The translations under genes were made by a program, and so were the position numbers. From NCBI GenBank assembly GCA_018303485.1, contig JAGVYC010000008.1, positions 1-61,610 of the forward strand: DNA of 61,610 nt. Reading direction: 5' to 3'. How positions within the stretch are numbered: position 1 is the first letter of the stretch; each line of letters opens with the position of its first letter. Shown in pieces: positions 1 through 61,610 of the stretch. A model generated the notes under the pieces. That model made no database searches. It was given only the letters and a program-made list of their open reading frames with translations, and was not told where the DNA came from. The stretch is from Candidatus Woesearchaeota archaeon. GTDB taxonomy: Archaea; Nanobdellota; Nanobdellia; SCGC-AAA011-G17; JACPNG01.

Positions 1-142
1 GCTTATCCCAAAGATTATCCCAAAAAGAAGCACCAGTTATGTTCAATTCATAAGAGGTAAAGAATACAATAAAACCTAAAACCAAGACCAGAATCAAGAT
101 ACCCGATATTAATGCAATATTGCTGCTCCTCTTTTTTGCCAT
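1..142 (-). CDS. 5' end of a membrane protein gene running off the left edge (partial)
   Basis: Reverse-strand ATG at 142-140 reads MAKKRSSNIALISGILILVLVLGFIVFFTSYELNITGASFWDNLWDK. This is a basic N-terminus followed by a hydrophobic helix, and the frame stays open to position 1. Too short for the ORF track. Confidence 0.35.
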   Translation of the reverse strand, partial: MAKKRSSNIALISGILILVLVLGFIVFFTSYELNITGASFWDNLWDK

Positions 143-234
143 TCTTAAGTAAATCAGTATTGTTAATGTATATATATATTATGGTGCCACTTAAAGATAA
201 ATAACATTTTGGCTTATTCGAAAGCGTCCCGAGG

Positions 235-582
235 TTGATTGGACTTAACAGGAATTATGCAATATTATTCGACTACAAAAGAGTCATATATAAAGATGCA
301 ATATATTTTCCTATGAAAACTATTGGAAAGATTCTGAAGAAACTTAAAGAATTAGCAAAAAAAGATAATGAAAAAACTAGAGAAGAAATTGAAAAGCTGT
401 GCCATAGAATTTTAAATGAAGAATTCTATGAATATATGGTTCAAGACTGTGCGGTACAAGATGTGATAGATGAACTTAGTGTTATGGATGAAATCGAAGG
501 AAGAAAAGAACCCAAAATTTTGCACATGCCACTTGAAGAAGTAAAAAAAATTTTTGATGACTTAAAAAAAGCCGTCGAATAA
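235..582 (+). CDS. hypothetical protein (ATG start more likely at 313)
   Basis: The ORF-track frame begins on TTG. The first ATG (313) gives MKTIGKILKKLKEL, an acidic/lysine-rich helical protein. No recognisable motif. Confidence 0.3.
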   Translation: MIGLNRNYAILFDYKRVIYKDAIYFPMKTIGKILKKLKELAKKDNEKTREEIEKLCHRILNEEFYEYMVQDCAVQDVIDELSVMDEIEGRKEPKILHMPLEEVKKIFDDLKKAVE

Positions 583-665
583 TACTTCTCGCCTTTTGGG
601 CTCAACCCCCTACCCAACCACCCAAGACAAAAAGATATTTAAATTAGTCATAAGTCTATTAGTTT

Positions 666-2420
666 ATGGAAAAGAGGTTATTTATACTGTTAATATTATC
701 AAGTTTGTTTATTCTGTATGGTTTTAGCGTTACAATCGACAGCCCTGGCTCAAATGCAGTCTTAACAGGAACTAACAATATCGAAATTACATTAAGCTTC
801 AGCTCTGATATCAATGGAAATGCATCAGCTGTTTATTTTTATTACAAAAATCTCTCAGAAGAATCATTCTTATTATATGCAAATACTTCAACGAACTTTA
901 CAAAATACACTTTTTCATTCAATGCATCAAATTTCGAGGATACATTAGACGGCTACTTAAACGTAACAGTAAGCAATTATACCCCTTCATATCAAAATGT
1001 CTCTGCGATCATTCCAGTAAAATTAAACAACAATGCACCAGTATATACAATAATTCCAAATTTGACATGGCCAGAGGATACAACCAACAACACATTAAAC
1101 ATAAGCATGTATTTTAGTGATACAGAAAAAAGAAACAAGTTTACCTATACATCTTCTTCAGCAGATAGCATGGAAATATCAATAAACAGTTATACTGGTA
1201 TTGTTACAATAAAACCAGATAAAAATTTCAGCGGCGTTTCTTCAGTTAGGTTTACAGCCTCAGATGGAACATTAAGCAATACAAGCAATGAGGTTTTGTT
1301 GAATGTAACAAATATCAATGATCCCCCAACATTTAATGGCCCAATAACAAACAGAACATGGATAAGAAATGCAAATATGATTATAAAATTAAACGAGCAT
1401 TTTGAAGACATCGACAAAGATAAATTAACCTATGCATATCAATCTGCATTAGGCCATGTAACTGTTTCCATGGACCCCGATGGTATAGCCACATTAATAC
1501 CAGAAAAAGATTTTATCGGAAAAGATAACATTATTTTCACAGCATCAGATGGCACTCTCTCGACCTCAAGCAATAATGTAGATTTAGAACTTATAACAGA
1601 TACAAACAATCAGGCTCCAGAAATAACATCATCAACTCCTGCTGAAAATAGCATAAGCATTAACAAAGGAGAAAGTACAACATTTTCAATAACAATATTC
1701 GATCCAAATAAAGATACATTAACAATCAACTGGTACGTAAATGATGTATTAACAACAAGCAATACTGATTCATATACATTTGCTCCTCAAGATCTTGGAA
1801 GCTATGTAATTAAAGTTGAAGCTTCTGATGGAGTTTTAACAGCTTCTGATTCATGGAATGTTGATGTTCTAGGTGCAACAGAGCAGCCAGCAGCAGAAAG
1901 CCTATGTGGCAATGGAATGGTTGATTCAAATGAAGACTGTGAAAATTGCAATCTTGATGTCATATGCAAAGAAGATGAAAGCTGTGTAAATAAAGTCTGC
2001 ACAGCAATAAAAAAAGAATCTAATTTTCCATTGATAATCGGCTTGTTAACCTTAATACTTATAATAACAGTTGTAATTGTAGTTTTGTACCAGAGAAGGA
2101 AGAAGAAAGAGATATTCGGCCAGCAAAAAGAGCTTATAGTAACTTCTGATAAAAAAACAAATATGGCTGGAAAGACAGAAAAATTTTCAGAAAAGCCGCC
2201 TGCTGACATTATCGATTTCTATTTTACAAAAAAAGAAGAGAAGGTAGATTATTTAAAAGGAAATAACAAAGGATTTACAAAAACAGATTTAGTTTTGTTG
2301 AGAAACTATATAAAAATGGCCTTGGATAAAAACATGCCTCATGAAAAAATAAAAAGGAATTTAATCTCCAAAGGCTGGAACGCTGAGCAAGTTGAGATGG
2401 TATTAAAAGAGACAAGATAA
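666..2420 (+). CDS. secreted surface protein with repeated Ig/cadherin-like modules, Cys-rich stalk, TM anchor and cytoplasmic tail
   Basis: N-terminal signal/anchor MEKRLFILLILSSLFILYG. Repeated F-T-A-S-D-G-T-L-S modules, many N-x-S/T sequons, a Cys cluster CGNGMVDSNEDCENCN, and the TM segment FPLIIGLLTLILIITVVIVVLY followed by QRRKKK. Confidence 0.6.
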   Translation: MEKRLFILLILSSLFILYGFSVTIDSPGSNAVLTGTNNIEITLSFSSDINGNASAVYFYYKNLSEESFLLYANTSTNFTKYTFSFNASNFEDTLDGYLNVTVSNYTPSYQNVSAIIPVKLNNNAPVYTIIPNLTWPEDTTNNTLNISMYFSDTEKRNKFTYTSSSADSMEISINSYTGIVTIKPDKNFSGVSSVRFTASDGTLSNTSNEVLLNVTNINDPPTFNGPITNRTWIRNANMIIKLNEHFEDIDKDKLTYAYQSALGHVTVSMDPDGIATLIPEKDFIGKDNIIFTASDGTLSTSSNNVDLELITDTNNQAPEITSSTPAENSISINKGESTTFSITIFDPNKDTLTINWYVNDVLTTSNTDSYTFAPQDLGSYVIKVEASDGVLTASDSWNVDVLGATEQPAAESLCGNGMVDSNEDCENCNLDVICKEDESCVNKVCTAIKKESNFPLIIGLLTLILIITVVIVVLYQRRKKKEIFGQQKELIVTSDKKTNMAGKTEKFSEKPPADIIDFYFTKKEEKVDYLKGNNKGFTKTDLVLLRNYIKMALDKNMPHEKIKRNLISKGWNAEQVEMVLKETR

Positions 2421-2425
2421 ACATA

Positions 2426-3427
2426 ATGAAAAAAACATCTATTAAAAAAATCTCAAGTATGCTTGAAAGAGCAGAGAACCCTTTATATCTGTATGATGAT
2501 GATGCTGACGGCTTATGCTCGTATTTGTTATTAAAAAGAAAATTCAAGAAAGGTACTGGAATTCCTGTAAAACGAGCCCCAAAAATAGATGTTGATTTTG
2601 TCAAGATATTAAACCATTATACTTATGACTTGCTTGTTATACTCGACAAACCTTTGACAGACCAAGAATTCATAGACAAAATAAAGACACCGATTGTATA
2701 CCTGGACCATCACCAAATACAGGAGCTTAAGGGCGTTTACTACTACAATTCAAGGTTTAACAAAAATGATGACTCGCCAACAACAAAAATCTGCCATGAC
2801 ATTGTTAAGCAAGATGATTGGATTGCTGCAGTTGGCATTGTTGCAGACTGGCACTTGCCAAGCTTTCTAAAAAAACTAACAAAAGCTTATCCCGACTTGA
2901 TTAAAAATACAAAAAAACCAGAAAAAATATTATTTGAAATGGAGATGGGTAAGCTTGCAAAAATCTTTTCATTCATATTGAAAGGGGATAATAAGGTGCT
3001 TAAGGAATGTGTATCTGTCTTGGAAAAAGCAACCAGCCCTTATGAAATATTGGAAAACAAGAATAGCATAATAATGCAAAGATTCGAAGAGGTAAATAAA
3101 ATCTATGAAGAATTGCTTAATAGTGCAATTAAAGAAAGAAGCAGGGATAAACTTCTTGTATTTACATATTTATCTGGCAAGGTAAGCTCTACTGGAGAGC
3201 TGGCAAATGAATTGTTCTACAAATTTCCAAAGAAGATGGTTGTTATTGCAAGGGAAAAAGACAATGAAATGAGGATGAGCATACGTGGAAAAAATGCATT
3301 AAAGCACCTGGCAAAAGCCCTTGTTGGAATTAATGGATATGGTGGCGGCCATGAAAATGCATGCGGCGGCTCTGTGGCAAAAGAGGATTTTATAAAATTT
3401 TTAAACAACTTAAGGGCTTTAATCTGA
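2426..3427 (+). CDS. DHH/DHHA1 family phosphoesterase (RecJ-like / nanoRNase-like)
   Basis: Motifs DDDADGLCS, LDHHQ and C-terminal GGGHENACGG (DHHA1 signature) are present in the canonical order. Confidence 0.75.
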   Translation: MKKTSIKKISSMLERAENPLYLYDDDADGLCSYLLLKRKFKKGTGIPVKRAPKIDVDFVKILNHYTYDLLVILDKPLTDQEFIDKIKTPIVYLDHHQIQELKGVYYYNSRFNKNDDSPTTKICHDIVKQDDWIAAVGIVADWHLPSFLKKLTKAYPDLIKNTKKPEKILFEMEMGKLAKIFSFILKGDNKVLKECVSVLEKATSPYEILENKNSIIMQRFEEVNKIYEELLNSAIKERSRDKLLVFTYLSGKVSSTGELANELFYKFPKKMVVIAREKDNEMRMSIRGKNALKHLAKALVGINGYGGGHENACGGSVAKEDFIKFLNNLRALI

Positions 3428-4069
3428 AATAATTCTAATATCTGCTGCTGCAACATCATTCTCCAAAACAAACAATGGATTTACATCAATTTCTTTAACG
3501 TCTTTGTTTTTTTCAATAATCTTTGCTAGTTTTAATATTACATCTACAACATTATTCAAGTTTATTTTTTTATTCCTATAACCTTTTAATGCATCATAAA
3601 TCTTTGTTTCAGCTAGCATTTCAAAAGCGTCTTTTTTTGTTATTGGGCAGATTCTCATGCTTATATCCTTTAATATTTCAGTATAAATTCCACCAGAACC
3701 AGCAATAACAACGTCTCCAAAAGTATCATCCCTTTTAGCTCCAAGAATTAAAGCTATATCAGATAATACCATTTTCTGGATTAATATTCCTTGAATCTTC
3801 GCTTTTTTATTGTATTTCTTGGCATTCTTTACAGCTAAATCATATCTTTTTAAAAGCTCTTCCTTGGAGTTTATGTTTGTAAAAATAACATTGGCGTCAG
3901 TTTTATGAGAAATGTCTTTTGATATCAGCTTCAACACCAAGGGATATCCAATTTTCTCCACATATCCAGCAGCCTCTTCTTTGCTTTTTACAAGTTTCCC
4001 TTTAGGTATTTTTATTTTATATTTCTTAAATAATTCAACACCCTTTTTGTAATCAAGCAGCTTTTGCAT
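3419..4069 (-). CDS. stand-alone ATP-grasp domain protein resembling the beta part of ADP-forming acetyl-CoA synthetase
   Basis: YPLVLKLISKDISHKTD, GILIQKMV and EIDVNPLFV are typical of the ATP-grasp_5/AcdB-like fold. The 3' end overlaps the convergent DHH gene by 9 nt. Confidence 0.5.
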   Translation of the reverse strand: MQKLLDYKKGVELFKKYKIKIPKGKLVKSKEEAAGYVEKIGYPLVLKLISKDISHKTDANVIFTNINSKEELLKRYDLAVKNAKKYNKKAKIQGILIQKMVLSDIALILGAKRDDTFGDVVIAGSGGIYTEILKDISMRICPITKKDAFEMLAETKIYDALKGYRNKKINLNNVVDVILKLAKIIEKNKDVKEIDVNPLFVLENDVAAADIRIISD

Positions 4070-4245
4070 ATTACTTTAAGGTTGTCAAAAATATATAAAA
4101 CTTGGCTTTTTATATAATCTATTTAGAAAACTTTAACCCCGTTGCCAAGAAGCCTGTATCCTGAACTTTTTTAGGGTATAGATGGATTGGCTTATTGGGA
4201 GTAATATATATAAAGAAGAAAAATAATAGGAAAGTCTTGAAAATA

Positions 4246-6168
4246 ATGGTTGACATTAAAAAAATAATCCTGCTGCTCTTGTTAGTGCCTGCAGTTTATG
4301 CCAATATGGACAATTATAATAACTATAATTCCATTCTGATAGATCTCAATGTTTCTTCAACTGCAGACTCAGATGTAACCGGCAGCAATCCGAGGCTTGA
4401 TTTGGTAAACATATCAGTGTTGTTTTTTCCAAGGGATAATTATATGCAAAAAATTATTTCCGAAAAATTCTACTCTGATCCAAGCACTAATGCCAAAAAA
4501 AGCGAAGATTCAATAGCTTTTATATGGAAAAACCCAGAAATTAAAAAATATTCTTTTTCAACAGTTTATGGCATTAATACATTTAACAGCATTATCAAAG
4601 TAAACAATAAGATAAAATTTCCTTTAACCAACTTGGAAAAAGAATTAGCAAAGTATACTGTTCCAACAGAATATATAGATGTAAATGATGCAATTAAAAG
4701 GCAGGCAGCTGAAATTGCAGAAGGAGAAGACGATTACTATAAGGTTGTTTTTAAGCTAGCTGACTGGGTCAATAAAAATATAAACTATTCATTAAACACA
4801 TTGACAGAAGAGGTTGTAGAGAAATCAAGCTGGGTTCTTGAAAATAAATATGGCGTTTGCGATGAACTTACTAATCTATTCATATCAATGGCTAGGTCTC
4901 TTGGAATACCAGCAAGGTTCGTAACAGGAACAGTTTATACAAACCTCGGATATGCATTCCAGAATCATGGCTGGGCTGAGGTTTACTTTCCTGGCTATGG
5001 CTGGATTCCATTTGATGTGACATTTGCAGAGTACGGCTGGCTGGATCCTAGTCATGTAAAACTTTCTGATTCCTTTGATTCAGGAAGCCCATCAATAAGC
5101 TATATGTGGAAGTCTTATAATGTTAATCTCAATACGAATGATTTGTTAATAGAGGCAAAAGTGGCAAATGCAACAGGATCAGCAGAAAAAATTGTTGATT
5201 TCAGGGTAAAGCCTATTTTTGAAGAAGTTAATTTTGGCAGCCTTGTCCCTGTTGAATTAAATGTCAAAAATTTAAAGCCATATTATGTAGCAATGACTTT
5301 TAAAATAAAGAAAGCGCCAGGCATTTATAATGGCACAACTTCAAAAAGCATTGTTTTGGCGCCGAATGAAGAAAAGCCTCTTTATTGGATCTTTTACGCC
5401 CCGGTAATGGAAGACAAGAATTATATCTACATCTCTGAAATTGAGGTCATAGATAATTTCAATTACGCCGAGGAAAGTAAGGTAAAATACGCCTCAATAT
5501 ACGATTCTTATGACTTGAATTCTGTTACGAGCTTGATAAATTCATTGGCGCCAGAGCAGAAAAAGGAATTGCTTTCTGATGTTTCTATAACATGCAATGC
5601 ATCAAAGGAATACTTCTACTCTGATGAAATGGCTTTGGTTTACTGCAAGATTGAAAGCACAGGCAATAAAATCTTAAAAGACATCAACATTTGTTTGTTG
5701 GCAGAATGCAAGAAAATAGACCTTTCAATAGCAGAATCAAGAAACATTATATTTTCATACACATTTAAAACCAGCGGCAATTATATGGCTATTGCTAAGC
5801 ATGAAGACCTTGAAAAATACTCAAAATTCTACATCAAAGTTATAAAAAAACCCATTGTAATATTAAAAATACAGAATATAAGCGAAATCAATTACAATGA
5901 AATAAAAAACATGACATTGGAGATTGTAACAAATGCAAAGATAAACAATTTGACATTGAAGCTAAGCAAACATGATGCAGCTTCGATTGATGAACTGGAA
6001 GGCCGTTATGTACTAACCCTTCAGCTAAAAGGAAAAAACCTTCTTAAAGAAATGCCAATAGATTTAAAATACAAGGACGAAGTTGGAAAATATTATTTCT
6101 TAAGCAATAGCATTGACATTAAAGTAATAAACATCCCATGGTACAGAAGATTTTTTATGCTAGAGTGA
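4246..6168 (+). CDS. secreted transglutaminase-like cysteine protease domain protein
   Basis: Cys-His-Asp core: GVCDELTNLF, NHGWAEVYFPGYGWIPFDVT. The hydrophobic signal follows the ATG at 4246; the ORF-track start at 4195 is a TTG. Confidence 0.75.
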   Translation: MVDIKKIILLLLLVPAVYANMDNYNNYNSILIDLNVSSTADSDVTGSNPRLDLVNISVLFFPRDNYMQKIISEKFYSDPSTNAKKSEDSIAFIWKNPEIKKYSFSTVYGINTFNSIIKVNNKIKFPLTNLEKELAKYTVPTEYIDVNDAIKRQAAEIAEGEDDYYKVVFKLADWVNKNINYSLNTLTEEVVEKSSWVLENKYGVCDELTNLFISMARSLGIPARFVTGTVYTNLGYAFQNHGWAEVYFPGYGWIPFDVTFAEYGWLDPSHVKLSDSFDSGSPSISYMWKSYNVNLNTNDLLIEAKVANATGSAEKIVDFRVKPIFEEVNFGSLVPVELNVKNLKPYYVAMTFKIKKAPGIYNGTTSKSIVLAPNEEKPLYWIFYAPVMEDKNYIYISEIEVIDNFNYAEESKVKYASIYDSYDLNSVTSLINSLAPEQKKELLSDVSITCNASKEYFYSDEMALVYCKIESTGNKILKDINICLLAECKKIDLSIAESRNIIFSYTFKTSGNYMAIAKHEDLEKYSKFYIKVIKKPIVILKIQNISEINYNEIKNMTLEIVTNAKINNLTLKLSKHDAASIDELEGRYVLTLQLKGKNLLKEMPIDLKYKDEVGKYYFLSNSIDIKVINIPWYRRFFMLE

Positions 6169-6177
6169 AGCTCACAA

Positions 6178-6331
6178 TCGCAGCAAGCTGAGGGGCATCT
6201 GTCATGTTGTCATGCAAGATTTTCGGATTTATTGGAAGATTTCCAGAATAGCATGCAGACATTTCAAAAAGTAATTTCATTAGGACTATCATAGCAAGCT
6301 ATGGGGTATTCACCCAAACTGGAATAAAAAT
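6178..6331 (+). repeat. split copy of a 43-nt intergenic element (left arm 6178-6198, right arm 6293-6331)
   Basis: TCGCAGCAAGCTGAGGGGCAT and AGCAAGCTATGGGGTAT-TCACCCAAACTGGAATAAAAAT match the contiguous copy at 34518-34560. They are separated by 94 nt flanked by a 17-nt imperfect duplication. Confidence 0.6.
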
Positions 6332-6345
6332 AATAATGAAAAAAA

Positions 6346-6621
6346 TTAAGCCTCTTTAACCAGCTTGATGCTAGTCATTAATGCCCATACCCATGCAACA
6401 ATTATTGTTACAAAGCCAACAAATACCATCATGAGTGGATAGCTAATCAAGTACAATACCAACTGCATTACGCCTATTCTTGTTTCTCCACCAATAACGC
6501 TGCCTAACCCTGGAATGAATAAATTAATAATTAAGGCAACTATTGAAAGATTTTTATTTTTATTAGCACTGCTTGATTTTGCAGCAACAACTGGTTTTTT
6601 AGCAACAACCTTTTTAGCCAT
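6346..6621 (-). CDS. small membrane protein (basic N-terminus, two TM helices)
   Basis: MAKKVVAKKPVVAAKSS followed by IVALIINLFIPGLGSVIGG and LVLYLISYPLMMVFVGFVTIIVAWVWAL. Confidence 0.5.
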   Translation of the reverse strand: MAKKVVAKKPVVAAKSSSANKNKNLSIVALIINLFIPGLGSVIGGETRIGVMQLVLYLISYPLMMVFVGFVTIIVAWVWALMTSIKLVKEA

Positions 6622-6695
6622 TTTTAATCGCCTCCTTTGTTATAATTAATATGCTAATTCCAATCTATTTAATAGTTTATATAGTTTTCTTTGCA

Positions 6696-7682
6696 TCATT
6701 TAACGGCCTTTGCAGCCCTTAATTTGCTTACAATCCTTTGAAAAGTCCTAAATGACTTGTTTTCACCTGCCTTGTACAGTTCATAAATGTCTTTTAAGTT
6801 TTTTTCAGGATTCTCTTTTAATAATCTAAGAACTTTCTTCTCTTCACCCTCTAAGATCTTCTCATCATCAAAATCATCAATCTTTTTTGTTGCTATTTCA
6901 GCATGCTTTAACAATATCTTCCTTGAGGATTCTTCTTCTGCTATGTTTCCTGATTCTTCCAGCAAAAACAATCCTTTCCTTATGTCTTTTAATTCAAATG
7001 TTTTCTTAGCAATTAATTCAAAAGCATCATTCTCAAAAACATTTTTAACAAACGCATAATCTTTTCTCATCCTTAATATTTCTTTAACCTCATCAGGATT
7101 GTAAGGCTTAAATTCAAGCTTATCTAAATTTAACCTGGACATAATTCTTGGCTCTATTCTTCTAACGGAGCCGGCATCATTTGTAACCATTAATATGCAT
7201 TTCCTGTAAATCTTTTCTAATAAGGCATATAGAATGCTGTAATCCTGCATCTTGTCAAATTCATCAAATATGATGACAGCAGATTTCTTGTTTATGATGT
7301 TTGTTATCTCATCAATAAGGTCTTTTGTATTCTTGTCAGCTATCCATTTATATCCAATCTGGTTGCATATGTCTAATGTTATCTTGTAAGATGTTTCATC
7401 AATCCAGCAGTTTATGTATATCACAAGAATATCATCAGTCTGATCTTGCAGTTCATTAAGGACATGCTTGCAGCAAACAGTCTTGCCAATGCCCTGAGCT
7501 CCATATATCAGTAAATTCTTGCCGTCTCTCCTGTTAAACAATGGCTTTATGCAGTTTGCAATGTAAAACTGCTGGTTTTCCCTGAAAGGAATGAGCTTTG
7601 GCCGATATCCATAGTCTAAATGCTCCGGGTTCAAGAACAAGGATTCATTGCCTCCAAGAATATTGTCAAATAATCCCCCCAT
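6696..7682 (-). CDS. cdc6: Orc1/Cdc6 replication initiator (AAA+ plus winged helix)
   Basis: N-terminal YRPKLIPFRENQ, Walker A GAQGIGKT, Walker B VIIFDEFD, and a C-terminal wHTH-like region. Confidence 0.85.
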   Translation of the reverse strand: MGGLFDNILGGNESLFLNPEHLDYGYRPKLIPFRENQQFYIANCIKPLFNRRDGKNLLIYGAQGIGKTVCCKHVLNELQDQTDDILVIYINCWIDETSYKITLDICNQIGYKWIADKNTKDLIDEITNIINKKSAVIIFDEFDKMQDYSILYALLEKIYRKCILMVTNDAGSVRRIEPRIMSRLNLDKLEFKPYNPDEVKEILRMRKDYAFVKNVFENDAFELIAKKTFELKDIRKGLFLLEESGNIAEEESSRKILLKHAEIATKKIDDFDDEKILEGEEKKVLRLLKENPEKNLKDIYELYKAGENKSFRTFQRIVSKLRAAKAVK

Positions 7683-7743
7683 TTTAAATTTTTAATAACT
7701 TCCAACTTTAAAAGATTTATGTATCTCTAGCAAATAGGATGGT

Positions 7744-9354
7744 TTACATTATAAAAACAGTTGTATATCCCAGCTTAAAATTTAATCTGCCATTTGCTGA
7801 ATCTATTATCTGCAGGCTTCCTTCTTCATTTCCACGTTTTACAGGCACTTCGGTTATCTTTGCTGATTTTTTGTTCCATGGCACTGAAATTTCAATGCTA
7901 GGAGTCTCTTTGTCTAAACCATAAAATTTGCCATCATCATACCATGCAACAATTATCTTCTCGCCACTCTTTGTAAATTCATAAACATAAGCATTACCTA
8001 TCAAATCAATTTTTCTAACGCTGTCAAAACCCTCAAGATATTTTATTGACATTTTAACAGCATAAAATCCGGGCCTTTTTTCTTTTGGCTGCCTAATCTT
8101 GTCAAGCATGCTTGCAGTATCAATCAGGCCCATATTCGGCGATACTCCAGCTCCAAATGGTATAAACCAGTCCTCCATATTTCCTATGTTAATTCCCTTT
8201 AATCCTTCATAAGCAGAAACAGCAAACTTCCTGGGTATGTTTACTGCAATATTCCTTTCCAGCCATTCATTTGCCTTTTTATGATTAGGGTCATTCTTTT
8301 TGCGGACAGCTCCAATAATTTCAACAGCCTCGCATCTGGTTTTTGAGTCTACAGGATATATTTCTTTTCCGCTTAAAGGACCTATATTGCAGGTTTCAAA
8401 TCCTATAAACAAGGGGGACATTGGAAAAACATCCCCGCCATATATTTCCTTGCTAACATCTCTTTTTTTAAGCTCTCCTTTTATCCATCTTACTGTTGCA
8501 GGTATTTCAGAATAGTCTGATAATAAGTGCAAGTCTACAGTATCATAATAATCAACAGCGTCTAATATGATTCTTATATCATTAACAGTCTTTGGATTGC
8601 CCAATATTTTTTCTTCTTTTAATCTTCTTTCAACTTCTTTCTCATCTGGGTTTCCAACAAACATGCTGCTCATGAATAATGCATTCAGCATGACTTTGGC
8701 ATTTGGATTTGCTTCTTTTATAGCAGGATACGCTAATTTTAGCACTTCAACATATTCATTTCCATTGCCAGGAAAGAAACCGCTGAATTCTCGTTCAACC
8801 CCCCACTCATTTATCGGATATTTCAAGCCAGGCATGTCATCAATGCCATCTTTGTCATACCTTTCAACAGCAGCTTTAACAAATTTGACATAATCATCTT
8901 CATATTCTTGTTTTGGCCTTGTGTCTTTTACTTTTAAGCTGCCAGCATCCCTGGAAGCCCATGGTGATTCAGCAGTTATCAGTAGCTGCATCTTGTCAAA
9001 TCCTGCATCTTGATATTCCTTGACGATTGCATCAAGATTAACCCAGTTGTATGCAGATGAAGCAGAGCTTTGTATATTTTTCCATATTACAGCTTCAGGA
9101 TATGGCTTTGCAACATGTACTCTTGTTTCAGAATATACTTCTGCCAAGCCTAATGGTCCGTATTCAATGCCAAAGTCAAATCCATGAATTTGTTTTTCAG
9201 TTTCTTCAGTTCGTTCTTTTACAGATTTTTCCTCATTTTCAACGATTTTAACATTATTGCTTCCTGGAATTTCTTTTTTAATGGGCTGTTTTACGCAGCC
9301 AACTAATAGAAAAACAATCAAAACCAATAAAAAAATAAATAATCTCTTTTCCAT
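7744..9354 (-). CDS. secreted lipoprotein, possibly a TIM-barrel glycoside-hydrolase-like enzyme
   Basis: Signal plus lipobox-like LLVGC. YPINEWGVERE resembles a clan GH-A acid/base NE motif. The functional call is weak. Confidence 0.45.
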   Translation of the reverse strand: MEKRLFIFLLVLIVFLLVGCVKQPIKKEIPGSNNVKIVENEEKSVKERTEETEKQIHGFDFGIEYGPLGLAEVYSETRVHVAKPYPEAVIWKNIQSSASSAYNWVNLDAIVKEYQDAGFDKMQLLITAESPWASRDAGSLKVKDTRPKQEYEDDYVKFVKAAVERYDKDGIDDMPGLKYPINEWGVEREFSGFFPGNGNEYVEVLKLAYPAIKEANPNAKVMLNALFMSSMFVGNPDEKEVERRLKEEKILGNPKTVNDIRIILDAVDYYDTVDLHLLSDYSEIPATVRWIKGELKKRDVSKEIYGGDVFPMSPLFIGFETCNIGPLSGKEIYPVDSKTRCEAVEIIGAVRKKNDPNHKKANEWLERNIAVNIPRKFAVSAYEGLKGINIGNMEDWFIPFGAGVSPNMGLIDTASMLDKIRQPKEKRPGFYAVKMSIKYLEGFDSVRKIDLIGNAYVYEFTKSGEKIIVAWYDDGKFYGLDKETPSIEISVPWNKKSAKITEVPVKRGNEEGSLQIIDSANGRLNFKLGYTTVFIM

Positions 9355-9355
9355 T

Positions 9356-10252
9356 TTACGCGTTTATTCTTAATCCGCCATAAGCCATTGAAGAGCCAAT
9401 TCCCCTGCCAGCATAAAAAAATGCATTGTTTAATAGCTTTGACAAAATATCAATCACACTTTTCTTTTCAGTTGCTTCAATAATCTTGGCTTCTTTGATT
9501 TTCGCTAATTCCTTGGCTTTGTTAACAGCATCATCTTTATTTCCAAGCTTATCAACCAAACCAATGTCATAAGCTTCTCTGCCAAGATAAAATATGCCAT
9601 TTGCAAACTTGTCCAGCTTTTCAACAGTTATGTTCCTGTTTGAAGCAACATCTTCTATGAACATTTGATGTATTAAATCAAGCTTTTTCTGCAGCAATTC
9701 TTTTTCATTCTTGCTTAGTTTTTTGTAAGGCGTTCCAACATCTTTGTAATCCCCTGAAACTAGCCTCTCATAGCCGACACCATATTTTTCAAATAGCTTT
9801 GAAAATTCCAGGTATGAACTTGTAACACCAATAGAGCCGGTGACAGATAATTCATCAGCGACAATGTAATCAGAAGCAGACGCAACCCAATAAGCGCCAG
9901 AAGCTCCAGATTCCCTTATCCATGATACGCTTGGTTTTTTTAATTTATTAACCCTGTTTGCTATTTCCTTGCTTGCAACAACAGTTCCTCCAGGGCTGTC
10001 TATTTCAAATATTATTGCTTTTATTCTTTGATCCTTCTCAGCATTGTCTAGTTTTTTTATTAAATTATCAGAACTTGTTGTTTCTTCTCCAAATAAAAAC
10101 ATATCGGTTTCATCAGGCACAATAACCCCTTTTATCGGAATTATTACTATTTTATTCTCTATGCTATTGCTTTTTTCCAAAATCTTGACAGTTCCAAAGC
10201 TAACAAGCCATATTGCAATTAATGCAGTTAAAATAACAGTTATCTTATTCAT
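9356..10252 (-). CDS. sppA: signal peptide peptidase SppA (S49 family, 36K type)
   Basis: N-terminal TM segment, IDSPGGTVVAS, and GASGAYWVASASDYIVA containing the Ser nucleophile context. Confidence 0.8.
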   Translation of the reverse strand: MNKITVILTALIAIWLVSFGTVKILEKSNSIENKIVIIPIKGVIVPDETDMFLFGEETTSSDNLIKKLDNAEKDQRIKAIIFEIDSPGGTVVASKEIANRVNKLKKPSVSWIRESGASGAYWVASASDYIVADELSVTGSIGVTSSYLEFSKLFEKYGVGYERLVSGDYKDVGTPYKKLSKNEKELLQKKLDLIHQMFIEDVASNRNITVEKLDKFANGIFYLGREAYDIGLVDKLGNKDDAVNKAKELAKIKEAKIIEATEKKSVIDILSKLLNNAFFYAGRGIGSSMAYGGLRINA

Positions 10253-10812
10253 GCTTCAACAACCTCTGTTTTGCTTAAAACCTCAGTCAGCCTTTGATTG
10301 TTTTTATTGAAGAACATATATATGACATCAATTAATAATAATATAGATAATGATGTTGTAAATGTGGCCTTTGTTATATTTCTAACTAAGACCTGCCATA
10401 TTTTCAACTCTCCAGTCTGCGAGCTTATTGCAATCTTCATTAAAATCTTTCCAATGCTCTGCCTTAATAAATACTCCAGAACACTCCAGTAAAATAATGC
10501 AGATAATGACATAATTACGGCAACAAGGGCTATCAAGCTGCTTGATTCTTCAAACTTATCTCCTCCTTCAGAAAATAATTCTTTTAATGTATTAATATCA
10601 AATTTATCCCCTATTCCAATCTCTTTGGCTAAAAATGTTTGCAATGGCAAAGTCGCAATATAAATTATCATCAAGTCAATTACAAAAGCAAGTATTCTTT
10701 TCCATAAACTAACCCTTCTTGGCATTAATAAGCTAAACTCTTTTTTTGTTCTTTTCATTGTATTTGCTAATCTTCTCCCTATATATAAATCTTTTTTTAT
10801 CATCGTAAGCAA
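10249..10812 (-). CDS. RDD family membrane protein
   Basis: KRILAFVIDLMIIYI (R..ID motif) plus three hydrophobic segments. Overlaps sppA by 4 nt (operon). Confidence 0.6.
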   Translation of the reverse strand: MLTMIKKDLYIGRRLANTMKRTKKEFSLLMPRRVSLWKRILAFVIDLMIIYIATLPLQTFLAKEIGIGDKFDINTLKELFSEGGDKFEESSSLIALVAVIMSLSALFYWSVLEYLLRQSIGKILMKIAISSQTGELKIWQVLVRNITKATFTTSLSILLLIDVIYMFFNKNNQRLTEVLSKTEVVEA

Positions 10813-10831
10813 GAAGACCGTGATAATTGAC

Positions 10832-11445
10832 TCAATTAGAATTTATTTTTTTCTTGAAGCGAACCCTTTCAATTTTTTCAGAAGCATGGATTAATAGTCT
10901 GGTGCTCATTTTACATGCCTTTACAGTTGTATTAAAATCATTGAACTTTAACGCTTCATTGCTGAATCCTAGGAGATGTGATATTAGTCTTGAATACACG
11001 CTTGTATAATAATCTTTTTTTTCTTTCTCTTTGGCACCCATAAATTCGTTATTGGCATCTAATAGTGCATTTTCCATGCCTTTCAAGTAATCTTCAATGC
11101 TTCTGATATCAATTACACCCTTTAATTCATAAGTATTCGGTGGTATGTATATTCTCCTGTCTATTGCTGTTTGTTCATATCCTCTGAATTTAAAGCAGCT
11201 CGTACCTTTAAATTCCCTTGGCAGTTTCTTTTTTACAAGTCCACATTCATCATGGACATATTCATATTTGGCGCCTAATACTGAAATTCTCTTGGCTAGA
11301 TTATTGCCTTCTGTTAGAAAATATTCATGCTTAATTCATGATATGTTAATTTGCCGTGCCTTGCACTCTCAGCTAGCCTTAAACATTCTTTCATGTAACC
11401 CTTTCTGTCTCCTGTTGTTTGCTGCATTAGTCTTAACATTACCAT
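10832..11445 (-). pseudogene. possible frameshifted ORF (two frames joined at a T4 run)
   Basis: The reverse strand from ATG 11445 reads MVMLRLMQQTTGDRKGYMKECLRLAESARHGKLTYHELSMNIF*. Shifting one nt at the aatATTTTcta run continues it as LTEGNNLAKRISVLGAKYEYVHDECGL and into the 84-aa ORF 10832-11086. Confidence 0.25.
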
Positions 11446-11556
11446 TTTATAATGTATAAAACAAAAATTATAAAAAGGTTTAGGTAGCTTATTGCACGTT
11501 AATTAATAGGCAATTAAGGGGCAATTCTTATAAATCTCATCAATATTAATGTCAGT

Positions 11557-13248
11557 ATGAAAGGATCTTACAAGGAATTTTATGAAGAATTGAACAGCAA
11601 TTTAAAAAATATAAAGAACCTAAAGGAATTTTTATTGCTAAAAAATGAGTTGATTAAAAAATATCAATTAAAACAAACCCCTTCTTACATACAGATATTA
11701 ACAAACATAAACAATTCTTTGTTCAAAAAATTAGAATTCCTTCAAACAAAACCAACAAGGACAATTTCAGGCGTTGCTCCAATAGCAATAATGACAAGGC
11801 CTTATGGCTGCCCTCATGGCAAATGTATATATTGCCCTGGCGGCATTAAAAGCTATTTTGGCAATGTCCCTCAAAGTTATACTGGCCATGAACCAGCAGC
11901 AATGAGGGCCAAAAGAAATTTCTACGACCCTTACCTGCAGGTTTTTAACAGGCTTGAGCAGTATGCTTTGCTTAACCAAAATTTCAATAAGGTTGAATTA
12001 ATAGTCATGGGTGGAACTTTTCTTTCAACACCCGAAACTTACCAAAAAGATTTTGTAACGTACTCATTTAAGGCTATGAACGACTTTTCAAAAATGTTCA
12101 TTAAAAACAGTAATTTTAATTTTGAAAAATTCAAGAAATTCTTTGAGCTGCCAGCAGACGTTCATGATAAATACAAGACAAAGAGGCTGCAGAATAAGAT
12201 CTTAAAATTAAAGCAAGATTCAAATTTAAAAAAAGAGCACATAAAAAATGAAAGCTCCTATGTAAGATGTGTTACGCTTGCATTGGAAACAAGGCCGGAT
12301 GTCTGCAGTATCTCCCATATAAACAATGCTTTGTCCTACGGTTCAACAAGAATGGAGTTAGGCGTACAATCCCTGCAGGATAAAATATTAAAAAAAGCAA
12401 ACAGGGGCCATAATGTCAGAGATATAATAAATGCAACGCAGCTATTAAAAGATTCGTTCTTTAAAACAGGCTATCATATTATGCCTGGGTTGCCAGGTTC
12501 AACAAAGGCCTCTGACATAGGGACATTCAAGGAATTGTTTTCAAATCCAGATTTCAAGCCAGATGCATTAAAAATATATCCATGCATGGTAATGCCGGGT
12601 ACTAAGTTATACGAACATTATAAGAAAAAAAGATTCAGACCTTTGACAGCAGAAAAAGCAGCAGAAATAATTGCAGAATCAAAAAGATACATCCCTAAAT
12701 ATTGCAGGATAATGAGAATTCAAAGAGACATACCAAGCAAATTAGTGGCAGCAGGAGTTGATGCAACTAATCTAAGGCAGCATATTCATGAGTTATTAAA
12801 GCAAAAGGGCATAAAATGCAATTGCATAAGGTGTCATGAGCCAAAAGACCAGCAGGTTTCATTTGGTGATGTTAAATTTTTAAAAACAGAATATCTTGCA
12901 TCAGGGGGCACTGAAATTTTTCTCTCAGCAGAAGATGTTAAAAATAATTTTTTGCTTGGCTTTTTAAGGTTAAGAATTCCATGCAGGCCATTCAGAAGAG
13001 AAATAACAGCTAACTCAGCAGGCATTAGAGAACTGCATGTTTATGGAACCCCTGTGCCTCTTGGAAAAAAAAGCAGCAAAATCCAGCACAGAGGTTACGG
13101 CCATATTTTGATTGAAGAATCAGAAAAAATAGCAAAAGAGCAGTTTGGCATAAAAAAGCTGCTTGTTATTAGTGGCATTGGTGTCAAGCCATATTTCTGC
13201 AGCTTAGGCTATAAAAAAGACAGCGTTTATATGTCTAAAAAACTATAG
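11557..13248 (+). CDS. elp3: Elp3 (radical SAM + GNAT tRNA wobble-uridine modification enzyme)
   Basis: CPHGKCIYCPGG cluster motif, radical-SAM core and a C-terminal GNAT with HRGYGHILIEESE. The length fits archaeal Elp3. Confidence 0.9.
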   Translation: MKGSYKEFYEELNSNLKNIKNLKEFLLLKNELIKKYQLKQTPSYIQILTNINNSLFKKLEFLQTKPTRTISGVAPIAIMTRPYGCPHGKCIYCPGGIKSYFGNVPQSYTGHEPAAMRAKRNFYDPYLQVFNRLEQYALLNQNFNKVELIVMGGTFLSTPETYQKDFVTYSFKAMNDFSKMFIKNSNFNFEKFKKFFELPADVHDKYKTKRLQNKILKLKQDSNLKKEHIKNESSYVRCVTLALETRPDVCSISHINNALSYGSTRMELGVQSLQDKILKKANRGHNVRDIINATQLLKDSFFKTGYHIMPGLPGSTKASDIGTFKELFSNPDFKPDALKIYPCMVMPGTKLYEHYKKKRFRPLTAEKAAEIIAESKRYIPKYCRIMRIQRDIPSKLVAAGVDATNLRQHIHELLKQKGIKCNCIRCHEPKDQQVSFGDVKFLKTEYLASGGTEIFLSAEDVKNNFLLGFLRLRIPCRPFRREITANSAGIRELHVYGTPVPLGKKSSKIQHRGYGHILIEESEKIAKEQFGIKKLLVISGIGVKPYFCSLGYKKDSVYMSKKL

Positions 13249-13302
13249 AAAAGTATTTAACATTGCAATGCAATATTATACATTAAATATAGGGAAGCCA
13301 TC

Positions 13303-13689
13303 ATGATAGAACTCGGCGGCAATATTAAACTTGTAGGATTTAATGAGCTTGAACCAGCAAAGCTTATTGTTGTTAAAAAAATGGTTGGCAATTACGCCAG
13401 GAAAATCCATGACAAAGTAAGCCCTTTTGAAGAACTAAGCCTGCATCTGAAAGAAGTTCATTCTACAGAAAACATAAAAAATAAAAGATATGAAATCAAG
13501 GGTAAATTGGTCATAAATACAAACCCCTATAATGCTGAGATATTAGATTATAACTTGTTCTTTGCAATAGACAAAGTTCTTGCAGCAATTACAGACAAGC
13601 AGTTTAGCAATATGCATAAACACCAGCAGTATGCAAGGTTAAATCCAGAGCAGCCAGAGCAGCCAGAACAGCAACAAAAAGCTTTATAA
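13303..13689 (+). CDS. hypothetical protein, weak resemblance to the HPF/RaiA (S30EA) fold, with a C-terminal (PEQ)3 repeat
   Basis: The pattern MIELGGNIKLVGFNELEPAKLIVVKKMVGNYARKI ... FAIDKVLAAITDKQ resembles the beta-alpha-beta-beta-beta-alpha layout of hibernation factors. A tandem 9-nt CCAGAGCAG repeat lies near the 3' end. Confidence 0.35.
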   Translation: MIELGGNIKLVGFNELEPAKLIVVKKMVGNYARKIHDKVSPFEELSLHLKEVHSTENIKNKRYEIKGKLVINTNPYNAEILDYNLFFAIDKVLAAITDKQFSNMHKHQQYARLNPEQPEQPEQQQKAL

Positions 13690-13712
13690 ATTTAACAATA
13701 CCAATTTTTGAT

Positions 13713-14000
13713 ATGAAACGTGTAGGCGGATTTAGAAGGAAAACCAGAAGCAAGTTAAGGAAAAATGTCCATGATAAAGGCAAGATTTACATTTCAAGAT
13801 TCTTGCAGCAATTCAAGATAAATGATAAAGTAGCGCTTACAGCAGATTCATCATATCAAAAAGGAATGTATCATCCAAGGTTTCATGGTAAAACAGGAAC
13901 AGTTATAGGAAAACAAGGCAACTGCTATTATGTTTCGATAAAAGACGGTGCAAAGAAAAAAAAGATAATTATACATCCAATACACTTGAGGGGTGCATAA
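13713..14000 (+). CDS. rpl21e: 50S ribosomal protein L21e
   Basis: GGFRRKTRSKL N-terminus and the SH3-like core GKTGTVIGKQGNCYYV. The conserved L21e-RpoF-DUF655 order follows. Confidence 0.9.
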   Translation: MKRVGGFRRKTRSKLRKNVHDKGKIYISRFLQQFKINDKVALTADSSYQKGMYHPRFHGKTGTVIGKQGNCYYVSIKDGAKKKKIIIHPIHLRGA

Positions 14001-14001
14001 A

Positions 14002-14343
14002 ATGCCTATTATAAAGGTAATAAATGAGAAGCCAATAGCATTAGTAGAGCTAAAACAAAGGCTTGAAGAAGTAAATAAGAGGGACAGCGAATTGAACCAC
14101 AGGTCTAAAAGGGTAAAAGAATACTTAGATCAATTTGTTCAGATAAAGCCGTCAGAAGCAGAGAAGATAAAAGAAAAATTAAACAAGCTTGAAATATCAA
14201 AGCTTAAGGAAAAACATATAACTAAAATAATTGATCTTAATCCAAGGGACATGGACAACCTAAAATCAATATTGACAGGTGAAAGTTTAACATTAAAACC
14301 AGAAGAACTTACAAAGATATTTGGAGCGATCAAAGAGTCATAA
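14002..14343 (+). CDS. rpoF: RNA polymerase subunit Rpo4/RpoF
   Basis: Rpb4-like helical protein placed directly after rpl21e. The ATG at 14002 follows the L21e stop; the ORF-track start at 13993 is a GTG inside L21e. Confidence 0.7.
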   Translation: MPIIKVINEKPIALVELKQRLEEVNKRDSELNHRSKRVKEYLDQFVQIKPSEAEKIKEKLNKLEISKLKEKHITKIIDLNPRDMDNLKSILTGESLTLKPEELTKIFGAIKES

Positions 14344-14360
14344 GATGTATTTTTTGCAAA

Positions 14361-14933
14361 ATGTCACAAGAATCAGTACGCGAGGAATCAGCAATTATTT
14401 TGGATTTCCTTCCAAATGGATATCCATTCGATACAAGGCCCTCTCACAAAAAGGCCCCAATAGTGCAAGCCATAGGTAAAAAGTATTTTATTCTTCTTGA
14501 ACTAATACCAAAAAAAGGAATAACTCTCCAGCTTGGAGAAGAGGTTTACATTGGCGAGGGCAAGAGAGACCAAATACACCATATTCTTGGCAAGATGCCA
14601 ATGGACAAGCTTACTGAGACAGCAAAGGCTGAATTAGACCTAGTGTTAAGAGCCCTTGTAGAAAAAAACGAAGGAAAATTTGTTGCATTCTTTAACAAGT
14701 CAATGCCGATAAATGCCCGCAGGCATCAAATAGAGCTGTTGCCAGGTATAGGCAAAAAGCATATGTGGGAAATCCTGGAAAAGAGAAAAGAAAGGGAGTT
14801 TTCTAGCTTTGATGACATAAAAGAACGCGTTAATCTTTTGCCAGATCCAGAAAAGATAGTTATAAAAAGAATCTTAATGGAATTGAACAACGAAGACAAA
14901 TACAGGTTTTTTGTTGGCATGCATTCTTTGTAA
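14361..14933 (+). CDS. DUF655 family protein (OB fold + helix-hairpin-helix)
   Basis: ILDFLPNGYP, QAIGKKYFILLEL and RRHQIELLPGIGKKHMWEILEKR are the family signature. The conserved synteny position after rpoF also fits. Confidence 0.75.
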   Translation: MSQESVREESAIILDFLPNGYPFDTRPSHKKAPIVQAIGKKYFILLELIPKKGITLQLGEEVYIGEGKRDQIHHILGKMPMDKLTETAKAELDLVLRALVEKNEGKFVAFFNKSMPINARRHQIELLPGIGKKHMWEILEKRKEREFSSFDDIKERVNLLPDPEKIVIKRILMELNNEDKYRFFVGMHSL

Positions 14934-14986
14934 TTTATTTATATCTTTTTTATTGCCCTTTGAGATATTTTTGCGATTAAAAACAG

Positions 14987-15000
14987 AAAGGTTTAAATAA
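14987..15000 (+). promoter_or_regulatory. BRE/TATA-like box AAAGGTTTAAATAA with no gene at the expected distance
   Basis: Shares AAAGGTTTAAATA (13 of the 14 nt) with the box at 41193-41206 and is close to the one at 55455-55468. The next annotated feature, tRNA-His, begins 147 nt downstream. Confidence 0.3.
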
Positions 15001-15146
15001 AGAAGCTCGTATAATTTTTACTATGCAATCGTTATATGAAGCTAAATTGCAAGTAAGTGGTGGTTGTGTTCATTTTAAGTAGCCTTAAGTATACTCTTAA
15101 TAAATTCTATCAAAATTATCTTTATTCTTTAGCTGGATGCATGTAT

Positions 15147-15218
15147 GGCGGCAGTAGTTTAACGGTAAAATTGGGGTCTGTGGAACCTCAGTCGTGGGTC
15201 CGACTCCCACTTGCCGCC
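15147..15218 (+). tRNA. tRNA-His (anticodon GTG) with genome-encoded G-1
   Basis: Acceptor GCGGCAG/TTGCCGC, G-1 (15147) opposite C73 (15218), D stem GTTT/AAAT, anticodon stem GGGGT/ACCTC, loop CTGTGGA (GTG at 15180-15182), T stem GTGGG/CCCAC. The T loop reads TCCGACT, which is unusual at position 55. Confidence 0.85.
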
Positions 15219-15240
15219 CTTTTGAATAGAGGAGCTAAAA

Positions 15241-16539
15241 ATGAGATTTGAATTGCCTAAAGGAACAAGGGATTTTTTGCCAGAAGAAAAGATACTAAGG
15301 GATTGCATAATCAATACCCTGAAAGAAACATTTGAATTATACGGCTATAATCCGTTGGAAACGCCTGCTTTGGAAATGTATGAAACATTGTCAAGCAAGT
15401 ATGCAGGAGGCTCTGAGATATTGAAAGAAATTTATACATTGACAGATAATGCAAAAAGAAAATTAGCCTTAAGATATGACTTAACAGTGCCCTTGGCAAG
15501 GGTGATTGCATCAAATCCAGCATTAAAAAAACCATTCAAACGCTACCAGATAGACAGGGTATGGCGCGATGGCCCGATCAAATTGGGGAGGTACAGGGAA
15601 TTTTGGCAGTGTGACGCAGATGTTATTGGCATAAAATCAATGCTTGCAGATGCTGAATTATTGGCTTTAGCAAATTCTTTTTTCAAGAAAATAAATTTAG
15701 ACGTAACAATCTGCGTAAACAACAGGAAGCTGCTTAATTCAATCTTAGATATTTATAACATACAAAAAGAAAAGCAGGAAAGCATTATAATAACATTGGA
15801 CAAAATAAAAAAAATAGGCATTAAAGGCGTTGCTGCAGAGCTTAAAAAAAAGAATATTTCAGATAAAGCCATAAAAGCCCTTCTTGAATTGTTCAACGCA
15901 AAAAATAAGGACGATTACAAATTGATTGATAAGCTTGATAAACTGCTAAAAGAAAAAGAAGGCATTAACGAAATAAAAGAGTTGTTATATTATTGCAAGG
16001 AATTTAATTTGGATAATGTAAAGCTGGAAATAAGCATGGCAAGAGGGCTTTCTTATTATACTGGCACTGTATTCGAAATCTTCATAAACAATGGCAGCCT
16101 GTCATGTTCATTGGCTGCAGGCGGAAGATTTGACAGTATGATATCTAATTTCATGAATTCAAGGGAGGAGGTTCCAGCTGTAGGCATAAGTTTTGGATTG
16201 GATACATTAATGGATGCAGTAACATTAAATAAAAAAATACAGCTAAAAAAATCAACAACTTTGGTTTACATAATACCAATAGATGCAAAAAAAGAATGCA
16301 TAAAAATAGCTAAATCTTTAAGGGATCAGGGCATAAAATGCGACATGGACCTGGTTGGAAGGTCAATAACAAAAAACTTGGAATATGTAAACAAACTTAA
16401 TATACCATATGCTTTAATCATCGGCTCTGATGAGCTGAAGCAGAAGAAACTAAAGCTCAAGGACATGGCTAGTGGTAAAGAGAAGCTTCTGAATATTGAA
16501 GTGATATTCAAAGAGCTGAAAAAACAAAATTCTGATTAA
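15241..16539 (+). CDS. hisS: histidyl-tRNA synthetase
   Basis: PKGTRDFLP, class II motifs (RYDLTVPLAR, YRREFWQCD, GGRFD) and a C-terminal anticodon-binding domain. Confidence 0.9.
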   Translation: MRFELPKGTRDFLPEEKILRDCIINTLKETFELYGYNPLETPALEMYETLSSKYAGGSEILKEIYTLTDNAKRKLALRYDLTVPLARVIASNPALKKPFKRYQIDRVWRDGPIKLGRYREFWQCDADVIGIKSMLADAELLALANSFFKKINLDVTICVNNRKLLNSILDIYNIQKEKQESIIITLDKIKKIGIKGVAAELKKKNISDKAIKALLELFNAKNKDDYKLIDKLDKLLKEKEGINEIKELLYYCKEFNLDNVKLEISMARGLSYYTGTVFEIFINNGSLSCSLAAGGRFDSMISNFMNSREEVPAVGISFGLDTLMDAVTLNKKIQLKKSTTLVYIIPIDAKKECIKIAKSLRDQGIKCDMDLVGRSITKNLEYVNKLNIPYALIIGSDELKQKKLKLKDMASGKEKLLNIEVIFKELKKQNSD

Positions 16540-16603
16540 AAATACAGCCTGTTTTTAAGGCCAGAACGTAATCTTTTTAAACCCATCTTTTATAAAAAGA
16601 CCC

Positions 16604-17074
16604 ATGGAAGATAATCTAGGAATAATGCTCATAAGGCTTGGAGACGTTGATTTAATTGGCAGCAAGCAAACCTTTGTAGCATTAAGAAAGATAAAGGGAG
16701 TAAGCTATTCTTTTGCAAATGCCGTATGCATAATAGCAGACATTTCAAAGCACAAAAAAATAGGCGCATTAACAGAGGCTGAGCTTAAGAAAATTGATGA
16801 TATCATAAGAAATCCATCAAGATACAACATCAAGCCATTCTTGTTCAACAGGCAAAAAGACATAGAAACAGGAGAAAATAGGCATCTAATCTCATCAGAA
16901 TTAAAATTGACAGCAGAATTTGACATAAAAAGAATGAAAATGATTAAATCATACAAAGGCATAAGGCATTCATTAGGCCAGCCAGTAAGGGGTCAAAGAA
17001 CAAAAGCGCATTTCAGGAAAGGATCCGCCCTTGGAGTTAAGAAAAAACCAGGCGTTAAAAAGGGCAAGGTATAA
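16604..17074 (+). CDS. rps13: 30S ribosomal protein S13 (uS13)
   Basis: First gene of the conserved archaeal S13-S4-S11-RpoD block. Contains KGIRHSLGQPVRGQRTK. Confidence 0.9.
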   Translation: MEDNLGIMLIRLGDVDLIGSKQTFVALRKIKGVSYSFANAVCIIADISKHKKIGALTEAELKKIDDIIRNPSRYNIKPFLFNRQKDIETGENRHLISSELKLTAEFDIKRMKMIKSYKGIRHSLGQPVRGQRTKAHFRKGSALGVKKKPGVKKGKV

Positions 17075-17077
17075 AAG

Positions 17078-17683
17078 ATGGGTTCTATAAAAAAACAAAG
17101 GAAGAAATTCATACCGCCGACACATCCATGGAAACGCTTGCGTTTGGAAGAAGAAAGTAAAATAAAAAAAGAATATGGCTTTAAGACAAAAGAAGAGATC
17201 TGGAAATCAGAATACAAGCTTAAAAAATTCAAAAGGCAGGCAAAAAAATTAATTGCAGCAGAAACAAAGCAGGCAGTTATTGAAAAATCTCAGCTAATCA
17301 ATAAGCTTATGAAATACGGCTTGGCAAATGAATCAACAAAGATTGAGGATGTGCTGAATTTAAATTCAAATAATCTAATGGATAGAAGGTTGCAAACAAT
17401 GGTCTTTAGAAATAATCTTTCTCGTTCAATAAAACAAGCTCGCCAGTTTATATCGCACGGCCATATTATGATAGGAAATAAAAAAATAACATCTCCGAGT
17501 TACCTTGTGCTGAAATCTGAAGAAGACAAGATAGCATTTTCAGCATTATCATCTTTGGCAAGCCCTGAACATCCAGAGAGATTTAAGCAGGAAGCAAAAG
17601 ATGAATTAAAAAAAGAACCAAAGAAAGAAAAAGTCAGGGAAGAAAGGCCAAAAAGAAAACCAGTTAAACTAAGGAAAAGATGA
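17078..17683 (+). CDS. rps4: 30S ribosomal protein S4 (uS4)
   Basis: [15 protein letters not shown]-terminus, S4 RNA-binding domain [19 protein letters not shown], and a lysine-rich C-terminal tail. Confidence 0.9.
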
Positions 17684-18084
17684 GAAGAGAACAAGAAACA
17701 ATAAGATGGGGAATAGCCTATATATATGCTAGTTACAACAATACAATAATCCATATTACAGATATAACTGGTTCTGAAACCATTGCAAAATGCTCAGGCG
17801 GCATGGTAGTTAAATCCCACAGGCTTGAAAGTTCTCCAACAGCAGCAATGATGGCAGCAAAAACAGTTGCAGAACACGCACTGGAAAAAGGAATTAATGC
17901 TATTCATATAAAAGTCAAAGCTCCTGGCGGCCATTCAGGAATTAATATGCCTGGTCCGGGTGCACAGGCAGCTATAAGGGCTTTGGCAAGAAATGGACTG
18001 AGGATAGGAATTATAGAAGACATAACAGCTACCCCTTCTGATGGCTGCAGGAAAGCTCACTTCAGAAGAGGCAGAAGAGTATAA
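17680..18084 (+). CDS. rps11: 30S ribosomal protein S11 (uS11)
   Basis: [27 protein letters not shown].., and a C-terminal [14 protein letters not shown]. Confidence 0.9.
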
Positions 18085-18085
18085 A

Positions 18086-18868
18086 ATGGAAATTAAAACA
18101 TTAGAAAAGAACAAGGAGAAAATTTCTTTGTTAGCAAAAGGCATAGATGCATCTTATGCTAATACAATTCGCCGTTTAATAATAGACGAAGTTCCAACAA
18201 TGGCAATAAAATTTGTTACCTTTGACAAGAATACATCTGCTTTGTACGATGAAATGATTGCTCACAGGTTCGGATTAGTTGTTCTGAAGACAGACTTAGA
18301 ATCTTACAACTTGCAGGAGAAATGCAAATGCAATGGCAAGGGTTGCTCAAGATGCCAGGCTGAATTCTCTCTCAAAGCAGTGGGCCCTTGTAATGTTTAC
18401 GCAGAAGAAATAAAATTCAAAGACCAAAAAATAAAGGCAGTTTATCCAAAAACATTGATTTTAAAATTAGCAAAAGGCCAGCTTTTAAGCACAGAAGGCA
18501 TTGCAACATTAGGCAAGGGCAAGCACCATACAAAATATGCCCCTGCTTTAGTTTATTATCGCAGTTATCCAATAATAAAAATTAATCAAAATGAAGATAC
18601 ATCTGCTGCAGTTAAAGTCTGCCCAACTCATGTATTCAGGCTTACTGGAAAAAAAGCAAATGTTGTTGAGCCATTAAAATGCATATTGTGCATGGCCTGT
18701 GTTGATGCCTGCAACAATGCTATAACAGTTGAAGGAAGCAAAACAGATTTTTTAATGTTCATTGAATCATATGGCCAGCTTAAGCACAAGGAGATTGTTG
18801 AAACAGCAATTTCAGTCATGAATGAAAAGCTGGATGATTTTGGAAAAGCTTTAAAAGCAGTTAAGTGA
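18086..18868 (+). CDS. rpoD: RNA polymerase subunit Rpo3/RpoD with ferredoxin-like Cys cluster
   Basis: ANTIRRLIIDEVPTMAI dimerisation domain and CILCMACVDAC. The ATG at 18086 immediately follows the S11 stop; the ORF-track start at 18041 lies inside S11. Confidence 0.85.
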   Translation: MEIKTLEKNKEKISLLAKGIDASYANTIRRLIIDEVPTMAIKFVTFDKNTSALYDEMIAHRFGLVVLKTDLESYNLQEKCKCNGKGCSRCQAEFSLKAVGPCNVYAEEIKFKDQKIKAVYPKTLILKLAKGQLLSTEGIATLGKGKHHTKYAPALVYYRSYPIIKINQNEDTSAAVKVCPTHVFRLTGKKANVVEPLKCILCMACVDACNNAITVEGSKTDFLMFIESYGQLKHKEIVETAISVMNEKLDDFGKALKAVK

Positions 18869-18882
18869 CTGATGATTCATTT

Positions 18883-19025
18883 GCGGGGATGTCAGAGTGG
18901 CCAAATGAGCTACCTTGAGGAAGCATTTTAAAAGGGTAGTGGCTTAGTGCCTTCGCAGGTTCGAACATAAGAAGAACTAGGGTTTATCAAAGCCCGGAGC
19001 TTATAAGAAAGTCCTGCTTCCCGCA
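18883..19025 (+). tRNA. tRNA-Leu (anticodon GAG), class II, with two introns: 13 nt at 37/38 and 46 nt in the T loop (about 59/60)
   Basis: Acceptor GCGGGGA/TTCCCGC with A73. Anticodon stem CTACC/GGTAG, GAG at 18917-18919, long variable arm. T stem GCAGG (18955-59)/CCTGC (19013-17) is separated by 53 nt instead of 7. Removing 18921-18933 and 18966-19011 gives an 84-nt class II tRNA with T loop TTCGAAT. Confidence 0.7.
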
Positions 19026-19063
19026 AGACTAAAACAACAGTGGAGCTGTAACAGGGAGGAAAA

Positions 19064-19357
19064 ATGGTAAGTTTGACAAACATTGAACAAACATATAAAC
19101 AACATGAAGAGGAAATAGAAAGGGTGATTATTGAAGCATTAAGAATATCACATGGTGGTTATGCAACGATTGCAGAAATAGCAGCTCATGCAAGGCAAAG
19201 TGATTTGATTGATAGATTTGACGGCTGTCCAGTGCAGTGTGAAATTTATATTGGAAAATGCCTTTCAGATTTGCTTAAGAGCAATGAAATCGAAGAATTA
19301 AGAGGTAAAGGAAACAATGGAGTTAAGGGCGATAAGTCATATATGATGAAGAAATAA
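19064..19357 (+). CDS. small hypothetical protein (wHTH-like) inserted between tRNA-Leu and rpl18e
   Basis: Strong SD-like GGGAGG lies 6 nt upstream, and the stop is 1 nt before the rpl18e ATG. IIEALRISHGGYATIAEIAAHA looks like a helix-turn-helix. Confidence 0.5.
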   Translation: MVSLTNIEQTYKQHEEEIERVIIEALRISHGGYATIAEIAAHARQSDLIDRFDGCPVQCEIYIGKCLSDLLKSNEIEELRGKGNNGVKGDKSYMMKK

Positions 19358-19358
19358 A

Positions 19359-19721
19359 ATGGCAAAGCGCACAGGTACCACCAATATTCATTTGCAGGCT
19401 TTAATAAATGATTTAAAGCGTCTGGCAAGCAAGGAAAATATTCCATTATGGAAAAGGCTTGCTTATGAATTGGAAAGGCCATCAAAAAATAGAAGAGAAG
19501 TAAGCATAGGCAAGATAAACAGATATGTCCGAGAAAATGAAATAGCATTAATTCCAGGAAAAGTCTTGTCTAACGGGGATCTTACAAAGAAGCTGACAGT
19601 TGCTGCTTTCAACTTTTCTGAAAAGGCAAAAGAAAAAATAAACAAAATGGGCAAGGCAATAACAATAAAAGAATTAATAAAAACAAGCCCGAAAGGAAAA
19701 AGAATAAGGATGATTTGCTAA
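19359..19721 (+). CDS. rpl18e: 50S ribosomal protein L18e
   Basis: KRTGTTNIHLQALINDLKR..PLWKRLAYELERPSKNRREV is the typical L18e N-terminus. Conserved operon position. Confidence 0.9.
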   Translation: MAKRTGTTNIHLQALINDLKRLASKENIPLWKRLAYELERPSKNRREVSIGKINRYVRENEIALIPGKVLSNGDLTKKLTVAAFNFSEKAKEKINKMGKAITIKELIKTSPKGKRIRMIC

Positions 19722-19722
19722 G

Positions 19723-20133
19723 ATGATAATAAATGCCAATAATTTAATCTTGGGAAGGCTGGCAAGCTTTGCTGCAAAACAGGCTTTGCTTGGTGAGAAG
19801 ATAGAGATTGTAAACTCAGAAGAAACCGTTATAATCGGTAGCAAGAAGGTCATATATGCAAAATATGATGAAAAAATAAAAAAAGGCAATCCTCATCACG
19901 GTCCGTTTTTCCCAGAAAGGCCTGATAGAATATTAAAAAGAACAATAAAAAACATGCTTCCCTACAAGCAATACAAGGGAAAAAGAGCATTTAAAAACAT
20001 AACGTGCTATCTCGGCATCCCAGAGAATATTAAAGAAAATAATGCTATAACAGTAGAAAGTGCAAAATTAAAGGAGACAGCTATTAAGTATATAAAATTG
20101 AAAGAGCTTATTCGTTTGTTAAAGCAAAAATAA
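19723..20133 (+). CDS. rpl13: 50S ribosomal protein L13 (uL13)
   Basis: INANNLILGRLAS and the operon position after L18e. Confidence 0.9.
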   Translation: MIINANNLILGRLASFAAKQALLGEKIEIVNSEETVIIGSKKVIYAKYDEKIKKGNPHHGPFFPERPDRILKRTIKNMLPYKQYKGKRAFKNITCYLGIPENIKENNAITVESAKLKETAIKYIKLKELIRLLKQK

Positions 20134-20134
20134 A

Positions 20135-20530
20135 ATGAAAATAATTAACACATCTGGAAAGAGAAAGAGAGCAATAGCACGAGCTACATTAAAGGAAGGC
20201 AAGGGCATAGTAAGGATAAACTCTCAGCTTCTTGATATATACCAACCAGAATTGGCTAAAATGCGGATTATGGAGCCGTTGGTCTTAAGCGGCAATGATT
20301 TTATTTCAAAATTTGATATTAATGTAAATGTTTATGGTGGTGGCTGGCAAGCTCAATCAGAAGCATCAAGGTTGGCTATAGCAAGGGCATTGGCACAGGC
20401 AAATCCTAATCTAAAAAAGGTGTTTCTTGAGTATGATAGGCAGCTTATAATTGCCGATGTTAGGCGTAACGAGCCCCATAAACCCAATGATTCTAAGCCA
20501 AGGGCAAAAAGGCAGAAGAGCTATCGTTGA
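20135..20530 (+). CDS. rps9: 30S ribosomal protein S9 (uS9)
   Basis: GKRKRAIARATL, GGGWQAQSEASRLAIARAL, and a C-terminal RAKRQKSYR. Confidence 0.9.
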   Translation: MKIINTSGKRKRAIARATLKEGKGIVRINSQLLDIYQPELAKMRIMEPLVLSGNDFISKFDINVNVYGGGWQAQSEASRLAIARALAQANPNLKKVFLEYDRQLIIADVRRNEPHKPNDSKPRAKRQKSYR

Positions 20531-20640
20531 GATCATTTTTTTTAAATATCTGTACTTTTTCTTTATTTTAAAAGAGCCAAAATAGAAATTAACTTGCTTT
20601 TAAGTCCTATAAACAATATTCTAGTTATGTATTTTATAAT

Positions 20641-21204
20641 CTATATTTTGCCAACTAAATCCAATCCTGGCTTTAATGTCTTGCTTCCAGGGCTCCAGCT
20701 TGCAGGGCATACTTCTCCTTTATGCTCCTTTACAAATTTAGCTGCCTGCAATTTTCTTAATAATTCCCTTGTACTTCTCCCTATGCTGTTATCGTGCATT
20801 TCAAAAGCTTTCAATATTCCATCTGGATCTATGATAAAACTTCCTCTTAAAGAAAGCCCTTCTTCATCAATATAAGTTCCAAATTCCCTGCACAGCTTTC
20901 CAGTAGGATCAGCAACCATTGGGAATTCAATCCTTTTAATCGCATTTGAATTGTCATGCCATGCCTTATGGACAAAAACAGTATCAGTGCTTATGCTCAA
21001 GATTTCAGCATTTAACTTTTGAAACTCTGAATAATAATCTGCAGCTTCTTCTAATTCAGTAGGGCATATGAATGTAAAATCAGCAGGATAAAATATTAGT
21101 ATCAGCCATTTTCCTTTGTAGCCTGACAGCTTTATCTTTTTTATTTTCTCTTTATGAAACGCTTCAACTTCAAAGTCTATAATTTTTTGTCCAATTTTTA
21201 TCAT
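20641..21204 (-). CDS. 2-Cys peroxiredoxin (AhpC/TSA family)
   Basis: Peroxidatic FTFICPTE and resolving VCPASW motifs. Confidence 0.9.
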   Translation of the reverse strand: MIKIGQKIIDFEVEAFHKEKIKKIKLSGYKGKWLILIFYPADFTFICPTELEEAADYYSEFQKLNAEILSISTDTVFVHKAWHDNSNAIKRIEFPMVADPTGKLCREFGTYIDEEGLSLRGSFIIDPDGILKAFEMHDNSIGRSTRELLRKLQAAKFVKEHKGEVCPASWSPGSKTLKPGLDLVGKI

Positions 21205-21324
21205 TTTGCTCTCTTTCTAAATGTAGAAAAATAAATGACTCTATTTAAATATTTTTATTCTACAAAATATCACTCAAAAACCAATTCAGAAAGCTTTAAA
21301 AACCTAATTTTGGTGAAAAGTCTT

Positions 21325-21519
21325 ATGATAATTCCAATTCGTTGCATGAGCTGCGGAAAGCCAGTAGCACATCTTTGGGAGGAATTCCAGGAGAAGATAA
21401 AGGCCGAGGACAAAAAGAAAGTTCTTGATGAATTAGGCTTGGAAAGGTACTGCTGCAGGGCATTGTTCATGGGCCATATAGACCTGATTGACACAATAAT
21501 GCAGTTCAAAAAAGCCTGA
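21325..21519 (+). CDS. rpoN: RNA polymerase subunit Rpo10/RpoN
   Basis: MIIPIRCMSCGKPV ... YCCRALFMGHIDL zinc-bundle signature. The start is at the internal ATG 21325 of ORF 21235-21519. Confidence 0.85.
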   Translation: MIIPIRCMSCGKPVAHLWEEFQEKIKAEDKKKVLDELGLERYCCRALFMGHIDLIDTIMQFKKA

Positions 21520-22078
21520 TTATTTCATTCCAATTATAAACTCTTTTTACTTTGCCTGCTTCTTTATACTCTCTATTCCAAGGGCAGTCCATTAGCAGGG
21601 TTTCAATGCCTTCTTTAGCACATTCATCAGCATATTCTGCTCTGTCTTCTATCATTGCATCTAATCTTAGCATCCTGCATATATCTGATTTTTTAAGGCT
21701 TTTTCCAGCAATAACATTGTCATCTGTAAACTCAATTCCTTTAAAGTGTTTTGAGAAATAACGATCTAACCACTTTATTGTATCAACCCTAACAACATTT
21801 TCCCTTGATGTAACTATGTACAAATCACCCCTGCCTTTTAGATATTCAACGCCATCAATGCTTCCGTCTATTGGCTTGATATTCTTGAAAAAACTGCTCT
21901 TGTAAAAACCATATACAAGATTAATCATAAAATTTCTTTCAACACCAAATACTTTCCACAAGTCATAATGCCTTATATTCTCCCTTTTATAGTCAGTTTT
22001 AAACCCTAGATTGTAATATTTTAGAAACTGTTCAATAAACCCAGCTAAAACTTCATCTAAATCAAATCCTATTTTCAT
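21506..22078 (-). CDS. HAD-superfamily 5'(3')-deoxyribonucleotidase-like phosphatase
   Basis: MKIGFDLDEVLAGF (DxDxV nucleophile motif) at the ATG 22078. LYIVTSR and a late D-rich motif. The upstream 27 codons of the track ORF look non-coding. Confidence 0.6.
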   Translation of the reverse strand: MKIGFDLDEVLAGFIEQFLKYYNLGFKTDYKRENIRHYDLWKVFGVERNFMINLVYGFYKSSFFKNIKPIDGSIDGVEYLKGRGDLYIVTSRENVVRVDTIKWLDRYFSKHFKGIEFTDDNVIAGKSLKKSDICRMLRLDAMIEDRAEYADECAKEGIETLLMDCPWNREYKEAGKVKRVYNWNEIIRLF

Positions 22079-22131
22079 CCCAACAACAGAATCCGCAACA
22101 TATAAAAACATTATCAAATTATAGAACATAC

Positions 22132-22599
22132 ATGAGAGACGATAACTTATTGGCAACAAGGCTTAACCAAATATGGCAGATGCTTTTTCCAGAGGTAGAA
22201 AGAAAAAACAACATTATAATCAGGTTTAAAGGCAGGTGGAAGAACAAATTCGGCCACATAAAACTGCTGAGAAGCAAGGAGACAGAGATAGCAGTAAACT
22301 CTCATTTTAAAAATGAAGCCATACCAGAATATCTAATTGATATAACAATAGCCCATGAACTGGTTCATTACATGCATGGTTTTAATTCCCCATTGGAGAG
22401 AAGATTCAAGCACCCCCATAAAGGCAATATCGTTAACCGTGAACTTATAGCAAGAGGCTTTGGCAGTATGTTAAAAAAAGAAAAAGAATTCATAAAGAAT
22501 GAATGGCATGGATTCATAAAAAACAACCATAAAGAAAAAAATTTCAGCAGGAATCCTTTTACAATTCGAAAGTTTTTTAAATCTCTAATGCAAAATTAA
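22132..22599 (+). CDS. HExxH metallopeptidase-like protein (SprT/DUF45-like)
   Basis: DITIAHELVHYMHG zinc motif in a ~150-aa protein with the family-typical upstream R-F-K-G-R-W-K-N-K-F-G segment. Confidence 0.45.
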   Translation: MRDDNLLATRLNQIWQMLFPEVERKNNIIIRFKGRWKNKFGHIKLLRSKETEIAVNSHFKNEAIPEYLIDITIAHELVHYMHGFNSPLERRFKHPHKGNIVNRELIARGFGSMLKKEKEFIKNEWHGFIKNNHKEKNFSRNPFTIRKFFKSLMQN

Positions 22600-22603
22600 T
22601 TTT

Positions 22604-23227
22604 ATGAAAAAGCATGATGTTTATGAATTTATAATCTCTATATCAAAAGAAATCTCAAAAAAAAGAGAAGGCGCTTTGTTTGTAATAGCAAATACTAAGA
22701 GATTAAATAACAAATACAGCCTGCTATTTCCACAGATACAGAAAAAATTTTATATATCAGAAAAAGGCTCAGAAAAAATAATTGAAAAATTAGCAACATT
22801 AGACGGCGCTGTTTTAATCTCAGATTCTGGCATGCTTCTTGCTTACGGTGCTAAATTAAAAAGATCTATTCCGGTAAGGGGTCATGGCACAAAACATGCA
22901 GCAGCTGCAGGCACAACAAGTAGCATAAAAGAGGCAACTGCAATTCTAGTTAGCGAGGAAGACAGCTTAATCAAGATTTTTCAGCACGGCAAAATAATAC
23001 TTGAAATGGACTCTTACGAAAACCCAAAATCTCTTGAAGACAAAATAATAGCTTTCATTTCAGAGGGTGATACAGCATTATTGACAGCAGCAGGGGTTTC
23101 AACAGTTTTTCTTGGAAGCGCAGCTATAGCACCCTTGGCAATTGTTGGCGGTACTTATTTAGCTATAAGAACAGCTGGTGGCATAATAAAAAGGAACTGG
23201 GAATCATTGGTTAAGAAAAAGCATTAG
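22604..23227 (+). CDS. diadenylate cyclase (DAC/DisA_N) domain protein with a C-terminal hydrophobic segment
   Basis: REGALFVI, LDGAVLISDSG, GHGTKHAAAAG (variant of GTRHRAA) and ILVSEEDSLI match the DAC motifs in order. The C-terminus is ALLTAAGVSTVFLGSAAIAPLAIVGGTYLAI. Confidence 0.7.
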   Translation: MKKHDVYEFIISISKEISKKREGALFVIANTKRLNNKYSLLFPQIQKKFYISEKGSEKIIEKLATLDGAVLISDSGMLLAYGAKLKRSIPVRGHGTKHAAAAGTTSSIKEATAILVSEEDSLIKIFQHGKIILEMDSYENPKSLEDKIIAFISEGDTALLTAAGVSTVFLGSAAIAPLAIVGGTYLAIRTAGGIIKRNWESLVKKKH

Positions 23228-23535
23228 CATTGTTTCTTTTTCCAAAATGGTATTCTTGTATACTTCTTGCAATTAAAACAGTAGGTTAGCACAATTTTTT
23301 TGTTTATTCTTGTCTGGCAGTTAACACCATGCTTTAAGTAGCTATAGCAGTGTTTGCAGTATTTTCTTTTGAATTTTCTAGGCATCCTTAGCTTTATTTT
23401 CATTGCTATCTTTCTTGCTAGTTCAACATACCTGTTTGCCAGCTTTGGATTTTTCTTAAATATTTCATCAGCTTCACTAAAAAGAATTTCTATCCTTTCA
23501 TTTGCTATCCTTGTTTGTTTTGCTTTGTTTTCCAT
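23224..23535 (-). CDS. rnp4: RNase P protein component 4 (Rpp21/Rpr2)
   Basis: ANERIEILFSEA ... LANRYVELARKI followed by the zinc ribbon CKHCYSYL ... CFNCKKY. Confidence 0.8.
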   Translation of the reverse strand: MENKAKQTRIANERIEILFSEADEIFKKNPKLANRYVELARKIAMKIKLRMPRKFKRKYCKHCYSYLKHGVNCQTRINKKIVLTYCFNCKKYTRIPFWKKKQC

Positions 23536-23587
23536 AAAGATAAAGAATTAATGTGATTTTAAAAACCTTTGTCTGGAAAAATAAAGT

Positions 23588-23698
23588 GGACAGCTAACCA
23601 ATCTTCCCACATAAAATGCAGTACCAATTGGAACGTGTACCTGTTTAACTGCTGTGTTCGAGATGGGAACAGGTGGAACCAGGTAGCTATGGCCGTCC
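23588..23698 (-). rRNA. rrf: 5S ribosomal RNA (unlinked to 16S/23S)
   Basis: The reverse strand reads GGACGGCCATAGCTACCTGGTTCCACCTGTTCCCATCTCGAACACAGCAGTTAAACAGGTACACGTTCCAATTGGTACTG...GGGAAGATTGGTTAGCTGTCC. It shows the 5S hallmarks CCATAGC, CCCATCTCGAAC, AGTTAAAC and GTACTG, with helix I GGACGGC/GCTGTCC and a T-run after the 3' end. Confidence 0.85.
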
Positions 23699-23793
23699 TA
23701 TTGAAATTCATTAAGATTCTATTTATAAGCCTTTTGTTGAAGTCAGTTGTTCACGAAGTACAAAAGTGGGAACCGAATCATCTAAACTGGCTT

Positions 23794-24675
23794 CTAGATA
23801 AGCCTCATTTCCAGAACCTTTTGCTCCATCGCACATATCTTTTTCAAAAATTCTGGCGGAGTATTTTCTCTAAAAAGTTTTGAATCTATTGGCTCAAAAA
23901 ACAATTTACGCCTTTTCATCAGGTGCTCATACAAACTGTCCCTGTCGCTATTGTAACCATCTAGTTTTGCAGGATTATTGTAACCATCTAGTTTTGCAGG
24001 ATCAGAAACAAGCGGTTGTTTGCCAGAAATGCATTTAATAATGCTCTTCACATATTCAATTTTCCTAAAAATTATTGGATTATGCACATAATGCTCCTTA
24101 AGCTTTGGACCAAATTCCAAAACCAGCGCCATGGTTTCTGAAAAACTTTCTTCCGGGTGTATTGGTTTTTGCATATATTCATAGAGTGTGACTAGATTAT
24201 TTTCGTATATTTCTCTTTCTGGTCCTTTTATATCATTGAAAGCTTTAAGAAAAACAGAGTCACCACCAAATTTTATGCCATCGTCATCGTTCACCGGCAG
24301 GTCATAGTCGCCAAATGCAATATAAAAGTCCTCTCTTTTATATAGTTCAAAGCCATTCATCACCCAATGCCCATACTCATGTGGCAGGATTTTGCCTTCT
24401 TCATTTGGTTCTGGCTGAAAGATACTTTTAAGCATATACAACAATTCATTTCTTTTAGAAAAATGTGTTTCTATTTCTGTGCAATCGCATTGGTTTAATG
24501 AGGAGTACACAATATTTGGTTTAGGCAGACCATATTTTTCTAATAATCCGAAAAAGCTGGTTTTAGCATTAGTTACAAAATCAGGAGGATTTTCTTCTAG
24601 TTCATCAATGTCATAAACCTTCTTTGATAAGGTCTGCTCTATTGTCCTATAACCATTTGGTGATATTATTTGCAT
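23794..24675 (-). CDS. hypothetical HExxH protein (putative zinc metallopeptidase) with an internal 9-aa tandem duplication
   Basis: LPHEYGHWV motif and a duplicated PAKLDGYN(N/S) segment. Confidence 0.5.
   Translation of the reverse strand: MQIISPNGYRTIEQTLSKKVYDIDELEENPPDFVTNAKTSFFGLLEKYGLPKPNIVYSSLNQCDCTEIETHFSKRNELLYMLKSIFQPEPNEEGKILPHEYGHWVMNGFELYKREDFYIAFGDYDLPVNDDDGIKFGGDSVFLKAFNDIKGPEREIYENNLVTLYEYMQKPIHPEESFSETMALVLEFGPKLKEHYVHNPIIFRKIEYVKSIIKCISGKQPLVSDPAKLDGYNNPAKLDGYNSDRDSLYEHLMKRRKLFFEPIDSKLFRENTPPEFLKKICAMEQKVLEMRLI
23950..24003. repeat. 2 x 27-bp perfect tandem duplication inside the CDS
   Basis: ATTGTAACCATCTAGTTTTGCAGGATT is repeated head to tail; only the last base differs. 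Confidence 0.9.
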
Positions 24676-24787
24676 TTGTCGTTAGACTGGATTTTTTAAA
24701 AAGGCTCAATTTATAAATTTTATCCTGTATGCAAATAATGAACAACAACATAAAAGCTTATATAAACAAAGAAAAAAATATAATACA

Positions 24788-25969
24788 ATGGCATGTTATT
24801 CCCATTCAAGAATTGAAACATTCAAGCAATGCAAGTACAAGTACAAGCTCCAGTACATAGACAAGGTAAAAGTTGAGACCCCTACAACAATAGAGATGTT
24901 CATGGGAAATATTGTGCATAAAACACTTGAAAAGTTATACCTTGATATGCAATATGGAAAGTCAGCAGAGCTAAAAGAGTTGCTTGATTTCTTCAGAAGA
25001 ACATGGGAAAATGAATATTCTGAAGACATATTGATAGCAAAAAAGGAAAATTCTGCTGAAAACTACAAAAATATTGGGGAAATGTACATGACAAATTACT
25101 ACAGCCATTACAAGCCATTCAACCAGATGACAATAATAGGCCTGGAGACAAAAGACAGGATGCTTCTGCCAGATGGGAACCATTACAGCATCAGAATTGA
25201 CAAGCTGGCATGCCAAGATGATATATATTATGTTTGTGATTATAAAACAAACTTAAGGCTAAAAAACCAGGAAGAAGCTGACACAGACAGGCAGCTTGCA
25301 ATGTACTCAATATGGGTAAAGAATAAATTTCAAGATGCAAGAAAGGTTGTCTTGCTGTGGCACATGCTTGCTTTCAACAAGGAAATTAAATCTGAAAGGA
25401 CAGATGAACAGCTTAAAATATTGCAGGAAGAGACAACAAGGCTGATAAAAAACATTGAAGAAGAGAATTTATTTCCAACAACTGTCACGAAGCTATGCAA
25501 TTACTGCATTTACAAGGGCTTATGCCCCTCTTTCAAGCATGAATTTGAGATTGAGCAGAAAACATTAATGGATTTCAAGGAAGATTCAGGCGTAAAGATA
25601 GTTGATAATTTTGCAGAGCTGCAGATGCACAAAAAAGAGATTGAAGACAAGCTTGATGAATTAAGGTCATTGATAATTATGTTTGCAGAGCAGAAAGGAA
25701 TCAATGTTGTATACGGCTCCAACAAGAAGGCATCAATAAAAGAATATGATGCAATAAAAATTCCTTTAAAGCATACAATGGAAAGGGAGAAATTAAACAA
25801 TCTCCTTAAGGAATTAGGCAAATTAGAGGAAGTCCTGGACATTGACATCTATGCATTGCAAAAAACAATAAAAGAAAAGAGATGGAATCAGGAAACACTT
25901 GACAGACTGAACAATTTTGTAAGAATTGAAAGGGCAAAAAGATTGAGCTTGAGCGACAAGAAATTCTAG
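24788..25969 (+). CDS. PD-(D/E)XK nuclease, RecB/Cas4-like with 4-Cys cluster, plus a C-terminal coiled-coil extension
   Basis: N-terminal Cys residues (MACYSH, FKQCKYKY), IRIDKL...VCDYKT (D..D/ExK), QLAMYS (QxxxY), and CNYCIYKGLC (Cx2Cx5C). About 140 further helical residues follow. Confidence 0.75.
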   Translation: MACYSHSRIETFKQCKYKYKLQYIDKVKVETPTTIEMFMGNIVHKTLEKLYLDMQYGKSAELKELLDFFRRTWENEYSEDILIAKKENSAENYKNIGEMYMTNYYSHYKPFNQMTIIGLETKDRMLLPDGNHYSIRIDKLACQDDIYYVCDYKTNLRLKNQEEADTDRQLAMYSIWVKNKFQDARKVVLLWHMLAFNKEIKSERTDEQLKILQEETTRLIKNIEEENLFPTTVTKLCNYCIYKGLCPSFKHEFEIEQKTLMDFKEDSGVKIVDNFAELQMHKKEIEDKLDELRSLIIMFAEQKGINVVYGSNKKASIKEYDAIKIPLKHTMEREKLNNLLKELGKLEEVLDIDIYALQKTIKEKRWNQETLDRLNNFVRIERAKRLSLSDKKF

Positions 25970-26012
25970 CAATTTGCAAAACTTTATATAGTTTCTAGCT
26001 GATTAGAATAAT

Positions 26013-26219
26013 ATGTCAAAAAGGAAAGAGGTAAATATCTTAATTGACAGCAGGGCATATAATTTCCTGAAGACAAGAGCGCAGAAGAATTTCATAACTG
26101 TTTCTGAATTGATATCTGAAATACTAAGAAGAAGCATAGTGTCATACAAGAAGAACAAGCAAACTTCATCAGGAAAATCAGATGACAAGTTCATAGAATA
26201 TTTCAGCAGGAGGAGATAA
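26013..26219 (+). CDS. ribbon-helix-helix (CopG-like) small DNA-binding protein
   Basis: VNILIDSRAYNFLKTRAQKNFITVSELISEILRRS fits a beta-strand followed by two helices. A TATA-like CTTTATATAG lies about 25 nt upstream. Confidence 0.5.
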   Translation: MSKRKEVNILIDSRAYNFLKTRAQKNFITVSELISEILRRSIVSYKKNKQTSSGKSDDKFIEYFSRRR

Positions 26220-26220
26220 A

Positions 26221-26499
26221 ATGGATGCATTATTGTTAGCAGGGTTGCTTGGTGCTGTTGGCGGATTGACAAGGGGATTAATAGGATTGCTAAAGGCACT
26301 TGCATTGAAGAGAAGAATAATCTGGCAGTACTGGCTTATTACTGTGTCAATAGCATTAATCATAGGATTGTTCGTAGGCATAATATTTGATTTTGATTAC
26401 AGGTTAAGCCTATTGGCGGGCTATGCAGGCACTGACATCTTGGAAGGCATTTACAAAAGCTTCAAGGTACAGAAATTGTATATTGCACCAAGAAGATGA
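26221..26499 (+). CDS. small membrane protein (2-3 TM)
   Basis: Gly/Leu-rich hydrophobic segments. The start is 2 nt after the RHH stop and the end overlaps the next gene by 4 nt. Confidence 0.45.
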   Translation: MDALLLAGLLGAVGGLTRGLIGLLKALALKRRIIWQYWLITVSIALIIGLFVGIIFDFDYRLSLLAGYAGTDILEGIYKSFKVQKLYIAPRR

Positions 26500-26939
26500 A
26501 CAAGCTTGAAACTTTCTTTTTTATTTTGCTGTTGTTTCTTGCTGTTGGTTGCTCTGAGAATAAAATAGAAGATGGCTGCAAGTATGCTTCTAAAATTATT
26601 GATGGCGATACTTTTGTTATTTCTACAGGAGAGCATGTAAGGCTTATTGGAATAAATGCCCCTGAAAAAGGAAAGCAATATTCTAAATTAGCAGCAGAAG
26701 AGCTTACAAATCTTGTTTCATCCAAATGCCTTATATTTGAAAAAGATATTTCAGACAAAGATGCTTATGGCAGGCTGTTAAGGTATGTGTATGCTGACAA
26801 TGAATCTATAAATGAAATTTTGATTAGAAAAGGGTTAGCAAAACAATTCCCATATAAGCCAGATATAAAATATGCTGATAAATTCAATGAATCAGAAGCT
26901 TATGCAAAAACTAATAATCTTGGAATGTGGGCGAGATAA
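26496..26939 (+). CDS. secreted thermonuclease (staphylococcal nuclease homologue), lipoprotein-like
   Basis: Signal with LAVGCS. IIDGDTFVISTGEHVRLIGINAPE and YGRLLRYVY are SNase core motifs. Confidence 0.8.
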   Translation: MNKLETFFFILLLFLAVGCSENKIEDGCKYASKIIDGDTFVISTGEHVRLIGINAPEKGKQYSKLAAEELTNLVSSKCLIFEKDISDKDAYGRLLRYVYADNESINEILIRKGLAKQFPYKPDIKYADKFNESEAYAKTNNLGMWAR

Positions 26940-26942
26940 TTC

Positions 26943-27380
26943 TTATGGCAAATCATCTGGGCAAGAAACTACATCACCCTCTTCATTGATGTCTACATAA
27001 CCTTCATAAAGTTGCTTGTTTCTAAAATAATCCTTAATATAATTTAGATGCCTTGCCCCTGCTTTTTGAGTGCCGGAGGTTTGCACCTGCTGTTCATATC
27101 TTTTAATCCTTCTTTGTACTGAAAGGTAATTGTTTAAAAATGCAGAGCCTATTCTGACCTGCTCTGATTGTTCTAATTCCCTGCAACTGTCTAAAGTCTT
27201 TTCAAGATCAAGCCTTTCTTTGCCTATTTTTTTGAGGTTTTTAGTGCCGTGCTTAACAAGCAGTTCTGCTTTACCTGTTATATCAGAAAAACAATCGTAA
27301 ATCCTTATGCCAGATTCATCTATGTCATGTACAAATCTTACTGCTTTCTCATAATCAATGTTTTCTACTCTTTTTGCCAT
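26943..27380 (-). CDS. hypothetical protein
   Basis: Clean 145-aa ORF with an upstream AT-rich region. No motif recognised. Confidence 0.4.
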   Translation of the reverse strand: MAKRVENIDYEKAVRFVHDIDESGIRIYDCFSDITGKAELLVKHGTKNLKKIGKERLDLEKTLDSCRELEQSEQVRIGSAFLNNYLSVQRRIKRYEQQVQTSGTQKAGARHLNYIKDYFRNKQLYEGYVDINEEGDVVSCPDDLP

Positions 27381-27441
27381 ACTAACAGGCTATTTTTATT
27401 ATTTATAAACCTTTCTATTTTATTTACTAATAAGTAACAAA

Positions 27442-27780
27442 TTAAAGCAGTTTTAAGCCCTTTGTAATCTTGTCTACCTTTTCATCATCATCAGGCCCAA
27501 CAGCCATGCATGTAACAGTTGGTTTTTTAAAAACAGTCAAGCCAGCATCAGTTATCAATGCTGTTACTAATCCAACATCTTCAGCCATCTTCTTGAATTT
27601 AATCAGTTCTCTTTTATCCTCAACTTTTAATGCGATCTTCTTCATGCCTTCATTATGCCATTCTTCAACAATATTTTTATCAGATTTTAAAACAGATTCA
27701 ACAGAGGCATGAGCACACTGAATTGATAGTTTTCCCTTTTCCATCTTTAAGTCCTTTCTAACTAAAATGCATTGTTTCAC
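27442..27780 (-). CDS. pth2: peptidyl-tRNA hydrolase, archaeal type (Pth2)
   Basis: KQCILVRKDLKM.KGKLSIQCAHASV and ITDAGLTVFKKPTVTCMAVGP. Confidence 0.85.
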   Translation of the reverse strand: MKQCILVRKDLKMEKGKLSIQCAHASVESVLKSDKNIVEEWHNEGMKKIALKVEDKRELIKFKKMAEDVGLVTALITDAGLTVFKKPTVTCMAVGPDDDEKVDKITKGLKLL

Positions 27781-27834
27781 TAGATTAAGCTATTGATAAC
27801 TTTTATAAATAGTTATTGTTATCAAAAAACTACC

Positions 27835-27939
27835 GGGGCTGTGGTGCAACTTGGCTAACATACGAGGTTTGGGACCTTGTGATCTCGGAGAAACTTAGTT
27901 CTTGCTATGTTTCGAGAAATTCAAATCCGGGCAGCCCCA
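27835..27939 (+). tRNA. tRNA-Pro (anticodon TGG) with a 31-nt non-canonical intron between positions 53 and 54
   Basis: Acceptor GGGGCTG/CAGCCCC with A73. Anticodon stem CGAGG/CCTTG, loop TTTGGGA (TGG at 27870-27872). T stem 5' CTCGG (27884-88) is separated from TTCAAAT-CCGGG (27920-31) by 27889-27919. A full BHB motif sits on both junctions. Confidence 0.75.
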
Positions 27940-27985
27940 TTTACAATTTAGAAATATTTAAAAACACTGTTTTTCAATCAATGAA

Positions 27986-28195
27986 ATGGCAACGAAAAGA
28001 ATGTCTTTTACCGGTGGTTTTGGAGCAAGATATGGGGCTAAAATAAGGCAGAGATTAATCAATGCCACAAAGAAGCAAAAGACTTGGCAAAAATGCCCTT
28101 ATTGCACAAAATTAAGAGTAAAAAGAATCTCATACGGCATCTGGAAATGTCGTGCATGCAATATTAAATTTGCATCAAGAGCGTACGAATCATGA
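27986..28195 (+). CDS. rpl37ae: 50S ribosomal protein L37Ae (eL43)
   Basis: TGGFGARYGAKIR and the zinc ribbon CPYC...CRAC. Confidence 0.9.
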   Translation: MATKRMSFTGGFGARYGAKIRQRLINATKKQKTWQKCPYCTKLRVKRISYGIWKCRACNIKFASRAYES

Positions 28196-28329
28196 AGCCT
28201 TACAAATGTTTTAACTGCAGCAACAGCATAAAGATGGAGTATCTTAGAAAGAAAATCCGCTGTCCATATTGTGGCAGCAAAATATTATACAAGGTAAGGT
28301 CGATCACAACAACATCTGAAGCAGTTTAA
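28192..28329 (+). CDS. rpoP: RNA polymerase subunit Rpo12/RpoP (45 aa, below the ORF-track cutoff)
   Basis: The ATG overlaps the L37Ae stop (ATGA). It translates to MKPYKCFNCSNSIKMEYLRKKIRCPYCGSKILYKVRSITTTSEAV, with CxxC...CxxC. Conserved position between rpl37ae and prefoldin beta. Confidence 0.75.
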   Translation: MKPYKCFNCSNSIKMEYLRKKIRCPYCGSKILYKVRSITTTSEAV

Positions 28330-28332
28330 AAA

Positions 28333-28662
28333 ATGAAGAATCAAAAAGAATTCGAGCAAAAAATAAAGCAGTTGCAGATTCTAGAGTATAATCTTCAGAA
28401 TTTTCTTATGCAAAAGCAAAACTTGCAGGTGCAATTGCTTGAAATAGAGAATGCATTAAAAGAACTCGAAACTGTTAAAGAAGAGCCTTATAAAATTGTA
28501 GGCAATATAATGGTTAAATCAGATAAGGCAAAACTTATTAAAGAGCTAAATTCAAAAGAGGAAGTCATAGAATTAAGATTGAAAGCCATAGACAAGCAAG
28601 AAGCAGAGCTTAGAAACAAGGCATCAGAGTTGCAACAAACTGTTTTAAAAGATATGGATTAA
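28333..28662 (+). CDS. pfdB: prefoldin beta subunit
   Basis: Two coiled-coil arms flanking the YKIVGNIMVK beta-hairpin region. Conserved synteny. Confidence 0.8.
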   Translation: MKNQKEFEQKIKQLQILEYNLQNFLMQKQNLQVQLLEIENALKELETVKEEPYKIVGNIMVKSDKAKLIKELNSKEEVIELRLKAIDKQEAELRNKASELQQTVLKDMD

Positions 28663-28687
28663 AAAGAATTAAAAAAAGGAGGTAAGA

Positions 28688-28945
28688 ATGCAGAATACAG
28701 TGAATACTGTAGATACTATAGTTGGCATGCTTTCTCAGATACAAGAAGATTTTTCAGTTCCAAAAAGCATTCGTGATAAAATAAAGTCAACAATTTCTAT
28801 TTTAGCCGATAGCGGTGCAGATGCTACGATAAAATGCGACCGTTCTCTTCAAGAGCTTGATGACATAGCAAGCGATCCTGCAATACCTGTTTATATTAGA
28901 ACTCAAATTTGGAATATTCTAAGCATCCTTGAGAGCGATAAATAG
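28688..28945 (+). CDS. UPF0147 family protein
   Basis: VPKSIRDKIK ... LDDIASDPAIPVYIRTQIWNILSILE matches the family pattern as I recall it. Confidence 0.6.
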   Translation: MQNTVNTVDTIVGMLSQIQEDFSVPKSIRDKIKSTISILADSGADATIKCDRSLQELDDIASDPAIPVYIRTQIWNILSILESDK

Positions 28946-29031
28946 GCAGTTATTGCAATAGATATGATTAATAGCTTACAGAAATATTTATATATATCTT
29001 ATAACATTGTTTATTAAAAATAAGAGGTCAA

Positions 29032-29436
29032 ATGAAAGAGGCATTAAACAAGATTAAGGAAAAGATTTCTGGTTCAAGAGATTATGATTATGAGGACTAT
29101 GCAGGCGATTATCTCGAAGTAGAGCCTGAAAAAAAGGAATTTTCTATGGCAAAAGCAGTCATTAGGCCTTTTGTTATAACTGATTTTACTGATATTAAAC
29201 CAGTATTGGATGCGTTGAGAGAAGGCAGTACTATAGTTTTGCTTAACATCGCTCCTTTGAGAGACAAGGATATTGTAGAGTTAAAAAGGGCTGTTAACAA
29301 ATTAAAAAAAACTTGCGATGCTTTGGAAGGAGATATAGCTGGTTTTGGCGAGGACTGGATTGTTGCCACTCCAAATTTTGCATATGTCCATCGCGACAGG
29401 CATGTAGAAGAAATTTCTGATACCAGCGAAGAGTAA
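29032..29436 (+). CDS. sepF: archaeal SepF-like cell division protein (DUF552)
   Basis: AVIRPFVITDFTDIKPVLDALREGSTIVLLNIAPL ... GDIAGFGEDWIVATP. An FtsZ gene is present in the same window. Confidence 0.75.
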   Translation: MKEALNKIKEKISGSRDYDYEDYAGDYLEVEPEKKEFSMAKAVIRPFVITDFTDIKPVLDALREGSTIVLLNIAPLRDKDIVELKRAVNKLKKTCDALEGDIAGFGEDWIVATPNFAYVHRDRHVEEISDTSEE

Positions 29437-29444
29437 AGCCCCGA

Positions 29445-29466
29445 TCACCCAAACTGGAATAAAAAT
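29445..29466 (+). repeat. 22-nt motif TCACCCAAACTGGAATAAAAAT (copy 2 of 3)
   Basis: Identical to 6310-6331 and 21/22 identical to 34539-34560. It begins 9 nt after the sepF stop, between convergent genes. Confidence 0.8.
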
Positions 29467-29496
29467 TCTAGAGAAGAATACAGGCAAATTAAAAGA

Positions 29497-30039
29497 TTAA
29501 CCCATTTTGATGACTTCATGCTTTGTGATGTAAGAATTTGGTATATGCACAACATCCTTGTTTTTTGTCATAACCCTTATTTCTAATAAATCAACATGAA
29601 TCACTCTTCCTTCAATGTTTTTTACCCTTATCAAATCCCCTTTCTTTATCATGCTTTTCTGGTATATTAAAAACCCTGCAACAGCATTTGGTATGAAATC
29701 CTTGAATGCCAGTATTATGAATATTATAATTACCGTTAAAATAGCCCCAAGGATGATCTGCAAGGTTGTGGTTGTTAATCCAAGCTGGTTTAATGCCATT
29801 ATTATAGCAACTAGGTATATTATAAATTTTAAGCCAGCGCTTAAGAACTCCTCGACAGGCAGCTTTACATTAGCTTGTTCCCTTAGAATCTTGTTTGTTT
29901 CCAGTTCCCTTAAAACCTTCTTTAGCAGCTTGCTTAATACCCCGGCAAGTATGAACCCTGCTATAAGGATAATAACAGCAGCAATAAGGTTTATTAATAG
30001 ATTCGATGATGATATATTAAATAGGTCATTAAAAGCCAT
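29497..30039 (-). CDS. small-conductance mechanosensitive channel (MscS family), short form
   Basis: Three TM helices followed by GDLIRVKNIEGRVIHVDLLEIRVMTKNKDVVHIPNS (MscS beta domain). The ATG at 30039 avoids overlap with the divergent GTPase gene. Confidence 0.7.
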   Translation of the reverse strand: MAFNDLFNISSSNLLINLIAAVIILIAGFILAGVLSKLLKKVLRELETNKILREQANVKLPVEEFLSAGLKFIIYLVAIIMALNQLGLTTTTLQIILGAILTVIIIFIILAFKDFIPNAVAGFLIYQKSMIKKGDLIRVKNIEGRVIHVDLLEIRVMTKNKDVVHIPNSYITKHEVIKMG

Positions 30040-30079
30040 GAAATAATTAATATAGGGGGTTTTAAAAATCTTTTGAAAA

Positions 30080-31135
30080 ATGCCAATAAACGCAGGTCCG
30101 GAATATGGTGCAGCAGAACGCAAGTATCATGAGGCAAAAACACCAGAGGAAAAGTTAAAAGCGCTTGAAAATCTGCTTCGCCATGCGCCCAGCCACAAAG
30201 GTTCTGAAGTTCTTAGGGCAGATATAAAATTAAAAATTTCCAAATTAAAGCTTTTAATGGCAAAACAAAAGCAAATAGCAAAGAAATCTTCCCATAGTTT
30301 CACAATAAAAAAAGAGGGTGTAGCCCAGGTTGTTATATGCGGTCTGACAAATTCAGGCAAGTCATATTTATTGTCAAAATTAACAAATGCAAAAGTAGCA
30401 ATAGCAGACTACGAGTTTACAACAAAAATGCCTGAGCTTGGAATCTTGGATTACCTTGGCATTAAACTCCAGCTTATAGAAATTCCAGCAATAACCAAAG
30501 ATTTTATGTACAAGGACAAAGGCCCCATGTTTTTTTCAATAATCAGGAACTCAAGCCTTGTAGTATTCTTGATCAAACAAGCTTCTGAAATAAATTTCTT
30601 AAAAGAAGAATTTGAAAAAGCAAACATAAGGCTGGATAAAAAAAGCCCGAATGTGATTATAAAAAAACAAGCTTCAGGCGGAATAAATGTCATTGGAAAT
30701 ACAAACATCCCATATGCTGCCATAGTTGAGAAATGCAAAAATTATTCAATATATAACGCCATAATAGAGTTTCATGAAAATATCTCATTGGCTGATTTTG
30801 ATAGCTTATTAAATCCTTCAACAGTTTTTCTGCCTTTGCTTATTATAAAAAACGATTTTAAAAATTTTAATCTTGAAGATATAAAAAATAATATCTGGAA
30901 CAAGCTTGGCCTGATTAAGGTTTATACCAAAACACCAGGCAAAGAGAAAGATCATCCGCCAATTGCAATGAAGCAAAATTCTACAATAAAAGATTTGGCT
31001 GTTTTTATTCATAAAGATTTCTTGAAAAATTTTAGGTTTGCCCGAATTTGGGGATCTTCAAGGTTTCCTGGCCAGGTGCTGGGGCTTGATTATGTTCTAA
31101 AAGATAATGATGTTGCTGAAATACATTTGAAATAG
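30080..31135 (+). CDS. DRG/OBG-type GTPase with C-terminal TGS domain
   Basis: G1 GLTNSGKS, and a TGS-like C-terminus IKVYTKTPGKEKD.PPIAMK..STIKDLAVFIHKDF. The G3/G4 motifs look degenerate. Confidence 0.65.
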   Translation: MPINAGPEYGAAERKYHEAKTPEEKLKALENLLRHAPSHKGSEVLRADIKLKISKLKLLMAKQKQIAKKSSHSFTIKKEGVAQVVICGLTNSGKSYLLSKLTNAKVAIADYEFTTKMPELGILDYLGIKLQLIEIPAITKDFMYKDKGPMFFSIIRNSSLVVFLIKQASEINFLKEEFEKANIRLDKKSPNVIIKKQASGGINVIGNTNIPYAAIVEKCKNYSIYNAIIEFHENISLADFDSLLNPSTVFLPLLIIKNDFKNFNLEDIKNNIWNKLGLIKVYTKTPGKEKDHPPIAMKQNSTIKDLAVFIHKDFLKNFRFARIWGSSRFPGQVLGLDYVLKDNDVAEIHLK

Positions 31136-31741
31136 TTACCTGAATATTCTTCCAGTTTCTATGCTCCAGAATAATAAATCTAGTTCGTCCATGGGTATTT
31201 TTGCTATTTTAGAGAATAATGCAAATCTCCTTTCAATGTCCAAATAAATTTTTTTGTTTAAATGTTTCGGCAAGATTTCTATGACATTATGTTTATGCAG
31301 ATTTTTCAATATATGCCTGTCTAGGATTGCAAGATTTCTATAGCCTGTATTTCTTAGGTAATGGCTGGTTTCTTTGTAACTAATGCCCTTTACATTCTTC
31401 ACAAGGTCTTCTCTGGCTTCAAAACCAGTCTTATCCAAATATTTCCTTATTTCGCTGAAATTATTCTTGGCTAATGCCAGGTATTTTGCCTTGTTTTTAT
31501 AAAATCTGGTTCTTGTTCTTAATACAGGCTTTACATCAAAATCCTTGTTCAAGAAATCTTTCTCCTTCAGAATCCTAACAGCTTCATAGCATTTCTTGGC
31601 ATTGCTTTGCGGCGTTAATATGCAAAAACACAGCTCATAAAAAATATCTTTGTTTTTCTTGAATTCATTTAATCTTTTTTTTATTAAGCTCTTTCTTTTA
31701 AAATATTCTTTCCTTAGCTCTTTAACACCTTTAACAACCAT
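31136..31741 (-). CDS. ogg: N-glycosylase/DNA lyase (Ogg2-type 8-oxoguanine glycosylase, HhH-GPD)
   Basis: ELCFCILTPQSNAKKC, KGISYKETSHYLRNTGYRNLAILDRHIL. Confidence 0.75.
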   Translation of the reverse strand: MVVKGVKELRKEYFKRKSLIKKRLNEFKKNKDIFYELCFCILTPQSNAKKCYEAVRILKEKDFLNKDFDVKPVLRTRTRFYKNKAKYLALAKNNFSEIRKYLDKTGFEAREDLVKNVKGISYKETSHYLRNTGYRNLAILDRHILKNLHKHNVIEILPKHLNKKIYLDIERRFALFSKIAKIPMDELDLLFWSIETGRIFR

Positions 31742-31742
31742 G

Positions 31743-32837
31743 TTATTTTTTAGCTTTGATTACCCTTAATTTTGCTATTTCTTCAGCGGCATTTCTTGGC
31801 GGCATATTCTCATTTTTAGCATTGTTAAGGACAAGCTCTGTGTTTTTCTTTATTTTTTCTTCAATCATCTTGAACATCTGTGCTTTTGTTCCACCAATGT
31901 ATTCAATATAGGAGCTTATTACCCCTCCGGCATTTGCAACGAAATCAGGAACAACTAAAATTCCCTTTTTGGCAAGCAATTTTTCAACATCAGCACTCAT
32001 CGGTATATTAGAACCCTCTACTATGAGCTTGAAATTCATGCTGCTGACATCATTTTCTTTTACCAAATCAGGTATTGCCGCTGTTATCAGCACATCAGCT
32101 TTTGCTTTTAAAATCTCTCTTCCCTCCATGGAATTTCCGGGTTTGTAATTAATTACACTTCCTGTTTTCTTCTTAACATCTTCAAGTTTCTTGAAATCAA
32201 TTCCATCCTTACTGTAAATAAAACCCTTTGAATCAGAAACACCAACCAGCCTTGCGCCATAATCTGTTAAAAACTTTGCAGCAAACCATCCAACATTACC
32301 AAAACCCTCAACAACAAAGCTGGTCTTTTTTATATTCATATTCAAATGTTTTATGGCAACAATAGCGCTCTGAGCAACGCCAAATCCAGTGCTGCCTAGT
32401 TCATGCGGCAACCCGCCCATTTTTGCAGGTTTTCCAGTGCAGGATTTTAATGAGCCATTGGCATTTGCAAATATTTCCATTTCATGCTCTGCCGTGTTCA
32501 TGTCAGGAGCAGCAATATATATCTCAGGAGAAACAATTTTTAATGCCTTAGAAAAATTTGCGACAATTGCGTCTTTTTGTTTCTGGCTTAAAGTTTTAGC
32601 ATCAGCAACTATGCCTGATTTCGCCCCTCCAAAAGGCAAGTCAGCCATTGCTGTTTTCCATGTCATCACTCTTGCCAGCCTAAATACTTCATCAGCTGTA
32701 ATATCTGGCGTCATTCTTACTCCTCCCTTTCCAGGCCCACGATTAGTATTATCAATAATAACAAAGCCATGCATTTTTGTTTCTGCATCATAAACTTCAA
32801 GAATCTTTTCAGGTCCAATATCATCAAACTTAATCAT
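31743..32837 (-). CDS. Glu/Leu/Phe/Val dehydrogenase family enzyme (short form)
   Basis: RGPGKGGVRM, LPFGGAKSGI, and the Rossmann motif GFGNVGWFAA. Confidence 0.85.
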   Translation of the reverse strand: MIKFDDIGPEKILEVYDAETKMHGFVIIDNTNRGPGKGGVRMTPDITADEVFRLARVMTWKTAMADLPFGGAKSGIVADAKTLSQKQKDAIVANFSKALKIVSPEIYIAAPDMNTAEHEMEIFANANGSLKSCTGKPAKMGGLPHELGSTGFGVAQSAIVAIKHLNMNIKKTSFVVEGFGNVGWFAAKFLTDYGARLVGVSDSKGFIYSKDGIDFKKLEDVKKKTGSVINYKPGNSMEGREILKAKADVLITAAIPDLVKENDVSSMNFKLIVEGSNIPMSADVEKLLAKKGILVVPDFVANAGGVISSYIEYIGGTKAQMFKMIEEKIKKNTELVLNNAKNENMPPRNAAEEIAKLRVIKAKK

Positions 32838-32970
32838 TTAAACCACCTCTGACAATTAAAATAAATGGACTGTTTTTATACTTTTCGTGAAACCCTTTAA
32901 AACGAATATTTTGCTTCTTACAATATATATTTTGCAGCATAATAATCATTTAAAAACTTAAAGAATCAAT

Positions 32971-34533
32971 GTGAATGAAATGGCTGATGTGTTGGATAAG
33001 TGTGGTGTAGCAGCAATTTACCTTAAAAAATCAAAAAAAGGCAATTATGATTTAGAGGTAGTGCCACAGCTTCTTTATGTTATGCTGTCAAACTTGCAAC
33101 ACAGGGGCCAATTAAGCACTGGAATATCAACATACAACCCATTTAACGAAGATAATGAAATAAGATTAAAACTTCTTAAAGATGTTGGCGATGTCGATGC
33201 TGTATATAAAGTTACAAAAAAGGGTCCCAGTTTGGACATCATCAAGTATTGCAAAGGAATCTCTGGCATAGGCCATGTTAGGTATGCAACCTCTGGTAGT
33301 GGGGAAGATTACTTAACATTAAGAAGAGAAGCACAGCCAATGTTGAGGCACCATGGAAGGGCATCAAAAAGATTTTGCATAGGCTTTAACGGCAATATAG
33401 CAAACTACGATGCTTTGGCAAAACAAATAATGGATGAAGGTTACATCTTAGATACCAAGCTGGATACAGAAGCCATTATGCATCTTATTTCATTAAGCCT
33501 TAAAAGGAGAATTAAAAGAAATAAAGAAGGGTACAATAAACCAAATCTTCTCAGGATAAGCGAGGATTTGATGGGAAGACTTGATGGTGCATACAATATT
33601 ACAGCACAATTTGCTGATGGCAATTTGCTTGTTATAAGAGACCCTCTTGGTTTTAAGCCGTTTGTATGGGGCGAGAATGAAGATTTCTATGCAGCGGCAT
33701 CTGAAAGTGTTGCCTTGGAAAGCATCGGTATAAGCAATTTCAAGATAATTGAACCTGGCTCATGCTTGATACTAAACACAAAAAAACCAGCCATCAAGAA
33801 ATTAGTCGAAATCCATAAGCGGTCATACTGCCATTTCGAATATGTTTATTTTGCTGATGTTAATTCAATTTTAGATTGTGGTTCTGTAAACAAGATCAGG
33901 GAAAATCTCGGTTTTAAACTTGCAAGCATCGAGCCATTAAAAGACAAGTTCAAGAACACTCCAAGTGATTATGTTGTAGTTCCAGTGCCAAATACAGCAA
34001 TACCTGCGGCAGAGGTTTATGCATGGACTCTTGGAATACCATCAAGATCAGCTATTGTCAAAACCAAAGGAAGCAGGGGTTTTATCAACAAGTTAGATGA
34101 AAGAGAGCAGATAATGTACAGGGAATACAAAATAATAAAAGAGAGAATAAAAGGGAGAAAAGTTATTCTAATAGATGACAGCATTGTAAGAGGAGAAACA
34201 AGCAAGCTCATTGTAGGCTTAGTAAAAAATGCTGGTGCAACAGAGGTTCATCTGCGTTCAACAGAACCGCCTTTAATAAGCCCTTGTTTTTATGGCATTG
34301 ACTTTCCAACTTACAGAGAGCTTATTGCTGCAAGGTATCCATCTGATAAATTAGAAGAGCAGGTTGCTAATTACATTGGTGCTGATTCTGTAAAGTACCA
34401 AACATTGGACGGTTTAGTCGATGCAATTGGAACAAAGAGTGAGAATCTCTGTTCAGCTTGCATTACAGGTCAATATCCGACAGAAGCAGGCAAGCATCAA
34501 GCAAGTGAATCTCTCAGTCGCAGCAAGCTATGA
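32971..34533 (+). CDS. purF: amidophosphoribosyltransferase
   Basis: Ntn Cys in KCGVAAIY, GIGHVRYATSG, PRT motif ILIDDSIVRGETS, and C-terminal Cys residues. The last 8 codons lie inside the repeated element 34518-34560. Confidence 0.9.
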   Translation: MNEMADVLDKCGVAAIYLKKSKKGNYDLEVVPQLLYVMLSNLQHRGQLSTGISTYNPFNEDNEIRLKLLKDVGDVDAVYKVTKKGPSLDIIKYCKGISGIGHVRYATSGSGEDYLTLRREAQPMLRHHGRASKRFCIGFNGNIANYDALAKQIMDEGYILDTKLDTEAIMHLISLSLKRRIKRNKEGYNKPNLLRISEDLMGRLDGAYNITAQFADGNLLVIRDPLGFKPFVWGENEDFYAAASESVALESIGISNFKIIEPGSCLILNTKKPAIKKLVEIHKRSYCHFEYVYFADVNSILDCGSVNKIRENLGFKLASIEPLKDKFKNTPSDYVVVPVPNTAIPAAEVYAWTLGIPSRSAIVKTKGSRGFINKLDEREQIMYREYKIIKERIKGRKVILIDDSIVRGETSKLIVGLVKNAGATEVHLRSTEPPLISPCFYGIDFPTYRELIAARYPSDKLEEQVANYIGADSVKYQTLDGLVDAIGTKSENLCSACITGQYPTEAGKHQASESLSRSKL

Positions 34534-34560
34534 GGCATTCACCCAAACTGGAATAAATAT
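34518..34560 (+). repeat. contiguous copy of the 43-nt element (contains 22-nt motif copy 3)
   Basis: TCGCAGCAAGCTATGAGGCAT-TCACCCAAACTGGAATAAATAT. It spans the purF stop codon. Confidence 0.8.
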
Positions 34561-34760
34561 AAGTAAATTCGATATTAAGAATCTATTATCAATTTATTAT
34601 TTTCTGGGCATATAGTCCACTGTGAAGTTCTTGAAGATATGATGAACATTAAAAATGCTAGAACGATTTTAAAAAGGAGAACGGTCCAAGTAATCCATGA
34701 TAGCACATACAGATCCGATAATCAAAAGATTTATATACTCCTTTATGTTAATATGTACAT

Positions 34761-35003
34761 ATGTCACTAAGATTAGAATTAGACCTTGAAATGGAGTTTA
34801 GGGAGGTTGCTATGCACAAGTATGGTTATTCAAAAGGGGCATTAAAAAAAGCAAGTTTTGAAGCCTTTAGGAGATGGATTAATGAGCAAAAAGGAATTGC
34901 TGTAGTTGAAGAACCATTTAGATTAATAGAAGGCATATTAAAAAAAACAAAAAGCGGTTCTGTAGAATTGCAGCATTCAGCAAAAAAATTATGGGTGAAA
35001 TAG
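34761..35003 (+). CDS. putative antitoxin (VapB-like) upstream of the PIN gene
   Basis: 80-aa ORF whose stop abuts the PIN start. A TATA-like TTTATATAC lies about 30 nt upstream. Confidence 0.5.
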   Translation: MSLRLELDLEMEFREVAMHKYGYSKGALKKASFEAFRRWINEQKGIAVVEEPFRLIEGILKKTKSGSVELQHSAKKLWVK

Positions 35004-35396
35004 GTGTTTATAGATTCTAACATTTTCTTAGAAATAGCGCTTAAAAATGCAAATTACACAAAATGTGAAGAGTTTCTTAAGAATTTATTAGTTAAGAATA
35101 CACCATTTTATACCTCTGATTTTGTTATTTATTCTTGTTTGCTTATAATAAATAGCAAGCTAAATTTCCCTGTTTATATGAAAAACTTTCTTATTTTCAT
35201 CAGTAGCATAAAAGTTAGCATATTAAGACCAAGCTTAAAAGAAATTTATTCTGCAACTAATTTTATGGAAAAATATAAATTAGATTTTGATGATGCACTT
35301 ATTCTTAGTTGTATGGTAGAAAATAAAATTAAATATTTAGTTTCATATGATAAGCATTTTGACAAGGTAAAAGAAGTAAATGTTATTAAACCATGA
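35004..35396 (+). CDS. vapC: PIN domain ribonuclease (VapC-like toxin)
   Basis: GTG start, VFIDSNIFLEIAL (first acidic residue), YTSDFV, FDDALILS and SYDKHFD give the four conserved acidic positions. Confidence 0.65.
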   Translation: MFIDSNIFLEIALKNANYTKCEEFLKNLLVKNTPFYTSDFVIYSCLLIINSKLNFPVYMKNFLIFISSIKVSILRPSLKEIYSATNFMEKYKLDFDDALILSCMVENKIKYLVSYDKHFDKVKEVNVIKP

Positions 35397-35494
35397 ACAT
35401 CTGCTGTAATTATACTAACTAAGGAGGCTACTTAGTCCTATACAAACACCCAAGCACCATAAACTTAATAAATAAGAAAATATAACTTGCTTTC

Positions 35495-35647
35495 ATGGGG
35501 AAATTCACGTGCAATCGCTGCAGGTATAAGTTTACAATGAAATTAAAGGATAAGCCGCCATTAACCTGTCCGAATTGCGGCAAGCAGGGTACTGTCTCAC
35601 CACTACCTGATGCAGATAAAATAATAAAAGATTCAGACCTTTACTAA
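35495..35647 (+). CDS. 50-aa zinc-ribbon protein (below the ORF-track cutoff)
   Basis: MGKFTCNRCRYKF...LTCPNCGKQG has two CxxC knuckles. Confidence 0.4.
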   Translation: MGKFTCNRCRYKFTMKLKDKPPLTCPNCGKQGTVSPLPDADKIIKDSDLY

Positions 35648-35726
35648 GCTTTTTAAATCCCTTTTCTTTTGTTACAGCTATGGAAATACTAAAAAAACAT
35701 AAGGATAATAGACCTAGCTGGCAAGG

Positions 35727-37148
35727 TTAAGAATTTAGAGAAGATTTGATCATTTCCATGACTTTTTTTCCCTCTATTTTTCCCCGATATTTTGCCATCA
35801 CTATACCCATTATTGCATTTGCACTTAAATTTTTATTATCTTTTATTATTTTTTCTATGCTTTTTACAATTATATTTTCATCAGCAGGCTTATAATCTTC
35901 AATATTGACAAATTTTCCTTTAGCCCTATCTTCAAGTATTTTCATCATGGCTTCCTTTGTTGCTCTCTCCTTGTCCAAGAATCCAAGAAGCTCCTCAATT
36001 TCTTTATTGCTGGCATTATAACTAAACCTTGTTTTTATTTCCTTTGGCACTTCTACTATAGATATAGCTATTAAACTTGGCAGTATATTCTTAAAACGTT
36101 CAACTAGTAATCTAAAGTAAGTTTCATCTTCAGCAATTTCTAATGCCAGCTGCGGGCTTATTGCGAATTCCTTTTCCAGTTTTATTGCTTTATTTGTTAA
36201 TAATTCAGGCAATTTTATTTCTTTAAGCAATTCATTTGTTATGGGTATTGTTACAATGTCGGTTTCCGGATACATTCTAGAAGCGCTAGGCATTGGCCTT
36301 TGGAAGGATGTTGTTAAATTTGGCTCTGCTTTTCTTACCTCTGCTTTTAACATTTCTCCCTTCTTTAATAGCTCTTCTTGCCTGCTTATTTCATATTCAA
36401 TTATTTTTGGTATGCTCCTCATGTCTTGAAAACCTTTTATTTCAACCCTTGGATTTCCTTTTATGCTTAGATTAATATCCTGCCTTATTGTTCCAAGCCC
36501 CCTTTTTACCTTGCCGCTTGACCTTAAAATCATTCCCAATATAGAAGCTGTTTCTTTTGCATGTTCTGGATCTTTTATGCTTGCATCTGTTGCAATTTCT
36601 ATTAATGGAACTCCTAATCTGTCCAGCCTGTAATTAACTGATTTTTCATTTTCATTAATCTTTTTTGCAGCCTCTTCTTCCAAGCATATTGATAATATAC
36701 CCACTCTTCCTTTTGATGTTTCTATAAATCCATTGCTTGCAATTAATGCAGTCCTTTGAAATCCAGATGTATTGCTGCCGTCCAAAACAATTTTCCTCAT
36801 GAATTGCACAACATCAACTGGTTTTGCATTTACCAATAAAGCAATCTCCAATGCTGTTTTTAATGCATCAATATTTGCATTATGGGGAGGTTCATCATCA
36901 GCTTCTATTAAACAGCTTGAACCTGAACAGCCTTCATAGTAAAATGTTTTTCCTTTTTTTATTTCATACATTGCAGCAGCATCCATTGTTCCCATTTCAC
37001 CTGAAGAAATATGCAGTTTTCTTTCAAAAAATACATCTGCTGGATTTGGATCATTAACTAAGCTCGGGCATTTGCAGAATAATTTGTGCATTTCTAACTG
37101 CTGGTGTATTTCTATGCCGATTTTCAATCCAAAATTTTCAGGCCTCAT
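35727..37148 (-). CDS. gatE: Glu-tRNA(Gln) amidotransferase subunit E, unusually short form
   Basis: GLKIGIEIHQQL, FMRKIVLDGSNTSGFQRT, GKVKRGLGTIRQDINLSI, RMYPETD, and a C-terminal YqeY-like tail. Adjacent to gatD. 473 aa. Confidence 0.8.
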   Translation of the reverse strand: MRPENFGLKIGIEIHQQLEMHKLFCKCPSLVNDPNPADVFFERKLHISSGEMGTMDAAAMYEIKKGKTFYYEGCSGSSCLIEADDEPPHNANIDALKTALEIALLVNAKPVDVVQFMRKIVLDGSNTSGFQRTALIASNGFIETSKGRVGILSICLEEEAAKKINENEKSVNYRLDRLGVPLIEIATDASIKDPEHAKETASILGMILRSSGKVKRGLGTIRQDINLSIKGNPRVEIKGFQDMRSIPKIIEYEISRQEELLKKGEMLKAEVRKAEPNLTTSFQRPMPSASRMYPETDIVTIPITNELLKEIKLPELLTNKAIKLEKEFAISPQLALEIAEDETYFRLLVERFKNILPSLIAISIVEVPKEIKTRFSYNASNKEIEELLGFLDKERATKEAMMKILEDRAKGKFVNIEDYKPADENIIVKSIEKIIKDNKNLSANAIMGIVMAKYRGKIEGKKVMEMIKSSLNS

Positions 37149-37386
37149 TTCTTCTTTCCCAAATCAATTTATTGTTTTTTCTAACTTCTCTAATTCGATG
37201 CAAAGGCAATTCAATATTTTTGTTGCCTGTTTCAAGTGTTAAAAAATTTCCAAATTCTTTTATGTCATCAAATCTAAAGCTCATTTTCTTTTTTAAAATC
37301 CTGTCAGCATAAAAAAATTCATAATCATCCTTCTTTAAGTTCTTGTCAAACCTGATCTTGTCAATCAGTTCCTTTATTGAAATCAT
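37138..37386 (-). CDS. DUF504/UPF0248-like small protein
   Basis: IPLHRIREVRKNNKLIWERR C-terminal signature. It overlaps both gatD (26 nt) and gatE (11 nt). Confidence 0.55.
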   Translation of the reverse strand: MISIKELIDKIRFDKNLKKDDYEFFYADRILKKKMSFRFDDIKEFGNFLTLETGNKNIELPLHRIREVRKNNKLIWERRNEA

Positions 37387-38668
37387 ATTTGCTTAAATAT
37401 TCATCAGGCAGTATTCTTTCTTTGATTTCCCCTCTTATATCTTTTTTAATAAGCTCTTTAACAATGTCTTTCTTGTAATTGCCCAATAACCAGGCTAATT
37501 TTATATATGCAGTTTCTGTCAGCATATCTTCTCCAGAAATAATTCCAATATCCAAAAGATTTCTTCCGGGGCTGTAGACATTCATATTGACGCTGCCAAA
37601 AATGCATTGTGATGTCATTACAACTATGCAGCCGGATTTGACAAGCTTTTTTAATTCATTGAATATTTTTTTATTTTCACCCTGGCTTATTGGCATATGC
37701 CCCATGCCAGTTCCTTCTATTATTAATCCCTTATATCCCTTGTAGCATTTTATTATATTTGCATTAATATTAGGATATGTTTTTAATATCCCGACTTTTT
37801 CTTCAAACTTTATTTTCAAAACATTTTTCTTAGGTTTTTCTTTTTCAATCTTTTTAAGAATTTCAACAGTTCTTGTTTTGTAATTTACCCTTGCTATGGC
37901 ATTGTCATTTATTGGCTTGAAAGCGTCCCTCCTTGATGTATGCATCTTTCTTGTTTTGACAGCCGGCAGGATTATACAATTATCATCAGATTCTGATTCA
38001 TGCATGCATATAGCTACTTGATGAAACTCTGTCTTGTTTATGAATTCTATAGCGCCAACCAGATTCATTGCAGCATCGCTTGAACCCCGATCAGAGCTTC
38101 TTTGAGCCCCAACAATTAGGATGGGAACATTCAAGTGTTCAAACATAAAGCTTAATGCAGCGGCTGTGTAGTGCATAGTATCAGTTCCATGCCCGATTAT
38201 TATTCCCTTAACACCAGAATTTATTTCTTTTAAAACAGCCTTTGCAATTTTAGCATAATTCTCAAATCTCATCTCTTCAGAAAACATGTTGCTTATGAAA
38301 ACGCTCTTTATGTTTGCAATTTCTCTGATTTCAGGAAATAGATCTAATAATTCTTCTGGCTTGAATCTGGAAATAACCCCGCCAGTTTCATAATCGACCT
38401 TGCTTGCAAGAGTGCCGCCTGTATGCAATATAGCTATCTTCGGCAGACCTTTTTTTTGTTCTACCGCTGTCTTTTTAGTTTTTATATTGTTTTTTTTAAC
38501 TTCCTTTGCAAGCTTAATGCTCTTTATGCTGTTTCTGTTTATACCCACATTATAGCCGCTCTCCAGCTTTAGAAATATAACATCTTTGCTTGAATTAGGC
38601 ATTATCCTGCCTTTATAATTTGAACCATCAGCAGCAATATCAACGAAATCACCTATTTTTACAGACAT
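37361..38668 (-). CDS. gatD: Glu-tRNA(Gln) amidotransferase subunit D (asparaginase-like)
   Basis: ILHTGGTLAS, GHGTDTMHYTAAAL, and an N-terminal AD domain. Confidence 0.9.
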   Translation of the reverse strand: MSVKIGDFVDIAADGSNYKGRIMPNSSKDVIFLKLESGYNVGINRNSIKSIKLAKEVKKNNIKTKKTAVEQKKGLPKIAILHTGGTLASKVDYETGGVISRFKPEELLDLFPEIREIANIKSVFISNMFSEEMRFENYAKIAKAVLKEINSGVKGIIIGHGTDTMHYTAAALSFMFEHLNVPILIVGAQRSSDRGSSDAAMNLVGAIEFINKTEFHQVAICMHESESDDNCIILPAVKTRKMHTSRRDAFKPINDNAIARVNYKTRTVEILKKIEKEKPKKNVLKIKFEEKVGILKTYPNINANIIKCYKGYKGLIIEGTGMGHMPISQGENKKIFNELKKLVKSGCIVVMTSQCIFGSVNMNVYSPGRNLLDIGIISGEDMLTETAYIKLAWLLGNYKKDIVKELIKKDIRGEIKERILPDEYLSKYDFNKGTD

Positions 38669-39035
38669 GAAAAATTAATAACAAAATGCCTTTAAATAAT
38701 TATCTATATACTACAAAATATATTTTCTAATTAAATAATATTTATATATATGTTCTTCTATCATATAATTTTACTATAATATTTTAGAAAAAGAGAATCA
38801 TTCATCCTTGATGTTTGGTTTAATTGGGTATTAAACCATGGGCAAATTCAAGATGAACTTGTATTGGGCACGTTTCTTAGTTACTTGCATAACCAAGATA
38901 AATAGTCAGAGTTTAATAGTTGGGTACAATTAAAACTCGTTCTTAAGAGGTAAGTATGCTGAACTTATTTATAAATATTATGGTATTGCAGTATATACAC
39001 CTCAATAATAAAAAAATAAAAAAAAGGGGGACAAA

Positions 39036-40115
39036 ATGGAATTTATCGTACAAAATGCCTTAAAAACAGCCAGTGAATCTGGTAGTTTAAGTCAAATGAC
39101 CACAATAGGTCAAGCAAATATAAAGGTTGTTGGTTGTGGTGGTGCAGGTTCTAATGCTACAACATGGTTATATAAAAAAGGAATACAGGGTGCAGAAGTT
39201 ATAGCATTGAATACTGATAAGCAGCATCTTGATTTGATGAATGCTGATCATAAAATATTAATTGGCAAAGACTTAACAAGAGGTCTTGGCTGTGGCGGTT
39301 ATCCGGAAAAAGGAAGAGACTGCGCCAAAGAATCAATACATGATATCAAAGAAGTTCTAAAAGACACAGATATGGTCTTTATATGTGCTGGAATGGGTGG
39401 AGGTACAGGTACTGGTTCAGCCCCAATTGTTGCCCAGATAGCAAAGGAAGCTGGAGCTATTGTAATTGGTACAGTAACAATGCCATTTGAAATTGAAAGA
39501 GCTAGAATTGATAAAGCAGAATTCGGCTTGCAGCAATTAAGGGACACATCTGATACAGTAATTGTTATTGATAACAACAGGCTGGTTCAAATTGCAGGCA
39601 ACTTGCCAATAGAGCAGGCATTTGCAGTAGCAAACGAGTTGATTGCAACAATGATTAAAGGCATAGTTGAGATAATAGCAGTTCCATCTTTAGTCAATTT
39701 GGATTATGCAGATGTTAAAGCAATAATGGCCAATGGAGAAGTCTCTGTTATAGGCATTGGTGAGTCTGATTCAGAACACCGTGTTGAAGAAGCTGTTAGA
39801 AGAGCACTAGCAAATCCTTTATTGGATGTTAGTTATGAGGGTGCAACAGGCGCTTTGATACATGTAACAGGCGGCCAAGACATGACATTGGATGAAGTTT
39901 CAAAGATAAATGAGATGGTAACAGAAACTCTTGACGTAGACGCTAATGTAATATGGGGCGCAAGAATTAGCAACGAGCTAAAAGGGCGTGTTAGAGTAAT
40001 GACAATAATAACAGGCGTAAACAGCCCATACATACTTGGTAAGGTGGACAAGAAAAAACAAGCTTCAAGATCCATGAGAATGAGTGAAGAGCTAGGCATA
40101 GATTTGGTGCGATAG
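39036..40115 (+). CDS. ftsZ: cell division GTPase FtsZ
   Basis: [30 protein letters not shown]. An SD-like GGGGG lies upstream. Confidence 0.95.
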
Positions 40116-40134
40116 ATCATACGATAGATCATAC

Positions 40135-40237
40135 TTTAGGGCATCCATCTGAAAAGATGGTAACTCCCCCTAAACCCCTACTTTAGTCTTTTGCTGATGC
40201 TCTCCCCGGAGCATTGGCATTTTTTTCTTTTTTTTCA
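40135..40237 (+). terminator. two hairpins followed by T-tracts downstream of ftsZ (terminator or small structured RNA)
   Basis: Nested stem TTTAGGG(40135-41)/CCCTAAA(40168-74) encloses CCATCT-GAAA-AGATGG. A second stem is ATGCTC(40197-202)/GAGCAT(40209-14). T7 and T8 runs follow. Confidence 0.4.
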
Positions 40238-40303
40238 ATCAAATTAGATAAAAAAAGATTTTATAAGAAACATTTAAATAATTTTTGCTATTGTTTTCTT
40301 TGC

Positions 40304-40576
40304 ATGTCAATAGACAACAAGATGTCAGAGGATTATGTAATAGATAAGAAAAAGGCATTAGTGCAATGCGCCATACTGGGTTATCTAATCGGGTTTGGAG
40401 CTAAAATGCTTTTTAACAACGAAAGCCCGCATGGCAATGTCATTATACCTGGTTTGATGACAGCCAACAATTTCCAGCTTGAAGCCAGAGGTTATGCAAA
40501 GAACATCATTGTTTATAACATCTGTTCTTTTGTTGGATTTGCAACTTACAATGCCCTAGAGATTTTAGTTATGTGA
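40304..40576 (+). CDS. small membrane protein (hypothetical)
   Basis: The ATG at 40304 lies about 25 nt after the TATA-like CATTTAAATA. Two hydrophobic segments. Confidence 0.35.
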   Translation: MSIDNKMSEDYVIDKKKALVQCAILGYLIGFGAKMLFNNESPHGNVIIPGLMTANNFQLEARGYAKNIIVYNICSFVGFATYNALEILVM

Positions 40577-40598
40577 TTTTTAACTATTACAATATGGT

Positions 40599-41081
40599 TT
40601 AAGATATTACTTTCTTAATCAATCCAGTTCCAATCAATGCCAGATATTTTGAATAAGTCCCATATGGCCTTGCAATTCCAATTCCAGTGCCGCCAAGAAG
40701 TATAAAACCGCCAGATGTTGCCTTGCTCGCCATATCATTGTAAGCTAGCTGTTTTAATCCAACAACATGATTACATTCATTATCAATTGCCTGCTGTGCC
40801 ATGTCCTCCAGGCATTTTTGGACAACATCTGTTTCAAAGTTATGTATATCTGCTTGTGTTTTTGTCGAATATAATGTTATAGCCATGTAATCTAATTTAT
40901 TGTAATGTGGAACAAAGTCCTCTGGAGAAAGATGTGTTATATTGTTTCTTATATAATCTTGCAATGGCCCTTTTCTTGTTTCTTCTTGTTTTCTTAGCTC
41001 TTCTTTCAGCCTTTCTTCAAGCTCTATTTCTTCCTTGCTTTTTATAGTAATATGCCGCCTAAAGAGTTTTATAATTTTCAT
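40599..41081 (-). CDS. hypothetical protein, weak YbjQ/UPF0145-like C-terminus
   Basis: Coiled-coil N-terminus. The C-terminal NHVVGLKQLAY...LIGTGLIKK resembles YbjQ-type domains. Weak call. Confidence 0.35.
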   Translation of the reverse strand: MKIIKLFRRHITIKSKEEIELEERLKEELRKQEETRKGPLQDYIRNNITHLSPEDFVPHYNKLDYMAITLYSTKTQADIHNFETDVVQKCLEDMAQQAIDNECNHVVGLKQLAYNDMASKATSGGFILLGGTGIGIARPYGTYSKYLALIGTGLIKKVIS

Positions 41082-41136
41082 TTTACTTTTAAGTGGTAAA
41101 AAGATTTATAAAGGTTATGCTTGGCATTTGTTTTTT

Positions 41137-41178
41137 TCAAGGCAGGTCTTTCAGGTACGGCCAGAGAGTTTTGAAGAA
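41137..41178 (-). pseudogene. 3'-terminal remnant of an SGNH-like paralog
   Basis: The reverse strand reads ..FKTLWPYLKDLP*, matching the last 12 codons plus stop of gene 48631-49827 (2 mismatches over ~40 nt). No gene body is attached. Confidence 0.6.
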
Positions 41179-41192
41179 AAAGACATCAATCG

Positions 41193-41206
41193 AAAGGTTT
41201 AAATAT
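41193..41206 (+). promoter_or_regulatory. BRE/TATA-like box AAAGGTTTAAATAT upstream of the ATPase gene
   Basis: Centre is about 43 nt upstream of the ATG at 41244. Same core as the boxes at 14987 and 55455. Confidence 0.4.
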
Positions 41207-41243
41207 TAGTATACTTTAAAGTAACTTACTCTAGATTAATAAA

Positions 41244-42620
41244 ATGGCATTCATCAACAGAAAAGAGGAATTGAAACTTTTGAAAGATAGGATTGCTTCT
41301 AATAAAGCAGAATTTATAATAATCTACGGTAGAAGAAGAGTCGGAAAAAGCGAAATAATAAATGAGATCTTAAAGCAGAATTATGGCCTAAAACTCCTCG
41401 CTAGAGAAGAATCTGAAGAGCTCCAATTAAGAAAGTTCTCTGAAAGCCTGTCTACGTTTTTAAAAGATGAAACTCTGGCAAAAAACCATTTTAAAAATTG
41501 GGATGCATTTTTTACATATATCAATGAACGTTCAAAGAAAAGAATTATTATAGCACTTGATGAATTTCCATATTTGGTTGCTGAAAATAAATCAATAACC
41601 TCCATATTGCAAGACTATTGGGACAATAAATTGAAAAATAGCAAGATATGCTTAATTCTTTGTGGCTCAAGCATTTCTATGATGGAAAGATTATTGGGGC
41701 ATAAAAGCCCGATATATGGCAGAAGAACGTCACAACTCTTGATAACGCCATTTAGCCTTAAGCAGGCATTAGACTATCTAAATATGACTTTTGAAGATGC
41801 AGTAAAAGCCTATTCTGTTTTTGGCGGTACGCCTGCCTACGTATTAGAATATAACATTAAAAAGGATTTACGATGGAACTTGATAGAAAAAGTATTAAAG
41901 AAAGACTCTTTTTTATGCAGAGATGTAGAATTCGTTCTCAAAGAAGAGCTTAGGGAGCCAAGGTATTATTATTCCATAATATCCTCTGTTGCAAAGGGCA
42001 ATACAAAAATATCTGAAATTATTAATGATACTGGTCTGGACAAAGGAATAGTAGGAAAATATCTGTCAATTCTAACAGAACTAATGCTGATCAAAAGGGA
42101 AGTCCCAGTAACAGAAAATCCTCTTAAAAGCAGAAAGGGTATTTATATAATAAGCGATAATTTCTTTAAATTTTGGTTTAGATTTATTTATCCGAATAAA
42201 GAGACTATTGAAAATGAAAATTATAATGTAGTTATTGAGAATATATTTAAATATTTAAATGATTATATTGGCCATACATTTGAAGATGTATGCAAGGCAG
42301 CATTAGAAGAAATGAACAGATCGAATAAAATTAATTTTTCTAAAATCAACAGGTGGTGGTACAAGGATAAAGAAATAGACATAGTTGCCTTAAATGAAGA
42401 TACAAAAGAAATAATGTTCTGCGAATGCAAATGGCAGGATAATGTAGATGCAGGTAAAATTTTAAATGAACTAAAAGAAAAGGCAAAATTTGTAGACTGG
42501 CACAATGGAAATAGAAAGGAACGATATGCAATATTTGCAAAGAGCTTCAAAAAGGCAATAAAAGAAAAGGATTTGCAGATGTTTGATTTAAAAGATATTG
42601 AAAGAGAACTAAAAAAATAA
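41244..42620 (+). CDS. archaeal ATPase family protein (Arch_ATPase AAA+ domain plus DUF234-like C-terminal domain)
   Basis: FINRKEEL..IIYGRRRVGKSE (Walker A), IIALDEFPYL (Walker B), and C-terminal EIDIVAL...ECKW. Confidence 0.75.
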   Translation: MAFINRKEELKLLKDRIASNKAEFIIIYGRRRVGKSEIINEILKQNYGLKLLAREESEELQLRKFSESLSTFLKDETLAKNHFKNWDAFFTYINERSKKRIIIALDEFPYLVAENKSITSILQDYWDNKLKNSKICLILCGSSISMMERLLGHKSPIYGRRTSQLLITPFSLKQALDYLNMTFEDAVKAYSVFGGTPAYVLEYNIKKDLRWNLIEKVLKKDSFLCRDVEFVLKEELREPRYYYSIISSVAKGNTKISEIINDTGLDKGIVGKYLSILTELMLIKREVPVTENPLKSRKGIYIISDNFFKFWFRFIYPNKETIENENYNVVIENIFKYLNDYIGHTFEDVCKAALEEMNRSNKINFSKINRWWYKDKEIDIVALNEDTKEIMFCECKWQDNVDAGKILNELKEKAKFVDWHNGNRKERYAIFAKSFKKAIKEKDLQMFDLKDIERELKK

Positions 42621-42683
42621 ATGGTTAAAAAATGTCAAATTTATTGCTTTACAGAATAGCTGCTTAGAAATAAATCTCGATTT

Positions 42684-42704
42684 TCAAGGCAAGTCTTTCA
42701 GGTA
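42684..42704 (-). pseudogene. very short 3' remnant of an SGNH-like paralog (YLKDLP*)
   Basis: TCAAGGCAAGTCTTTCAGGTA is identical to the 3' ends of 47333-48586 and 48631-49827. An in-frame stop lies immediately upstream. Confidence 0.5.
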
Positions 42705-42763
42705 AAGCTACAAAATAATAATATGAAAACCAGGATAGCAACATATTTAAAACTTAGATATTT

Positions 42764-43645
42764 ATGAAGTTCATGAAAAAAAGAGGGCAATTAACAGCTT
42801 TTGTTTTGGTCGGATTTGTTATTCTTATAGCAATTGTTCTGCTGACGGTATTATATATGTCATTGGCAAGAGTTTCTGTAAGCAACAAGCAGTTTGTCAA
42901 TGATAAGATTGAAGAAGTAAATGCATATGTAAAAGATTGCTTGGAAAATGGCCTTGTTAAAGGGTTAAGATTGGTTGGCACAGATGGCATAGAAGAATAT
43001 ATGAAATCAATTAACTGTCTAGGTGTATTGGGCAGTGTTTCTGGCATCGAAATCTATTCTACAGATGATGATATTAATGCAAGTTTAAATAATGATAAAA
43101 TTGATGCAAAGTATTTTGCTGATATTTCGATAAACAAAGGCAGCACAACATCTAGTTTAAACAGACTCGACTTTTCTTACAACCTTTACCAAGAATTTAA
43201 TGTTGATAAAGATAAAGATGGAAAAGCAGATACTGATTTAAGCCTAGGTTCTTTTGCAGGTGTTGGTGTTTTGACCATGCCAAGAGATATAGGCATAGAA
43301 CAGGGTAAGATAGTTGTTGGGATTAAGCCAAGGGAAAATGAGAACATGCTTAGTGATATAATTTATATTAACCCTGAGAATGATTTTAATCCTTTTGCTG
43401 CATTGAACATAGTTTATAGTAACTGCATTGATGGCAATACGGCGATAATCAATAGGCAGACATTAGAATCATTTCAAACAAGTTGTCTGCAGCTAAATGA
43501 GAATGTTTATGCCATATCTGAAATAAAAGAATCCTCTGAATACTTTGTTGGCTCTTGCAGTAATTTCAGATGCTGCTGGAACGGGAACTGCAATGCAAAT
43601 ACTGGAGAAAGCTGCATACCTTCAATTTATAATCCATGTCCATAA
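42764..43645 (+). CDS. secreted protein with an archaeal class III (type IV pilin-like) signal and a Cys-rich C-terminus
   Basis: MKFMKKRGQLTAFVLVGFVILIAIVLL (KRGQ followed by a hydrophobic helix). The C-terminus is GSCSNFRCCWNGNCNANTGESC. Confidence 0.55.
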   Translation: MKFMKKRGQLTAFVLVGFVILIAIVLLTVLYMSLARVSVSNKQFVNDKIEEVNAYVKDCLENGLVKGLRLVGTDGIEEYMKSINCLGVLGSVSGIEIYSTDDDINASLNNDKIDAKYFADISINKGSTTSSLNRLDFSYNLYQEFNVDKDKDGKADTDLSLGSFAGVGVLTMPRDIGIEQGKIVVGIKPRENENMLSDIIYINPENDFNPFAALNIVYSNCIDGNTAIINRQTLESFQTSCLQLNENVYAISEIKESSEYFVGSCSNFRCCWNGNCNANTGESCIPSIYNPCP

Positions 43646-43648
43646 TGA

Positions 43649-44257
43649 TTAATATAATCTAGCAATTCTAACTAAAACATCCATGTTTTGATCGGGTATG
43701 TCTTTAATAATGGGGTTCTCTCCATCATAACGATGGGCTATTGTTCTATTATTAATTCCCTCAAAATCTATAGAATTTATGATGTTTACGATGTTTTTAA
43801 AACCCTCTTTAGATTCATTAGGACTAAAATAAATACAAGTACCATCACCTTGTACATTACACCCTCTAGACACATTATTTGCAAAATCATCTATATCTAA
43901 AATTCCGTTCCTATCTCTGTCTTCATTATTGAAAGCTAAATCTTCTAGTCCATTATGGTAAACCGTTATATCACATTCCCCATTAGCGCAAGGATCAACA
44001 GTGCATTCTCTTTCAATTTCTGGCTTGTCATAAGTTGTTCCGCATTCATTAAGATCCCGGCAGACTCTGTACTGATTTCCATCTCTCTGGCAAGAGCCCC
44101 AGTCATTGCAAACCCAGTCTTCTATGCAGCCATTTCCACCATCGCCATTATCTGAACTTCCAGAAGAAGAGCCGCAAGAAACAAGATAAGACAAGCTTGC
44201 TACTGCTATTGCTGTTCTTAGGAATTTGCTGTTTCTAATATTATCTGTTAATGACAT
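43649..44257 (-). CDS. secreted lipoprotein-like protein with a Trp/Cys module
   Basis: Signal with LVSCGSSSGSSDNGDGG, then CIEDWVCNDWGSCQRDGNQYRVCRDLNEC. Confidence 0.6.
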   Translation of the reverse strand: MSLTDNIRNSKFLRTAIAVASLSYLVSCGSSSGSSDNGDGGNGCIEDWVCNDWGSCQRDGNQYRVCRDLNECGTTYDKPEIERECTVDPCANGECDITVYHNGLEDLAFNNEDRDRNGILDIDDFANNVSRGCNVQGDGTCIYFSPNESKEGFKNIVNIINSIDFEGINNRTIAHRYDGENPIIKDIPDQNMDVLVRIARLY

Positions 44258-44298
44258 GCCTTTTTATAGGAAAGAAAGGCTTAAAAGGGTTTTGCTGG

Positions 44299-44512
44299 CA
44301 TTGAAACATCTTGCTTAAGTTTAGATAATGATATTTATGCCATATCTGAAATAAAAGAATCCTCTGAATATTTTGTTGGCTCTTGTGTGCGGTGAATGTC
44401 CTGTTATAGCAAGTGATTCAGGTGGATCCGGGTCGCAAGAACCAGCTAATCCTCAGCAACCACCAGAAAATCAACCAGTTGAGCCGGATAATTCACCTGG
44501 TTGGAACCCTTA
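44299..44512 (+). pseudogene. decayed 3' fragment of a paralog of 42764-43645
   Basis: Reads IETSCLSLDNDIYAISEIKESSEYFVGSCVR* compared with FQTSCLQLNENVYAISEIKESSEYFVGSCSN in the intact gene. A shifted frame continues with VCGECPVIASDSGGSGSQEP. There is no 5' part. Confidence 0.6.
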
Positions 44513-44992
44513 ATTTCTATTATAAGATAATGTGTGAGATATAGAAACAGAATTACCATAATCATCTGTGCCGTTATATGTTACCATAAATCTTTCAGAA
44601 GAACAGTTGCTATCCCATTCATCAGGTATGTTTATCGAACTTTTTGGCTGTATTGATTTAAGTATATTTTCTCTTACCTCTCCACCACCACATGTACTAC
44701 CAACTATTCTAGATGTTAATGTAACGCCGGTTCCATTAAGTTCTGTTATATTATCTGAATAATAATGCGTTATGAATCCTGCTGGTGGATCTCTTGCTGG
44801 ACCGCCGCAAACTGCTTGATCAGTAGGACCGCAAACCAATTCAACCTTTAATCTTGCAGGCAAATTATTTCCACCATCGCCATTATCTGAACTTCCAGAA
44901 GAAGAGCCGCAAGCTATAGCATAAGCTAAGATGCTGGTTGCTGCAACTGTTCTTAGGAATTTGCTGTTTCTAATCTTATCTGTTAATGACAT
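44510..44992 (-). CDS. secreted lipoprotein-like protein, paralog of 43649-44257 at the N-terminus only
   Basis: The first ~43 aa and the upstream leader are near-identical to the neighbour (MSLTDKIRNSKFLRT...CGSSSGSSDNGDGGN). The remainder is unrelated. Confidence 0.6.
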   Translation of the reverse strand: MSLTDKIRNSKFLRTVAATSILAYAIACGSSSGSSDNGDGGNNLPARLKVELVCGPTDQAVCGGPARDPPAGFITHYYSDNITELNGTGVTLTSRIVGSTCGGGEVRENILKSIQPKSSINIPDEWDSNCSSERFMVTYNGTDDYGNSVSISHTLSYNRN

Positions 44993-45218
44993 GCCTTTTT
45001 ATAGGAAAGAAAGGCTTAAAAGAGTTTTGCTGAGTTTCGGCAATTCTGAAAATACCATTGTTTTTAACCCACAAACCATATTTCTTGCAATAATTCCGGA
45101 AATTTTGCGAAATAAATATATACAATATATAAAATATATACCATACATTTATATAGATGTTACTTCTATCTCGTGGTATTAATAAAAGAATGGTGGAATT
45201 ATGTATGTTGGGGGTAAA

Positions 45219-45512
45219 ATGGGATTATTTGAATATGTAAAAAACTTGTTTAACAGCAAGAAAAGAGTCATCAAAAAAGAAAAGAAAAAGACAAGTGAAG
45301 ACATAATGGCTATTGTTCGCATGATGAATGGCATGACAAGGGATTTAACAAAGAATATGAGGCTATATGTAAATGACCTAAACTACCGAAGCATGAATAG
45401 CTTGGTTGAACAATATAAAAATATGATGGAGCCTATGATGGATCAGTTATGCTACAATATTGATAGGTACAAGAAATATGCTACATTAGAAGAGATACTA
45501 GTTAATGCATAA
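45219..45512 (+). CDS. Met-rich hypothetical protein (97 aa)
   Basis: The ATG at 45219 is preceded by GGGGGT. MMNGM..NMMEPMMDQ is methionine-rich. First ORF of the co-directional cassette. Confidence 0.4.
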   Translation: MGLFEYVKNLFNSKKRVIKKEKKKTSEDIMAIVRMMNGMTRDLTKNMRLYVNDLNYRSMNSLVEQYKNMMEPMMDQLCYNIDRYKKYATLEEILVNA

Positions 45513-45582
45513 ATTGAATTAAAATTATATATAACAAATAATTTAAATATAAGAAAAACATAATAAAATATAGGGGGGCAAT

Positions 45583-45777
45583 ATGGATCTTGTACAAACT
45601 ATAGGTAACATAGAAAAGGAAAATTTAGAACATAACGAAAAACCTGGAGCCACACCAAGTAAAATTACAAAAGTGTATTCACAAAAACTAGGTCGATATA
45701 TACCAGTAACTTTTGGAGACACAAAAGGAGAGATACAAAAATATAATATAGGTATGGGACCAGGAAGTTGGTACTAA
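45583..45777 (+). CDS. 64-aa ORF, candidate precursor peptide
   Basis: An SD-like GGGGGG lies 5 nt upstream. It encodes MDLVQTIGNIEKENLEHNEKPGATPSKITKVYSQKLGRYIPVTFGDTKGEIQKYNIGMGPGSWY and sits directly upstream of the radical SAM gene. Confidence 0.45.
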   Translation: MDLVQTIGNIEKENLEHNEKPGATPSKITKVYSQKLGRYIPVTFGDTKGEIQKYNIGMGPGSWY

Positions 45778-45786
45778 TTTAAAAAA

Positions 45787-45840
45787 TGGAGCCTTTTGTA
45801 TCTTAAAAGATTATATATTTGGGCTCCAACCAATTTTTTT
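45787..45840 (+). terminator. hairpin plus T7 between the small ORF and the radical SAM gene (attenuator/terminator-like)
   Basis: TGGAGCC (45787-93) pairs with GGCTCCA (45822-28), followed by TTTTTTT (45834-40). Confidence 0.4.
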
Positions 45841-45895
45841 GATAGATTCGCTCAGAAAATGTTTGCCTTTATTATTCACAAAATTTCGGAGTAAA

Positions 45896-46807
45896 ATGAG
45901 AAAGATATTTTTGGTGCTAAACTACGATTGTAATAATGCCTGTATATCATGCGCAAGAAAATCTGATGAAAAAGGATATTTAAGTTTAGAACAGACTATT
46001 AATAAAATTGATGAAATTAAACCATCTAAAACAGATTATATCGAGCTAAGCGGAGGCGAACCAACATTAAGGAAAGACCTATTAGATATCTGTAAATATA
46101 TTAAATCAAAGTATGGTGCAAATATAACAATACTCTCTAATGGGCGTAAATTTAAAGATAAATCTCTTTGTAAAAGCATTAAAGAAGTTGGTGTTGATAG
46201 AGTTATGACGGTATTTTATAGCCATGATGAAGAAAAGCATGATTCTATCACACAAAAAGATGGAAGTTTTAAAGATACAATTATGGGATTAAAAAATCTA
46301 GAAGACGTTAGTTTGCCAATTTCAGTTAAAACGATTATACTCAAACAGACTTACCAAGAATTGCCAGATTTTGTAAAATTTGCATATGATACATTTCCAA
46401 CAGCATGGGTATCAATACATGGTTTAATTATGCGAGGACGAGCGCAAGATAATAACGAAAAAATAGCTGTAAGGTATAAAGATATCAAACCACACATAGA
46501 AATTGCAATAGACCAAGCAATAAAAAGAGATAAAAATTTAGGGATATTCATAATTCCTACTTGTATAATTGATCCATATTATTGGCCATATCTAAGTGTA
46601 AATTGGAAACAAATGACTAAAGAGATGATTTATATCTCTCCACAAGAAAGTGTATTCGGAAATCTAGATGTAGCACAACCAGAATATTGTTCCACTTGTT
46701 TGATTGATGAACACTGTTCATGGTCGTGGGAGTCCGCATGGAAGGAATATATTGCATTATTCGGAATCGAAGAATTAAATAAGATTACAATGGATACATC
46801 GGGGTAA
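45896..46807 (+). CDS. radical SAM enzyme with a C-terminal auxiliary Cys motif (SPASM/twitch-like)
   Basis: LNYDCNNACISC (Cx3Cx2C), ELSGGEPTL (SAM-binding GGE), and C-terminal CSTCLIDEHC. The ATG at 45896 is preferred to the TTG at 45839. Confidence 0.8.
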   Translation: MRKIFLVLNYDCNNACISCARKSDEKGYLSLEQTINKIDEIKPSKTDYIELSGGEPTLRKDLLDICKYIKSKYGANITILSNGRKFKDKSLCKSIKEVGVDRVMTVFYSHDEEKHDSITQKDGSFKDTIMGLKNLEDVSLPISVKTIILKQTYQELPDFVKFAYDTFPTAWVSIHGLIMRGRAQDNNEKIAVRYKDIKPHIEIAIDQAIKRDKNLGIFIIPTCIIDPYYWPYLSVNWKQMTKEMIYISPQESVFGNLDVAQPEYCSTCLIDEHCSWSWESAWKEYIALFGIEELNKITMDTSG

Positions 46808-46811
46808 AATA

Positions 46812-47279
46812 ATGAAACTAACTGCAATCAAAAGAAACCATTCAAAAGGGATATCCAAATTAATGATTAATGACTTGAAAAACCCGAGTAACAAATTTCC
46901 GCAATATATGATTTCTAAATTCAGAGAGCATGCAAAAGAAGAGAACATTGACAAGGAATTTGATAATCCTGATTTAATTGGGCTTATGGCTATAGAAAAT
47001 AAAGATGTTCTTGGATTTATTGTTGGATATAAGGATAACTCAAGTATAATGCTACATTATGTTGCGGGGAAAAATATAACTATAAAAAAGAAGTTGCTTG
47101 ACAGATTAATTAAATTGTGTAAGATAAAAAATATATCTTCCTTAAAAACAGATACATTCGAATTTATGGAAAACAACCAACTTTTTAAGTCAAGTGGGTT
47201 TAAATTAACAAAAAAAGAAAAATTAACTAAAAATCTTGAAGTTTTATGGTACGAATTAAACCTACATAAAATCTTGTAA
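46812..47279 (+). CDS. GNAT-like acetyltransferase (weak)
   Basis: Size and pattern fit a GNAT fold: VLGFIVGY...HYVAGK..KKKLLDRLIKLC..SSGFKL. The start is 4 nt after the radical SAM stop. Confidence 0.5.
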   Translation: MKLTAIKRNHSKGISKLMINDLKNPSNKFPQYMISKFREHAKEENIDKEFDNPDLIGLMAIENKDVLGFIVGYKDNSSIMLHYVAGKNITIKKKLLDRLIKLCKIKNISSLKTDTFEFMENNQLFKSSGFKLTKKEKLTKNLEVLWYELNLHKIL

Positions 47280-47305
47280 AAATTTTCTTTATTTTAAAGA
47301 GGTTA

Positions 47306-47332
47306 AATGGATTAAATCTCTACTAAATCCAT
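47306..47332. terminator. 8-bp inverted repeat between convergent genes
   Basis: AATGGATT-N11-AATCCATT, ending exactly at the stop of the minus-strand gene. Confidence 0.35.
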
Positions 47333-48586
47333 TCAAGGCAAGTCTTTCAGGTACTGCCAGAGGGTTTTGAACATAATTTCAGCAACTTTTTTGTTTCCTA
47401 GGTCGTTAAAGTGCATGAACTCGCCAGTTATACCATCATCAGCTACAAAATAGCGTTTTTTATTTGAATCTTCATTAATATGCTTCTCTAAATCTATTAA
47501 GATTAAATTTTGCTTTAAAGCTAGATTTCTTACAGCAGGGTTCAGAGAGTTTCTATTGTAACGATACCAATCATTTTTTTCTATAAATATCAAACATTCT
47601 GGTGGTATACTAGGCAAATCAAAATCTTCAAAATCGTCTGGTGTTGTTGTTAAAGTAATTTTAATATTATTTTCTTTGCCCTTATTTATGATTTTAACTA
47701 GATTATCTAAGGTTGTAGTAGGATTATAATCATCCATATGTGATTGTTTACCTACCTGAACTGTGCCGTCAAATTTTATTTTTAGTTCATTACGTGCGCG
47801 TTTAAGCAAATAGACCCTTGTGGCTAAAGCGTCAGCAGTTCGTAGTCCTAAACGTCTAAAGTTTTTCTTATAGGTTTCAAATATCTTGATGTGGTTTTCA
47901 TACCAGGGACCTAATGATCTTAGTGCTTCAGAGTCGGCTAATCCCAAAAAGAAATTTTTAAGTGTCCCACGTTCTTTATCGCTTAATAAAGCGCAACTAC
48001 CAACATCATTCCATTCTGGGCCATAAATAACTAAATCAGGTCTTAAAGTTACTATATCATAAACGAACCTCTTTAAGATCAATGAGCTATTATATCCTAC
48101 TATAGCACCATTAATAACTTCAAATTTTATCGTTTTATTATTCGCTTTACCTTTTTTATTTAATTTATCCTCTAAATATTCAGGATAATTTCCAAAAGAT
48201 GTTGAACCACCTAAAACAACAATTCTATATACATTTTCTGGCTTCATCCTTGAAAATTCATCTCCTTTAAAGCCCATGGAGTTTATTTCAAAATCCTCAG
48301 TTCTATAATTTTTAACTAAGCACCATGGGACATCATAATCACATTTTTTTGTATACATAAGAGCCTCATTACTTGCCATATAATATTTATTAAGGTAACA
48401 TAAGCCATAAAAGAACATAAAGCTCGTGACCAATGAATAAATTAATTTCTTCTTTATGCTTAACCCCTTTATGTTGTTGTCTTTTCCAATTTTATTAGTA
48501 TTTTTCATAATACTACCTAAATTGATTAACCTACTTTTTCTTGTGCTTATCACATTATTATTTTTGTCTAATATTTCTTCCAGCAT
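47333..48586 (-). CDS. membrane-anchored SGNH/GDSL-like hydrolase or acyl-esterase
   Basis: N-terminal TM anchor, block I-like VVLGGSTSFG, block III-like YGPEWND, and block V-like DGITGEFMHFNDLG. Confidence 0.6.
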   Translation of the reverse strand: MLEEILDKNNNVISTRKSRLINLGSIMKNTNKIGKDNNIKGLSIKKKLIYSLVTSFMFFYGLCYLNKYYMASNEALMYTKKCDYDVPWCLVKNYRTEDFEINSMGFKGDEFSRMKPENVYRIVVLGGSTSFGNYPEYLEDKLNKKGKANNKTIKFEVINGAIVGYNSSLILKRFVYDIVTLRPDLVIYGPEWNDVGSCALLSDKERGTLKNFFLGLADSEALRSLGPWYENHIKIFETYKKNFRRLGLRTADALATRVYLLKRARNELKIKFDGTVQVGKQSHMDDYNPTTTLDNLVKIINKGKENNIKITLTTTPDDFEDFDLPSIPPECLIFIEKNDWYRYNRNSLNPAVRNLALKQNLILIDLEKHINEDSNKKRYFVADDGITGEFMHFNDLGNKKVAEIMFKTLWQYLKDLP

Positions 48587-48630
48587 TTAATTTAAATAAC
48601 AATAAACAAATATAAACCTTTTTATTGTTT

Positions 48631-49827
48631 TCAAGGCAAGTCTTTCAGGTACGGCCAGAGTGTTTTGAAAGCTGAATCTACCATAATATTCATTCCTGCA
48701 GGAGTATAATGCATCATATCTGTAAAAAATGGACTTTTGTCTGTAAACCTATTAAAAGTGCGATCAAAATCCAAAAGTGTAATGCCATAATCATTTGTTA
48801 ATTTTCTTATCATAGGATTCAACTGCTTTCTATTATACGCACAATTGTCATTAGACCCAAAGATAATATTACATAATCCATTAAAATCTTTAGATATTTC
48901 ATAAACTTCAAAGGCATCTGGTGTTGTGCTTAAAACTATATGTCTAATATCATTTTTTCTAGCAGTTTCTATAAAAGATACCATGTTACCTTCAGTATAT
49001 GCTGGAGAAAAATCATCCATATGTGATATATATCCAAAGTCACTTCTTTCCAGGTCTTTGCGTGGAATGCTATTTTGTGGGTTATTGCTAGAATGTACAA
49101 AAATACTTTTTGCTGCACTTATTAAATACAATTTTTTCATTACTTCATTATTAATTTTTCTAAATTCATATTCTACAGTTTTTCTTTTTTCAAATTCTCC
49201 CTTGAATACATCAAGATGTTTTTCATACCAATTACCTAAAGATATTAATGCGTCTTCCCCAATATTGCCTTCAAAATACCATTTAAGAGTTTCTCTCTCT
49301 CTCATATTAAGCAGGTCGCACATCCAGAGGTCATTCCATTCTGGGCCATAAATGATCATATCTAGTTTTAAGTATGTTAAATTGTTTAAATCATCTAATA
49401 TTTGTCTGCTACTTTTGCCAGGAACGGCAGTATTGATAATATGGACATTTGTTCTTTTATTTAGACTATGAAGTTTATTATTTAATATTATTTCGAGTTG
49501 ATTTGGATAGGCCATAGATGTAGAACCTCCAAACCATGCAGCATAGAACATACCTTTTTCTTTTTCTTGTGGTTTTTCGTATACATATGAATTTGTTTGT
49601 TGTTTTTGACAATGCCTATAATATATTTCTGAAGAAAAAATAGTTGTAAATAATATTAAAGAGGTTAATGCCGAATAAGCTAATTTTTTCTTAACAGTTA
49701 ATTTATGAAACCCTTCATTATCACCCCTCAAAGACTTTATTTTGTATATTATGCTTGCTAGATTGATTAATTCTCCTTTTCTTGTGCTTATCACATTATT
49801 ATTTTTGTCTAATATTTCTTCCAGCAT
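48631..49827 (-). CDS. membrane-anchored SGNH/GDSL-like hydrolase, tandem paralog
   Basis: WFGGSTSMAYP, YGPEWND, FFTDMMHYTPAG. The first 17 codons plus 35 nt of upstream sequence are identical to the neighbour. Confidence 0.6.
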   Translation of the reverse strand: MLEEILDKNNNVISTRKGELINLASIIYKIKSLRGDNEGFHKLTVKKKLAYSALTSLILFTTIFSSEIYYRHCQKQQTNSYVYEKPQEKEKGMFYAAWFGGSTSMAYPNQLEIILNNKLHSLNKRTNVHIINTAVPGKSSRQILDDLNNLTYLKLDMIIYGPEWNDLWMCDLLNMRERETLKWYFEGNIGEDALISLGNWYEKHLDVFKGEFEKRKTVEYEFRKINNEVMKKLYLISAAKSIFVHSSNNPQNSIPRKDLERSDFGYISHMDDFSPAYTEGNMVSFIETARKNDIRHIVLSTTPDAFEVYEISKDFNGLCNIIFGSNDNCAYNRKQLNPMIRKLTNDYGITLLDFDRTFNRFTDKSPFFTDMMHYTPAGMNIMVDSAFKTLWPYLKDLP

Positions 49828-49960
49828 TTAATTTAAATAACAATAAACAAATATAAACCTTTCTATGATTTACTACTCAATAATTATAAACATAATTTAT
49901 AAATAAGTATATTAATATTAAATAATATACAATTAATATTAATCATAAAATAAGTATAAA

Positions 49961-50155
49961 ATGGAATTGAAAAGAAAGATCTACAAAAGGGGAAGTTCTT
50001 ATGAAACAACAATCCCACAGCCATTACTATTCAAGCTAGATATTGACAAGAAGAAATATCAAATAATCTTTAAGTTCGACAATCAGGCAGATAAATGGTA
50101 CATTGAATTTGAAAATATAAAGAAAGTTAAAAAAGAGGATGAAAAGAAGAGATAA
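49961..50155 (+). CDS. AbrB/SpoVT-like small DNA-binding protein, copy 1
   Basis: KIYKRGSSYETTIPQPLLFKL is a looped-hinge-helix-type N-terminus. The 3' end overlaps the giant ORF start by 17 nt. Confidence 0.55.
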   Translation: MELKRKIYKRGSSYETTIPQPLLFKLDIDKKKYQIIFKFDNQADKWYIEFENIKKVKKEDEKKR

Positions 50156-53100
50156 TAAAGTAAAAAAGAAAGTAAAGAAAAACATCAAAATCTTTGTAAT
50201 ACTAGTCAGTATTATCTTGGCTTTGTTAATAATTAAAATTATAAATATTCAAGAGATTACCGGATTTGCCGTTTTGACAACAATAACCCAGGCTAATTTC
50301 AATGCGGGAACCTATAACGAAACATTTTATAATACAACAACGCTGGCTGTGCAGTTAAATTTAACTGATGACAGAGCAATTTTGTCTGGTAATTATACAA
50401 GCCAGGTATTTGATGCTGTTATTGCTACAAATTGGAGGAATTTATCATGGACAGAGAATATAACAAATAGATCTGGAAATGTTTCATTTAGAGTAAGAAG
50501 CTGTTTTACTTCTAATTGCGCTGAGCAAAGGCCTTTTGTCGGCCCCGATAATACAACAATTACATACTTCTGGCAGAGTAATCTTAGTTTGTTAAATAAT
50601 ACCCTAACACCAGATTCAAGATATTTCCAGTACATGGCTTTCTTTGCTGCATTGGACAATGATTCAAATGCTGATGGGCCAATATTGCACAATGTAAGCG
50701 TTGATTATGGTGATTGTGTTGAACCAATAAATGATATGTATATCAATGAAAATACAACTTTATGCTTTGGAACTTTTTATGTTAATGATACTGATGGTGA
50801 CAGTAATGTAATAACAATAAGCAATGATTCTGTTTTTGTAACCTGCAATAAAACTAATCTGGTTGGAAATCTATCTGGAAACGGATTTTATTTAAACTCT
50901 AAGTCTTATGTGACAATTAGTGGTTGTTGGATGGTTAATTATACAACTGCTATAAGATTAATTACATCCAATTTTACAACTATCACTGAGAATAACATAA
51001 CAAATATAACAGTTAGTGGTATAAGAATTAGTGATTATTCCAATAGCAATATTATAGATAATAATTCAATTATGTTTGCAAATGGTAGCAGTACAGCAGC
51101 TATTTTCTTACAAAGTAACAGCTTAAACAACACTGTCAAAAAAAATTTGATAAAACATAATGGCAATAAAGGACTTGATATTAATGCAGGTAACACTACA
51201 ATAATAAATAATACCATTATTAATAATACCTATGGGATAAGTGTTGGTTCTGTATTAAATATAACAATAGCTAACAATACCATAGCGTATAATGATCTGG
51301 ATGGTATAAATGGAGCGGGCAATGGTGGTTGGAATAGCAGCCTTATTTATGACAATTTTATAATTGGTAATCTTGGTAGTGGTGGATGCGCAGGTAGTTT
51401 TGGTATTAATATTATTCTTTCATACAATAACTACTTTTACAATAATATTCTTAATAATAGTGGATGTGATGTATATGATAATGGTCAAAACTTCTGGAAC
51501 ACTAGCAATTATTCAGGAACGAATATTATAGGGGGGCCTATGATTGGAGGCAATTACTATTCTGATTATGGATTTTATGATTATTATTCTGATGGAGATG
51601 GAATTGGAGAGCTAAGCTACAGGAATGGCCTAATTAATAGCTATGATGCACTGCCTTTAACAAACAGCAGATGCCTAGTACCAAATAATATTCCAAGAAT
51701 AGAAAGAAGTGTTGTTTTATGTCCTGGCATATATAGTGTTGTAGATAATAGCGATAATGGTGCAATGAACATTACAAATTCATCTGTAATAATAGAATGC
51801 AACCAAACAAGAATAATCGGTACTAGAAATCAAGAAAGAATAATAAATACCAATCCTGGTAGCGGCCAATTGACAAATATAACAGTAAAAAACTGCTATT
51901 TTGAACCACGAGGAGCAGCTATACAAATGATCAATACAAGCTCCAGTTACATTTATGACAATGTAATCAATATGTCTGCAAATGTCATAACTACAATATA
52001 CCTTTACAATGTCAATAACAGCTTAATTGCAAATAACACTTTTGCAAATACATCTAATGAAGCAATAGAGATGAATGACGTAAGCAATAGCATATTTGAA
52101 AACAACACTATATGGAAAATTTCTGGTCATGGCATGGAGTTTGAGAGCAAGCTGCCATCAACAAATGTAACCATAAGAAACAACTTGATAAACTATACCG
52201 TCAGTAACGGCATAACAAGCAATGTAGGCACTGCAATTTATATAAACAACTCAAAATTTTACAATAACACTTTTGCAAATATTGGCGCAACTGGTGATGG
52301 CAGTGTTGAAGCTTGCATTGTTATAGCTGGTTTTGGAAATGAATTCATTGGCAATAAACTCTTAAATTGTACAGGCATTGGAATAAGCTCTGGTTTAGGC
52401 GTTACAGGTGCCATAGTAAATTCAGGCGATAGTTACTTCATAAAATCCAATACAGTAAATGGAACAGCAAACAATAATAATCCTGTATTTAACATCCAGG
52501 GTTCAAATATAACAATAATAAACAACACAATTGAGCGCAGAGGGACTGGAACAGCCATAGCAATGTCATTGAAGGATATAAATAATTCTTACATAGTCAA
52601 TAATACAATAATGAATATTTCATACGGCATAGTTATTTCAGATGGCGATGTAAATCCCTCGGGCAGCTTAAACAGCAAAAACATAACAATAACTGGAAAT
52701 GTATTTTTGAACATAACTAATAATGCAATGATTCTGGCAGGCGACAACTTTACGATTTACAATAATACTCTGGTCTCATACACACCAAGCTCTATAACAG
52801 CCCCAGGAATTTATGGCATAAGCTTAAACAACTCCAAGGTATACAACAACACAATTTATAGGTATGCAGAAGGCATAGCAATATTCAACAGCGAGAATAC
52901 AAGCATAACAAACAATTCCTTGTACGAAAACATATTATTCGGCATAAACATAACCTCTTCCAAAAATATGTCAATAACCAACAACGCAATAAACAACAAT
53001 ACACAGCAGGGCATCCTAATATTAAAATCATCCAACATAACAGTAGAAAAAAACATAATATTCAACAACTCTAAAGACGGCATATCAGTAAACTTCTCAA

Positions 53101-55232
53101 ATTACACAATAATTATAAACAACACAATAAGAAACAATGTCATCTCAGGCATCTCCATATTCGGCTCTAATAGCACAAAGATATTAAACAATTCAATATT
53201 CAACAGCAAGAGGGATGGAATCTACATTGAAGACTCAGAAGGCATATCAATCTTAGAGAATATAATATTAAATAACTCGCAAAGTGGGATTTACGACCCA
53301 TCATCAAACAACTTGGTTTATAACAACAGCGAGGCAGGAATAAGATTAAATTCAAGCAATTACAGCATCATAGAAAATAACAATCTGAGCTACAATGGAA
53401 TAATCTCTTATGTTACAGAATTTTACATGAGCGCCGCTGTATATAGAAATGATGCTTTGGGTGCCGTATACAATTTCACTGCTACTGCTGGAGCGTCAGG
53501 CAGTGAATTTTTCTATATCCTCAATCTTGGGGAATCAATAAGCGTTGTAACAAACAATACAAACGTAAGCCTTCTTGTGAATGGAACAGCCAATGTACAC
53601 CTTGCCTTGGTGAAAATAAATTCTTCTGATATCGGCTGGGGGCATAGCAATCTGACAACATTCTTTGATAATAGCGTTGCCTCGAGCTGCTTGGGCATAG
53701 CACAATATATATCTAATACAGTTCTGCCCAACTCTGCAGATGAAACAAACTGCACGTACTTCCAGGCCAATATCTTCACTGCAAATGGCAATAACAATTA
53801 TACTTATAATGGATTGACAAATGCAACAATAACTCAAGACTCAAGAACTTTAACCCCATCATTATCAGCAGTTTCAACAGTAAACATTGCTAACTTAATC
53901 CTATCAGAATCATCAGATAATAATATAACAAACAACACCATAACATTAAGTTCTGGCTATGGTGTCTTGTTAGATACAGTGAATAATAGCATATTTACAA
54001 ACAACACAATTTTAAGGAATATACAGCCAGCTGTCAGGGCATTAGGAGATTCAAGCTTGATAAACAAAATAATAAACAGCACAAATGTAACAACAAGTGT
54101 TGCATCCAGCATACTGAAAGTCTACTGGTTCTTAATGGTTTATGCTCACGATGGAAATACAGCATTTGAAAACGTAAATGTTTCATTCTACAATAAAACA
54201 GGAATCTACATAACATCAGCTTTAACCTTAAGTCTTGGCTATACCCCTGAATTAACATTGCTTGAATACCAGCATGACGGTAATACAAGAACATATTATA
54301 CGAATTATACAACAAATGCAACAAGGCCAGGTACATTGGATAAGGCCTCAATATCCTATAACTTTACAAGCTCCAGTTTAGTTGATTTAAGCATGCCAGC
54401 TGATCAATCAGGAGGCGGCGGTGGCGGAGGCGGCGGTGGCGACAATCCACCAGGTGGCTGTACAGACGAATGTTCATCAGGCCAGAGAACTTGCTCAGGC
54501 TTATCTGCTTACAAAGAATGCGGCAATTATGATGATGATGTTTGCTTGGAATTTGGTTCTGGAAGAGCATGCAGTAATGACTTGAAATGTTACAGTGGAA
54601 ATTGTATTCTAGAATGCGCTCCAGACTGGCAGTGTTCTTCCTGGAGCTCTTGCATTAACGAAAAGCAAACAAGAACCTGCATAGACAAAAACATCTGCAA
54701 TTCTCAAAAGCCAATGGAAGAGATAAAATGCTCAGAATTAATTAAAATAAAAGAAGCAGCACCAGAATATAATGTAACATGCTTTGAAGCTAAAGGCCTT
54801 TCAGAAGAAGAAATAATTGTATATAGTGATTTGCTGAAAATAACTTCCTGCAAGGATGAAAGAGAAAAATTGGTAAATATAGATACGAGATTCAGGTGCA
54901 ATGGCATTGAAATAAGCATAAATGATGCCTCATTAAATATTGTTTACAAGGAAAAGCCTAGCTTCTTCCTTAACATGAATCAAAATGACCAGCATAAAAA
55001 ATACTGCCCATGGTGCTTCAATAATAAAAAAGACTATGATGAAACAGGCATTGACTGCGGAGGCTCTTGCATGCCTTGCAATGAAAAATCAAGGCTAGAA
55101 TTTCCATTAAAGCCAGCAAAGCCGGATTACAGGCTAGCAATTTTCATTGGAAGCTCAATGGTTGCAATATCTATTGGTTATTTGTTTTTATTCAGAAGAA
55201 AAAGAAATAGGAAAATAAAAAAATGGAATTGA
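50139..55232 (+). CDS. giant (1697 aa) surface protein: N-terminal anchor/signal, long parallel beta-helix repeat region, Gly linker, Cys-rich modules, C-terminal TM anchor
   Basis: Dozens of ~22-aa N-N-(T/S)-I...G-I repeats (PbH1-like) and very dense N-x-S/T sequons. Also a (GGN)10 tract, CAPDWQCSSWSSCINEKQTRTC, DETGIDCGGSCMPC, and a terminal LAIFIGSSMVAISIGYLFLF-RRKRNRK. Confidence 0.85.
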   Translation: MKRRDNKVKKKVKKNIKIFVILVSIILALLIIKIINIQEITGFAVLTTITQANFNAGTYNETFYNTTTLAVQLNLTDDRAILSGNYTSQVFDAVIATNWRNLSWTENITNRSGNVSFRVRSCFTSNCAEQRPFVGPDNTTITYFWQSNLSLLNNTLTPDSRYFQYMAFFAALDNDSNADGPILHNVSVDYGDCVEPINDMYINENTTLCFGTFYVNDTDGDSNVITISNDSVFVTCNKTNLVGNLSGNGFYLNSKSYVTISGCWMVNYTTAIRLITSNFTTITENNITNITVSGIRISDYSNSNIIDNNSIMFANGSSTAAIFLQSNSLNNTVKKNLIKHNGNKGLDINAGNTTIINNTIINNTYGISVGSVLNITIANNTIAYNDLDGINGAGNGGWNSSLIYDNFIIGNLGSGGCAGSFGINIILSYNNYFYNNILNNSGCDVYDNGQNFWNTSNYSGTNIIGGPMIGGNYYSDYGFYDYYSDGDGIGELSYRNGLINSYDALPLTNSRCLVPNNIPRIERSVVLCPGIYSVVDNSDNGAMNITNSSVIIECNQTRIIGTRNQERIINTNPGSGQLTNITVKNCYFEPRGAAIQMINTSSSYIYDNVINMSANVITTIYLYNVNNSLIANNTFANTSNEAIEMNDVSNSIFENNTIWKISGHGMEFESKLPSTNVTIRNNLINYTVSNGITSNVGTAIYINNSKFYNNTFANIGATGDGSVEACIVIAGFGNEFIGNKLLNCTGIGISSGLGVTGAIVNSGDSYFIKSNTVNGTANNNNPVFNIQGSNITIINNTIERRGTGTAIAMSLKDINNSYIVNNTIMNISYGIVISDGDVNPSGSLNSKNITITGNVFLNITNNAMILAGDNFTIYNNTLVSYTPSSITAPGIYGISLNNSKVYNNTIYRYAEGIAIFNSENTSITNNSLYENILFGINITSSKNMSITNNAINNNTQQGILILKSSNITVEKNIIFNNSKDGISVNFSNYTIIINNTIRNNVISGISIFGSNSTKILNNSIFNSKRDGIYIEDSEGISILENIILNNSQSGIYDPSSNNLVYNNSEAGIRLNSSNYSIIENNNLSYNGIISYVTEFYMSAAVYRNDALGAVYNFTATAGASGSEFFYILNLGESISVVTNNTNVSLLVNGTANVHLALVKINSSDIGWGHSNLTTFFDNSVASSCLGIAQYISNTVLPNSADETNCTYFQANIFTANGNNNYTYNGLTNATITQDSRTLTPSLSAVSTVNIANLILSESSDNNITNNTITLSSGYGVLLDTVNNSIFTNNTILRNIQPAVRALGDSSLINKIINSTNVTTSVASSILKVYWFLMVYAHDGNTAFENVNVSFYNKTGIYITSALTLSLGYTPELTLLEYQHDGNTRTYYTNYTTNATRPGTLDKASISYNFTSSSLVDLSMPADQSGGGGGGGGGGDNPPGGCTDECSSGQRTCSGLSAYKECGNYDDDVCLEFGSGRACSNDLKCYSGNCILECAPDWQCSSWSSCINEKQTRTCIDKNICNSQKPMEEIKCSELIKIKEAAPEYNVTCFEAKGLSEEEIIVYSDLLKITSCKDEREKLVNIDTRFRCNGIEISINDASLNIVYKEKPSFFLNMNQNDQHKKYCPWCFNNKKDYDETGIDCGGSCMPCNEKSRLEFPLKPAKPDYRLAIFIGSSMVAISIGYLFLFRRKRNRKIKKWN

Positions 55233-55393
55233 AAAGAAAGATCTACAAAAGGGGAAGTTCTTATGAAACAACAATCCCACAGACTTTACTATTCAAATTA
55301 GATATTGACAAGAAGAAACATCAAATAATCTTTAAGTTCGACAATCAGGCAGATAAATGGTACATTGAATTTGAAGAATTGCAACATTCATAG
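55223..55393 (+). CDS. AbrB/SpoVT-like gene, copy 2 (56 aa, altered C-terminus; below the ORF-track cutoff)
   Basis: The first ~153 nt are ~97% identical to 49961-50113 (5 mismatches). It reads MELKRKIYKRGSSYETTIPQTLLFKLDIDKKKHQIIFKFDNQADKWYIEFEELQHS*. Confidence 0.45.
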   Translation: MELKRKIYKRGSSYETTIPQTLLFKLDIDKKKHQIIFKFDNQADKWYIEFEELQHS

Positions 55394-55434
55394 CTGTTGG
55401 CTTGAGCTATCTTATTCTGTTCAGGAGAAGGTAG
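55381..55434 (+). pseudogene. remnant of a surface-protein C-terminal membrane anchor
   Basis: Reads ATFIAVGLSYLILFRRR*. It shares the 17-mer CATTCATAGCTGTTGGC with 56592-56608. Confidence 0.45.
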
Positions 55435-55454
55435 AACTACCTTAATATTTGGCG

Positions 55455-55468
55455 AAAGGCTTAAATAC
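55455..55468 (+). promoter_or_regulatory. BRE/TATA-like box AAAGGCTTAAATAC for the MNT gene (leaderless spacing)
   Basis: Centre is about 28 nt upstream of the ATG at 55491. Confidence 0.45.
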
Positions 55469-55490
55469 CAATGTAACATAATTGTTACAC

Positions 55491-56039
55491 ATGGAACAAA
55501 AAAGTTACAAATTGGAAATTGTAAATGAGCTTTTGAATAACAGCAACCATGTAAGGGGACTGGCAAAAGAACTAAACATAAATCACATGAATATATCAAG
55601 GAAAATAAAAGAGCTTGCAAAAGAAAATGTTGTGGATTACAAGGAAGAAGGTAAAAATAAGACATATTTTTTAAAGAAAAGTATAGAAGCAAGAAACTAT
55701 GCATTTCTAGCTGAAAACTATAAGTTAAACAGGTTTTTAGGAAGCTACCCTAATTTAAGGAGGGTAATTGAGAATATTCAAAAAGACAGGCGAATCAGAC
55801 TGGCAATTTTGTATGGATCTTATGCTAAGGGCATTGCTAAACCTAATAGCGATATCGATATTTATATCGACACAGACAACAAAATGATAAAGGAAGACCT
55901 TAGTTTATTTGATACAAAATTAAGCATAAAGACAGGTAGTTACAACAAATCCAACTTGTTGATTAAAGAAATTGAAAAGAACCATATTATACTAAAAGGT
56001 GTTGAACAATATTATGAAAAGAACAAATTTTTTGATTAA
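55491..56039 (+). CDS. wHTH + minimal nucleotidyltransferase (MNT) domain protein, antitoxin-type
   Basis: N-terminal HTH (VRGLAKELNINHMNISRKIKEL) and the NTase motif LYGSYAKG...SDIDIYID. Confidence 0.7.
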   Translation: MEQKSYKLEIVNELLNNSNHVRGLAKELNINHMNISRKIKELAKENVVDYKEEGKNKTYFLKKSIEARNYAFLAENYKLNRFLGSYPNLRRVIENIQKDRRIRLAILYGSYAKGIAKPNSDIDIYIDTDNKMIKEDLSLFDTKLSIKTGSYNKSNLLIKEIEKNHIILKGVEQYYEKNKFFD

Positions 56040-56490
56040 GTTAAATAAAAAAGGTATAATTGATATTGTAAAACCCAGCGACGAAATATCTCAGTCATAT
56101 ATTATGAAGTCTGAAAGCAATCTTATTTCTGCAAAAATTCTGTTGGCAAATGAGAGACTAGAAGAATCTGTTGGCCTTGCGTATTATAGTATGTATCACT
56201 CCCTAACAGCACTTTTATTTAAAATAGGTATAAAATCAGAAAATCATAATGCTTCAATAATCTTGCTAAAAGAATTAGTTGGTTTGTCTAATAATGATAT
56301 TCTCAATGCCAAAAAGGAAAGAGTGGACAAACAATACTATGTTAATTTTATGATAACAAAAGAGGCAGTTAATGACACTATAAAACAAGCTGAAAGATTC
56401 AATAGTCATATAGTGGATTTTATTTCAAAAATTAATAATGAAGATATTAATACTTATAGGAAAAAGTTTATCAAGTTAATTAAAGAGTAA
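56014..56490 (+). CDS. HEPN domain protein, toxin-type partner of MNT
   Basis: Helical ~158-aa protein overlapping the MNT 3' end. AYYSMYHSLTALL and KKERVDKQY fit HEPN helices. The pairing with MNT is the main evidence. Confidence 0.6.
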   Translation: MKRTNFLIKLNKKGIIDIVKPSDEISQSYIMKSESNLISAKILLANERLEESVGLAYYSMYHSLTALLFKIGIKSENHNASIILLKELVGLSNNDILNAKKERVDKQYYVNFMITKEAVNDTIKQAERFNSHIVDFISKINNEDINTYRKKFIKLIKE

Positions 56491-56533
56491 TGCTATATCA
56501 GAATTAGATATAAGTCTTGCGACATAAAACTGA

Positions 56534-56659
56534 AAGATCCCAATAAAGCTAGCAAAGCAGGATTACAGACCAGTTATTTTTGCTATTGCTGCATTCATAG
56601 CTGTTGGCATCTGGTATGCTCTCTTGTTTAAAAAAAAGATAAACAGACTATTTTTTTAG
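56534..56659 (+). pseudogene. remnant of a paralogous surface-protein C-terminus (stalk end plus TM anchor), no start codon
   Basis: Reads KIPIKLAKQDYRPVIFAIAAFIAVGIWYALLFKKKINRLFF*, compared with the giant protein end PLKPAKPDYRLAIFIGSSMVAISIGYLFLFRRKRNRK. Stop codons lie immediately upstream. Confidence 0.5.
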
Positions 56660-57223
56660 TCTTTTCAGAACGTCCTTAACAATATTTTTGTCAGGCAGTT
56701 TAGAATTTCCAAATTCATTAACAAAAGTCAAGATCTCAAGTCCATATTTTTTTTCATGCTCGTCTTCATCAGCGTAGCCCAAGGTTATTACAGCTTCAAC
56801 ATCAATATCGTCCGGTATTCTTAATATTCTTTTTATTGCAAAATCATCAAATGCAGCAACAAAGCAGCTTCCAAGCCTGTGCTCTAAGGCAGCAAGCATG
56901 ATATTCTGGCTTACAATAGCACAGTTCTGCACAGCATATTTTTTCCCGCGGTCTTCATATTCATCAATAACTTCATGCGGATCATTGCATACAACAACAT
57001 GAACAGGAGCTTCCAGCATCCACATCTGCCTTAAGCATGCGACAGAAATTTCTTTTCTTTTTTCTTCATCAGTAACTATTACAAATCTCCAGTTCTGCAG
57101 GTTTCCAGATGAAGGTGCTTCCTTTGCAGCATCCAATATTTCAAGAACATCTGTTATCTTTACACTCTTGTCCTTGTACTTTCTGACAGAGCATCTTTCT
57201 TTTATGGCTTCAAGTAATTGCAT
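56648..57223 (-). CDS. nitroreductase family protein
   Basis: RCSVRKYKDKSV, APSSGNLQNWRFVIV, and size ~190 aa. Confidence 0.8.
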   Translation of the reverse strand: MQLLEAIKERCSVRKYKDKSVKITDVLEILDAAKEAPSSGNLQNWRFVIVTDEEKRKEISVACLRQMWMLEAPVHVVVCNDPHEVIDEYEDRGKKYAVQNCAIVSQNIMLAALEHRLGSCFVAAFDDFAIKRILRIPDDIDVEAVITLGYADEDEHEKKYGLEILTFVNEFGNSKLPDKNIVKDVLKRLKK

Positions 57224-57260
57224 GATAAAACATTTAAACTGAATCTTTTTATAGTTTTCT

Positions 57261-59001
57261 ATGGATTATGGCTTATTGGTAGATTGTTATGAATCTTTAA
57301 ATAAAACAACAAAAAGGCTTGAAAAAACCTACATAATCTCAAAATTGCTAAAAAAAATACAAAAAGAAGACATTCAACAGGTAATCTATCTTCTTCAAGG
57401 CCTTGTCTTTCCTCCTTGGGACGAGCATAAACTAGGCATGAGTTCTTTGCTCATAGTCAAAGCCCTATCATCTATAACTGGAAATTCAAAAGAAAAAGTC
57501 GAAAAGCTATGGAAAAAAGAAGGAGACCTAGGCTTGGTTTCAGAGCTGTTAATCAAAGACATAAAGCAAAAAACATTAATGCAGAAAAAACTTACAACGA
57601 GCTTGATTTTTAACAACTTAAGAAAGCTCGCAGAATTAACAGGGAAAGGGGCAATAAACAGAAAAATCCAGCTTCTTTCAGAATTGCTTGCAAACTCCAG
57701 GCCATTGGAATCGAAGTATATAGTAAAAACAGTCCTGAATAATTTAAGGATAGGCATAGCAGAAGGCATTATAAGGGATGCAATTGTCTGGGCATTTTTC
57801 GAGCATGAAATAAAATTCAGCTATAATGAGAAAGAAAACATATTTGATGTTAATAGGGAAGATTACAACAAGTACATTGATGCAATTCAGTCAGCATATG
57901 ATGTTACAAATGATTACGGTGAAATAGCTTTGATAGCATTGGCAAGAGGATTGCAGGGATTAAAAGAGACCCAGATAGACATAAGCAAGCCAATAAATCC
58001 AATGCTGGCCATAAGGGTAGAATCAGTAGATGATGCGCTAGAAGCATTGGGCACTCCTGTTTTATGCGATTTAAAATTAGATGGCTTCAGGTTATTGATT
58101 CATAGAAAAGAAAACAAGTTCTGGTTTTACACTAGAAGATTGGAAAATGTTACAAAACAGTTTGCAGAGTTAATGCCAATACTGAATGATTGCATCAAAG
58201 GCTCTTCTTATATCATAGATTCAGAAGTTGTTGGTTATGATCCAAAAACAAAAAAATATCTTCCTTTTCAGGCAATCTCTCAAAGGATAAAAAGAAAGTA
58301 TAATATAGAAAAAATAGCAAAGGAGGTTCCAGTTGAGATAAATATATTTGATATAGTGTATTACAATGGCAAGCCTTTGCTTGAGCATCCGCAAATGGAA
58401 AGGCGCGAGCTGCTTGAAAAGATAGTTAAAGAAATTCCTAATAAAAAAAAAAATAATAAGTTCAGATCCAAGAGAAATACAAGGGTTCTTTGATAATGCA
58501 ATACGCCTTGGCCTTGAAGGAGTCATGGTAAAAAATATAAATACCAAGTATGTATCTGGAAGAAAAGTAGGCGGCTGGATTAAGCTAAAGGCAATTCCTG
58601 AAACATTAGACCTGGTTATAACAGAGTCTGATTATGGCGAAGGAAAAAGAGCAAAGACCTTGAGCAGTTATACAGTTTCATGTTCATCCAAGAACAAGCT
58701 GCTTGTTGTTGGCAAGGTCTCAACAGGTGTAAAAGAAAAAGAAGGGGAATTTACCTATTCAGAAATTACAAAATTATTAAAGCCGTTAATTATGATGGAG
58801 GAGGGAAAGCATGTCATCTTGAAGCCATGGCTTGTAATAGAAGTTGCTTATGAAGAAATACAAAGATCTCCAAAATACGAATCAGGTTTTGCATTAAGAT
58901 TTCCAAAAGTATTAAGAATCCGCTTGGATAAGGGTGTAAAAGACATTTCTGCATTGGCAGATATAGAAAGAATCTACAAAAAACAGAAAGGAAAAAGATA
59001 A
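57261..59001 (+). CDS. lig: ATP-dependent DNA ligase, reading frame broken at an A11 tract (58443-58453)
   Basis: ORF 57261-58493 carries the DNA-binding and adenylation domains (CDLKLDGFRLLIH). ORF 58525-59001, in the +1 frame, carries LEGVMVK, GGWIKLK and the OB domain. Reading IISSDPREIQGFFDNAIRLGLEGVMVK in the second frame bridges the gap. Confidence 0.8.
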
Positions 59002-59281
59002 TCTTCAATATATATAATGAAACCTTCACTCATTCATTATTGTTTGATAGCACAAAATAATTTATAAATAAAATAAAATAACTACTTTAGAATAGAAACT
59101 CATTATTTTTCTTAATTTAATAATTAAAAAATAATAATCTTTAAATACCAGCGTATTACTATTAAACCTAAGTTTATATTGAGACAAAGTAAATAACACT
59201 AATTAATATTGACAAGTGGTTAATAACAATTACACAAAAACAAAATTAAAAAAGGGGTTTTACCTGGGAGGGTAGTGCAGA

Positions 59282-60106
59282 ATGATTGTAAAAGAAGACT
59301 TTTTAAACAAGTTAAGACGTTCATTTAACCTTAATCTTTATGAAGTAAGGATTTGGACAGCATTGTTGTCAAGGGGCGTTTCAACCGCAGGAGAGTTGTC
59401 AGACATTGGTAATGTTCCTAGATCAAGAGCTTATGATGTTCTCGAGTCTTTAGAAAAAAAGGGTTTTGTTGTTCTCAAGCTTGGTAAGCCTATAAAATAT
59501 ATTGCAGTTGAACCAAAAGAAGTTGTTGAAAGGGTTAAGAAGAATATCAGGGAAGAATCAGACAACTCTGTCAAAAGATTAGAAGACTTAAGGGGAACAG
59601 ATGTTCTTAAGGAGCTTGATACATTGCACAGTGAAGGCATTGAGTTTGTTGAATCATCTGATCTGTCTGGTGCAATAAGAGGCAGGCATAATATCTATAC
59701 ACATTTGGAGCTTATGGTAAAGAACGCCCAGAAAAGTGTCAACATAATGACAACATCAAAGGGCTTAATAAGAAAAGTCGAGGCTTTGAAGCCAGAGCTT
59801 GAAAAATTAAGCAAAAAGAATGTTAAAATAAGAATTGCAGCCCCATTAAACAAGGAATGCTCAGCAGCTGCAAAAGACCTGTTGAAAGTAGCTGATATAA
59901 AGTCCATTGATAAGATAGCAGCCAGGTTCTGCATAATTGATGGCAAGGAGCTAATGTTTATGATAATGGATGATGCTGATGTCCATCCAACTTATGATGT
60001 TGGAATATGGATAACAACACCTTTCTTTGCAAATGCATTGAATGGATTGTTCGAAATTGCATGGAAGGACATGGATCCGGCAGACAAGATTCTTTCTAAA
60101 ATCTAA
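59282..60106 (+). CDS. TrmB family transcriptional regulator
   Basis: LYEVRIWTALLSRGVSTAGELSDIGNVPRSRAYDVLESLEKKGFV wHTH plus a C-terminal effector-like domain. Confidence 0.8.
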   Translation: MIVKEDFLNKLRRSFNLNLYEVRIWTALLSRGVSTAGELSDIGNVPRSRAYDVLESLEKKGFVVLKLGKPIKYIAVEPKEVVERVKKNIREESDNSVKRLEDLRGTDVLKELDTLHSEGIEFVESSDLSGAIRGRHNIYTHLELMVKNAQKSVNIMTTSKGLIRKVEALKPELEKLSKKNVKIRIAAPLNKECSAAAKDLLKVADIKSIDKIAARFCIIDGKELMFMIMDDADVHPTYDVGIWITTPFFANALNGLFEIAWKDMDPADKILSKI

Positions 60107-61194
60107 CCATTATTTTTCATTTTCTTTAATTTTTTAAATCCATTTGTTAGAATTCTCGTTCTTTCTTTTACAATGTGGGTTGAAAGCTGCCTTAATCTTG
60201 CACTTGTTGTTCCTGGCCTTGGGCTGTATTTTGATATATTAAGAACATCAGGCTTTATTTCTTCTATTAAGGAGACTGTTTTTGAAAAATCATCCTCTGA
60301 TTCAGAAGGATACCCTGCTATCACATCAGTGATTATATCTATTTTATGAAACTCTTTTCTAAATCTCTTGACAATCTCCTTGAAATCCTTAATGCTATAG
60401 TTCCTGTTCATTTCCTTAAGCACCTTATCGCTTCCTGATTGCACTGGGACATGCAGGAATTTTATTATTTTTTTATCTTTGTAGGCGTCAATAAGCCCGT
60501 CTAAAAATTTTTTAACATGCTCTGGATTCATCATCCCAACTCTTAATGAGAACCTGCCATTAACAGCAGCAAGTTTTTTAAGCAGCCTTGGCAGGTTAGT
60601 GTTTAAATCAAGCCCATAGCATCCATTGTCAGTTGATGTTATGTTTATCTTTTTATGGCCTAATTTCAAGTATCTTTTCAATTCTTTTGCAATTTCCTCT
60701 TCTGAATATGACTTAACATAACCCTTTGCTAGCTTAGTTTCGCAAAAATTGCACGCTGAAGTGCAGCCTTGCGCTATCTGCAGGCTTATCTTATTTTCAT
60801 TAAACAACTTGGGCAGGCCTAAAATATTCTCTTTCCTCTTTCCAATATAAAAATCCACCCTGTTATTCATCAAGCCATTAACAGCATCATTTATTTTTGT
60901 TATATGGAACGTATTGACCAGCGATGCTTTTGGCGCAATTCTTTTCAGCAGTTTCTGTTCTGATTCTGCCATGCACCCTGTAATTATCAGTTTTTTATTC
61001 CTGAATTTTTCAACAGCAGATTTGACTTTGTTTGCAGTTACTCCCTTGACAACGCAGGAATTTATTATGACAACATCAGCACTTTCAGCATTTTGGATTA
61101 TATAGTGTTTATTCTCATTTAATATTCCTTTGATTATGTCAGAATTATCCTGGTTTGCAGTGCAGCCATAGGTTACTAGGCATACATTAGCCAT
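60103..61194 (-). CDS. MiaB/MtaB-like radical SAM methylthiotransferase, short (no obvious TRAM domain)
   Basis: UPF0004 N-domain (TYGCTANQDNSD) and AQGCTSACNFC (Cx4Cx2C). The protein ends soon after the radical SAM core. Confidence 0.75.
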   Translation of the reverse strand: MANVCLVTYGCTANQDNSDIIKGILNENKHYIIQNAESADVVIINSCVVKGVTANKVKSAVEKFRNKKLIITGCMAESEQKLLKRIAPKASLVNTFHITKINDAVNGLMNNRVDFYIGKRKENILGLPKLFNENKISLQIAQGCTSACNFCETKLAKGYVKSYSEEEIAKELKRYLKLGHKKINITSTDNGCYGLDLNTNLPRLLKKLAAVNGRFSLRVGMMNPEHVKKFLDGLIDAYKDKKIIKFLHVPVQSGSDKVLKEMNRNYSIKDFKEIVKRFRKEFHKIDIITDVIAGYPSESEDDFSKTVSLIEEIKPDVLNISKYSPRPGTTSARLRQLSTHIVKERTRILTNGFKKLKKMKNNG

Positions 61195-61610
61195 TTTTCT
61201 AATTCGTCCCTGGTATATCCTATTAAGGGCCTGAATACAGTCAGCTTAAAACCCCTTTTTTTAATATAATCTATATTATCATTTACAACAATGGCTTTTA
61301 TATTGTCTGGCATTTTTTTATATTCTTTTAGCTCAAAACCATAGCAAAATTTTTTTAGCAGCCCATAATCAACATCTTTCTTTTTTATAAGCGATAATGA
61401 ACATCCCCTTTTTAGCATCAATATTCCTGCTATTAATGAGTCCTTATCTTCCAGCAGCAATCCAACATTTCCTTCTATGCCCACAGGCAAGCCGCCAAGT
61501 CCATTAATCCTTTCATTAAACAAGTATGCCCTTTTGTTGAATAACTCTATGCCTATATTCACATCAGGATTCTCAAGTTCCACCCTTGCCTTTTTTTTCT
61601 TTACAACATG
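61176..61610 (-). CDS. ThiI-like protein (THUMP end plus degenerate PP-loop domain), partial, continues past the right edge
   Basis: GLGGLPVGIEGNVGLLLEDKDSLIAGILMLKRGC aligns with ThiI G.GGLPVG..GKV..LLSGGIDSPVA..MMKRG, but SGGIDS is replaced. The frame is open upstream of the GTG at 61583 to the window end. Confidence 0.45.
   Translation of the reverse strand, partial: HVVKKKKARVELENPDVNIGIELFNKRAYLFNERINGLGGLPVGIEGNVGLLLEDKDSLIAGILMLKRGCSLSLIKKKDVDYGLLKKFCYGFELKEYKKMPDNIKAIVVNDNIDYIKKRGFKLTVFRPLIGYTRDELEKWLMYA

Follow-up and report, generated by a model that had tools for sequence, protein, structure and literature searches.

Analysis of a 61,610-nt (61.6-kb) stretch of DNA from a Woesearchaeota (DPANN) archaeon, here called the window, revealed a tRNA-Leu(GAG) gene that is interrupted by two introns and, judging from its sequence and from that of related loci, is very probably functional and spliced by proteins at bulge-helix-bulge motifs (Table 1). 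The exon/intron architecture recurs in close relatives, and the splice sites obey a pairing rule that holds across the orthologous genes of the lineage. An earlier note on this DNA had proposed both introns; the boundaries given there (18921-18933 and 18966-19011) were returned unchanged by a spliced aligner whose model did not contain the window, and the helices and bulges drawn for both splice motifs, with their coordinates, all match the sequence.

Table 1. Features of the tRNA-Leu(GAG) locus (positions in the window)
Feature	Position	Strand	Basis
rpoD (RNA polymerase subunit D), conserved upstream neighbor, ends 14 nt before the tRNA gene	18041..18868	+	Open reading frame; loci of relatives
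TTTAAAA, candidate archaeal TATA-like box, ~30 nt upstream of the tRNA 5' end, within the 3' end of rpoD	18850..18856	+	Read from the sequence
tRNA-Leu(GAG) gene, complete: three exons, two introns, CCA not encoded	18883..19025	+	Sequence; ARAGORN on the spliced form; spliced aligner
Acceptor stem GCGGGGA/TTCCCGC; discriminator A at 19025	18883..18889 and 19018..19024	+	
Exon 1, tRNA positions 1-37: acceptor 5' strand, D arm, anticodon stem 5' strand, anticodon GAG (18917-18919)	18883..18920	+	ARAGORN; spliced aligner; covariance model
Intron 1, 13 nt, AAGCATTTTAAAA, canonical 37/38 site, bulge-helix-loop type without inner helix	18921..18933	+	ARAGORN; spliced aligner; pairing rule; covariance model
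Splice motif 1: central helix TTGA (18915-18918)/TTAA (18928-18931) with one G.U; bulges GGA (18919-18921) and AAG (18932-18934)	18915..18934	+	Sequence; pairing test
Exon 2, positions 38-59: anticodon stem 3' strand, long variable arm GGCTTAGTGCC, T stem 5' strand, T loop TTCGAA	18934..18965	+	ARAGORN; orthologue alignment; spliced aligner
Intron 2, 46 nt, T loop, 59/60	18966..19011	+	ARAGORN; spliced aligner; folding; pairing rule
Splice motif 2 (relaxed)	18955..19017	+	Minimum-energy folds; pair counts in six relatives
Motif 2, outer helix: T stem GCAGG/CCTGC	18955..18959 and 19013..19017	+	
Motif 2, central helix: TTCG/AGAA, three pairs and a G.A mismatch	18960..18963 and 19006..19009	+	
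Motif 2, bulges: AAC and AGT	18964..18966 and 19010..19012	+	
Intron 2, inner helix: ATAAG/CTTAT; single extra A at 19005, opposite the 5' bulge	18967..18971 and 19000..19004	+	
Intron 2, apical hairpin: GGGTTT/AAGCCC	18980..18985 and 18990..18995	+	
Exon 3, positions 60-73: last T-loop base, T stem 3' strand, acceptor 3' strand, discriminator A	19012..19025	+	ARAGORN; spliced aligner

Exons and introns follow one another on the forward strand as GCGGGGATGTCAGAGTGGCCAAATGAGCTACCTTGAGG / aagcattttaaaa / GGGTAGTGGCTTAGTGCCTTCGCAGGTTCGAA / cataag...aagaaag / TCCTGCTTCCCGCA. The joined exons have the hallmarks of a class II tRNA-Leu, namely, a long variable arm, anticodon GAG, and A73, and all universal tRNA bases are intact (U8, A14, G18G19, A21, U33, G53, UUC, A58, C61, and A73). 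The core GGCUUAGUGCC of the variable arm (UGGCUUAGUGCCU) is well conserved among orthologues, a minority of which carry CCCUUAGUGGG.

In the bulge-helix-bulge geometry, a 4-bp helix lies between two opposite 3-nt bulges, each bulge is cut behind its second base, and position 32 pairs with the third-last intron base (-3). Intron 1 shows this arrangement in full, with three of three pairs in the outer helix and four of four in the central helix, and intron 2 shows it in relaxed form. The strict hBHBh' form was found at neither site: intron 1 carries a 6-nt loop instead of an inner helix, and intron 2, although the two helices are present, shows one mismatch and is asymmetric by 1 nt. Both introns are thus of the relaxed class.

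Standard finders were silent at this locus. On the genomic sequence, ARAGORN made no call at 18883-19025, with or without intron mode, and reported a tRNA-His at 15148-15219 as the only tRNA in the whole window. Likewise, Rfam gave no match at the locus, whether at the gathering threshold, at E values of up to 10 in a local search, or at values of up to 0.5 across the window; only the tRNA-His and a 5S rRNA were found in the window, and a permissive local scan yielded chance matches alone. Once 18921-18933 and 18966-19011 were deleted, however, ARAGORN called an 84-nt tRNA-Leu(GAG) with a 7-bp acceptor stem, a long variable arm, T loop TTCGAAT, and discriminator A, which is the identity, class, and spliced length that had been proposed. 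Deletion of intron 2 alone gave the same tRNA-Leu(GAG) with a 13-nt intron in the anticodon loop. We read the silence of the finders as the sign of a hidden gene, not of a missing one. tRNAscan-SE 2.0 uses intron models whose training genomes came from Crenarchaeota, Euryarchaeota, and Thaumarchaeota (PMC8450103).

Introns were located independently with a spliced aligner, built as a position-weight model from 26 intronless orthologues with the window left out and allowed to make long jumps on genomic DNA. The aligner placed the introns at exactly the positions given in Table 1 with a score of 91.4 bits, compared with a mean of -9.4 bits (sd 8.4, maximum 11.4) for 175 further 350-nt segments taken from both strands of the window. 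At a few loci (intron 1 of L087 and L093, and L023), its boundaries were wrong and were re-parsed by hand. The same 26 orthologues also served to build a covariance model (R1), which matched 18883-18957 with 41.2 bits (E = 1.4e-9) and an insertion directly after UUGAGG. It agrees with the proposed structure for exon 1, intron 1, and exon 2; it did not bridge the 46-nt T-loop insertion, closing instead on a spurious UCGCA, and is silent on intron 2. Both introns are therefore supported by ARAGORN on the spliced product, by orthologue-based spliced alignment, by the covariance model (silent on intron 2), and by five relatives with introns at the same sites. Furthermore, five independent assemblies agree in every base of the 143-nt precursor, which also occurs with zero differences in an 11.7-kb contig of a groundwater run; it is thus not an assembly artifact.

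We extracted 80 rpoD loci from species-representative genomes, 79 of which had enough downstream sequence to be evaluated, and found a tRNA-Leu (GAG or AAG) just downstream of rpoD in 63 of them. A tRNA-Leu at this position, mentioned in the earlier note for some archaeal operons, is thus the rule in this lineage. Of these orthologues, 26 lack introns, and six of the intronless genes scored 49.5 to 58.7 bits on the Rfam tRNA model (gathering score 29). The spliced product of the window aligns column for column with the 26 intronless genes. Its anticodon arm, CTACC-TTGAGGG-GGTAG, recurs unchanged in intronless L058, and its T arm, GCAGG-TTCGAAT-CCTGC, does so in intronless L017 and L031. These identities support both junctions, and with them the unusual G at position 38. 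The canonical 37/38 placement of intron 1 is borne out by its four central pairs, by the loop shared with L058, and by the position of the covariance-model insertion, and placement of intron 2 at about 59/60 is borne out by the spliced aligner and the T-arm identity.

Insertion sites varied among the 63 orthologues, with about five sites in use: 24 carried an intron at 37/38, eight at 59/60, eight in the D arm (in most of these genes following GGUCAA of the D loop), and five at 29/30, and two introns were present in 8 of the 63 genes. The 59/60 site is used in L007, L008, L050, L023, L048, L057, L065, and L068 (the eight of the 63 loci), as well as in the window, L087, L091, and L093; at this site L065 has a 14-nt intron without inner helix, and L048 has a strict motif. 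Introns of 11 to 16 nt without an inner helix are common in orthologues, which makes the 13-nt intron of the window typical of its lineage. Examples of orthologue introns (set L007 to L086, Woesearchaeota and Nanoarchaeia) are L051 3382-3405, L053 3369-3419, L041 3338-3366, L069 3378-3388, and L065 3380-3393. Several orthologues are mislabeled by ARAGORN as tRNA-Ala, tRNA-Phe, or tRNA-Ser with odd introns. We tentatively suggest that this single orthologous tRNA-Leu after rpoD may be a hotspot at which introns are gained and lost in Woesearchaeota and Nanoarchaeia, a reading that is possible rather than favored; no published equivalent of this survey of intron sites was found in the literature searched.

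From the bulge-helix-bulge geometry we derived a pairing test, in which the four exon bases preceding the last two are compared with intron bases -6 to -3. Among 53 orthologue introns, all four pairs formed in 36 and three of four in 13 (at least three in 49 of 53), compared with 3.1% and 14.5% (together 18%) for random placement of segments of the same length. Most failures were boundary errors of the aligner; after parsing by hand, intron 1 of L087 gave TTGA/TCAG, and L023 gave TTCA/TGAA. The rule holds at all insertion sites seen, that is, in the D arm and at about 29/30, 37/38, and 59/60.

The drawn motifs fared differently in RNA folding. Minimum-energy folding reproduced motif 2 (T stem, UUC/GAA, AGU bulge, AUAAG/CUUAU, and apical hairpin) both in the 143-nt precursor and in the T arm taken by itself. 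For motif 1, in contrast, RNAfold preferred a 3x3 internal loop (-9.1 kcal/mol) over the staggered bulges (-4.5 kcal/mol). We set this preference aside because nearest-neighbor rules penalize bulges and because only the staggered register explains the conserved tetramer complementary to UUGA. The stability of the whole-precursor fold was unexceptional (z = -1.4).

The exact junctions, above all those of intron 2, are placed by the pairing rule and the orthologues, and we considered whether the architecture might be real with each junction one base off, so that intron 1 would lie at 38/39 (loop UUGAGGA) and intron 2 at 60/61 (T loop UUCGAAC). ARAGORN indeed draws intron 1 one base over, at 38/39, several intronless orthologues have the T loop TTCGAAC, and the cut sites are inferred from the pairing rule only. 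In the shifted register, however, the central helix of intron 2 (TCGA/GAAA) has one of four pairs by hand count, compared with four of four for intron 1 and three of four for intron 2 in the proposed register. In addition, U32 pairs in the proposed register with a purine at intron position -3, as it does in canonical precursors, and the loop UUGAGGG is that of an intronless orthologue (L058), which leaves the one-base shift a slim chance. The caution voiced in the earlier note about the relaxed second motif is nevertheless justified, as the fourth pair of its central helix is G.A in the window and G-C in L008 and L087.

Five closer relatives (L087, L007, L008, L091, and L093; RpoD 69 to 77% identical) all have introns at the same two sites. 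The exons of these six genes are nearly invariant (2 of 84 positions differ between the window and L007), whereas intron 1 measures 13, 13, 23, 31, 25, and 14 nt and intron 2 measures 46, 43, 38, 38, 38, and 37 nt, with differing interiors. In the alignment of the six sequences, 95.8% of the structure cells are paired, compared with 39 to 51% when the partners are slid by 1 to 3 columns. One pair of the intron 2 inner helix changes between A-U and C-G (ATAAG/CTTAT versus ATCAG/CTGAT), one pair of the T stem changes from G-C to A-U, and the tetramer pairing with UUGA is TTAA, TCAA, or TCAG. Covariation thus appears to keep the splice helices while the introns diverge; with six sequences and two compensatory pairs, it is supportive rather than conclusive.

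These observations bear on the possibility that the locus is a tRNA pseudogene in decay, which has gathered two insertions and yields no working tRNA. The silence of the standard finders would fit such a gene, as would the imperfect splice motif 2 and the lack of an inner helix in intron 1. Decay would hardly leave exons almost invariant in six relatives while introns diverge in sequence and length, preserve splice helices by compensatory changes, and spare every universal tRNA base; moreover, this copy occupies the conserved position after rpoD, and short introns without inner helix are common in its orthologues. We consider the chance of a pseudogene very slim. That the 46-nt T-loop segment is another kind of element (a self-splicing intron, the host of a small guide RNA, or a mobile insertion) is a negligible prospect: group I introns have reportedly been described in archaea, in a paper that mentions Woesearchaeota (PMC6125680), but 46 nt is far below the size of group I or II introns, the region has no Rfam match at E values of up to 10, no C/D box motifs were read in the segment, no second copy of intron 2 occurs in the window or in 90 related loci, and the segment obeys bulge-helix-bulge spacing.

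For the two-intron tRNA-Leu(GAG) gene, we infer the following course of processing, including the enzymes, the order of events, and the promoter. Transcription of the precursor would start at a promoter of its own or run through from rpoD. As the two splice motifs sit in separate arms, they would form independently. In the anticodon arm, positions 32 to 35 (UUGA) would pair with intron bases 8 to 11 (UUAA), leaving the 3-nt bulges GGA and AAG. In the T arm, positions 54 to 57 (UUCG) would pair with AGAA near the 3' end of the intron, stacked on the T stem, with bulges AAC and AGU. The archaeal splicing endonuclease (EndA) would then cut after the second base of each bulge, four cuts in all, and an RtcB-type ligase would join the three exons to the 84-nt tRNA. 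CCA would be added last, after splicing, since none is encoded. The T-loop intron must block contact between T loop and D loop, and its removal would probably precede the steps that read the tRNA elbow.

Neither EndA nor RtcB was found in a Pfam scan of the 58 open reading frames (ORFs) of the window. A tblastn search with an approximate Methanocaldococcus EndA query gave no match, and no splicing endonuclease was present in the window or in the related loci fetched. Among the genes of the window are those for an RNase P Rpp21 subunit and for a small protein with an MJ1316 domain. The latter is an 82-codon ORF (37138-37386, reverse strand) between a GatB/GatE-domain gene (35727-37148) and a GatD-domain gene (37361-38668), and Pfam associates its domain with recognition of RNA cyclic-group (cyclic-phosphate) ends. 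Endonuclease cleavage of tRNA introns leaves cyclic-phosphate ends, and it is therefore conceivable that this ORF is linked to tRNA intron processing.

The gene order around the locus is S13, S4, S11, RpoD, tRNA-Leu, a 97-codon ORF, L18e, L13, and S9. The earlier note had put the gene between rpoD and rpl18e; it does follow rpoD directly, but the 97-codon ORF (19064-19357, forward strand) separates it from rpl18e. This ORF has no Pfam match, and the five close relatives carry ORFs of 91 to 127 codons in the same place whose sequences are mutually unrecognizable, except for L007 versus L091. We regard this ORF as a hypervariable small gene within a conserved ribosomal operon. The TTTAAAA stretch upstream of the tRNA is a possible promoter element. 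In relative L050, positions 3215-3365, which run from the 3' end of rpoD through exon 1 and an unspliced 12-nt intron 1, have an exact counterpart in a 151-nt metatranscriptome contig of a marine study. This contig may represent a read-through precursor or else DNA carry-over; it hints weakly at read-through transcription and is not evidence of splicing.

The window has a GC content of about 33%, its RpoD is closest to proteins labeled Woesearchaeota or Nanoarchaeia, and its sequence was found in groundwater and soil metagenomes. In the groundwater runs, the contig word depth of exon 2 (18938-18971) is in the thousands, versus roughly 10 to 30 in the flanks. Many co-occurring relatives in these runs have exon 2 in common and differ in their introns, and the assemblies break at exon-intron borders, with loose ends that represent intronless and alternative-intron versions.

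Several other features of the window were recorded. The tRNA-His(GUG) gene at 15148-15219 (forward strand) has no intron and lies 21 nt upstream of a histidyl-tRNA synthetase gene (15241-16539, forward strand); in some relatives, a tRNA-His with an intron is called upstream of rpoD, e.g., in L046 (63 nt) and L073 (18 nt). A lone 5S rRNA gene (23585-23700, reverse strand), with no 16S or 23S rRNA gene nearby, adjoins the gene for the RNase P Rpr2/Rpp21 subunit (23224-23535, reverse strand). An ATP-dependent DNA ligase is encoded in two forward-strand ORFs in different frames, 57261-58493 with the N-terminal and adenylation domains and 58525-59001 with the C-terminal domain, separated by a 31-nt gap; a frameshift or an error of assembly could account for this, or the gene may really be split. 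The 1,697-codon ORF at 50139-55232 (forward strand), with right-handed beta-helix and NosD repeats, probably encodes a large surface protein, and near it lies a nucleotidyltransferase/HEPN pair (55491-56039 and 56014-56490) that resembles a toxin-antitoxin module.

The closest known parallel comes from ARMAN-2 (Candidatus Micrarchaeum acidiphilum), whose pre-tRNA-Cys(GCA) has a 13-nt relaxed intron at 59/60 that is cleaved by EndA in vitro and whose pre-tRNA-Pro(GGG) carries introns at 53/54 and 59/60, both in the T loop (Fujishima et al. 2011, PMC3239211). Both cases share a DPANN host, a 59/60 intron with a relaxed motif stacked on the T stem, and multiple introns in one tRNA gene. In contrast to ARMAN-2, the gene described here belongs to another phylum, tRNA, and intron sequence, its 59/60 intron is 46 nt long and keeps the inner helix, both bulges are present with one relaxed, and its partner intron lies at the canonical 37/38 site. 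The enzymes would also differ, as that of ARMAN-2 is the three-unit epsilon2 type, while an alpha4 type with an extra loop has been reported for Woesearchaeota (PMC5829648).

Compared with the canonical archaeal 37/38 intron, given as a strict 3-4-3 bulge-helix-bulge by Marck and Grosjean 2003 as cited in PMC4090602, intron 1 has the same site, a 4-bp central helix from positions 32 to 35, 3-nt bulges, and cuts after the second bulge base, but it is only 13 nt long and, without inner helix, is of the bulge-helix-loop type. This form is reportedly not accepted by the strict alpha4 and alpha'2 enzymes (PMC3239211). Up to three introns per tRNA gene are known from Thermoproteales (Crenarchaeota) (PMC4033280, PMC8450103). 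As far as the citing papers convey the original descriptions (Sugahara et al. 2007, 2008, cited in PMC4090602, PMC4033280, and PMC8450103), those multi-intron genes resemble ours in having multiple bulge-helix-bulge introns, noncanonical sites, and relaxed motifs and in being missed by standard finders. The Thermoproteales are hyperthermophilic, GC-rich TACK archaea with a heterotetrameric endonuclease carrying the crenarchaeal loop, whereas the present host is a groundwater DPANN archaeon with 33% GC. Introns at 59/60, relaxed motifs, and multi-intron tRNAs are thus already documented, and the locus corrects an annotation without introducing a new mechanism.

A DPANN survey by Kaneta et al. 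that included one Woesearchaeota genome found alpha4-type EndAs with an extra L3 loop in multiple lineages, associated this loop with more disrupted tRNA genes, and pointed to undetected disrupted genes behind incomplete DPANN tRNA sets (PMC5829648). If the EndA of the present lineage is of the homotetramer type as reported, which is usually considered strict, its introns would imply routine processing of relaxed substrates. If the hotspot reading is true, the orthologue introns would form a natural comparative set for how such introns move. Without this gene, the genome would appear to lack tRNA-Leu(GAG), which reads CUU and CUC. With its T-loop intron at 59/60 and relaxed motif, the locus is a further well-supported case in a lineage in which genes of this kind, although expected, are under-annotated, and it may serve as a worked example of the undetected disrupted tRNA genes of DPANN archaea, with the rpoD neighborhood as an anchor for finding others.

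Follow-up and report, generated by a model that had tools for sequence, protein, structure and literature searches.

We identified a 105-nt tRNA-Pro(UGG) gene at positions 27835-27939 (+) of a 61,610-nt stretch of DNA from a Candidatus Woesearchaeota archaeon (hereafter the window), interrupted by a 31-nt bulge-helix-bulge (BHB) intron between tRNA nucleotides 53 and 54. Judging from its sequence and its relatives, it is very probably a functional gene whose intron is removed via the BHB pathway in a ~34% GC DPANN archaeon of the Woesearchaeota/Nanoarchaeota-type groundwater radiation. The whole gene reads GGGGCTGTGGTGCAACTTGGCTAACATACGAGGTTTGGGACCTTGTGATCTCGG (exon), AGAAACTTAGTTCTTGCTATGTTTCGAGAAA (intron) and TTCAAATCCGGGCAGCCCCA (exon), with the following parts.

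27835-27888 (+): 5′ exon, tRNA nucleotides 1-53, holding the acceptor 5′ strand, D arm, anticodon arm, variable loop and T-stem 5′ strand (ARAGORN cloverleaf, Rfam alignment)
27870-27872 (+): anticodon TGG (Pro), followed by G37 and A38 (ARAGORN, sequence)
27884-27888 (+): T-stem 5′ strand CTCGG (sequence)
27889-27919 (+): BHB intron, 31 nt, between nucleotides 53 and 54 (sequence, spliced fold)
27920-27939 (+): 3′ exon, nucleotides 54-73 (sequence, ARAGORN, Rfam)
27920-27931 (+): T loop and T-stem 3′ strand, TTCAAATCCGGG (sequence)

The identity elements of archaeal tRNA-Pro are the anticodon UGG, G37, G1-C72 and A73. Excising 27889-27919 left a 74-mer that ARAGORN assigned to tRNA-Pro(tgg), with UGG in a 7-nt loop, G37, G1-C72, A73 and a T loop of UUCAAAU all present. 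In the spliced cloverleaf the acceptor stem has 7 bp, the anticodon stem 5 bp closing the loop UUUGGGA (G37), the variable loop 4 nt and the T stem 5 bp, with A as the discriminator; the D stem has only three pairs, including a G-U, and also a C-A mismatch. The 3′ exon is made up of the T loop TTCAAAT, the T-stem 3′ strand CCGGG, the acceptor 3′ strand CAGCCCC and the discriminator A, followed by TTT, with CCA absent from the gene. When the 211-nt neighbourhood was searched with the intron kept in place, the Rfam tRNA model RF00005 matched exactly 27835-27939 at 31.3 bits (E 4.7e-5), above its gathering cut-off of 29 bits; the alignment ran through both exons in full and placed a 37-nt local insert in the T loop. 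Intron-less orthologues scored 57.0 bits (L031) and 55.4 bits (L032), roughly the level that would be expected for the spliced product of the window gene.

Around the exon-intron junctions, the precursor can form a BHB motif composed of the following elements.

27880-27882 (+): 5′ strand of helix h1, TGA, pairing with TCA at 27921-27923 over 3 bp (sequence)
27883-27886 (+): 5′ strand of the central helix, TCTC, the last variable-loop nucleotide plus T-stem nucleotides 49-51, pairing with 27914-27917
27887-27889 (+): 5′ bulge GGA, predicted cut after 27888 (BHB rule)
27890-27913 (+): helix h2, 5 bp, GAAAC/GTTTC (27890-27894 with 27909-27913), enclosing a 14-nt region
27914-27917 (+): 3′ strand of the central helix, GAGA, intronic, four Watson-Crick pairs (sequence, covariation)
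27918-27920 (+): 3′ bulge AAT, predicted cut after 27919 (BHB rule)

The intron thus runs, in order, as a single A, a hairpin (GAAAC..GTTTC with inner TAGT/GCTA, the latter a further 4-bp hairpin of 27896-27899 with 27904-27907), GAGA and AA. Its fold has the 4-bp central helix, the two opposite 3-nt bulges and the flanking helices of at least 2 bp that define a BHB, and a 4-bp helix with two 3-nt bulges is the substrate of the splicing endonuclease EndA (PMC4090602). In silico, cuts placed behind the second bulge nucleotide on either side, followed by joining of the exon ends, yielded a canonical cloverleaf tRNA with CTCGG joined to TTCAAAT, the product that had been predicted from the sequence beforehand. 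A 4-bp central helix together with an h2 of at least 3 bp in the right register arose in 118 of 200,000 shuffles of the intron (6e-4). By nearest-neighbour folding, the minimum free energy fold of the precursor retained the T stem, not the BHB, and explicit evaluation gave -28.5 kcal/mol for the BHB conformer versus -28.1 kcal/mol for the T-stem conformer, making the two about iso-energetic. The central helix of the window BHB is entirely Watson-Crick, unlike the T stem, which contains a U50-G64 wobble.

Other kinds of insert were also considered. Rfam returned no match of the region to a group I or group II intron family even at E up to 10, and a self-splicing intron of either group was rejected, as a ribozyme core takes hundreds of nucleotides and the insert has only 31. 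A C/D-box guide inside the intron was likewise dismissed, the 31 nt being devoid of C or D boxes. Searched by blastn-short against 110 loci and the window itself, the intron gave only chance matches of at most 14 nt; with no similar copy in either, nothing here points to a transposing intron family.

The motif recurs in relatives. A one-genome-per-species search with the pattern GGTTTGGGACC, 10-11 nt, GG, 12-42 nt, TTCAAATCC found this gene structure again in 15 archaeal genome records, labelled Candidatus Woesearchaeota, Nanoarchaeota/Nanoarchaeia and, in one case, Aenigmatarchaeota. Bacterial matches to this DNA pattern were set aside as intact tRNA-Pro genes followed by a chance TTCAAATCC, with the exception of loci L009, L019 and L020. 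The homologue set comprised 21 intron-bearing 53/54 loci, three of them added from metagenomes, and 20 of these were distinct in the aligned junction region. Their introns range from 17 to 75 nt and are unrelated in sequence, yet they share a common design. The first intron nucleotide is A, hence a 5′ bulge of GGA in 21 of 21 homologues, and is followed by a hairpin, by a 4-nt complement of the last variable-loop nucleotide and T-stem 49-51, and by two final nucleotides that are mostly AA and in a few cases AT, AC or AG, so that the 3′ bulge is mostly AAT and occasionally ATT, ACT or AGT.

Covariation was computed on an ungapped junction alignment of the 20 distinct sequences. In total, 90.4% of cells were paired versus 65.7% in shuffles, and the covariation score was 0.715 versus 0.236 in shuffles, none of 500 of which reached 0.715, with slid registers reaching at most 0.145. 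The central helix was paired in 98.8% of cells, with double-sided changes in all four pairs, which alternate between C-G and U-A or between C-G and A-U (TCTC/GAGA, TCCC/GGGA, CCCC/GGGG, CCCA/TGGG, CTCA/TGAG and TCCA/TGGA), while h2 was 92% paired with compensatory changes in five of five pairs; over the whole motif, 10 of 12 pairs showed double-sided changes. Covariation across relatives therefore gives strong comparative support to the BHB being a selected structure. The drawing in the earlier note stood up in that all its helices and bulges exist and the central helix and h2 covary; its 3-bp h1, on the other hand, is conserved over only two inner pairs (G-C and A/G-U), the third being specific to the window and a few others. 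A few relatives carry relaxed motifs, namely a single in-register base pair in h2 (L004), an A-A mismatch at the base of h2 (L011) and a 3-bp central helix (L002), which fits the reported association of L3-loop DPANN EndAs with increased disruption of tRNA genes (PMC5829648).

The genomic context places the gene at a conserved archaeal locus, in which the following neighbours were annotated.

23224-23535 (−): Rpp21/Rpr2, RNase P protein subunit, archaeal marker
27442-27780 (−): Pth2, archaeal marker
27802-27810 (+): TTTATAAAT, archaeal TATA-box-like element starting 33 nt upstream of tRNA position 1 (consensus and conservation)
27816-28046 (+): mechanical 76-aa open reading frame with a TTG start over the tRNA gene, judged spurious (ORF list)
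27986-28195: ribosomal protein L37Ae (Pfam PF01780)

The gene order in the window is tRNA-Pro, L37Ae, prefoldin beta, UPF0147 and SepF, and the last three are archaeal markers, as are FtsZ, Elp3 and GatD/GatE elsewhere in the window. L37Ae lay directly downstream of the tRNA gene in 13 of the 15 genome loci, with prefoldin beta, UPF0147 and SepF behind it to the limit of each locus, and the metagenome loci had the same order. Protein identities among the syntenic loci were only about 40-60%, and by gene order the syntenic tRNA-Pro genes are orthologues in deeply diverged lineages. Of the 52 aligned loci, 27 have a TTTA[TA]A[AT] box beginning 31-36 nt before tRNA position 1, most frequently at −33, and TTTATAAAT is regarded as a putative promoter by consensus match and conservation only. 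The conserved locus and the TTTATAAAT box together argue that the window gene is an orthologous working copy and not a decayed duplicate. The window has ~34% GC, and its sequence was found only in groundwater and soil metagenomes. ARAGORN on the spliced form, Rfam, synteny and covariation over 20 introns all converge on the tRNA-Pro(UGG) with a 31-nt 53/54 BHB intron that the earlier note had proposed, and every coordinate and string it gave was exact on re-reading the sequence.

Several other features of the window were observed in passing. A stand-alone 5S rRNA gene at 23585-23700 (−; 71.4 bits) adjoins the Rpp21/Rpr2 gene at 23224-23535 (−). An ATP-dependent DNA ligase is seemingly encoded by two open reading frames, 57261-58493 and 58525-59001 (+), 31 nt apart, one with the N-terminal and adenylation domains and the other with the C-terminal OB domain, which a split gene, a frameshift or stop, or an error in the sequence might explain. 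At 55491-56490 (+), a nucleotidyltransferase (Polbeta/NTP_transf_2, with an N-terminal HTH) overlaps a HEPN-domain protein, an arrangement typical of what may be a HEPN/MNT toxin-antitoxin-like module. When the window was scanned for further hidden tRNA genes by T-loop and acceptor complementarity, the tRNA-Pro gene and chance matches were all that came up.

As anticipated in the earlier note, standard finders miss the gene. ARAGORN models anticodon-loop introns only, and it failed to find the gene in either the region or the whole window, with and without its intron options (-i and -i0,100). A whole-window Rfam scan also passed over the gene at both gathering and E-value thresholds, only the 211-nt search reporting it, and Rfam at the gathering threshold missed six of six single-intron homologues tested. 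For its BHB models, tRNAscan-SE 2.0 drew on training data from Crenarchaeota, Euryarchaeota and Thaumarchaeota, with DPANN not among them (PMC8450103). If the gene were omitted, the genome would appear to be without what may be its sole tRNA for reading CCA and CCG-type proline codons.

Four rival explanations were weighed against a spliced and functional gene. That the region is a decayed or disabled tRNA-Pro copy, carrying a disruptive 31-nt insertion while an intact tRNA-Pro(UGG) elsewhere does the work, derives some appeal from the absence of an intron in the closest relative, L031, and in 15 further syntenic loci, and from intron-less tRNA-Pro sequences in the same metagenomes. We consider it improbable, however, given the conserved orthologous position and TATA box, the integrity of all stems, and an insert that forms an exact BHB in the sole register restoring a perfect T arm; 20 diverged lineages preserve its design by way of compensatory changes, unlike the outcome of a random insertion, and the intron-less contigs, with two to six differences and other flanks, belong to other organisms. 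Still less probable is that the insert is retained, giving a mature tRNA with an expanded T-loop or an extra arm, even though the nearest-neighbour fold keeps the T stem and places the insert in a side hairpin. The architecture of the T loop includes the 54-58 reverse Hoogsteen pair and contacts with the D loop, and an insertion at 53/54 would destroy it. Moreover, the conserved complement to nucleotides 48-51 and the two 3-nt bulges would be without rationale unless the BHB is recognised, and an intron varying from 17 to 75 nt with free sequence is as expected of excised RNA.

A protein-coding region with an incidental tRNA-like fold appears very improbable. The ORF list does contain a reading frame of such size, the 76-aa ORF at 27816-28046, but it begins with TTG and runs over the start of the L37Ae gene in another frame. 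In orthologous loci the 31 nt, not a multiple of three, are absent or replaced by unrelated intron sequence, so the ORF is interrupted or frame-shifted in every relative, and the tRNA signal is strong and conserved; the verdict that the ORF is spurious, overlapping as it does the tRNA and, out of frame, L37Ae, and not being kept in orthologous loci, is thereby upheld. An insertion created by misassembly or chimerism, for which the metagenome source and the co-occurrence of related intron-less alleles might speak, is equally implausible. A separate, independent Logan contig (run X4) covers 27777-28106 with no differences, and of the words sampled from the 2.5 kb around the gene, 96-99% are present in runs X1-X3, which together indicate that the insert is real DNA and not an assembly artefact; the same gene structure is also found in 20 other assemblies. 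Runs X1-X4 additionally contain intron-less tRNA-Pro(UGG) contigs joining 27888 to 27920 and thereby skipping 31 nt. Because these contigs carry two to six mismatches and different flanks, they represent other community members, not an allele, so that intron-bearing and intron-less lineages coexist in one community.

For the spliced tRNA gene, which remains our preferred reading, we propose the following processing route. Transcription would proceed from the TATA box about 33 nt upstream. In the precursor, TCTC (the last variable-loop nucleotide plus 49-51) may pair with the intron GAGA rather than with the T-stem 3′ strand, yielding a strict 3-4-3 hBHBh′ that the sequence permits and whose pairing covaries across relatives. 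Following the known pathway, EndA would cut after the second nucleotide of each bulge, that is, after 27888 and after 27919, and an RtcB-type ligase would join ...CTCGG to TTCAAAT..., whereupon the T arm could form; the predicted spliced junction is ...GATCTCGG joined to TTCAAATCC.... RNase P (Rpp21 at 23224-23535), 3′ trimming and CCA addition would then produce a 74+3-nt tRNA. The intron represents one state of a polymorphic character among orthologous genes. Queries of 1.3 kb and 10 kb found no RNA runs holding the organism.

Pfam scans of 40 ORFs detected neither EndA nor RtcB in the 61-kb window, as expected of 61 kb out of a roughly 1-Mb genome. An M. jannaschii EndA probe, checked against PDB 1A79 (E 8e-111), gave no tblastn match to EndA in the window or in any fetched locus. 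Given the strictness of the motif, a broad-specificity enzyme is not demanded by the motif alone.

Since the pattern search is biased to intron carriers, we fetched loci via SepF from metagenome contigs and inspected them upstream of L37Ae, which gave an unbiased sample of about 37 distinct syntenic loci long enough to judge. The syntenic tRNA-Pro(UGG) was intron-less in 16 distinct loci, carried introns elsewhere only (3/4, D arm, 37/38 and, once, 59/60) in 15, and contained a 53/54 intron in six (L063, L064, L079, L083, L095 and L098/L101), mostly alongside other introns; D-arm introns were placed by a spliced-alignment classifier only approximately, between 19/20 and 24/25. The closest relative of the window, L031, with identities of 76% in SepF and 78% in L37Ae, is intron-less. 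On a rough neighbour-joining tree built from four neighbouring proteins (397 aa, without support values), intron states were scattered and sister loci differed, as in the window (53/54) versus L031 (none), L064 (37/38 and 53/54) versus L065 (3/4 and D arm), and L024 (3/4 and 53/54) versus L099 (3/4). This pattern suggests that introns may have been repeatedly gained and/or lost at a few recurrent sites, the 397-aa tree being too weak to tell repeated gain from repeated loss. A more far-reaching proposal, which we offer tentatively and think rather unlikely, is that BHB introns are still turning over at a hotspot, the single-copy syntenic tRNA-Pro(UGG) that precedes L37Ae in Woesearchaeota-type DPANN, where they would appear and vanish at five sites (3/4, D arm, 37/38, 53/54 and 59/60) even between sister lineages.

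Among the other inserts seen at these genes, a conserved class of 14-33 nt follows acceptor-stem nucleotide 3 (..ATGGG/ACT....GCAT../GCYG..) in L005, L008, L011/L095, L024, L052, L053, L065 and L083, where it often accompanies introns in the D arm and at 53/54, so that a single gene can have as many as three. Genes with this acceptor-stem intron have their TATA box about 45-48 nt upstream of GGG, versus about 33 nt otherwise. Locus L085 (about 20-160) holds a syntenic tRNA-Pro(UGG) with a 35-nt T-loop insert at about 59/60, not 53/54. The bacterial exceptions to the pattern search come from the metagenome-assembled genomes 'bacterium SD8033_maxbin2.bin.2_sub' and 'Ca. Zhuqueibacter pondensis', in which tandem tRNA-Pro(UGG) copies lie upstream of an Arg-His-Glu tRNA cluster (L009:25-300; L020, −, about 3440-3970; L019, −, 5890-5950 and 6658-6721). 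These copies carry 13-16-nt palindromic hairpin inserts of the CTACGNNNGTAG type at about 29/30 and 53/54, sometimes doubled, for which no BHB can be drawn, and L019 also has an uninterrupted tRNA-Pro at 6429-6504; the hairpin-bearing copies could be pseudogenes, the product of a small palindromic element, or something else.

The earlier note was right that the intron site is non-canonical, although 53/54 is not a new position, being among the known archaeal non-canonical intron sites (PMC4090602) and occupied in the DPANN archaeon ARMAN-2, whose pre-tRNA-Pro(GGG) carries strict hBHBh′ introns at 53/54 and 59/60 (PMC3239211). The ARMAN-2 gene shares with the window gene a DPANN host, a proline tRNA, the exact 53/54 site and the strict hBHBh′ (PMC3239211), and differs in its isoacceptor (GGG versus UGG here) and in its two adjacent T-loop introns versus the single intron here. 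The EndA of ARMAN-2 is of the three-unit epsilon2 form, whereas an alpha4 type with an L3 loop has been suggested for other DPANN (PMC5829648). DPANN genomes, one of them from Woesearchaeota, have been analysed for disrupted tRNA genes and L3-loop EndA variants; having run tRNA gene predictions on genomes of Woesearchaeota and Pacearchaeota, Kaneta et al. remarked that incomplete tRNA sets hint at disrupted genes that escaped detection (PMC5829648).

The canonical 37/38 intron has the same 3-4-3 BHB geometry, cut after the second bulge nucleotide by the same enzymes (PMC4090602), but the helix here draws on T-stem and variable-loop nucleotides, not anticodon-loop nucleotides, and BHB formation therefore competes with a tRNA stem. 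According to the review PMC4090602 (citing Sugahara 2008 and Fujishima 2010), non-canonical introns of Thermoproteales and other Crenarchaeota occupy the same sites 3/4, D arm, 53/54 and 59/60, and the review describes, as we observe here, up to three introns per gene and a patchy spread among close relatives that implies gain and loss. Crenarchaeota differ in belonging to TACK and having an (alpha-beta)2 EndA with a Crenarchaea-specific loop, and in possessing families of sequence-similar introns that indicate transposition, whereas the window intron is without a similar copy. The tRNA-Pro(UGG) of Pyrobaculum islandicum (Sugahara 2007, as cited in that review) is the same isoacceptor with a non-canonical T-arm intron; as described there, its host is a crenarchaeon, and its three introns lie at 25/26, 37/38 and 56/57, the T-arm site thus being 56/57 versus 53/54 here.

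The window gene is a sound annotation catch at an unusual but documented position, and it leaves the known picture of archaeal tRNA splicing unchanged; of the side results, the most interesting is the comparative view of introns turning over at a single syntenic gene. With its 20 covarying homologues, it would provide a well-supported added case of Woesearchaeota-type DPANN processing non-canonical introns. If they do so, their EndA must accept a BHB within the T arm, in keeping with published work that ties EndA variants of DPANN to disrupted tRNA genes (PMC5829648). Should the scattered introns stem from independent insertions and not from losses, this gene would offer a natural setting in which to study BHB-intron movement, for which reverse EndA/RtcB splicing followed by reverse transcription and recombination is a candidate mechanism, and such turnover, if true, would bear on whether T-arm introns shield tRNA genes from integrating elements.

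Follow-up and report, generated by a model that had tools for sequence, protein, structure and literature searches.

The window, a stretch of 61,610 nucleotides of DNA from a Candidatus Woesearchaeota archaeon, probably carries a reduced, prenyltransferase-less copy of a self-contained RiPP-like cassette specific to Woesearchaeota/Nanoarchaeota-type DPANN archaea. Four ORFs on the + strand between positions 45219 and 47279 encode, in order, a 97-aa protein, a 64-aa protein, a radical-SAM enzyme, and a GNAT-like protein (Table 1). An earlier reading of the letters alone, hereafter the sequence-only reading, had proposed that these ORFs and an intervening hairpin form a RiPP layout, and we found every ORF, motif, and hairpin that it listed at the positions it gave. 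Its RiPP interpretation is largely supported: the precursor-like ORF, the peptide-type radical-SAM maturase, and the GNAT-fold partner stand, whereas the 97-aa ORF and a dedicated attenuator do not.

Table 1. Features of the cassette region (positions are those of the window).
Feature	Position	Strand	Remarks
97-aa Met-rich ORF	45219..45512	+	11 Met; lineage-specific, outside conserved cassette
Putative expression signals of precursor gene	45542..45578	+	TATA-like TTTAAATA 45542-45549; G6 Shine-Dalgarno-like run 45573-45578
Precursor-like peptide gene, 64 aa	45583..45777	+	Ends NIGMGPGSWY-stop; orthologue directly upstream of enzyme genes in 12/12 aligned loci
Predicted leader box VYSQKLGRYIPV	Residues 31-42, 45673-45708	+	Box common to peptides beside bacterial HxsC-like radical-SAM genes
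Invariant C-terminal tail KGEIQKYNIGMGPGSWY	45724-45774	+	
ABBA aromatic prenyltransferase relic, 118 bp	45778..45895	+	About first 20 and last 15 codons kept; in-frame stop codons
Hairpin and T7 run	45787..45840	+	Stem 45787-45794 / 45821-45828; T7 45834-45840
GGAG Shine-Dalgarno-like motif for radical-SAM gene	45888..45891	+	Inside 3' end of relic
HxsC-like radical-SAM enzyme, 303 aa	45896..46807	+	CX3CX2C, GGE, four further invariant Cys
GNAT-fold protein, 155 aa	46812..47279	+	Follows radical-SAM gene in every locus; atypical acetyl-CoA motif A

Every related locus examined has a conserved cassette made up of the 64-aa ORF with the radical-SAM and GNAT-fold genes, all hosts being Woesearchaeota/Nanoarchaeota MAGs, and the order peptide-(prenyltransferase)-radical SAM-GNAT is kept in all 12 distinct related loci. 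The generic mark of a RiPP locus, a short precursor gene co-conserved beside modifying enzymes, was thus found in 12 of the 12 distinct aligned loci, and the co-occurrence proposed for the 64-aa ORF was confirmed beside every intact homologue of the enzyme. Flanking genes are completely different between loci (10 loci compared). By comparing neighborhoods, we found no protease, transporter, or RRE conserved with the cassette and no conserved neighbor beyond its three to four genes; likewise, Pfam and NCBIfam searches of the window's cassette proteins gave no match to a PqqD-like RRE, a leader protease, or an exporter. Within the population of the window, 21 contigs carry an identical peptide, and the seven contigs compared are identical in sequence or differ by at most one mismatch. 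Note that a JGI contig of 196 kb entered the comparison by its gene table only.

A metagenome scan with the radical-SAM alignment recovered only distant relatives (20–37% identity) and no close loci, and relatives of the peptide, the prenyltransferase, or the GNAT protein accompany none of these. Literature searches on GPGSWY, TIGR03977, Woesearchaeota/DPANN RiPPs, and radical SAM found no description of the family, in agreement with the earlier remark that no described family was known to have this precursor sequence. We conclude that the cassette is genuine, that it serves peptide modification in DPANN archaea of very small size, and that it is apparently undescribed.

The 64-aa ORF has the character of a precursor gene. 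Its G6 run ends 4 nt before the ATG, and both this ribosome-binding-like site and the NIGMGPGSWY tail described from the sequence are indeed present. Every related small ORF is preceded by a GGAGG, GGGGG, or GAGGT motif at 5 to 10 nt from the ATG and by an A/T box 45 to 65 nt upstream, and the TATA-like box of the window may accordingly be assigned as a promoter element. The family comprises at least 19 clusters (19 representatives in a library of 1.84 billion proteins) with lengths of 47 to 80 aa, and all members end in PG[S/N/T]WY directly before the stop codon, such that the strictly invariant residues occupy the extreme C terminus. Differences between the peptide genes are concentrated in third codon positions (618 versus 243 in first and 172 in second positions), which indicates that the family is under purifying selection. 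The peptide core is invariant rather than hypervariable, and an invariant core is atypical for antimicrobial RiPPs.

An internal [VI][YF]SxKLG box of the peptide recurs in small ORFs beside the enzyme's nearest homologues in bacteria, where it was found adjoining four independent bacterial HxsC-like radical-SAM genes. When a profile HMM was built from the 20-aa DPANN leader box alone, the eight bacterial ORFs ranked 1 through 8 of 9,843 segments; the E-values are individually weak (0.0035 to 1.5), and it is the ranking and the adjacency that carry the argument. Cores of the bacterial counterparts are also Gly-flanked Trp/Tyr motifs. As is typical of a RiPP leader and its core, DPANN and four bacterial lineages have the conserved box in common but not the cores, and we predict that the box has a recognition role. 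Because this leader box is shared with the bacterial loci, the 64-aa ORF is marked as the likely substrate of the radical-SAM enzyme.

The enzyme begins at an ATG that agrees with the MRKIF start of its homologues and matches Pfam Radical_SAM (PF04055) with E = 2.7e-19 and 70.4 bits against a threshold of 29.5. The motifs noted earlier are all present, namely C12-x3-C16-x2-C19, S52-GGE55, and the C-terminal C265-x2-C268-x5-C274; C12, C16, C19, and G53-G54-E55 are invariant, as expected for the radical SAM superfamily. Seven cysteines are invariant in DPANN, four of which are shared with the bacterial clade. C223, C265, C268, and C274, which are invariant in the DPANN proteins and in bacterial HxsC-like homologues, constitute a second, C-terminal Fe-S motif and could bind an auxiliary cluster. 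With only these four extra cysteines, including the CX2CX5C segment, the module is at most partial and twitch-like compared with the seven-cysteine SPASM domain, and Pfam and NCBIfam searches of the enzyme gave no SPASM match (PF13186/TIGR04085) and no RRE domain. The best NCBIfam family is HxsC (TIGR03977, E = 1.8e-42), although the score of 145.2 bits lies below the curated cut-off of 267.9 and the enzyme is not an HxsC equivalog.

Both the spacing and the fold claimed for the GNAT-like gene were borne out. The ORF starts 4 nt after the radical-SAM stop codon, and the AF2 model (pLDDT 94) matches many GNAT acetyltransferases in Foldseek with TM values of 0.75–0.79. A profile of the protein matches PDB 3d8p with E = 1.9e-7, and the Pfam match is marginal (PF13673, E = 1.5e-5, 25.4 bits versus a 23.6-bit cut-off). 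The family alignment lacks the Q/RxxGxG/A motif A and has ...HY[IV]xAxx[IE]x[IV]KKxLL instead, with no Gly at the loop. In three relatives (P0031, P0034, and P0037) the GNAT domain is fused to the C terminus of the radical-SAM enzyme, and the sequences portray the GNAT-fold protein as what appears to be an obligate partner of that enzyme. Homology between the DPANN GNAT and the GNAT of bacterial HxsBCD-like clusters was considered and rejected (hhalign probability 2.7%).

Most relatives have a fourth gene, located between the peptide and radical-SAM genes, that encodes a 295-aa ABBA aromatic prenyltransferase. The AF2 model for this protein from the relatives (pLDDT 91, pTM 0.90) has ten strands in five repeats, corresponding to the five alpha-alpha-beta-beta repeats of an ABBA PT barrel. 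Top Foldseek matches listed are all aromatic prenyltransferases (E down to 3.7e-10, TM up to 0.72) and include IptA, DMATS enzymes, AtaPT, LimF, PagF, and KgpF, with only 10–18% sequence identity, and matches to PF11991 are weak but repeated. When the relic of the window is compared with the intact prenyltransferase genes found at this position in other loci, its 5' half aligns to their first 65 nt and its 3' half to their last 50 nt. The relic's terminal ENVCLYYSQNFGVK-stop corresponds to ESLCVYYSPVFEVKK-stop in the relatives, and the ATGA stop/start overlap with the radical-SAM gene is retained. No prenyltransferase homologue was found elsewhere in the window, and the alignments indicate that this genome has deleted the usual fourth gene of the cassette. 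The GGAG motif in the relic is the putative ribosome-binding site of the radical-SAM gene; L001, L004, and L011 have GAGGT or GGAGGT where their intact prenyltransferase genes end. L009 lacks the prenyltransferase too but has intact core genes, which indicates that at least two lineages can make do with three genes.

The sequence-only reading had interpreted the hairpin and T7 run as an attenuator that sets the precursor:enzyme stoichiometry. The hairpin is real, with TGGAGCC(T) pairing to (G)GGCTCCA across a loop of ~26–28 nt. Only four GC-rich inverted repeats of 7 bp occur in the 61.6 kb of the window, runs of seven or more T occur at 0.57 per kb, and the combination of hairpin and T7 exceeds chance, with a historical explanation. 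A dedicated attenuator is not upheld, because both elements fall inside the prenyltransferase relic and because loci with an intact prenyltransferase have a gap of only 6–28 nt between the precursor and the next gene, without such an element. We also rejected a terminator, since a simple terminator scan of the + strand did not call the hairpin and folding of the whole 126-nt spacer is not significant (z = -1.17); a 67-nt piece centered on the stem gave z = -3.5. In the closest relatives, a ~20-bp stem masks the prenyltransferase start, with the AUG paired to the CAU of codon 15. Among six sequences, 84% of cells in this start-codon hairpin are paired versus 37–52% in slid controls, and seven pairs have compensatory changes. 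With moderate confidence, we interpret the window stem as the outer segment of a hairpin that ancestrally covered the start codon of the prenyltransferase gene. The stoichiometry idea may be right in spirit, as translational control of a gene that is now gone here. The case is a caution for genome scans, in that a regulatory-looking feature may be what a deletion has left of a gene.

The 97-aa ORF was ruled out as a cassette member, since tblastn gave no match at E ≤ 1e-3 in the 12 related loci. The ORF is present only in contigs of the same population and has no significant Pfam, NCBIfam, or PADLOC family.

We propose that the 64-aa ORF would be translated from its own strong ribosome-binding site and that its [VI][YF]SxKLGxY[VI]x[LV] box would serve as the recognition (leader) element, the modified part being the invariant tail N-[IV]-G-[ML]-G-P-G-S-W-Y-COOH. 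The radical-SAM enzyme would hold one 4Fe-4S cluster that cleaves SAM and, probably, an auxiliary cluster bound by C223/C265/C268/C274, and its 5'-deoxyadenosyl radical would lead to modification of the Gly-flanked Trp/Tyr tail. The likeliest outcomes would be a carbon-carbon or carbon-oxygen cross-link, or a modification of the C-terminal Tyr. The GNAT-fold protein would act in a physical complex with the radical-SAM enzyme, where it may acetylate a peptide amine or may be a peptide-docking subunit that replaces the missing RRE/HxsD partner. In the ancestral four-gene form, the ABBA aromatic prenyltransferase would also prenylate Trp or Tyr; after the deletion, the relic would have kept the outer stem of the start-codon hairpin and the radical-SAM ribosome-binding site.

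The closest characterized relative of the enzyme belongs to the HXS (His-Xaa-Ser) system, an anti-phage system in which the HxsC radical-SAM maturase works with HxsB, HxsD, and the HxsA effector (Nat Commun 2026, PMC13128918); the chemistry of canonical HxsC is still undefined (PMC13128918). Like the HxsC-like bacterial proteins, the window enzyme has a C-terminal P-x-C-x-x-DPYYW ... CxxCx5C module with four invariant cysteines, and like HxsC it is short, lacks an RRE, and would work on a ribosomally made product together with a small partner. However, the window has one radical-SAM gene only and no HxsB, with no HxsA or HxsD family matches. The DPANN peptide is also unlike the HXS substrate in its PGSWY ending, and the DPANN partner is a GNAT-fold protein in an archaeal host. 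Nearest homologues of the enzyme outside DPANN (28–34% identity) lie in unnamed HxsD/HxsB/HxsC-like clusters of Clostridia and other metagenomic bacteria (L013–L015 and L121–L125), for which no description was found in the literature searched. These clusters likewise have an adjacent peptide with a [VI][YF]SxKL[GDK] box and a Gly-flanked Trp/Tyr core. They differ in having two radical-SAM enzymes and an HxsD-like protein, long GGWNNYS-type repeats as cores, no adjacent prenyltransferase, and a GNAT that is not specifically related.

The 295-aa protein of the full cassette shares the ABBA PT-barrel fold with the cyanobactin F-type enzymes (PagF, LimF, and KgpF), IptA, and 5-/6-DMATS. Its size matches that of the cyanobactin F-type enzymes, and the DPANN peptide offers Trp/Tyr acceptors. 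Unlike cyanobactin loci, the cassette has no PatA/PatG proteases or macrocyclization, combines the prenyltransferase with a radical-SAM enzyme, and in the window retains only a relic of the former. Mycofactocin (MftA ...GVY, MftB/MftC) and PQQ (PqqA/PqqD/PqqE) resemble the cassette in their short precursor, a critical C-terminal Tyr among the invariant residues, and a single radical-SAM maturase; an invariant core points to one defined product and not to a toxin that diversifies. Nevertheless, the window enzyme scores only 48.1 bits with the MftC model (TIGR03962, cut-off 265) and 42 bits with the PqqE model. There is no RRE protein, SPASM match, MftD/E/F, or PqqB/C, no MftB (TIGR03967) among the NCBIfam matches, and the tail is GSWY, not GVY.

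Several other explanations were weighed against this RiPP-like reading. The same mechanism might serve defense or inter-organism conflict, the product being a radical-SAM-matured effector analogous to that of the bacterial HXS system instead of a cofactor, signal, or antibiotic. HxsC does mature an anti-phage effector (PMC13128918), the cassettes of relatives lie in variable regions adjoining toxin-antitoxin, HEPN/MNT, NYN, and PLD genes, that of the window is near a PDC-S27-type ATPase_2/DUF234 gene, and the cassette moves as a unit between unrelated contexts. However, we consider a defense role unlikely, if deserving of some weight, given that HxsA, HxsB, and HxsD are absent, that the peptide has no signal peptide, HxS repeats, or peptidoglycan-binding domain, that PADLOC models gave only generic viperin-like radical-SAM similarity, and that a degenerate GPGSWY-stop DNA pattern gave only 12 chance matches on the viral contigs scanned, where the cassette was not found. 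A different view of the peptide takes it as a small accessory subunit, as HxsD is for HxsC, with the radical-SAM and GNAT proteins acting on some other protein or on a small molecule whose genes lie elsewhere. HxsC needs a small partner protein (PMC13128918), the cassette has no protease or exporter, and the peptide sequence is highly conserved. Yet bacterial relatives have separate HxsD-like ORFs (91–107 aa, L.LSPYT...G[VI]IE) besides their leader-box peptides, whose cores are repetitive and Trp-rich as is typical of substrates. Strict invariance at the extreme C terminus, up to the stop codon, and a co-encoded aromatic prenyltransferase, for which Trp and Tyr are natural acceptors, also argue against a subunit, and we regard this alternative as very improbable.

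It is somewhat less improbable, although still quite doubtful, that the window copy is a decaying, non-functional remnant in which prenyltransferase loss was the first step of erosion. Of that gene only a relic interrupted by in-frame stops is left, many DPANN presumably cannot make isoprenoid precursors, and L011 exhibits what would be the next stage, a clearly decayed cassette with a prenyltransferase relic and a radical-SAM gene without residues 28–72, GGE included. Given the loss here and the decay in L011, the system might be dispensable or in decay. Nevertheless, the peptide, radical-SAM, and GNAT genes of the window are full length and keep all family-invariant residues, the relic preserves the radical-SAM ribosome-binding site and start, L009 has intact core genes without a prenyltransferase, and the seven population contigs compared are nearly or entirely identical. 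Finally, a housekeeping cofactor- or RNA-modifying enzyme (MoaA/NirJ/AhbD-like) beside a spurious small ORF is effectively refuted. NCBIfam matches to NirJ2, MoaA, and AhbD exist, but at 77–85 bits they are far below their cut-offs (231–500 bits) and below the HxsC match, and profile searches on the 303-aa enzyme reached no cut-off of any cofactor or tRNA/rRNA radical-SAM family. In addition, the small ORF is conserved under purifying selection and the cassette is patchy in distribution and variable in context. The conclusion that the cassette has no housekeeping role is supported.

The RiPP-like reading has implications beyond the window. In DPANN archaea, whose genomes are tiny and which presumably depend on hosts, a conserved, horizontally mobile peptide-maturation cassette is unexpected baggage and hints at a product that matters for how they live. 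We know of no described RiPP class that joins radical SAM, an ABBA prenyltransferase, and a GNAT on a C-terminal Trp-Tyr. A tentative hypothesis, which we find plausible while stopping a little short of expecting it to hold, is that the [VI][YF]SxKLG box and the HxsC-type enzyme define an unrecognized RiPP class common to DPANN and Firmicutes-type bacteria, with a new modification on Gly-flanked Trp/Tyr. The DPANN minimal form (peptide, radical SAM, and GNAT, with or without the ABBA prenyltransferase) would then make a C-terminal Trp-Tyr peptide that is cross-linked and was ancestrally also prenylated, which these episymbionts would use in signaling, in host interaction, or as a cofactor. If true, HxsC chemistry could be approached much more simply, with only three genes and a single short substrate, in what would be the simplest system available. 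The missing fourth gene, the HxsC relationship, and the leader box shared with bacteria could not be seen from the window only, to which the sequence-only reading was confined. Being shared across domains, the leader box provides a specific query with which genomes can be mined for more members.

All of the features listed by the sequence-only reading, which had proposed a RiPP layout of a 97-aa ORF, a 64-aa ORF, an attenuator-like hairpin, a radical SAM (rSAM) gene, and a GNAT gene, were found where it had placed them. Pfam matched the rSAM ORF to Radical_SAM (2.7e-19) and the 155-aa ORF marginally to GNAT, and a G6 run lies 4 nt upstream of the ATG of the 64-aa ORF in the window. In a comparison set of 12 distinct related loci, the gene order is constant, with a small ORF followed by a 287-312-aa gene (absent from locus L009 and a relic in locus L011), the rSAM gene, and a ~155-aa gene. 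The cassette genes of these loci abut or overlap, and ATGA stop/start overlaps occur. Because the Met-rich 97-aa ORF has no counterpart in any of the 12 loci, we dropped it from the cassette to which it had been assigned.

Coordinates of features in the window and in related loci (PT, prenyltransferase)
Feature	Location	Strand	Remarks
FtsZ gene	39036-40115	+	
Archaeal ATPase_2 + DUF234 protein	41244-42620	+	matches PADLOC candidate defence family PDC-S27, E = 3e-56
Paralogous ORFs	43649-44257, 44510-44992	-	just upstream of cassette
97-aa ORF	45219-45512	+	11 Met
64-aa ORF	45583-45777	+	C-terminus NIGMGPGSWY, then stop
PT relic	45778-45895		118-bp peptide-rSAM spacer
Hairpin arms	45787-45794, 45821-45828		
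T7 run	45834-45840		
rSAM ORF	45896-46807	+	303 aa; C12x3C16x2C19, GGE motif, C265x2C268x5C274
155-aa ORF	46812-47279	+	starts 4 nt past rSAM stop
GDSL/SGNH-like hydrolase genes	47333-48586, 48631-49827	-	tandem paralogs just downstream of cassette
1,697-aa protein	50139-55232	+	multiple right-handed beta-helix/NosD repeats
rSAM/SPASM and MBL-fold genes	L001 1164-3503		directly upstream of cassette
Decaying cassette copy, with in-frame deletion in rSAM gene	L011 4837-5783		
FtsZ gene	L109 7387-8520		
Extra 76-80-aa ORF	L111 6375-6605; JGI 196-kb contig 6412-6654		after or slightly overlapping GNAT gene
Trp-repeat peptides	L013/L014 5009-5302; L015 4970-5176; L121 3612-3902; L124 3759-3923		bacterial loci

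The window rSAM enzyme has relatives at 56-74% identity in approximately 40 protein clusters, and those that carry an organism name all derive from Woesearchaeota, Nanoarchaeota or Nanobdellota MAGs. No flanking genes are common to the ten loci compared in this respect, and at locus L109 it has the ribosomal protein L11 gene on one side and the Spt5-SecE-FtsZ genes on the other. The cassette thus forms a self-contained unit, moved or lost as a block. A complete four-gene cassette also occurs on a 3.8-kb contig labelled Candidatus Saccharibacteria (L004, CAZDQI010000046.1), a label that is probably a binning error because all other named members are DPANN archaea. The population to which the window belongs is present in groundwater samples such as JGI 3300002105 and ENA ERZ28563641.

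The peptides from the twelve loci are all distinct and align end to end, with invariant M1, Y-S, Y, G, Q, N, P-G, and a W-Y pair that immediately precedes the stop. Within the last 17 codons, differences at third positions (618) exceed those at first and second positions (243 and 172, respectively), which indicates purifying selection. A GGAGG-like motif lies 5-10 nt upstream of every peptide gene. Furthermore, a phmmer search of 1.84 billion representative proteins recovered 19 peptide clusters, all of 47-80 aa and all ending in PG[S/N/T]WY, and none of the Pfam or NCBIfam models matches this family. On this comparative evidence, the 64-aa ORF is a real gene; it also likely encodes the substrate of the rSAM enzyme.

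The best family for the rSAM enzyme is HxsC (TIGR03977; 145 bits, E = 1.8e-42, against a cut-off of 268 bits), followed by NirJ2 and MoaA at 81-85 bits, and the closest solved structures (SkfB, Tes, BlsE, and PqqE) match its core only. The searches returned no RRE domain and no SPASM match for this protein. Beyond the SAM-cluster cysteines, four more are invariant, namely C223 (in P-x-C-x-x-DPxYW) and the three of C265x2C268x5C274. These are invariant in a bacterial HxsC-like clade as well, a pattern that would fit one auxiliary cluster. The HxsC of E. coli associates in a complex with the small protein HxsD, and its second Cys motif contributes to the maturation of HxsA, which gains +8 Da on SHRSS by a chemistry that is not settled (PMC13128918). 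The 155-aa protein adopts a GNAT fold (model pLDDT 94; Foldseek TM 0.75-0.79; profile match to PDB 3d8p, 1.9e-7), and the glycine-containing acetyl-CoA loop motif is not present in it. Because the GNAT-fold protein is fused to the rSAM C-terminus in three relatives, the two proteins presumably act together.

The nearest non-DPANN homologues of the enzyme (28-34% identity) come from Clostridia and other bacteria, where they reside in clusters ordered like HxsD-HxsB-HxsC, none of which reaches NCBIfam cut-offs. In four independent bacterial lineages, the ORF directly adjoining the HxsC-like gene starts with MDKLQVFSKKLGTAIEL, MKKVSVFSKKLDSFVNI, MDKLKVFSEKLGAAITM or MKEFEVYSDKLKSMIKV, and these starts share a [VI][YF]SxKL[GDK]xx[IV]x[LVM] box with KVYSQKLGRYIPV of the window peptide. 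When an HMM was built from the 20-residue DPANN box alone, these bacterial ORFs, eight in all, took ranks 1-8 in a set of 88 loci cut into 9,843 stop-to-stop segments. The bacterial cores carry repeats such as SGWNNYSSSW, or a C-terminal ...GGWNNNSGGGSW followed by the stop; in these motifs, as in GPGSWY, Trp/Tyr residues are flanked by Gly. Co-inheritance of a putative recognition box and its enzyme in both domains, alongside a changing C-terminal portion, is the signature of a leader-core precursor, and we regard this pattern as the decisive evidence for the 64-aa ORF as the likely substrate.

The 287-312-aa gene that usually lies between the peptide and rSAM genes is represented by a 295-aa protein whose family comprises only 24 clusters; its named members, and those in the loci examined, all come from DPANN-type MAGs. 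Each member gives a weak, sub-threshold match to PF11991 (Trp_DMAT). An AlphaFold2 model built with 22 sequences (pLDDT 91, pTM 0.90) has five alpha-alpha-beta-beta repeats, and the top Foldseek matches listed against the PDB are all aromatic prenyltransferases, among them IptA, 5- and 6-DMATS, AtaPT, and the cyanobactin peptide prenyltransferases LimF, PagF, and KgpF (best E 3.7e-10, best TM-score 0.72). Because of this predicted repeat architecture and these matches, we assign the protein as an ABBA prenyltransferase (PT).

No PT gene is found anywhere in the window, and the spacer between the peptide and rSAM genes is its relic. The 5′ half aligns to the first 65 nt of intact PT genes, with the start ATGGAGCC encoding Met-Glu-Ser, and the 3′ half aligns to their last 50 nt (ENVCLYYSQNFGVK then stop, versus ESLCVYYSPVFEVKK then stop in relatives), both at the expected collinear positions. 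The relic has stop codons in frame, keeps the ATGA overlap with the rSAM start, and retains a GGAG motif 4 nt before the rSAM ATG. In L011, a separate internal deletion has left a frameshifted 164-bp PT relic; the peptide and GNAT genes appear intact there, but this copy is decaying because its rSAM gene has also lost residues 28-72, including the GGE SAM-binding motif. L009 has intact core genes without a PT gene, and no PT relic was visible at this locus. Since L011 groups beside a PT-containing locus in a neighbour-joining tree of rSAM proteins, the PT gene seems to have been lost independently at least twice.

This history bears on the hairpin, which had been read as an attenuator that sets the ratio of precursor to enzyme. 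The stem and the T7 run exist as described, and oligo-T tracts are archaeal terminators. A generic terminator scan did not call the hairpin, and the fold of the whole spacer is not unusual (z = -1.17). The AT-rich window has few GC-rich 7-bp inverted repeats (4 over 61.6 kb) and 0.57 runs of T≥7 per kb, so the combination is not a trivial chance event. However, the stem is situated within the PT relic, and a transcriptional attenuator between precursor and enzyme is not a family feature because loci with an intact PT gene leave only 6-28 nt between the peptide gene and the next gene. In the nearest relatives (L001, L004, L007, L011 and, in part, L005), a ~20-bp hairpin forms from the opening 45 nt of the PT ORF, in which the AUG pairs with the CAU of codon 15 (energies down to -23.8 kcal/mol; z -2.5 to -5.9). 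RNAalifold gave 20 pairs, 7 with compensatory changes; 84% of cells are paired, compared with 37-52% when the partner strand is slid, and both-side changes occur in 7 pairs compared with 1-3 in slid controls; 16-26 of 500 shuffles reached the observed values. These data, from six sequences only, lend moderate support to an ancestral hairpin that would mask the PT start codon; no such hairpin was seen on folding more distant PT genes. The window retains the outer 8 bp of this stem, all Watson-Crick save one G-U pair, and its T7 run matches TTTTAATTTT of Phe-Asn-Phe codons in the PT genes of relatives. We thus read the hairpin as belonging to the scar of a deleted gene, in which a probable ancestral translational hairpin has been kept.

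The central idea of a RiPP cassette survived the attempt at refutation and was strengthened by the comparative evidence; what the sequence-only layout lacked was the key context of the lost PT gene and the HxsC-type leader box. The cassette would work like rSAM-dependent RiPP systems. The precursor would dock on the rSAM/GNAT pair through its YSxKLG box, and the rSAM enzyme would modify the Gly-flanked Trp-Tyr tail by radical chemistry, most likely yielding a cross-link or a modified C-terminal Tyr, to judge from peptide-modifying rSAM enzymes generally. The GNAT protein may acetylate the peptide or serve as a docking subunit. In full cassettes the ABBA enzyme would prenylate Trp or Tyr, a step with which the window lineage has dispensed. 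No protease or exporter co-travels with the cassette among the related loci compared. The invariance of the peptide core suggests that the product has one set target or role (signal, cofactor or effector) and is not a diversifying toxin.

The cassette is not an HXS system, as its rSAM score falls under the cut-off and it lacks HxsA, HxsB, and HxsD. Its identification as a mycofactocin or PQQ system was rejected, as was identity with cyanobactins. Our literature search found no description of the peptide family or of the DPANN cassette, and a survey of archaeal RiPPs mentions just generic rSAM classes for DPANN (PMC12144867). We consider it quite probable that the cassette matures a peptide and that the 64-aa ORF encodes this substrate, and hold any specific chemistry with low confidence; the cassette is a candidate new RiPP family with an unusual enzyme set.

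Several observations concern the surroundings of the cassette. The paralogous ORFs upstream, which match no Pfam family, share a near-identical N-terminus, MSLTD[NK]IRNSKFLRT...CGSSSGSSDNGDGGN, resembling a lipoprotein signal, and the tandem hydrolases downstream are identical over their first 17 residues (MLEEILDKNNNVISTRK). The PDC-S27 match points to an accessory or defence island in this region, and the beta-helix/NosD repeat protein, likely a surface protein, agrees with the cell-surface genes noted nearby from sequence alone. In the window, L109, and L110, the cassette has an FtsZ gene no more than a few kb away, and L012 carries near its cassette an ORF homologous to the window FtsZ by BLAST clustering; relative orientation varies among loci, and this proximity may be the trace of an ancestral site of insertion close to an ftsZ-secE-spt5-L11 cluster.

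Two lineages, represented by L111 and the JGI contig, have an extra 76-80-aa ORF that is not present in the window. In L001, a Woesearchaeota MAG, the 475-aa rSAM/SPASM protein has its best match in the Cys-every-fifth maturase CefB (275 bits versus a 600-bit cut-off), and with the MBL-fold gene it may constitute a second peptide-maturation system adjoining the cassette. The bacterial peptides of L013-L015, L121, and L124 combine a VFSxKLG leader with Trp/Gly/Asn/Ser/Tyr-rich repeat cores, one example being SGWNNYSSSW repeated ~7 times. They match no NCBIfam or Pfam family, and our literature search found no description of them. A third rSAM gene, a peptidase U32, a GNAT, and an AMP-binding enzyme are additionally encoded in the L013/L014 and L121-L123 lineages, and the Trp-repeat peptide clusters resemble a separate, as yet undescribed RiPP family.

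What the first reader, a model, noticed from the sequence alone, without database searches (positions are those of the whole stretch)
49961..55393. 5.1-kb giant surface-protein gene is bracketed by ~153-nt direct repeats that are two copies of an AbrB-like gene
49961-50113 and 55223-55375 differ at only 5 positions. Each begins with the ATG of an AbrB/SpoVT-like ORF.
- Copy 1 overlaps the giant ORF start by 17 nt, suggesting translational or transcriptional coupling.
- Copy 2 starts 9 nt before the giant ORF stop and then diverges into a different C-terminus fused to an anchor remnant.
Homologous recombination between the repeats would precisely delete, or in reverse capture, the whole surface-protein gene and leave one regulator gene. 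This could be an on/off or swap mechanism for the dominant surface antigen, or the scar of cassette exchange between paralogous loci.
Basis: seen in the sequence. Interest (0 to 1): 0.65.

Follow-up and report, generated by a model that had tools for sequence, protein, structure and literature searches.

The report
Surface-protein gene flanked by duplicated small gene
In a Woesearchaeota-like (DPANN) archaeon from aquifer metagenomes, a 5.1-kb surface-protein gene lies between two near-identical copies of a small conserved gene. The second copy looks like the head of a decayed neighbouring gene module kept similar by gene conversion, and I found no sign of a working on/off switch.

Summary
49961-50113 and 55223-55375 match at 148 of 153 positions, and each starts a small ORF. 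The overlaps with the 1697-aa beta-helix surface-protein gene are as described.

The "AbrB-like" label is not verified. The small protein belongs to a small DPANN-only family with no Pfam, PDB-sequence or Foldseek match. Only its beta-beta-alpha-beta-beta order and its tandem-fused homologues resemble AbrB.

In relatives this small gene heads many different downstream genes, often giant surface proteins. Four other genomes carry two such modules in tandem, with copies only 81-83% identical.

In the window, copy 2 keeps the whole conserved core but runs into the last 19 codons of another membrane anchor. A third anchor remnant lies behind an NTase/HEPN pair. I read this as a decayed tandem array with gene conversion between the two heads.

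The layout recurs in more than 20 independent contigs. Three short contigs show the predicted deletion or reciprocal junction. However, the repeat is longer than any assembler word size, and each of these contigs has only 33-91 nt on one side.

K-mer depth puts the giant gene at the same depth as its flanks in three runs. A frequent deletion allele is therefore excluded and a rare one stays open. Raw reads were not available.

The parts
49828..49960 (.). Upstream intergenic region (I flank), 133 nt, 10.5% G+C. It is the presumed promoter region for the small-gene/giant-gene operon.
   Evidence: It is conserved in 11 contigs. L012 carries 3 SNPs here and L022 carries 1.
49961..50155 (+). Small gene copy 1, 64 aa: conserved core (aa 1-51) plus a basic tail NIKKVKKEDEKKR. 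Its last 17 nt overlap the giant gene.
49958..50113 (+). Repeat R1 (153 nt plus 3 nt), haplotype A (CAGCT at the five variable sites; P21, Y33).
50139..55232 (+). Giant surface-protein gene, 1697 aa. It has an N-terminal membrane or signal segment and right-handed beta-helix repeats. It carries 99 N-x-S/T sequons (about 48 expected), a poly-Gly linker, a Cys-rich C-terminal region, and a C-terminal membrane anchor with a basic tail.
   Evidence: Pfam Beta_helix 4e-45 and NosD 2e-40; composition and hydrophobicity.
55220..55375 (+). Repeat R2 (153 nt plus 3 nt), haplotype B (ATATC; T21, H33). The giant gene's last two codons and its stop lie inside it.
55223..55393 (+). Small gene copy 2, 56 aa. 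It keeps the complete conserved core and has the short tail ELQHS.
   Evidence: Intact family members are as short as 52 aa.
55375..55434 (+). Anchor remnant b: RIATFIAVGLSYLILFRRR*, the last 19 codons of a lost large gene. It is out of frame with copy 2. The junction lies at about 55376-55383, where the letters ATTG could belong to either side.
   Evidence: repeat family D8; variant tail seen.
55491..56039 (+). HTH plus nucleotidyltransferase gene (MNT-like), 182 aa.
   Evidence: Pfam Polbeta and NTP_transf_2.
56014..56490 (+). HEPN-domain gene (HepT-like), 158 aa, overlapping the nucleotidyltransferase gene.
   Evidence: Pfam HEPN.
56534..56659 (+). Anchor remnant c: KIPIKLAKQDYRPVIFAIAAFIAVGIWYALLFKKKINRLFF*. 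It has no upstream ORF and is homologous to the giant protein's last 45 residues.
   Evidence: tblastn E = 1e-7.

Best explanation
The two repeats are the conserved cores of two paralogous copies of a small DPANN-specific gene. In this lineage that gene sits at the head of operons, very often directly in front of a giant membrane-anchored surface protein.

The locus is a decayed tandem array of such modules:
- Module 1 (small gene plus the 1697-aa gene) is intact.
- Module 2 keeps only the core of its small gene and the last 19 codons of its large gene. A microhomology-type deletion, or an illegitimate join made during a cassette replacement, removed the rest.
- Of a third large gene only 41 codons remain, behind an NTase/HEPN toxin-antitoxin-like pair.

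The two small-gene cores stay 97% identical because of gene conversion (non-reciprocal homologous recombination), not because of a dedicated switch.

The same homology could allow occasional unequal crossing-over that deletes or duplicates the 5262-bp unit. If that happens at all, it is rare in the sampled populations.

Shown: the anatomy, the family, the tandem modules in relatives, the stability of the layout, and equal depth of the gene and its flanks.

Inferred: the order of events, gene conversion, and the function of the small protein. I take it to be a dimeric nucleic-acid-binding regulator or a coupling partner co-translated with the downstream gene.
For: - Family: 26 clusters at 90% identity and 107 representatives at 50% identity. 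All 165 genome loci found come from MAGs and SAGs, mostly labelled Woesearchaeota or Nanoarchaeota.
- The conserved core ends at ...WYIEFEE, which is exactly the end of the repeat.
- The small gene is followed on the same strand, often with a 4- or 8-nt overlap, by variable genes. About 12 of 80 are giant proteins with an N-terminal membrane segment. See also L027, L110 and L111.
- L111 is a homologous small-gene/giant-gene module from another organism at the same site. It has a single module and a natural gene end.
- Tandem modules with two small-gene copies occur in L027, L040, L068 and SAG AM-311-B02. Copy identity was measured in the first three and is only 81-83%.
- In the window the cores are 97% identical, while the anchor segments a, b and c are only 57-70% identical.
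- Three anchor ends lie in a row.
- The tail of R2 (E-E-L) still fits the family consensus and a variant allele tail, ELKEVKKEDEK.
- Haplotypes A and B each occur at both positions in other assemblies: L002 is B/B; L001 and L018 carry A at R2.
- K-mer depth of the repeat contig fits one B copy per genome in run X4 (39.1 = 1.47 x 26.6) and two A copies in run X1 (22.8 against 12.3).
- The canonical layout is seen 11 times at each repeat.
- The giant gene has the same depth as its flanks in X1, X2 and X4.
- No recombinase domain appears among the neighbours' precomputed Pfam hits.
Against: - No intact module 2 or module 3 was recovered, so the decayed-array history is a reconstruction.
- The haplotype-exchange evidence comes from multi-k assemblers (IDBA-UD, MEGAHIT) and from Logan contigs that pop bubbles. 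All of these can create false links.
- The k-mer depth for X2 fits neither model (12.0 against an expected 16 or 22).
- 97% identity could also come from a recent copy event instead of conversion.
- The function of the small protein is unknown.
Confidence: 0.62

Rival explanations
1. This is a recombination switch or cassette swap. Homologous recombination between R1 and R2 regularly deletes the giant gene and leaves one small gene. The reverse reaction re-captures the gene or a variant from a circle or a tandem copy. That would give population-level on/off or allele exchange of a surface protein.
For: - L012 joins the upstream intergenic flank through R to the ELQHS tail and the NTase gene. 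This is exactly the predicted deletion product.
- L003 and L018 join the giant gene's 3' end through R to the copy-1 tail and the giant gene's 5' end. This is the predicted circle or duplication junction.
- L018 (G-A-T1) and L012 (I-B-T2) are the reciprocal products of a crossover in the first 60 nt of an A/B genome.
- L003 continues into a giant allele that diverges sharply after the signal peptide. Fragments P0132 and P0133 show further alleles.
Against: - The repeat (156 nt) is longer than the assembler word sizes named in the contig ids (k127, k141) and far longer than Logan's 31, so these junctions add no new words and can be graph mis-joins.
- All three contigs have only 33, 59 or 91 nt on one side.
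- Depth of the giant gene relative to its flanks is 0.93-1.05 in X1, X2 and X4.
- There are 22 canonical repeat crossings against 3 non-canonical ones.
- No recombinase gene is nearby, and there is no regulatory logic for a switch.
Confidence: 0.17
2. R2 is a recent copy and not an old paralogue. A tandem duplication of the R-tail-giant unit was followed by loss of most of the second unit. Alternatively, homology-facilitated illegitimate recombination brought in a foreign small-gene/giant/small-gene fragment and replaced a resident large gene. In that case no gene conversion is needed.
For: - 97% identity with sharp borders at -3 and +153.
- Anchor b differs from anchor a, as expected if b belongs to a displaced resident gene.
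- A possible ATTG microhomology at the right junction.
Against: - Tandem modules are a recurrent native layout in relatives.
- Both haplotypes appear at both positions.
- A simple tandem duplication would leave an anchor remnant identical to anchor a, which is not seen.
Confidence: 0.17
3. The duplicated repeat is an assembly artefact, or the five differences come from mixing strains in a consensus.
For: The window carries two private deletions, 84 nt at 53305 and 11 nt at 58446, that are not seen in the other assemblies.
Against: - The same two-copy layout with the same A/B assignment is found in L004, L005 and L006, from other samples and pipelines.
- All four junction word sets are present in every well-covered run.
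- In X4 the B-specific words are present at single-copy depth.
Confidence: 0.03

Closest known systems
Concerted evolution and gene conversion between tandem paralogues, with direct-repeat-mediated deletion or duplication by RecA/RadA-type homologous recombination
   Same: There are two direct repeats of 153-156 nt at 97% identity, far more alike than their surroundings. Both sequence variants are seen at both positions. The predicted deletion and duplication junctions are seen as contigs.
   Different: No read-level proof of either recombinant was possible. The deletion allele is not detectable by depth. There is no evidence that the event is regulated or selected.
AbrB / SpoVT / MazE swapped-hairpin DNA-binding proteins
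   Same: The unit is about 50 aa with beta-beta-alpha-beta-beta order, and it contains an AbrB-like x-T-I-P-x-x-L motif (this resemblance is from my own knowledge). It evidently pairs, because many homologues are tandem fusions of two units. It sits first in the operon, like many small regulators and antitoxins.
   Different: There is no significant Pfam hit. The best is PrlF_antitoxin in 4 of 23 members at E of 0.068 or weaker. There is no PDB sequence hit. The high-confidence model of a tandem homologue has no Foldseek match in the PDB (best E 0.068, TM 0.26).
Hypervariable large surface-protein modules of archaea (for example the Ig-domain module of Thermococcales, PMC8416519) and the variable giant surface proteins of DPANN/CPR organisms
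   Same: A very large, glycosylation-rich, membrane-anchored protein with strain-level allelic divergence, lying in a locus littered with gene fragments and a toxin-antitoxin-like pair.
   Different: The domains differ (beta-helix/NosD here). A conserved small leader gene is present here. I read only the abstract of that paper, from a search listing.
MNT/HepT (nucleotidyltransferase/HEPN) toxin-antitoxin pairs
   Same: Adjacent, overlapping HTH-NTase and HEPN genes lie directly behind copy 2.
   Different: The pair is a neighbour, not part of the repeat system. It lies between two anchor remnants, which suggests it arrived during the turnover of the locus.

Membership tests
AbrB/SpoVT/MazE superfamily | Significant match to a family profile (PF04014 or related families such as PrlF or MraZ) | tested here: not met
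   Pfam scans of both copies and of 23 family members gave nothing above threshold. PrlF_antitoxin matched only 4 of 23 members, at E of 0.068 or weaker. A profile search of PDB sequences gave no relevant hit.
AbrB/SpoVT/MazE superfamily | A unit of about 50 residues with beta-beta-alpha-beta-beta order that forms a dimer | tested here: met
   The AF2 model of a tandem-fused homologue (pLDDT 91.8, pTM 0.82) has this order in each half. The monomer model has low confidence but is compatible. Many homologues carry two units in one chain. This shows topology only, not the swapped-hairpin barrel itself.
AbrB/SpoVT/MazE superfamily | Three-dimensional similarity to solved AbrB, MazE or MraZ structures | tested here: not met
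   Foldseek against the PDB gave a best E of 0.068 and TM of 0.26-0.28, all to unrelated Ig-like chains. The viral library returned only uncharacterised proteins with TM about 0.55 and E about 0.02. Small domains are hard for Foldseek, so this is weak negative evidence.
AbrB/SpoVT/MazE superfamily | Sequence-specific DNA binding and autoregulation | not testable with these tools
   This needs EMSA or footprinting on 49828-49960.
Direct-repeat recombination switch (deletion or amplification polymorphism) | Direct repeats long and similar enough for homologous recombination flank the unit | tested here: met
   148 of 153 positions identical, with exact blocks of 63 and 56 nt.
Direct-repeat recombination switch (deletion or amplification polymorphism) | Both the full and the precisely deleted allele coexist in the population | tested here: inconclusive
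   L012 has the deletion junction but only 91 nt of left flank, and it could be a mis-join. Depth of the giant gene equals that of its flanks in X1, X2 and X4. No raw reads were available.
Direct-repeat recombination switch (deletion or amplification polymorphism) | The reciprocal product (tandem duplication or circle junction) is present | tested here: inconclusive
   L003 and L018 have the junction, but with only 33 and 59 nt of left flank.
Gene conversion between paralogues | The paralogues are far more alike than their flanking homologous sequence and than equivalent paralogues in relatives | tested here: met
   97% for the repeats, against 57-70% for the anchors and 81-83% for tandem copies in L027, L040 and L068.
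Gene conversion between paralogues | The same variant tract is found at either position in different genomes | tested here: inconclusive
   L002 is B/B and L001 and L018 have A at R2. K-mer depth favours A/A in X1 and A/B in X4. Assembler artefacts cannot be ruled out without reads.
Site-specific recombination systems (integron, shufflon, invertible element) | A recombinase or integrase gene and specific sites at the borders | tested here: not met
   No recombinase domain appears among the precomputed Pfam hits for genes across about 20 kb of the locus. My own Pfam scan covered the nine genes nearest the repeats. The repeats are coding sequence in direct orientation.

The most novel reading that the evidence does not exclude
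The small gene may act as a portable homology handle, and perhaps also as a translational coupler, shared by many large surface-protein cassettes in Woesearchaeota. RadA-type recombination between handles would then really delete, duplicate and exchange whole cassettes at low frequency. L012, L003 and L018 would be true molecules. That would be a recombinase-independent, cassette-shuffling system for the cell surface of DPANN archaea.
Probability: 0.18. Interest if true: 0.65.

Novelty: new member of a known kind. Interest (0 to 1): 0.36.

Why it matters
DPANN archaea depend on cell-cell contact, and their giant surface proteins vary between strains. How those genes turn over is poorly documented.

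This locus gives a concrete picture of that turnover. It has modules headed by a conserved, unannotated small gene, two decayed modules left as anchor stumps, a toxin-antitoxin-like pair in the debris, and two heads kept almost identical.

If read-level data confirmed the deletion and junction forms, the locus would be a testable case of recombination-driven surface variation in an uncultured archaeal lineage.

Separately, the small-protein family is confined to DPANN genomes and has a confident predicted structure with no match among solved structures. It is a reasonable target for structural and DNA-binding work.

Tried and rejected
- An exact scan of metagenome contigs for a 32-nt piece of the repeat found nothing, so that collection lacks these samples.
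- Raw reads: all ten runs that hold the locus are served only as Logan contigs built with 31-letter words. These break at the repeat and pop the A/B bubble.
- No RNA runs hold the stretch.
- A loose end at 49956 was not reproduced.
- A "joint" from 49952 to 59237 rests on AT-rich matches of about 25 nt. I judged it spurious.
- I looked for intact versions of the lost large genes. A profile of the three anchors found nothing. The N-terminus of the L003 variant giant found only two 134-aa fragments, and one of them is not on record in any contig.
- The bacterial promoter and terminator scan is uninformative for an archaeon.
- The monomer AF2 model was too poor for fold search.
- Rejected idea, an integron or shufflon-like element: there is no recombinase. 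No diversity-generating retroelement turned up either, but I did not look for one.
- Rejected idea, a specific chaperone for giant proteins: the small gene also precedes a beta-CASP-type hydrolase, a P-type ATPase and a zinc-ribbon protein. Those three identifications are by sequence inspection only.
Full report
**1. Observation**

The two stretches 49961-50113 and 55223-55375 are identical at 148 of 153 positions. They differ only at 50021, 50023, 50035, 50036 and 50057, and exact identity starts 3 nt further left. This is the longest direct repeat in the window. Its longest exact block is 63 nt, against 15-17 nt in shuffled sequence.

Each repeat starts with the ATG of a small ORF. Copy 1 (49961-50155, 64 aa) overlaps the start of a 1697-aa ORF (50139-55232) by 17 nt. 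Copy 2 (55223-55393, 56 aa) begins 10 nt before the end of that ORF. It diverges after codon 51 into ELQHS*. Of the five differences, two are synonymous and three fall in two codons (P21T and Y33H).

The large protein has Beta_helix and NosD repeats. It also has an N-terminal membrane segment, 99 N-x-S/T sequons (about twice the expectation), a Cys-rich C-terminal region and a C-terminal membrane anchor.

**2. Surroundings**

Behind R2, in another frame, lies RIATFIAVGLSYLILFRRR* (remnant b, 55375-55434). An HTH-nucleotidyltransferase gene and a HEPN gene follow. After them comes a second orphan anchor, KIPIKLAKQDYRPVIFAIAAFIAVGIWYALLFKKKINRLFF* (remnant c, 56534-56659). Remnant c matches the giant protein's last 45 residues.

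So three anchor-coding ends lie in a row, and only one is attached to a gene. Upstream are two tandem GDSL-like paralogues on the other strand.

The window has 33.7% G+C and archaeal housekeeping genes. The nearest relatives of its genes are labelled Woesearchaeota.

**3. The small protein**

It belongs to a compact family: 26 clusters at 90% identity, 107 representatives at 50% identity, and 165 loci in species-representative genomes. All are from DPANN-type MAGs or SAGs. Some records carry a "Methanosarcinales" label, which I suspect is a naming problem.

The conserved core runs from the start to ...WYIEFEE, which is exactly the extent of the repeat. Intact members are as short as 52 aa, so copy 2 keeps the whole core.

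The AbrB/SpoVT label is not confirmed:
- No Pfam family reaches threshold. PrlF_antitoxin matches 4 of 23 members at E of 0.068 or weaker.
- There is no relevant PDB sequence hit.
- The monomer model is poor (pLDDT 64).
- Many homologues are tandem fusions of two units. One of them gives a confident model (pLDDT 91.8, pTM 0.82) with beta-beta-alpha-beta-beta in each half.
- That model has no Foldseek match in the PDB (best E 0.068, TM 0.26). In the viral library it matches only uncharacterised proteins.

The unit therefore pairs and has AbrB-like strand order. Membership is unproven.

**4. Context in relatives**

In 80 genome loci the small gene is almost always followed on the same strand by another gene, often with a 4- or 8-nt overlap. 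That gene varies. By sequence inspection the partners are:
- a beta-CASP-type hydrolase of about 420 aa;
- a zinc-ribbon protein of about 110 aa;
- a P-type ATPase of about 880 aa;
- in about a dozen loci, a giant protein (550 to more than 2600 aa) with an N-terminal membrane segment.

L027 and L111 also show small-gene/giant-gene modules, and L110 shows the small gene ahead of a large gene cut off at more than 796 aa. The L111 giant is a homologue of the window's giant from another organism at the same site. It has a single module and a natural gene end.

Four genomes carry two modules in tandem: L027, L040, L068 and SAG AM-311-B02. In the three where I measured it (L027, L040, L068), the two small-gene copies are only 81-83% identical in DNA. 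So a giant gene bracketed by two copies of this small gene is a recurrent native layout. What is unusual in the window is the 97% identity and the truncation behind copy 2.

**5. Population data**

The locus was assembled many times from the same aquifer system, by different pipelines and in different years.
- The canonical left context (intergenic-R-tail 1) occurs in 11 contigs.
- The canonical right context (giant 3' end-R-tail 2) occurs in 11 contigs.
- Four long contigs span both repeats.

The five variable sites always travel together, as haplotype A (CAGCT) or B (ATATC). The window, L004, L005 and L006 are A at R1 and B at R2. L002 is B at both. L001 and L018 have A at R2.

Three contigs are non-canonical:
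- L012 (1496 nt) joins the upstream intergenic flank through R to tail 2 and the NTase gene. This is the precise deletion form.
- L003 (531 nt) and L018 (3251 nt) join the giant gene's 3' end through R to tail 1 and the giant gene's 5' end. This is the duplication or circle junction.
- L003 continues into a giant allele that diverges sharply after the signal peptide.

**6. How far these contigs can be trusted**

The repeat (156 nt) is longer than the word sizes in the contig names (k127 for L003, k141 for L018) and far longer than Logan's 31. From my own knowledge, IDBA-UD also uses words of roughly 100-124. The deleted and duplicated forms therefore contain no word that is absent from the normal form.

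Each of the three contigs has only 91, 33 or 59 nt on one side. From my own knowledge of these tools, multi-k assemblers can carry chimeric paths forward.

The only run data served here are Logan contigs. These break at the repeat and pop the A/B bubble. So neither the recombinant junctions nor the haplotype swaps are proven.

**7. What k-mer depth does show**

Depth is derived from the reads themselves.

| Run | Flank contigs | Giant gene | Source |
|---|---|---|---|
| X1 | 13.1, 13.1, 13.2, 12.3 | 12.6, 12.0 | |
| X2 | 10.8-12.3 | 10.9 | |
| X4 | 20.5-26.3 | 26.6 | |

A deletion allele above roughly 10% is excluded in these samples.

The repeat contig in X4 has depth 39.1. That equals 1.47 times 26.6, as expected if B-specific words occur once per genome. 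In X1 the repeat contig is 22.8 against 12.3, which fits two A copies better than one. X2 fits neither model. So the A/B state of the window is real in at least one sample, and an A/A state probably exists in another.

**8. Interpretation**

The best reading is a decayed tandem array of small-gene/large-gene modules. Module 2 lost the tail of its small gene and nearly all of its large gene. The right border lies at about 55376-55383.

Two observations fix that border:
- The E-E-L after the repeat still fits the family consensus and a variant allele tail, ELKEVKKEDEK.
- Homology to anchor c starts at ATTGC. This suggests a short microhomology join.

The anchors are old paralogues (57-70% identical), while the two cores are 97% identical. 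That points to gene conversion, or to a recent replacement event. The same homology makes unequal crossing-over possible, but there is no evidence that it is frequent, regulated or used as a switch. No recombinase gene is present nearby.

The rivals are a true recombination switch, a recent duplication or foreign cassette capture without conversion, and an assembly artefact. The last is essentially excluded.

**9. Novelty and score**

Direct-repeat-flanked variable genes, concerted evolution of paralogues and decaying surface-protein loci are all known kinds of things. This is a new, well-documented instance in a DPANN archaeon, built around a small-protein family for which no database used here supplied a functional name.

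Interest is moderate. It would rise if reads confirmed the junction forms.

Noticed in passing
window 55375-55434 and 56534-56659, with 55491-56490 between them: Two orphan C-terminal membrane-anchor fragments of lost large genes lie here. An HTH-nucleotidyltransferase/HEPN (MNT/HepT-like) gene pair sits between them. In a relative (L110), a HEPN/NTase pair likewise sits between a large gene and a small-gene/large-gene module.
   Followed up: partly
window about 53305: The window lacks 84 nt, one 28-residue beta-helix coil (FNITISNNIISNNSDAGIFLLKTINSTIS), that every other assembly spanning this site has. The giant protein is 1697 aa here and 1726-1729 aa elsewhere. This is either a strain variant or a collapsed repeat in this assembly.
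   Followed up: partly
window 58446 (DNA ligase ORF 57261-58493): An 11-nt deletion (GTAATGCTCAC) relative to the other assemblies examined frameshifts the ATP-dependent DNA ligase, giving a 410-aa ORF instead of 583 aa. A contig from run X4 carries the 11 nt. This is a possible assembly error or a pseudogene.
   Followed up: partly
window 47333-49880 (repeat families D3, D4 and D10); L017, L019, L023: Two tandem GDSL-like paralogues have upstream regions 87% alike. Three contigs join 48625 to 49758, as if one paralogue were deleted. This is the same kind of repeat-mediated variant, or assembler mis-join, as at the main locus.
   Followed up: no
window 43473-45032 (repeat families D2 and D5); Logan joint 43581 to 44388: Another pair of tandem paralogues on the minus strand. 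Logan contigs of X1, X2 and X4 skip 806 nt here at depths of 9.5, 10 and 25.3, close to full genome depth. L002 has about 75 extra nt at two points. The window may differ structurally from most of the population here.
   Followed up: no
window 51373-51379 and 54409-54441: Indel hot spots lie inside the giant gene. TGG and GTGGTG insertions occur in different runs and contigs at 51373-51379. Contig breaks with variable sequence occur at the poly-Gly linker (GGGGGGGGGGD).
   Followed up: no
proteins P0027-P0034, P0037, P0046, P0047 and P0055 (homologues, not in the window): Tandem-fused two-unit versions of the small protein exist (100-127 aa). One gives a confident AF2 model (pLDDT 91.8) with no match among solved structures, so this may be an undescribed small fold or a very divergent AbrB-like one.
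   Followed up: partly
L003 212-529; P0132, P0133: Divergent alleles of the giant gene share the signal-peptide region, then differ by about 10-20% right after it. P0133 also has a different signal region. This points to several co-existing surface-protein alleles or paralogues in the aquifer.
   Followed up: partly
window 59400-59520: The start of the TrmB-like gene shows word depth 5-20 times the genome depth in all runs. This short stretch is therefore shared with many other organisms or loci in the community.
   Followed up: no
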